Part shown: positions 1 to 13,008 of the stretch, in pieces
How positions within the stretch are numbered: the stretch's first letter is position 1
Layout: each line of letters opens with the position of its first letter
NCBI GenBank assembly: GCA_016184305.1
Contig: JACPCX010000158.1
Span: 1 to 13,008, forward strand
DNA: 13,008 bases
Direction of reading: 5' to 3'
From: Candidatus Rokuibacteriota bacterium
GTDB taxonomy: Bacteria > Methylomirabilota > Methylomirabilia > Rokubacteriales > CSP1-6
Notes under the pieces: model-generated
The model's input: only the letters and a program-made list of their open reading frames with translations
Told to the model about the DNA's origin: nothing
Database searches by the model: none
Made by a program: the position numbers and the translations under genes

Positions 1-237
1 GAACATCTCGTAGACGAAGCGCTGCCGGCGCATCTCGCCGTCGGAGAGCACATCCAGGCCCGCCTCGATCTGGTCCGCCACCGCGATGCGCGTGGCGTCC
101 TCCAGCGTCTCGTCCACGTCCTGGGGGCCGAAGCTCTGGTCGCGGATCTTCTCGCGCGCGGCCACGAGCCAGGCTGGGGAGGCGTAGCTCCCCACCCCCA
201 TCGTCGGCAGGAATGGCAGCCCGGGTCCCTTTGTCAT
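1..237 (-). CDS. Cobalamin-independent methionine synthase II (MetE C-terminal-like) family protein, 5' part; runs off the window edge
   Basis: Not in the ORF track; translated by hand from ATG at 237: MTKGPGLPFLPTMGVGSYASPAWLVAAREKIRDQSFGPQDVDETLEDATRIAVADQIEAGLDVLSDGEMRRQRFVYEMF. The 'T..vGSY' and 'Q..aGlD..sDGE.RR' motifs are typical of the family. Starts 4 nt after the livF-like stop. Confidence 0.85.
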   Translation of the reverse strand, partial: MTKGPGLPFLPTMGVGSYASPAWLVAAREKIRDQSFGPQDVDETLEDATRIAVADQIEAGLDVLSDGEMRRQRFVYEMF

Positions 238-241
238 CGGG

Positions 242-955
242 TCACAGCCCAAGATAGGCCTGCTTGATGTAGCCGCTCTGCAGGAGCTCGTCTCTGGAGC
301 CTCCCAGCGCGATTCGCCCGTTCTCGAGCACGTAGCCCCGATGCGACAGATGGAGCGCGCGGGCCACGTTCTGCTCCACCAGGAGGATCGTCGTTCCCTG
401 CCGGTTGATCTCTGCCAGGGTCTCGAAAATCATCTTCAGCACCACCGGGGCGAGCCCGAGACTCGGCTCGTCCAGCATGAGGAGCCGGGGTCTCGCCATC
501 AGCCCGCGCCCGATGGCGCACATCTGCTGCTCGCCGCCCGAGAGCGTCCCCGCCAGCTGGCCGTTGCGCTCCTGCAGCCGCGGGAAGAGCCGGAAGACCC
601 ACTCGAGCGTCTCGTGCCGGCGCGCCCGGGCCTCCCGGCCGCCGGCGCCCAGCTCGAGGTTCTCGCGCACCGTCATGCTGGGGAAGAGCTGGCGGCCTTC
701 GGGCACATGCGCCAGCCCCCGCGCCACGATCCGCGACGGCGACAGCCCGTCGAGCCGCTGGCCGTCCAGCTCGATCACGCCGCGGCGGACCGGCAAGAGC
801 CCGGTGATGGCCCGCAGCGTGGTGGTCTTGCCGGCGCCGTTGCCGCCGATGAGCGCCACCACCTCGCCCGTGCGCACCTCGAGGGAGACCTCGCGCACGG
901 CGGTGAGGTCGCCGTAGCCGACCTCGATGCCCTCAAGCCTGAGCAGTGTGGACAT
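242..955 (-). CDS. livF: LIV-family ABC transporter ATP-binding subunit (LivF-like)
   Basis: Walker A GGNGAGKTT, HVPEGRQLF, signature LSGGEQQM, Walker B LLMLDEPSLGLAP, ILLVEQN, C-terminal AYLG. Confidence 0.93.
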   Translation of the reverse strand: MSTLLRLEGIEVGYGDLTAVREVSLEVRTGEVVALIGGNGAGKTTTLRAITGLLPVRRGVIELDGQRLDGLSPSRIVARGLAHVPEGRQLFPSMTVRENLELGAGGREARARRHETLEWVFRLFPRLQERNGQLAGTLSGGEQQMCAIGRGLMARPRLLMLDEPSLGLAPVVLKMIFETLAEINRQGTTILLVEQNVARALHLSHRGYVLENGRIALGGSRDELLQSGYIKQAYLGL

Positions 956-1688
956 ATTCCTCGCCGAGATAGGCCTCGATCACGCGGGCGTCGCTGGCGA
1001 CGGCGCTCGGCGTCCCCTCCGCGATCTTCTCCCCGAAGGAGAGCACCACGATGCGGTGGGAGAGCGCCATGACGGCGCGCATGTTGTGCTCGATGAGAAG
1101 GATGGACACGCCGGACTCGTTGATGCCGGCGATGAGCCGGACGATGGCCTCGATCTCCGTCGCGTTGAGCCCCGCCACGACCTCGTCGAGCAAGAGGAGG
1201 GTGGGCTCCGTGGCCAGCGCCCGCGCCATCTCCAGACGCTTGCGGTCGGCCAGCGTGAGGCTCCCGGCCGCCACGGCCGCCTTCGGCGCGAGCCCGACCC
1301 GCTCCACCACCGCGCGAGCCTGCTCGAGCGCCTCGCGAGCATGCGCGTGGCGGGTGAGCGCGCCCACCTTCACGTTGTCGAGCACCGAGAGGTGAGGAAA
1401 GGGGCGGACGATCTGGAAGGTCCGCGCGAGCCCCTGCCGGCAGATCGCGTGCGGCTTGAGTCCCACGATGCTCCGGCCGCCGAAGCGGATCTCGCCCTTG
1501 TCCGGTCCGAGGAAGCCGGAGACGAGGTTGAAGACCGTGGTCTTCCCGGCGCCATTGGGCCCGATGAGCCCGAGCATCTCGCCCTCGGCCATGGCGAAAG
1601 ACAGGTCGCTCACGGCCTGGAGCCCCCCGAAACGCTTGGAGAGCCCGCGGACGTCGAGCAGGCTGCCGCCGCGCGCGTCCGGCGCCAT
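933..1688 (-). CDS. livG: LIV-family ABC transporter ATP-binding subunit (LivG-like)
   Basis: C-terminal part of ORF 933..2630. The start is reassigned to ATG 1688 (MAPDARGGSLLDVRGLSKRFGGLQAV), which overlaps the permease stop (TGATG). Motifs GPNGAGKTT, ARTFQ, LLLDE, LIEHNM, VIEAYLG. Confidence 0.92.
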   Translation of the reverse strand: MAPDARGGSLLDVRGLSKRFGGLQAVSDLSFAMAEGEMLGLIGPNGAGKTTVFNLVSGFLGPDKGEIRFGGRSIVGLKPHAICRQGLARTFQIVRPFPHLSVLDNVKVGALTRHAHAREALEQARAVVERVGLAPKAAVAAGSLTLADRKRLEMARALATEPTLLLLDEVVAGLNATEIEAIVRLIAGINESGVSILLIEHNMRAVMALSHRIVVLSFGEKIAEGTPSAVASDARVIEAYLGEEYVHTAQA

Positions 1689-2635
1689 CAGCCCCTCACC
1701 CTCAGGAGCAGCCGGCGGAGCGCCGGATACGCGCCCTGGGGCAGGAAGAGCACCACGCCGATCAGGAGCGCCCCGTAGACGATCAGGTGCGTGCCGGTCC
1801 AGCCGCCCTGGGAGAAGTAGGTGCGCGACAGCTCGGCCAGGGGGCTCAGGATGAACGATCCGAGGATCGGTCCGAGGATCGTGCCGGAGCCCCCGACGAT
1901 GGGGCGGATGACGATCTCCACGGACAGCGGGATGCCGAAGACCGAGTTCGGCTGCAGCGAGAAGAGGTAGAAGGCGTAGAAGGTGCCGCCGATGCCGGTC
2001 AGGAACGCCGAGACCACGATGGCCAGCATCTTGTACCGGAACGTGTCGACGCCCAGCGCCTCGCACGCGTTCTCGTCCTCGCGGATGGCCACGAGATAGG
2101 CGCCGAAGCGGTGGCGCTCGATCCAGGCAACCACGCCCGTGGCGAGGAGCATCAGCCCCAGCGAGACGTAGTAGTACACGCGGTTGTCCTGGAACTGGAA
2201 CTGGCGGGGATCGCCCGTGAAGGTGATGTACAGCCCCTGCGCCCCGCCGACCCAGTCCGTGTTGAGCGCGATGATGCGGAAGATCTCGGCGAAGGCCACC
2301 GTCAGGAGCACGAAGTAGAAGCCGCGCAGCCCGAAGCGGAAGCCGAGGTACCCGATCACCGCCCCGAGGGCGGCGGACAGGACCCCGCCCACGAGCATGC
2401 CGATCCACGGGGTGAGCCCCGCGTGGATCGACAGCATGGCCGAGGTGTAGGCGCCAAGGCCCACGAAGGCCGCGTGCCCCACGGACAGCTGTCCGGCGTA
2501 GCCGCCGATGATGTTCCACGCCTGCCCGAGGAAGGCGTAGAAGAAGATGAAGATGAAGACGGTGATGGCGTAGGAGCCCAGCACCGCCGGCAGGGCCAGC
2601 AGCACGGCGATCGCGCCGACCGCGGCCCACCTCAT
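1688..2635 (-). CDS. livM: LIV-family ABC transporter permease (LivM-like)
   Basis: Hydrophobic; motifs WNIIGGYAGQLSVGHAAFVGLGAY, LRGFYFVLLTVAF, AIREDENACEALGVD, GGSGTILGPILG. The ORF track starts at TTG 2641; ATG 2635 is preferred. Confidence 0.9.
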   Translation of the reverse strand: MRWAAVGAIAVLLALPAVLGSYAITVFIFIFFYAFLGQAWNIIGGYAGQLSVGHAAFVGLGAYTSAMLSIHAGLTPWIGMLVGGVLSAALGAVIGYLGFRFGLRGFYFVLLTVAFAEIFRIIALNTDWVGGAQGLYITFTGDPRQFQFQDNRVYYYVSLGLMLLATGVVAWIERHRFGAYLVAIREDENACEALGVDTFRYKMLAIVVSAFLTGIGGTFYAFYLFSLQPNSVFGIPLSVEIVIRPIVGGSGTILGPILGSFILSPLAELSRTYFSQGGWTGTHLIVYGALLIGVVLFLPQGAYPALRRLLLRVRG

Positions 2636-2645
2636 GGGCAACCGG

Positions 2646-3518
2646 TCATTCGCTGCCCTTCCCGAAGAGCCCGGCGGGCCGGAAGAGGAGAATGGCGATG
2701 AGGAGCGAGAAGCTCACCAGCTCCTTCATGGAGGGCGCCAGGAAGACAGCCCCCATCGACTCCGCCACGGAGACCAGCAGCCCCCCCACGAAGGCTCCGA
2801 GGAGGCTCCCCATGCCGCCGATGATGACGATGTTGAACGACGCCACCGACAGCGACAGCCCGCCGGCCGGCTGGAAGGGCAGGATGGGCGAGACGAGGGC
2901 TCCGGCGGCGCCGACGCAGGCGGCGCCGATGCCGAAGGCGACGGCGTAGACGCGGCGCACGTCGGTGCCGATCACCAGCGCGCCATAGGGATTGTCGGCC
3001 GCCGCCCGGACGGAGCGGCCGAGCGGGGTCCGGGCGAGAAAGAGATAGAGCGCGCCGGTGAGCAGGACGGCCAGGCCGAACGTCACGAGCCGCCCCACGT
3101 CCACGAAGATGGGGCCGAGCCACAGCGTGGAGGCGGTGAGCGCGGAGCGGACCCGCTGCGGGTCGGGGCCGAAGGCGACCAGCGCTGCGTTCTCGAGCAC
3201 CAGCGCCACGCCGAGCATGAGGAGGATCTGCATCTCGTGGGGGGCGTCCACGATCCGTTCCACGAGCGTCCGCTGCACCACGAACCCCACCACGAAGAGC
3301 CCCCCGGCGCACAGGACGAAGCCGGCGTATGGATCCACGCCGAGGCGCGTGGCGAGCATCCAGGCCAGGTACATCCCCCACACCATCATGTCGCCGTGCG
3401 CGAAGTTGACCACGCGCATGACGCCGAAGATGAGCGTGAGGCCCACGGCCATGAGGCTGTAGACCCCGCCGAAGAGGAGCCCGTTCAGGAGCCCCTGGCC
3501 GACGAGCGCCGCATCCAT
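2646..3518 (-). CDS. livH: LIV-family ABC transporter permease (LivH-like)
   Basis: NGLLFGGVYSLMAVGLTLIFGVMRVVNFAHG, RTPLGRSVRAAADN, IIGGMGSLLGA and LLFRPAGLFG are the typical BPD_transp_2 motifs. Confidence 0.92.
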   Translation of the reverse strand: MDAALVGQGLLNGLLFGGVYSLMAVGLTLIFGVMRVVNFAHGDMMVWGMYLAWMLATRLGVDPYAGFVLCAGGLFVVGFVVQRTLVERIVDAPHEMQILLMLGVALVLENAALVAFGPDPQRVRSALTASTLWLGPIFVDVGRLVTFGLAVLLTGALYLFLARTPLGRSVRAAADNPYGALVIGTDVRRVYAVAFGIGAACVGAAGALVSPILPFQPAGGLSLSVASFNIVIIGGMGSLLGAFVGGLLVSVAESMGAVFLAPSMKELVSFSLLIAILLFRPAGLFGKGSE

Positions 3519-3587
3519 ATCAGACCGTGCGCGTCCCCGCCCGCGCCCCGGGCCCGCGCCCCCAGCCGGCCCTGCCGTGCGGCGATA

Positions 3588-4871
3588 TCACCGCTTGGGA
3601 CGCGGGAAAACCGCCTTCTGCTGGGCGGCCTCCTTGGGCCACACGACCACGGGTTTCTGGCCCAGGATCTGGATCAGGGCGGTGGAGGCGTTGGGGTTGT
3701 CGCCGATCTCGTTGAACACCACCGGCCCCGTCGAGACCATGAGATTGGCGGTGAATCGGGTCTTCTTGATGGCGTCCACGATCGTGTCGGGGTCGGTGGA
3801 CTTCGCCCGCTCGAGCACGTCGGCGATGATCAGCATGCCGTCGTACGAGTAGCCCGAGTTGGTGTCCAGCGTCTTGCCGCCGGACCGCTTCAGATAGTCC
3901 TCGGCCAGCTTCCGGGCCCGGGGGTCCTTGAAGTTCGGCCACGGCACGCTGTCCATCACGTACTCGAGGTGCTCCTTGAGCACGGCGATCTGGCCGGCCT
4001 CGTAGAGCCCCGGGCTGCCGGGTCCGAGGACGCCCATGATCTCCACCCGCTGCTTGGCCAGCTCGGGGAGCAGGAGCTGGGCGCTCGCCGGGCGCGTGAT
4101 GGGAGCGATGATGTCGGGCTTGGCGGCCTTGGCGCGCGACACCTCGGTGGACAGGTCGGAGGGTGGCTCGGGCCACGGGATCACGTCCACGATCTCCCAG
4201 CCGGGACTGGCCGCCTTGTGGGCCGCCTGGAAGCCCTTCGCCTGGTTCTGCCCGAACAGGTCGTTGGCGTACATCAGGACCACGCGCTTGGGCGAGACCC
4301 CAGCCTCCTGGAAGATGGCGTTGAAGTACCGGACGGCGAGCTGGCCGAACATGGTGCCGGTGGGGAAGTTCCGGTAGACGTACTGGACCTTCTGCTGCCC
4401 CTCCCGCACCGCCTTGGCCACGTTGGCCGTGATCGGGTCGGCGGCGGCGATGTCGATGAGGAAAGGCACGCGGCGCTGCTGCACGACGGGCACCATGGCC
4501 GCCGCATCGCCGGAGCTGAACGGCCCCATGAGCATCTGGGCCCCCGCGTTGATGAGGCGCTCGGCCTCGGTGCGGGCCACGTCCGGCTTGCTCTGGGTGT
4601 CGCCGAGCAGGAGCTCGAGCCTGGCGCCGCCCAGGGACTTGATCCCGCCGGCGGCGTTGATCGCCTCGGCCGCGATCTGGGCGCTCAGGCGGCACGCCTG
4701 GCCCGGCTCGGCCAGCGGCCCGGTCACCCCGTGGATGACGCCGATCTTGACGGTCGGCGCCTGCGCGCGCAGGACGGCCGGGAAGCCCAGCGCCGCCGTC
4801 CCGGCAACGGCGCCGGCGGTCTTGAGGAAGGTGCGGCGGTGCAGCGTCTTGGGATCGTTGCGCTCGCTCAT
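3588..4871 (-). CDS. LIV-family (type I periplasmic) ABC substrate-binding protein with Tat signal peptide
   Basis: Start reassigned to ATG 4871 (SD-like AAGGGAG upstream). MSERNDPKTLHRRTFLKTAGAVAGTAALGFPAVLRAQ has a twin-arginine motif and an LRA|Q-type cleavage. Mature part: VKIGVIHGVTGPLAEPG...INAAGGIKSLGGARLELLLGDTQSKP. Confidence 0.9.
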   Translation of the reverse strand: MSERNDPKTLHRRTFLKTAGAVAGTAALGFPAVLRAQAPTVKIGVIHGVTGPLAEPGQACRLSAQIAAEAINAAGGIKSLGGARLELLLGDTQSKPDVARTEAERLINAGAQMLMGPFSSGDAAAMVPVVQQRRVPFLIDIAAADPITANVAKAVREGQQKVQYVYRNFPTGTMFGQLAVRYFNAIFQEAGVSPKRVVLMYANDLFGQNQAKGFQAAHKAASPGWEIVDVIPWPEPPSDLSTEVSRAKAAKPDIIAPITRPASAQLLLPELAKQRVEIMGVLGPGSPGLYEAGQIAVLKEHLEYVMDSVPWPNFKDPRARKLAEDYLKRSGGKTLDTNSGYSYDGMLIIADVLERAKSTDPDTIVDAIKKTRFTANLMVSTGPVVFNEIGDNPNASTALIQILGQKPVVVWPKEAAQQKAVFPRPKR

Positions 4872-4908
4872 GGTCGTGGTCTCCCTTGCCTGTGGCGGTT
4901 TCGGCCGG

Positions 4909-6060
4909 TCAGAGCCGGCCCACGAGCTGCTGGGCGATGACCACCCGCTGGATCTGGTTGGTCCCCTCGTAGATCTGCATGATCTTGGCATCGCGCATGA
5001 AGCGCTCGACCGGGAACTCCCGAGTGTAGCCGGCGCCGCCGAAGACCTGCACGGCATCGGTGGTCACGCGCATGGCCGCATCCGCCGCGAAGCATTTCGC
5101 CATGGACGACTCGAGCGAGGTCCCGGCGGCGCCCCGGTCCACCAGGCTCGCCACGTGGTGGACCATGAGCCGGGCGCCGTGGACCTGCATGGCCATGTCG
5201 GCCAGCATGAACTGGATGCCCTGGAACGCGGCGATGGGCTGGTTGAACTGCCGCCGCTCCCGCGCATAGCCCACCGCGGCGTCCAGCGCCGCCTGGGCGA
5301 CGCCGACCGCGGTGGCGCCCGTCATGGGCCGGGTGAAGTCGAGCGTGCGCATGGCGATCTTGAACCCTTCGCCCTCGGCCCCGAGACGGTTCTCCACCGG
5401 GACCTCGCAGTCCTGCAGATGGAAGGCCACCGTGGGCGAGGCCCGGATGCCCATCTTCTTTTCCTTCTTCCCGACCGCGAAGCCCGGGAAGCCCGGCTCG
5501 ACGAGGAACGCGGTGATCCCCTTCGCCCCCTTGCCCCGGTCCAGCGTGGCGAAGAGCGTGATCACCCCGGCGTTGGAGCCGTTCGAGCACCAGAGCTTGG
5601 TCCCGTTCAGGATGTAACGGTCGCCCTTCCGCACGGCCGTCGTCTCGAGGGCGGCCGCATCGGACCCGGCGGCGGGCTCCGAGAGCGAGTAGGCGGCGAG
5701 GATCTCCCCTGCCGCCAGCCGCGGGAGATACCGGCGCTTCTGCTCCTCCGTTCCCGCCAGCAGGATCGGGTAGCCGCCCAGCGGCGTGGCGCCCCAGTTG
5801 GTGGCCGTCCCGGCGCATGCCCAGGCGAGCTCCTCCGCCACCAGCGAGACGCCCATGGCTCCCGCATCGATGCCGCCGTATTCCTCCGGCACCCAGATCC
5901 CCATCATCCCCTGCTGGGCCAGGAGCTTCATGATCTCTTCCGGATAGGTCTCGGTCTCGTCGTGGTAGGCGGCGACCGGCGCGATCTTCTCCCGCGCGAT
6001 CTCCCGCGCCAGATCGCGGATGGCGCGCTGCTCGTCCGTGAGGTAGTAGAGCTCTCTCAT
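4909..6060 (-). CDS. Acyl-CoA dehydrogenase (short-chain/butyryl-CoA type)
   Basis: YSLSEPAAGSD, LNGTKLWCSNG, KMGIRASPT, RRQFNQPI, VQVFGGAGY and catalytic Glu in QIYEGTNQIQR. SD AGGAG lies 6 nt before the ATG. Confidence 0.95.
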   Translation of the reverse strand: MRELYYLTDEQRAIRDLAREIAREKIAPVAAYHDETETYPEEIMKLLAQQGMMGIWVPEEYGGIDAGAMGVSLVAEELAWACAGTATNWGATPLGGYPILLAGTEEQKRRYLPRLAAGEILAAYSLSEPAAGSDAAALETTAVRKGDRYILNGTKLWCSNGSNAGVITLFATLDRGKGAKGITAFLVEPGFPGFAVGKKEKKMGIRASPTVAFHLQDCEVPVENRLGAEGEGFKIAMRTLDFTRPMTGATAVGVAQAALDAAVGYARERRQFNQPIAAFQGIQFMLADMAMQVHGARLMVHHVASLVDRGAAGTSLESSMAKCFAADAAMRVTTDAVQVFGGAGYTREFPVERFMRDAKIMQIYEGTNQIQRVVIAQQLVGRL

Positions 6061-6115
6061 GGCCTGCTCCTGCTTCGCACCGGGGCTCCCGGCCTCGCCG
6101 CCGTCACCGTCATCC

Positions 6116-6973
6116 TCACTTCGCGCTGTGGTCGTAAAACCCCTGGCCGCTCTTGCGACCGAGCCGCCCGGCCATCACCATGCGTTTCAGGAGCGGGGGT
6201 GGGGCGTAGCGTGGCTCGCGGAACTCCTCGAACATGACCTCGGCCACGAACATGGTGGTGTCGAGCCCCACCAGGTCGAGGAGCGTGAACGGCCCCATGG
6301 GGTAGCCGCAGCCGAGCTTCATGGCCTGGTCGATGTCCTCGAGGGTGGCGAGTCCGCCCTCGTACACCCGGATCGCGTCCAGGAGGTACGGCACCAGGAG
6401 CCGGTTCACGATGAAGGCCGTCGAGTCCTTCGTCTTCACCGGCACCTTGCCGATGGCCTGCACCCACTCGTAGGCCGCGAGCACGCTCTTGTCGCCGGTG
6501 AGGAGGGACTGCACCACCTCCACGAGCTTCATCAGCGGCACCGGGTTGAAGAAGTGCAGGCCCAGCACCTGCCCGGGGCGCCTGGTCGCCGCGGCCATGG
6601 CGGTGACGTTGCACGACGAGGTGTTGGAGGCAAGCAGCGCATGCGGCGGGCAGATGGCGTCGAGCCTGGCGAAGGTCTCGTTCTTCAGCGGCTGGTTCTC
6701 GGTGATCGCCTCGATGACGAGGTCGCACTCCTTGAGGGCGTCGAAGCTGGTCGCGCCCCGGAGCCGCCCGAGGATCTCCTTCTTGCCCGCCTCGTCCATC
6801 CTCGCCTTGGCGACGAGGGCATCGAGGTTCTTTCTGATCGAACCGAGCCCCTTGTCCAGCAGTTCCTGGTTCGCCTCGACCACCGTGGTCGGAAAGCCCG
6901 CCTGGGCGGACACCTGGGCGATCCCGGACCCCATCAGCCCGCATCCGATGACTCCGACATTCTTGATGGCCAT
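6116..6973 (-). CDS. hbd: 3-hydroxybutyryl-CoA / 3-hydroxyacyl-CoA dehydrogenase
   Basis: Rossmann motif VGVIGCGLMGSGIA, VIEAITEN, LASNTSS, catalytic His in GLHFFNPVP, GYPMGPF, GRLGRKSGQGFY. Start moved to ATG 6973 (SD AAAGGAG upstream). Confidence 0.92.
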   Translation of the reverse strand: MAIKNVGVIGCGLMGSGIAQVSAQAGFPTTVVEANQELLDKGLGSIRKNLDALVAKARMDEAGKKEILGRLRGATSFDALKECDLVIEAITENQPLKNETFARLDAICPPHALLASNTSSCNVTAMAAATRRPGQVLGLHFFNPVPLMKLVEVVQSLLTGDKSVLAAYEWVQAIGKVPVKTKDSTAFIVNRLLVPYLLDAIRVYEGGLATLEDIDQAMKLGCGYPMGPFTLLDLVGLDTTMFVAEVMFEEFREPRYAPPPLLKRMVMAGRLGRKSGQGFYDHSAK

Positions 6974-7004
6974 GCCTCGGTGCTCCTTTGTCACGCCTTA
7001 CTGT

Positions 7005-7010
7005 AGTTTA
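7005..7010 (-). promoter_or_regulatory. Possible sigma70 -10 element (TAAACT) upstream of hbd
   Basis: TAAACT in a short AT-rich patch about 30 nt upstream of the hbd ATG. There is no consensus -35; that position falls inside repeat copy A. Confidence 0.3.
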
Positions 7011-7260
7011 CTTCGCGTTGCGGTTGGGCCTCTTCGCGCCTCCGGCGCTCATCGGACGCCCGCACCACCGTGTGGCCTCTGACCGGGTCGCCTGGATGTG
7101 GATGCCTTCGCGTTGCGGTTGGGCCTCTTCGGGCCTCTGGCCCTTATTCATCTATCTTGGTTGAATGTGACTGACTCTGCCTGGCGGTTGGGCCTCTTCG
7201 CGCAAGCGCTCATCGGGGCGTCCCCATCACCGTCTGGCCTCTTCGGGCTAGCGCTCACGG
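7011..7260. repeat. Cluster of four related hairpin-forming intergenic repeats (REP/MITE-like or structured RNA)
   Basis: Identical 26-mer CTTCGCGTTGCGGTTGGGCCTCTTCG at 7011-7036 and 7106-7131. The 20-mer GCGGTTGGGCCTCTTCGCGC occurs at 7020-7039 and 7184-7203. Core GGCCTCTTCG occurs at 7027, 7122, 7191 and 7236. GCGCTCATCGG and CACCGTNTGGCCTCT are shared by copies A and C. Confidence 0.85.
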
Positions 7261-7290
7261 TGGCAGCGCGGGGGTGACGGCTGCCGTCGG

Positions 7291-7665
7291 CTAGCGGCGG
7301 GTGTAGCCCGGCAGGGGCAGCGGCGCGAGCTTTGCCTCGTGGGCCAGATCCCCCTCCGGGCAGGCGTTCTTGATGACCAGGCCCAGGTTGCTCCGTCCGT
7401 AGCGGACCGATCCGTCGGGCAGCACCTCCTGAGCATCGGCCCGTCGGGCCGGCACCGGGCCTGCGTCGCGCCGGAGCGACTCCCTGAACGCCGTCTCCTG
7501 TGATTCCACCGGCTGACGCATGAGGTTGAGGAGCGTCGGGCCGGCCGGTGGGATCGCGCTCGTCTCGGCCTGCGCCGGCGCAGGCGAGCCCCAGAGGAAC
7601 GAGGCCAGCGCCAGCGTCCCGATCGGAAGCGCACAGCGCCGCGCAGCGCCGCGCCGCTCAGCCAT
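7291..7665 (-). CDS. Hypothetical secreted protein (124 aa)
   Basis: ATG 7665 overlaps the thiolase stop (ATGGCTGA). Signal-peptide-like N-terminus MAERRGAARRCALPIGTLALASFLWGSPAPAQA with an AQA cleavage motif. Fills the gap after the thiolase on the coding strand. Confidence 0.65.
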   Translation of the reverse strand: MAERRGAARRCALPIGTLALASFLWGSPAPAQAETSAIPPAGPTLLNLMRQPVESQETAFRESLRRDAGPVPARRADAQEVLPDGSVRYGRSNLGLVIKNACPEGDLAHEAKLAPLPLPGYTRR

Positions 7666-8860
7666 GGAGCGCCTCGAAGACCATGGCAATCCCCTGCCCG
7701 CCGCCGATGCAGAGGGAGGCAAGCCCGTACCGCCCGCCGCGCCGGCGCAGCTCGAAGAGGGTGGTGAGCGCCAGCCTGGCCCCTGAGGCCCCGATGGGGT
7801 GCCCCAGGGCAATGGCCCCGCCGTTGACGTTGGTCTTGTCGCGGTCCAGGCCGAGCTCGCGCTCCACGGCCAGGTACTGCGCCGCGAACGCCTCGTTGAT
7901 CTCCACCACGTCCAGGTCGCGCACCTCGAGTCCCGCCCGGTGGAGGGCCTGCCGGGAGGCCGGTACCGGGCCGATCCCCATGATCTCGGGATCCACGCCG
8001 GCCACCCCCCAGGAGAGGATCCGCCCCAGCGGGGAGGCGCCCAGCTCGCGCGCCCGGCGCCGCGTGGTCACGATCATGGCCGCTGCCCCGTCATTGATCC
8101 CGCTGGCATTGCCCGCCGTGACGACTCCATTCTCCTTGAAGGACGGCTGCAGTGCGCCCAGCTTCTCGACGCTGGTCTCCGCCTTGATGTGCTCGTCGCG
8201 GTCCACCTGCACGACACCGCCGCGCGTCTTGACGGGAACGGCCACGATCTCCTCGGCGAAGTAGCCCTTGTCGCGGGCAGAGGCGGCCCGCTGATGGCTC
8301 AGATACGCGAAATCGTCGGACTCTTTCCGGGAGATCCCCTGGCGTGCGGCCAGGTTCTCGGCGGTGATGGCCATGGGGATCTGCATGTACGGGTCGCCGA
8401 GGCCGAGCCACAGGTTGTCTTCGAGCTGCCCCTGGCGGAAGCGCAGTCCCCAGCGCGCCCCCCGGATGATATGCGGCTGGCCGGACATGCTCTCGGTTCC
8501 CCCCGCCAGCACCACCTCCGCCTCGCCGAGCCTGATCATCTGCGCCGCGGTGACCACGGCCTGCAGCCCTGACCCGCAGAGCCGGTTGACGGTGAGCCCC
8601 GGGACGCCGATGGGGCAGCCCGCCTTGAGCGCCACGTGCCGCGCCAGATAGGCATCCTCGCCTGAGCCCTGCAGCACGCAGCCGAACACCGCATGCTCCA
8701 CGTGATCGGGGGCCACGCCGCCGCGCTCGAGAGCGGCACGCGCCGCATGCACCCCGAGGTCCACTGCGCCCAGGTCCTTGAGGGCACCGCCGAAGTCGCC
8801 GAAGGGGGTGCGCGCCCCACGCAGGACGACGATGTCCTGATCACCGGATGACGGAGTCAT
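7658..8860 (-). CDS. Acetyl-CoA C-acyltransferase (thiolase)
   Basis: ARTPFG, catalytic Cys in TVNRLCGSGLQ, VTAGNASGINDGAAA, EINEAF, GGAIALGHPIGASG, LCIGGGQG. SD AAGGAG. Confidence 0.96.
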   Translation of the reverse strand: MTPSSGDQDIVVLRGARTPFGDFGGALKDLGAVDLGVHAARAALERGGVAPDHVEHAVFGCVLQGSGEDAYLARHVALKAGCPIGVPGLTVNRLCGSGLQAVVTAAQMIRLGEAEVVLAGGTESMSGQPHIIRGARWGLRFRQGQLEDNLWLGLGDPYMQIPMAITAENLAARQGISRKESDDFAYLSHQRAASARDKGYFAEEIVAVPVKTRGGVVQVDRDEHIKAETSVEKLGALQPSFKENGVVTAGNASGINDGAAAMIVTTRRRARELGASPLGRILSWGVAGVDPEIMGIGPVPASRQALHRAGLEVRDLDVVEINEAFAAQYLAVERELGLDRDKTNVNGGAIALGHPIGASGARLALTTLFELRRRGGRYGLASLCIGGGQGIAMVFEALHG

Positions 8861-8889
8861 TCACGCTCCTTGTGAGCCAGAGGAATGTC

Positions 8890-9414
8890 CTACTCGTACA
8901 CGATGAGCGATTCCAGGTCGTAGCCGGGGAGCCGCTCCCGGCCCTTGAGGAAGGCCAGCTCGATGAGGAACGCCGCCCCCACGACCTTCCCGCCGAGCCG
9001 CTCGACGAGCCTGAGCGTGGCGGCCATGGTCCCCCCGGTGGCGAGCAGGTCGTCCACCACCAGGACCTGCTGGCCGGGTCGGATGGCATCTTCGTGAATG
9101 GCCAGAACATCACGCCCGTACTCCAGCGCGTACTCCTCCTCGATGGTCTTGGCCGGCAGCTTGCCCCGCTTCCGGACGGGCACGAACCCGGCCTTGAGCT
9201 GATGGGCCAGGGCGCCGCCGAAGATGAAGCCACGGGACTCGACGCCCACCACCAACTCCACCATGGCCGTGTGGTACTTGCTCGCCAGGTGATCGATCAC
9301 GGAAGCCCACGCGGGACCGTCCTTGAGGAGCGTGGTGATGTCCTTGAAGAGGATTCCTTCGGTGGGAAAATCCTTGATGTCTCGGATCTTTGAGCGAAGC
9401 TCGGCGACGTTCAT
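8890..9414 (-). CDS. apt: Adenine phosphoribosyltransferase
   Basis: DFPTEGILFKDITTLL, GVESRGF, VRKRGKLP, YALEYG and the PRPP-binding motif VVDDLLATGGT; 174 aa. Confidence 0.97.
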   Translation of the reverse strand: MNVAELRSKIRDIKDFPTEGILFKDITTLLKDGPAWASVIDHLASKYHTAMVELVVGVESRGFIFGGALAHQLKAGFVPVRKRGKLPAKTIEEEYALEYGRDVLAIHEDAIRPGQQVLVVDDLLATGGTMAATLRLVERLGGKVVGAAFLIELAFLKGRERLPGYDLESLIVYE

Positions 9415-9425
9415 GACGGGAGCCG

Positions 9426-9455
9426 ATGTTACTGCGAGCAGCCGCCGTGGCGCAA
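9426..9455 (-). promoter_or_regulatory. Putative sigma70 promoter for apt and downstream genes
   Basis: TTGCGC (9455-9450), 18-nt spacer, TAACAT (9431-9426), then 11 nt to the apt ATG. Confidence 0.45.
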
Positions 9456-9465
9456 CACGAAATCT

Positions 9466-9486
9466 CCCCGGCGTGGCGCGCCGGAG
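9466..9486 (-). terminator. GC-rich hairpin after the HAD gene (possible weak terminator or stabiliser)
   Basis: CCGGCG-5 nt-CGCCGG stem (9468-9484) a few nt after the stop, followed by AGATTTC, which is only a poor U-tract. Confidence 0.3.
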
Positions 9487-9489
9487 CGC

Positions 9490-10227
9490 CTAGAAAAAGC
9501 CGTTCAGGCGCTCCGGTAGCTCGGCCAGATCGGTCACCACCAGGTCGGCGTGGTCAGCGCCAGGACGCCCCGCCGCCGCGTAGTGGATGGCGCGCATCCC
9601 GGCGCCGCGGGCCCCCGCCACGTCGTCCACGGGATTGTCCCCCACATGGGCCGTCTGGGATGGTGTCGCGCCCGCGCGGGCCAGAGTCCGGCGGAAGATC
9701 TCGGGATCCGGCTTCCGGTAGCCGACCTCGTCGGAGTACGAGATGACGGAGAAGTGGCGGAGGAGGTCGTGGGCTTCGAGCACTCGTCTGAGCATGATCC
9801 CGGGGGTGCGCCCGGTATTGGAGATGATCCCCAGCGTGAGCCCCCGGACGGCGAGCCCCCGGACCGCCTCGGCGGCACCCGACTGAAGCGCCGGCGGGAA
9901 GGAAAGCACCGGGGAGATGTAGGCCGTCACGGTGGCTTCCAGGATGTCGTCCGCCAGGCGATCGGCCGCTCCCGGCACGGCGCAGTCGAGGACGAGCCGC
10001 ACCTGCTCGCGGTAGGTCGGATCGCGATGCCGGCTCCAGAAGCGCTCCTGCAGGACCGTCAGGGACCGGTCGTACGCCTCCTCGACCTCCTCGACGGCCA
10101 GTGGCGAGCCGACACCGGCGAGCGCCGCCCTCAGGGCGCCCACCCGGAGGGCGCGCTGGGCGTTCAGGTTCTCGGGAGAGTCCTTGACCAGGGTCTCCCA
10201 GAAGTCGAAGGTGACGGTGGAGATCAC
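9490..10227 (-). CDS. HAD-superfamily hydrolase (paralog 2)
   Basis: Motif I TFDFWETL, motif II IISNT, motif III YRKP, motif IV HVGDNPVDDVAGA. The GTG start overlaps the upstream stop (GTGA). Confidence 0.9.
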   Translation of the reverse strand: MISTVTFDFWETLVKDSPENLNAQRALRVGALRAALAGVGSPLAVEEVEEAYDRSLTVLQERFWSRHRDPTYREQVRLVLDCAVPGAADRLADDILEATVTAYISPVLSFPPALQSGAAEAVRGLAVRGLTLGIISNTGRTPGIMLRRVLEAHDLLRHFSVISYSDEVGYRKPDPEIFRRTLARAGATPSQTAHVGDNPVDDVAGARGAGMRAIHYAAAGRPGADHADLVVTDLAELPERLNGFF

Positions 10228-10970
10228 GACTGAGCCCCCAGGCGGGCAACAGCGTCCGGCAATTCAGCGAGCCCGCCGATGACCATGTCTGGCGCCTCCG
10301 CGGCCGCCGATCTGCCGGTCGCGACCACCTGGATCACGCGGAGCCCGGCGTTGCGCGCGCCCTGCACGTCCAGCACCGCGTCGTCTCCCACGTGGACCGC
10401 CTCGGCGGCCTCGATACCGAGCTTGTCGAGCGTCAGGCGAAAGATCTCGGCGGCGGGCTTGCGCACCCCGACCTCGTCCGAGAAGGTCAGGTGGGTGAAG
10501 GAGGCGAGGAGCCCGTGCCCCTCGAGGATCTTCCGGAGGGCCACGCCGGGCGTCCGCATGGTGTTGGACACCACGGCCAGCACGATGCCGCGCGCGGCGA
10601 GCCGGCGGAGCCCCTCGGCCGCTCCCTCATCGGCCCGCGGCGGGACCAGGAGCGCCGGGCGCGCGTAGGCCTCGATGAGCGCGTCCAGGGTGCCGTGGGC
10701 CACGCGGGCGGACAGCCCCGCCTCGGCCCCCTCGAGGAGGCTCGTCACGTGGCGCGCCACGGGCACGTCGCGGTTCTGGGACCACACCCAGCCCAGCTCC
10801 CGTCCGGACACCTCGTAGCCACGTAGCAGGTCGCGCGTCGCCACCGACAGCCCCGCTGCCCCCAGGATCGTCTGGAAGTCCGCGAGCCGCCGCTGCCGGT
10901 AGCGATCATCGGCGCTCGGCCCCTCGAAGACGAGCGTTCCCCAGAAGTCCACGGTCACCGCGCGGATCAC
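10224..10970 (-). CDS. HAD-superfamily hydrolase (paralog 1)
   Basis: Start reassigned to GTG 10970 (VIRAVTVDFWGTL), matching the paralog's N-terminus. Motifs VVSNT, VRKP, HVGDDAVLDVQGA. Confidence 0.88.
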   Translation of the reverse strand: MIRAVTVDFWGTLVFEGPSADDRYRQRRLADFQTILGAAGLSVATRDLLRGYEVSGRELGWVWSQNRDVPVARHVTSLLEGAEAGLSARVAHGTLDALIEAYARPALLVPPRADEGAAEGLRRLAARGIVLAVVSNTMRTPGVALRKILEGHGLLASFTHLTFSDEVGVRKPAAEIFRLTLDKLGIEAAEAVHVGDDAVLDVQGARNAGLRVIQVVATGRSAAAEAPDMVIGGLAELPDAVARLGAQS

Positions 10971-10983
10971 GATCGGGCGTGCC

Positions 10984-11757
10984 TCATTCGAACCGGGGCT
11001 TGCGCTTCTCGAGGAAGGCCTGCATGGCCTCCCGCGGCTCCCCGGTGGCAAAGGCCTGGGCGAGGGCATTGATGCCGTATTCCACGGCCGTCCGCTGGTC
11101 GGTGTTGCGCCAGCGGATGATCAGCTCCTTCTGCAGCCGCAGCGCCGTCGGCGCGCACTCGAGAATGGGCGCGACCAGCGCCTCCGTGACCGCCTGGAGC
11201 TCATGGGGCGGCGCCACGCGGTTCACGAGCCCCCACTCGAGCGCCCGCGCCGCCGTGATGCCCTCGCCGGTGAGCAGGGCCTCGGCCGCGCGCGCGGGGC
11301 CGATGAGCCCTGAAAGGAGCGCCGCCTCGATCACCGACGGGATCCCCACGCGGATCTCGGGCAGCCCCATCCGCGCCTCGGTGGAGGCCGTCCGCATGTC
11401 GCAGGCCATGGCGAGCTCGAAGCCCGCCCCGAAGCAGTGGCCATTCATCATGCAGATGGTGGGGAAGGGCGCCTCGTGGACGGCGTGGATGGCCTGGTGG
11501 AGCAGCGTGATGAAGGGTTTCGCCGCGGCCGGCGTGAGATCCCGCAAGTACTCGAGCTGCATCCCGGCCGTGAGGACGGGGCCGGCCCCGGTGATGACGG
11601 CCGCCCGCACCTGGGTGTTGCGCGCGAGCCCCTCGACGGCGTCGCGCAGCGAGCGGATCAGCTCCGGCACCAGCAGGTTGAGCGGCGGTCGGTCGATGGT
11701 GACCCACGCGCAGCCGCCGCGATTGTCGACCGTGAGACTGCCGTCCATGGGCGCCAT
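10984..11757 (-). CDS. Enoyl-CoA hydratase/isomerase (crotonase) family protein
   Basis: Start ATG 11757 overlaps the rhodanese stop (TGATG); ATG 11748 is an alternative. Motifs VTIDRPPLN, GHCFGAGFELAMACD, GLPEIRVGI, ALEWGLVNRV, AFLEKRKPRF. Confidence 0.92.
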   Translation of the reverse strand: MAPMDGSLTVDNRGGCAWVTIDRPPLNLLVPELIRSLRDAVEGLARNTQVRAAVITGAGPVLTAGMQLEYLRDLTPAAAKPFITLLHQAIHAVHEAPFPTICMMNGHCFGAGFELAMACDMRTASTEARMGLPEIRVGIPSVIEAALLSGLIGPARAAEALLTGEGITAARALEWGLVNRVAPPHELQAVTEALVAPILECAPTALRLQKELIIRWRNTDQRTAVEYGINALAQAFATGEPREAMQAFLEKRKPRFE

Positions 11758-11954
11758 CAGTACCGTCTCATCTGGGGGTCCACATTCCGGGCCCAGCCGT
11801 CGAGCCCGCCGTCGAGGTTCCTCACCCTGGCGAAGCCCAGGCCGCGGAGATAGCCAACCACGGCGGCGCTGCGAACCCCGTGGTGGCAGTACACGACGAT
11901 CTCCTCCTGGGAGTCGAGCTCGTCTGTCCGGTGCTCGAGCTCCTCGATGGGAAT
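11757..11954 (-). pseudogene. 5'-truncated single-domain rhodanese/sulfurtransferase
   Basis: IPIEELEHRTDELDSQEEIVVYCHHGVRS...NLDGGLDGWARNVDPQMRRY keeps the active-site Cys loop. It lacks the roughly 40 N-terminal residues containing the DVRxxxE...hIxGA motif. The only in-frame ATG (11969) lies in foreign, attC-like sequence. Confidence 0.75.
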
Positions 11955-11955
11955 G

Positions 11956-11998
11956 CCTGTCGGTGGCATGGCGTTGTGAGACGGTCACGGGGTTAAGC
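11956..11998 (-). mobile_element. Degenerate left half (R''-L'') of an integron attC-like site downstream of hicB
   Basis: Minus strand reads GTCTCAC (one mismatch from RYYYAAC; 11982-11976), AACGC (5-nt spacer), CATGCCAC (8-nt L''-like box), CGAC, and then ends at the rhodanese remnant. A perfect RYYYAAC (GCTTAAC, 11998-11992) also contains the hicB stop. Confidence 0.5.
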
Positions 11999-12205
11999 GA
12001 AGATCAGACGCCGTCCTTTCGGTACGGGGATTGGATCACCGAATTCCTTCGCCGTGTCGAGCCAAAGACGAATGGCCTCCTGCGCGCTAGCGAGCGCGGC
12101 CTCCTGCGTTGGGCCATGTGCCGCACAACCCGGCAGCTCCGGCACCTCGGCAACGAACATCTGATCTTCCTCGCTCCAGTAGATGATGAGCTCGTACTTG
12201 TTCAT
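11993..12205 (-). CDS. hicB: HicB-family antitoxin (short, 70 aa)
   Basis: KYELIIYWSEEDQMFVAEVPELPGCAAHGPTQEAALASAQEAIRLWLDTAKEFGDPIPVP is the typical HicB partial RNase H fold. ATGA overlap with hicA. Confidence 0.92.
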   Translation of the reverse strand: MNKYELIIYWSEEDQMFVAEVPELPGCAAHGPTQEAALASAQEAIRLWLDTAKEFGDPIPVPKGRRLIFA

Positions 12206-12456
12206 GACTCCTCACCTCCAAGCCGGTACTTCACGAGTACGGCTCGTACCTGACGCACTTGATACGGCTTCGCGTCACTTCCCTCGCGCTGGAGATTGAT
12301 CTTTTCCTCGACCCCGGCCCTGCGAAAGATGTGATGGCTGCCCCGCACCCGCATCTCAAAGCCGAAGCTACCGAGCAAGTGGCACAGATCGTCAAACCGG
12401 ATGTTCGCGTCGGAAACTCCGCTGAGCACCCGCCGAAGGGTCTCCTCCTTGATCAT
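12202..12456 (-). CDS. hicA: HicA-family toxin (mRNA interferase)
   Basis: NIRFDDLCHLLGSFGFEMRVRGSHHIF contains the catalytic GSH motif; NLQ...AKPYQVRQV; 84 aa; translationally coupled to hicB. Confidence 0.9.
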   Translation of the reverse strand: MIKEETLRRVLSGVSDANIRFDDLCHLLGSFGFEMRVRGSHHIFRRAGVEEKINLQREGSDAKPYQVRQVRAVLVKYRLGGEES

Positions 12457-12462
12457 GAAGCT

Positions 12463-12468
12463 ATTCTA
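12463..12468 (-). promoter_or_regulatory. Putative -10 element (TAGAAT) for leaderless hicA transcription
   Basis: TAGAAT lies exactly 6 nt upstream of the hicA ATG, with no Shine-Dalgarno sequence in between. Confidence 0.5.
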
Positions 12469-12494
12469 CGCCAATCGTACTCGCTGGTTGATTC

Positions 12495-12598
12495 GCCCAA
12501 CGCCGCGCGTGAGCGGCAGCGCGGGCCGGACGCCCAGCCGACGACCGCACCCGCCAGAGCGAGCGCCGACCGCTCGAGCCGCGTCGAGGCCCGACGGT
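12495..12598 (-). mobile_element. Right part (central hairpin, L', R') of an integron attC-like site upstream of hicA
   Basis: Minus strand ends GCTCACG-CGCGGC-GTTGGGC (L'-like 7-mer, 6-nt spacer, perfect GTTRRRY at 12501-12495). It is preceded by an imperfect palindrome: CGGGCC (12593-12588) pairs with GGCCCG (12527-12522), and GACGC (12585-12581) with GCGTC (12533-12529). No RYYYAAC occurs between this hairpin and the ATPase stop. Confidence 0.6.
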
Positions 12599-12621
12599 CT
12601 GAAGGCCATCACCTACACGCG

Positions 12622-13008
12622 TCACTCCGACGGCAGCAGGACGGAGGTCTCCGGCGAGACCTCGACCTTCACCTCGTCGCCGGCCTGGAAGCTCCGCCCC
12701 TGCACGGCCGAGGTGATCATCTCCACCCGGACCATCCCGCCCGGGATGGCCACGTCGTAGAGCTGGCGCGCGCCCTCGAAGACGTACCCGGCCACCGTCC
12801 CCGGGATGCCCCCCGGAGCGAGCGCCGCCTCCTCGATGCGCAGCGCCTCCGGGCGCAGGCACAGGAGCCCGCGCGCGCCCACGCTCCAGCTGTGGCCCCC
12901 CGCTGCGACGGGCAGGCGCGCCCCGCCGTCGGTTTGCACCACGACTCCGGTCTCGCGCAGCTCCACCACCCGGACCGGGACCAGGTTGGCGGCGCCGACG
13001 AACTCGGC
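12622..13008 (-). CDS. ABC transporter ATP-binding protein (PotA/FbpC/MalK type), C-terminal TOBE region; 5' end outside the window
   Basis: The frame is open to the window edge: AEFVGAANLVPVRVVELRETG...LCLRPEALRI...GTVAGYVFEGARQLYDV...GDEVKV. It has the typical 'AeFvG.aN' and 'lRPE' motifs. Confidence 0.85.
   Translation of the reverse strand, partial: AEFVGAANLVPVRVVELRETGVVVQTDGGARLPVAAGGHSWSVGARGLLCLRPEALRIEEAALAPGGIPGTVAGYVFEGARQLYDVAIPGGMVRVEMITSAVQGRSFQAGDEVKVEVSPETSVLLPSE

Follow-up and report, generated by a model that had tools for sequence, protein, structure and literature searches.

A hicAB gene pair between two partial attC sites in a Candidatus Rokuibacteriota genome: probable joining of an integron array slice into a metabolic gene cluster

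How does a toxin-antitoxin gene pair with attC-like sequence on both sides come to lie in a fatty-acid/ABC-transporter gene cluster, on a contig without an integron integrase? The question is raised by a stretch of 13,008 nt from a Candidatus Rokuibacteriota genome, called the window here (w marks a position in it). All genomes that were compared are metagenome bins. The pair, hicA and hicB, lies within an insert that interrupts the host genes as follows:

w11956-12628, minus strand: whole insert, 673 bp, its bounds set by empty-site contigs
w12622-13008, minus strand: 3' end of the ABC-transporter ATPase gene, the upstream host gene (TOBE_2, 43.9 bits), which runs off the window
w11757-11969, minus strand: rhodanese remnant, open reading frame of 70 aa (Pfam Rhodanese, PF00581, profile positions 45-101 of 102 only)
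w10984-11757, minus strand: enoyl-CoA hydratase gene, the downstream host gene (ECH_1, 152 bits), whose ATG overlaps the rhodanese stop

Comparison with empty-site contigs places the right junction at w11955/11956 and the left junction at w12628/12629. The empty site occurs in closely related populations: contigs of the sequencing runs X5 and X9, and also of X2, all from other studies, match the window up to w11955 and then continue into an intact rhodanese 5' part, and on the left side contigs of X5 and X7 join w12629 from another ABC end. In a genome of another genus (G006:C62) the ABC gene adjoins a full rhodanese and a crotonase gene without the insert; the left junction is not placeable from this genome, as there is no homology beyond the ABC stop. 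Neither hicAB nor the half-sites are present in relatives whose host flanks are the same, which is what an insertion would lead one to expect. The left junction recurs in a 174-nt contig of run X2 (w12494-12667, 100% identical) and in another species (G002:C171, 88% identity). The right junction, between attC half and rhodanese, was seen in this assembly only; in run X2 the sole contig that covers w11918-11925 has the empty-site form. One and the same study contains populations that have the empty site as well as populations that carry hicAB elsewhere. Run X1, in which 96% of the sampled words occur, may be the source sample, and among the sequencing runs listed there was no RNA data set with this DNA.

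The insert took the place of the final two ABC codons, of the intergenic stretch and of about 40 codons at the start of the rhodanese gene. On the minus strand it reads as a 32-nt tail, a decayed attC (attC-0), a promoter, hicA, hicB and the 5' half of a second attC (attC-1), and this half is joined directly to rhodanese codon ~40. The ABC ATPase gene takes its final codon(s) and its TGA stop from the tail. The rhodanese remnant owes its initial five codons, the ATG among them, to the attC remnant, and the rest is the C-terminal 57% of the domain, so that w11969-11757 falls short of a complete rhodanese fold (about 100 aa). Full-length rhodanese is found in G006 (profile 1-101) and in the empty-site contigs, and the synteny of enoyl-CoA hydratase and rhodanese extends to relatives of at least 10 genera. 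The GC content of the insert is 420/673 = 62.4%, against 69.8% in the left and 75.3% in the right flank.

The coding part of the insert comprises:

w12463-12468, minus strand: -10 box TAGAAT, 6 nt before the hicA ATG, read from the sequence
w12202-12456, minus strand: hicA, toxin gene, 84 aa (Pfam HicA_toxin, PF07927, 29.9 bits, cut-off 27)
w11993-12205, minus strand: hicB, antitoxin gene, 70 aa (HicB_lk_antitox, PF15919, 37.4 bits, cut-off 27; UPF0150, 33.7 bits)

The two genes are adjacent, in the same orientation and overlap by 4 nt, and they carry type II toxin-antitoxin domains. As in hicAB type II systems (PF07927/PF15919) the toxin gene comes first and the antitoxin gene overlaps it; the difference lies in the HicB, a short form of 70 aa without DNA-binding domain, and otherwise none is apparent from the sequence. 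The ATG at w12456 is taken as the conserved hicA start because nucleotide homology to many loci begins at w12443-12472. Of 51 homologous loci 27 have a TAnAAT motif in the 25 nt that precede the inferred start of hicA, where 0.009 are expected per locus, and with a -10 box only 6 nt from the ATG a leaderless or near-leaderless hicA mRNA is predicted. A scan of w11900-12700 for consensus two-hexamer promoters and terminators gave 0 sites. In a sliding profile the GC fraction is 0.58-0.62 over w11900-12499 and 0.69-0.79 on either side, hicAB itself having 59.3% and attC-0 plus tail 76%, with the step at the cassette boundary. The hand counts of GC in an earlier note on this DNA (34/60 at 12001-12060, 35/60 at 12241-12300 and 46/60 at 11221-11280) are exact.

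The earlier note took hicAB for an integron cassette stranded outside an integron and named its homologues among the places to look. HicB shares 87-91% identity with its counterparts in Acidobacteriota MAGs, and at 11 of 80 loci with close HicB relatives a model-detected attC starts 10-20 nt past the hicB stop. Seven of these 11 loci trained the model, while four are independent of it (L059, L115, L121:3220 and L122:3220). The close hicAB homologues that bear an attC belong to Acidobacteriota and other phyla, and one of them (G186:C36) lies as a cassette in an array, with 13 attCs and an intI fragment on the contig. The hicAB clade is not always cassette-borne, since the other 69 of the 80 loci are without a model-detected attC beside hicB.

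Integrons are common in the lineage itself. An intI above the curated cut-off was found in 11 of 41 relatives, two of them of the same genus, and attCs in 31 of 41, this genome included; the unpublished genome G012 is in both tallies, which without it become 10/40 and 30/40. The arrays of the lineage are located 3' of intI. In the present genome attCs lie on contigs C224 and C229, the latter with an adjoining intI fragment. Eight tyrosine-recombinase matches in the genome include none above the integron-integrase cut-off and none on the contig of the window, so that the earlier statement of no integrase nearby is correct. Within the order, only 4 of the 183 genomes searched contain the hicAB DNA; no copy was found in an array of this lineage among these 183, and no donor array was found.

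An attC covariance model was built from the attCs of hicB homologues (7 loci), in an alignment with compensatory changes in 13 of 22 pairs. The attCs of the relatives and of this genome were found with this model. Applied to the whole window it gave no attC, the best score (11.7 bits, E = 0.31) falling inside a gene that has nothing to do with the insert; for sub-stretches that end at the presumed breaks the scores were at most 2.2 bits, with no partial matches. The model scores neither half nor any whole site of the window, an outcome that the earlier note had listed among those that would speak against its reading. Because a structure model cannot score one hairpin arm, the half-sites were judged by other tests. 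Rfam has no attC family, and an E-value scan of w11700-12800 gave chance microRNA and lncRNA matches only. No tandem repeats were found at w6800-7400. The boxes named in the earlier note are all present, some at coordinates that had to be corrected by script. Downstream of hicB they are:

w11956-11982, minus strand: attC-1 5' half, starting 10 nt past the hicB stop and ending near the hairpin apex
w11982-11976, minus strand: attC-1 R'', GTCTCAC
within w11956-11982 after the spacer, minus strand: attC-1 L'', ATGCCACC...
w11970-11963, minus strand: attC-1 CATGCCAC, followed by CGAC

Only the first ~27-30 nt of attC-1 (R''-spacer-L'') are left, so that the cassette has no complete attC, and the R'' has CAC in place of the conserved AAC triplet. 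Ranked by the 20 nt that follow the box, attC-1 is 3rd of 8,789 RYYY[A/C]AC boxes in the genome. The 27-mer past hicB equals the attC of the hicB homologue L086 at 20 of 27 positions, a level that only 34 of 6,418,078 genome positions reach with any of 7 references. In the metagenome contig L142 the attC-1 sequence extends into a degenerate whole attC of 54 nt. A generic 5'-half profile (nhmmer) did not recover attC-1 among its 695 genome matches.

Upstream of hicA the following features were distinguished:

w12597-12628, minus strand: tail, 32 nt, between the left junction and the start of attC-0; also in G002:C171
w12495-12596, minus strand: attC-0, decayed attC of the preceding cassette, from half-site ranks and profile scores
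~w12592-12585, minus strand: attC-0 R'', corrupted
within w12584-12565, minus strand: attC-0 L''-like CTCGAGCGG, the upstream partner stretch
w12517-12509, minus strand: attC-0 L' core GCCGCTCAC, in a register shared with four attCs of this genome
w12514-12508, minus strand: attC-0 L'-like GCTCACG
w12507-12502, minus strand: attC-0 spacer, 6 nt
w12501-12495, minus strand: attC-0 R', GTTGGGC

A bare GTTRRRY box is no evidence, as the window holds 14 where 7.6 +/- 2.8 are expected, and this count is attained in 4 of 200 shuffles. Nor does the long imperfect hairpin that was cited for this site carry weight, with a fold z of 0.66 and 149 of 200 shuffles folding as well. The sequence before the box is more telling. 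By the preceding 19 nt the attC-0 3' side is 23rd of 1,456 GTTRRRY boxes in the genome, and its L' core has the same register as C229:10064, C224:17720, C229:10755 and C20:57 of this genome. In an nhmmer search the 3' half ranked 46th of 743 genome matches (6.3 bits, E = 91 genome-wide) and was the sole one on the contig. The earlier note had seen no R''/L'' here. An R''/L'' half at ~w12591-12565 scores 11.7 bits, a score reached by 6.4e-5 of genome positions, and because this corrupted half is present the upstream site is a decayed whole attC and not a clean half. Its GAGCGG pairs with CCGCTC, an L''-like partner of its own upstream, and in G002 there is a 9-nt deletion within the L''. As a whole, attC-0 scores 1.9 bits with the covariance model, which does not make it an attC by that measure. 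Between the R' and the hicA ATG there are 38 nt, and the R' provides the G|TTRRRY of a 5' cassette boundary. Counted from the start of the R' box, the distance to the inferred hicA start is 41-47 nt in the homologues L053, L065 and L114, and 5 of 51 homologous loci have an R' box between -80 and -27, where 0.03 would be expected for each locus.

The identification of hicAB as a cassette outside an integron stands on its cassette-borne homologues, on attC-like flanks, on the integrons of the lineage and on the empty site. Of the two complementary half-attCs that had been proposed, each is attC-like beyond chance; the arms do not pair, however, and the upstream site is a decayed whole one. Neither junction is at a G|TT crossover point: the left one is found 127 nt before the R' box, past the second decayed attC, and the right is inside the L''/apex region of attC-1. 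This agrees with the claim that the cassette arrived otherwise than by attC x attI recombination.

It is probable that a 673-bp slice of a cassette array with the hicAB cassette was joined into the chromosome by illegitimate recombination, a route that the earlier note had offered as one of two and that is favoured by the two distinct partial attCs and the off-crossover junctions. The slice would comprise the terminal part of one cassette together with that cassette's attC, then the complete hicAB cassette and ~27-30 nt of the hicAB attC, and it would have been inserted between the ABC-transporter gene and the rhodanese/enoyl-CoA-hydratase operon. The joining would have been of the microhomology type and have proceeded without integron integrase; w11954-11955 are compatible with both the host allele and an L142-type donor, i.e., a 2-nt microhomology. 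In the process ~200 bp of host DNA would have been replaced, the rhodanese gene losing ~40 codons and the ABC gene gaining a new stop, and the module may be expressed from its own promoter. The 32-nt tail is presumably the end of the preceding cassette. The upstream attC resembles the attCs of this genome, and hicAB with its attC resembles Acidobacteriota cassettes; we infer that the source was an array of this lineage. As neither attC is whole the cassette should no longer be mobile by integrase. The pair probably remains active as an addictive toxin-antitoxin module, with HicA as RNase and HicB as its inhibitor, and such activity, if real, would explain why the block was retained.

Other routes to the same arrangement are conceivable. 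The lineage is rich in integron integrases and attCs, and efficient insertion of cassettes at GWT sites of genomes, as well as imprecise excision with changes to the chromosome, has been reported (Loot et al., bioRxiv 10.1101/2022.09.11.507474). An integrase could accordingly have inserted the cassette at a secondary (attG) site, later deletions having trimmed the 3' part of attC-1 and the rhodanese start and reshaped the left side. That route predicts a host G|TTRRRY on the left and attC-G|host on the right, and the observed junctions are elsewhere; it also needs at least two extra deletions with exactly these ends where a single illegitimate event is enough, and it is therefore regarded as unlikely. 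The second route of the earlier note, an excised circular hicAB cassette that was linearised in its own attC and ligated into the chromosome with the two arms as flanks, would account for the order of the boxes, with L'-R' before the genes and R''-L'' after them. The two halves do not pair as this requires. Rejoined they reach -10.5 kcal/mol, where unrelated attC halves have a mean of -11.1 and real attCs of -17.0; they are weaker than 49 of 52 real attCs and are matched by 1,467 of 2,652 mismatched arm pairs, and there is no R''/R' stem. Moreover the upstream arm has its own L''-like partner (GAGCGG/CCGCTC), and its L' is like this genome's attCs while the downstream half is like attCs of Acidobacteriota hicB cassettes. 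An opened circle is extremely improbable on these grounds.

Toxin-antitoxin modules are widely mobile, and an ordinary horizontally acquired hicAB with flanks that look like attC by chance in GC-rich DNA would leave the covariance model blank, with bare boxes frequent and a hairpin like those of shuffles, all of which is seen here. Such coincidence would on the other hand have to place the R'' at the distance from hicB at which the full attCs of homologues begin, bring the half-sites to ranks 3rd/8,789 and 23rd/1,456 and continue attC-1 into a whole degenerate attC in L142, and is hardly to be expected. It is also very unlikely that a hicAB-bearing sequence was misjoined to the rhodanese-crotonase operon during assembly. 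In favour of a misjoin, the sequence comes from a metagenome bin, alleles with the empty site and with hicAB elsewhere occur together in one study, and a single assembly has the right junction; the left junction, though, recurs in a contig assembled independently from one run and in a second species. A k-mer mis-join is improbable because donor and target share 2 nt only at the right junction, and since the ABC and rhodanese-crotonase genes are natural neighbours (G006) an insert that is entered from the ABC side ends before the crotonase gene.

Isolated integron cassettes are known as SALINs and small CALINs, which are reportedly also treated by Cury et al. 2016 (PMC4889954). The locus is like SALINs and CALINs in that a cassette lies outside an integron with no integrase near, in a lineage that has integrons, and may be expressed from its own promoter. 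A SALIN is a single attC lacking integron-integrase, and such isolated cassettes are described in 2,469 genomes (Loot et al., bioRxiv 10.1101/2022.09.11.507474). SALINs and CALINs need at least one attC detected by IntegronFinder's model, whereas this contig, which is without intI, has no attC above a covariance model. The route proposed for them is integrase insertion at GWT (attG), whereas the junctions here are off the crossover and host DNA was replaced. In Vibrio cholerae the array of the sedentary chromosomal integron holds 19 toxin-antitoxin cassettes, which likewise have their own promoter and an attC right after the second gene, and whose loss should carry a penalty ('cassette loss killing'); they lie in an array beside intIA and are excisable, unlike the present pair, which is presumably non-excisable in a fatty-acid/ABC cluster (Richard et al., 2024, PMC11023631). 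The lineage studied here, uncultured, GC-rich and from soil and groundwater, also differs from V. cholerae. Fused gene cassettes, which arise by partial or total attC loss, share the partly deleted attC and the permanent joining to the sequence that follows; their partner is the next cassette of a class 1 integron, whereas here a host gene gained an attC-derived start codon (F1000Res 2015, PMC4670013).

The cassette described here appears to have left its array, retained cargo and promoter and become invisible to the model. Programs that find attCs would be blind to this locus, and surveys of cassettes count model-recognised sites only. The insert would be a dated, junction-level case of integrase-free entry of a cassette into a core metabolic cluster for which natural populations contain both the empty and the occupied allele, and the likeness of HicB (87-91% identity) and of the attC 5' half points to a link between two soil phyla, both rich in uncultured members, in their pools of cassettes. 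It is consistent with addictive toxin-antitoxin cassettes being the likeliest survivors when arrays break up. Current views of integrons are not overturned by it; the picture of isolated cassettes gains one further route.

The block is not confined to the window. A block with 95% identity is found at other sites in close relatives (G001:C209, L142 and a 585-nt X5 contig), where it always adjoins a 5'-truncated nitrilase gene, which is whole in G000:C132, G002:C86 and G003:C74. Because the block breaks off downstream at three differing points of the attC in three contexts (+13, +30 or after +54 nt), and because the rhodanese and nitrilase loci each hold differing toxin-antitoxin pairs in different relatives, it is tempting to speculate that cassettes of this lineage, toxin-antitoxin ones above all, have a second, integrase-independent mobility, in which arrays would break at fragile attC hairpins and the pieces, with partial attCs at their ends, be patched in by microhomology at a small number of chromosomal positions, cutting off the starts of host genes. 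This generalisation is rather doubtful at present; if it were true, genome surveys for whole attCs would undercount cassette traffic. The window, G001:C209 and L142 do not fall into an order of simple nested deletions, L142 having more of the attC and less of the nitrilase gene than G001.

The window holds hicA and hicB within a minus-strand gene cluster, in the order listed here.

Features of the hicAB locus (window positions)
12624-12622, minus: stop codon of the ABC-transporter ATPase gene, represented by its 3' end (TOBE domain)
between this stop and hicA, minus: gene-free stretch of 165 nt
12514-12508, minus: L'-like box GCTCACG
12501-12495, minus: R' box GTTGGGC
12456-12202, minus: hicA, 84 aa (HicA_toxin, 29.9 bits, cut-off 27)
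12205-11993, minus: hicB, 70 aa (HicB_lk_antitox, 37.4 bits), overlapping hicA by 4 nt
between hicB and the next ORF, minus: gap of 23 nt
11982-11976, minus: R''-like box GTCTCAC
11970-11963, minus: CATGCCAC
11969-11757, minus: rhodanese remnant ORF, 70 aa, with only profile positions 45-101 of 102
next, minus: enoyl-CoA hydratase (crotonase) gene, its ATG overlapping the stop of the rhodanese remnant
further on, minus: genes for two HAD hydrolases, a phosphoribosyltransferase, a thiolase, an acyl-CoA dehydrogenase and a branched-chain-type ABC system

Contigs of four public metagenome sequencing runs were compared with positions 11700-12750. Those of X5 and X9 (other studies) and of X2 are about 99% identical to the window until position 11955 and then diverge into sequence that encodes, on the minus strand, the missing N-terminal part of the rhodanese (...LSRLDHSIH-IPIEEL, translated from a 30-letter contig end). 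Contigs of X5 and X7 arrive at position 12629 from other sequence, and their ABC protein ends in ...PSAE as against ...PSE in the window. Because the empty-site contigs part from the window at 11955 and 12629, the insert comprises positions 11956-12628 (673 bp, 62.4% GC); it took the place of the two terminal ABC codons, of the intergenic region and of about 40 codons of the rhodanese gene. On G006:C62, a contig of a relative belonging to another genus, a full-length rhodanese gene (profile positions 1-101) and then crotonase come directly after the ABC gene. The rhodanese frame of that contig (L015, 853-1287) overruns its expected stop and the crotonase frame (975-2003) opens far upstream, which could reflect an assembly frameshift or a fused gene. 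The left junction is independently confirmed twice. A 174-nt contig of X2 matches positions 12494-12667 with zero differences, and in another species of the same genus G002:C171 runs at 88% identity from the ABC end through the 165-nt region into hicA, inside which the contig ends. The right junction was seen in this assembly only, and the sole X2 contig across positions 11918-11925 represents the empty-site allele. GC content is 0.58-0.62 across the hicAB genes vs. 0.69-0.79 outside, with a step that coincides with the R' box; the three hand counts of GC in the earlier note were exact.

One genome was scanned for each species; among the first 600 pattern matches listed, at least 186 stretches encode HicB relatives, of which the best 80 were analysed. 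The closest HicB proteins among those listed (87-91% amino acid identity) belong to Acidobacteriota MAGs (Bryobacterales, Terriglobia, Solibacter), whose GC content is close to the insert's. Nucleotide homology with the window extends over the two genes only, at most positions 12472-11966. Several homologous loci carry a textbook attC behind the hicB stop, in the order 10 or 11 nt, GTCTAAC or GTCCAAC, an imperfect palindrome of 60-70 nt, and GTTRGAC. In the window GTCTCAC begins 10 nt past the hicB stop, and the copy in same-genus G001 reads GTCTAAC. Ten attC sites from hicB loci were aligned (A3); their consensus fold is that of an attC, and 13 of its 22 pairs show compensatory changes. A covariance model (R1) built on this alignment returned 60 sites from 98 loci. 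Among the best 80 of the at least 186 hicB loci, 11 have an attC starting no more than 10-20 nt from the hicB stop, 7 of them belonging to the training set of the model and 4 independent (L059, L115, L121:3220, L122:3220); beside hicB in the other 69 of these 80 the model found no attC. One hicAB cassette (G186:C36) lies inside a run of 13 same-strand attCs, on a contig that also has an intI fragment. A second hicAB paralogue, 66-67% identical, is present in the window's own genome (L014, G000:C152, 1119-1502) and in G001:C49, with no attC adjoining it.

The earlier note had described attC-like boxes on both sides of hicAB, all of which are present, some at corrected coordinates, and had named the lack of an attC model score among the results that would refute its cassette reading. 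The model is silent: R1 detects no whole attC anywhere in the window (best match 11.7 bits, E = 0.31, at 4629-4682) and nothing on sub-stretches that end where the breaks are presumed to lie. Since a structure model is unable to score a single hairpin arm, each arm was tested by sequence, and both proved attC-like. The downstream arm (11982-11956) is identical to the attC of the homologous locus L086 at 20 of 27 positions, a level that only 34 of 6,418,078 genome positions reach against any of seven hicB-associated attCs. It ranks third of the 8,789 RYYY[A/C]AC boxes of the genome (20 nt after the box), below only two attCs of the same genome, on contigs C224 and C229. On the metagenome contig L142 the same tail runs on into a complete but degenerate attC of 54 nt (974-1027, minus strand, 8.1 bits; R'' GTCTCAC, R' GTGAGCG). 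Its normally invariant AAC/GTT triplets are both altered to CAC/GTG with pairing kept, which could be a compensatory change or conversion between hairpin arms.

On the upstream side, the box at 12501 ranks 23rd of 1,456 GTTRRRY boxes (19 nt before the box), and four attCs of the same genome have GCCGCT[G/C]A[C/T] in exactly the register of the arm's core, GCCGCTCAC. With nhmmer the arm ranks 46 of 743 genome matches and is the sole such match on this contig. About 60 nt further upstream, CTCGAGCGGTCGG resembles the L'' of own-genome attCs and complements the L' core; this stretch scores 11.7 bits, which a fraction of 6.4e-5 of genome positions reach, and the box preceding it is corrupted. The upstream site, formerly taken for a clean half-attC, is thus a whole attC, about 100 nt long and decayed (attC-0). 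In G002 9 nt of its L'' have been lost, as expected of DNA without constraint. The R' box, as the boundary of the cassette, precedes the hicA ATG by 38 nt, and in the homologous cassettes L053, L065, and L114 the R' boxes start 41-47 nt ahead of the inferred start; a box at -80 to -27 occurs in 5 of 51 listed loci vs. 0.03 expected per locus.

Two origins had been considered, a slice of a cassette array and an excised circle opened inside its own attC, in which case both arms would stem from one site. When rejoined in silico the two arms fold with -10.5 kcal/mol and zero R''/R' pairs. For 52 real attCs the arms fold with -17.0 +/- 3.9 kcal/mol (3 of 52 weaker than the rejoined window arms), and for arms combined from different attCs the value is -11.1 +/- 3.1, with 1,467 of 2,652 such pairs doing as well as those of the window. 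The affinities also differ, the upstream arm resembling own-genome attCs and the downstream arm hicB cassettes of Acidobacteriota. The opened circle was rejected because the arms do not pair, fold like mismatched arms and have different affinities, and the array slice was retained: the insert is the end of the preceding cassette, attC-0, the hicAB cassette and the 5' arm of that cassette's own attC (attC-1). Integrase-catalysed joins (attC x attI, attC x attC, and the attG route of Loot et al., bioRxiv 10.1101/2022.09.11.507474) are made between G and TT of R'. Neither junction is at this point; the left one lies 127 nt upstream of the R' box, past attC-0, and the right one inside the L''/apex part of attC-1, at a 2-nt microhomology (11954-11955) common to an L142-type donor and the empty-allele target. 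Arrival by integrase followed by later deletions would require at least two extra deletions with precisely these ends and is improbable. One illegitimate, microhomology-type replacement of host DNA by the array slice would suffice, and it is likely that such a single event accounts for both junctions, the microhomology and the host deletion at the insertion site.

The same block is found elsewhere. An ABC permease gene precedes a 95% identical copy of positions 12432-11970 in G001:C209; this copy lacks the promoter and hicA codons 1-8 and keeps only 13 nt of attC-1. After a further 131 nt comes a nitrilase gene cut to profile positions 188-254, which is whole in G000:C132, G002:C86, and G003:C74. 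L142 and a 585-nt X5 contig show that same nitrilase locus in a third form: the block from at least 12523 (the 3' arm of attC-0) with hicAB, then the whole degenerate attC-1, a stretch of about 100 nt, and the nitrilase gene reduced to its last 45 or so codons. As the downstream breaks in attC-1 differ between the three contexts (+13, about +30, and after +54 nt) and cannot be put in order by nested deletions, it might be speculated, tentatively, that attC hairpins serve as break points. The nitrilase locus of the window's own genome (L042, G000:C132, 352-2563) has a ParE-like toxin gene preceded by a small partner ORF, between the full-length nitrilase gene and a second, 5'-truncated copy; thus the same two loci, rhodanese and nitrilase, hold different toxin-antitoxin (TA) pairs in different relatives. 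On G002:C128 (L003/L019, 37-821) a DUF433/RHH-like protein and a DUF5615 PIN-like protein form a different TA pair adjoining the crotonase gene (at 860), where only about the last 13 rhodanese codons remain and no attC was found. C171 of the same bin ends within hicA, behind the ABC gene, and G002 has either two TA modules in tandem or a site that was hit twice.

Integron integrases (TIGR02249 over the curated cut-off) are encoded in 11 of 41 relatives, the same-genus G001 and G002 among them, and in none of 14 control genomes, and R1 detects attCs in 31 of the 41; both tallies count the unpublished genome G012, and excluding it they become 10/40 and 30/40. That no integrase is nearby, as noted earlier, holds for the window's whole genome (88.8% complete), which has no integrase over the cut-off and eight weaker matches, none on this contig. 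It has two attCs on C224, others on C229, and weaker attC-like sites on C136. On C229 (L037) a 382-aa ORF (909-2057) matches integrase-model positions 65-160 only, fused to unrelated sequence, and cassettes with attCs (7051, 7853, 10013) lie behind it; another integrase N-terminal fragment occurs at the extreme end of C170. The integron of this genome looks decayed. In G035:C261, G002:C106, G024:C184, and G001:C4 the attC arrays share the strand of intI and begin about 600-800 nt past its 3' end, whereas in class 1 integrons the array lies upstream of intI and is divergent. Integrons of some other phyla share this "inverted integrase" layout. Descriptions of integrons in Rokubacteria were not found in the literature searched.

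Cassettes have been described away from integrons before, as CALINs and SALINs, as insertions at secondary and attG sites, and as fused cassettes that have lost part of an attC. The hicAB locus works like an isolated TA cassette, but it lacks the model-detectable attC that defines SALINs and CALINs and the junctions at R' that define the attG route. In the literature searched on integron cassettes at secondary and attG sites, cassettes relocated with two broken attCs were not found described.

Both hicA and hicB reading frames are intact, and HicA retains GSHH, the conserved motif of its family. A TAGAAT box lies 6 nt ahead of the hicA ATG and TAnAAT is found at the same position in 27 of 51 listed homologues (0.009 expected per locus), which suggests, on sequence grounds, a leaderless hicA transcript from the cassette's own promoter; a scan for a two-hexamer consensus promoter found none. 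Transcripts from own cassette promoters are described for TA cassettes of chromosomal integrons in PMC11023631. An addictive module would withstand deletion, and this would be a simple reason for the persistence of the hicAB fragment. The rhodanese remnant, which lacks 44 profile positions and takes its ATG and first five codons from the attC remnant, is most likely dead, and hicAB transcription may read into the crotonase operon. Elsewhere in the window, the gene-free stretch 7014-7250 (plus strand) contains three copies and a fourth, partial copy of a dispersed repeat with the 15-mer GGTTGGGCCTCTTCG; the genome contains this 15-mer 20 times, spread over 11 contigs, and G001:C2 has a tandem pair. 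Of the window's 14 GTTRRRY boxes, 3 are explained by this repeat.
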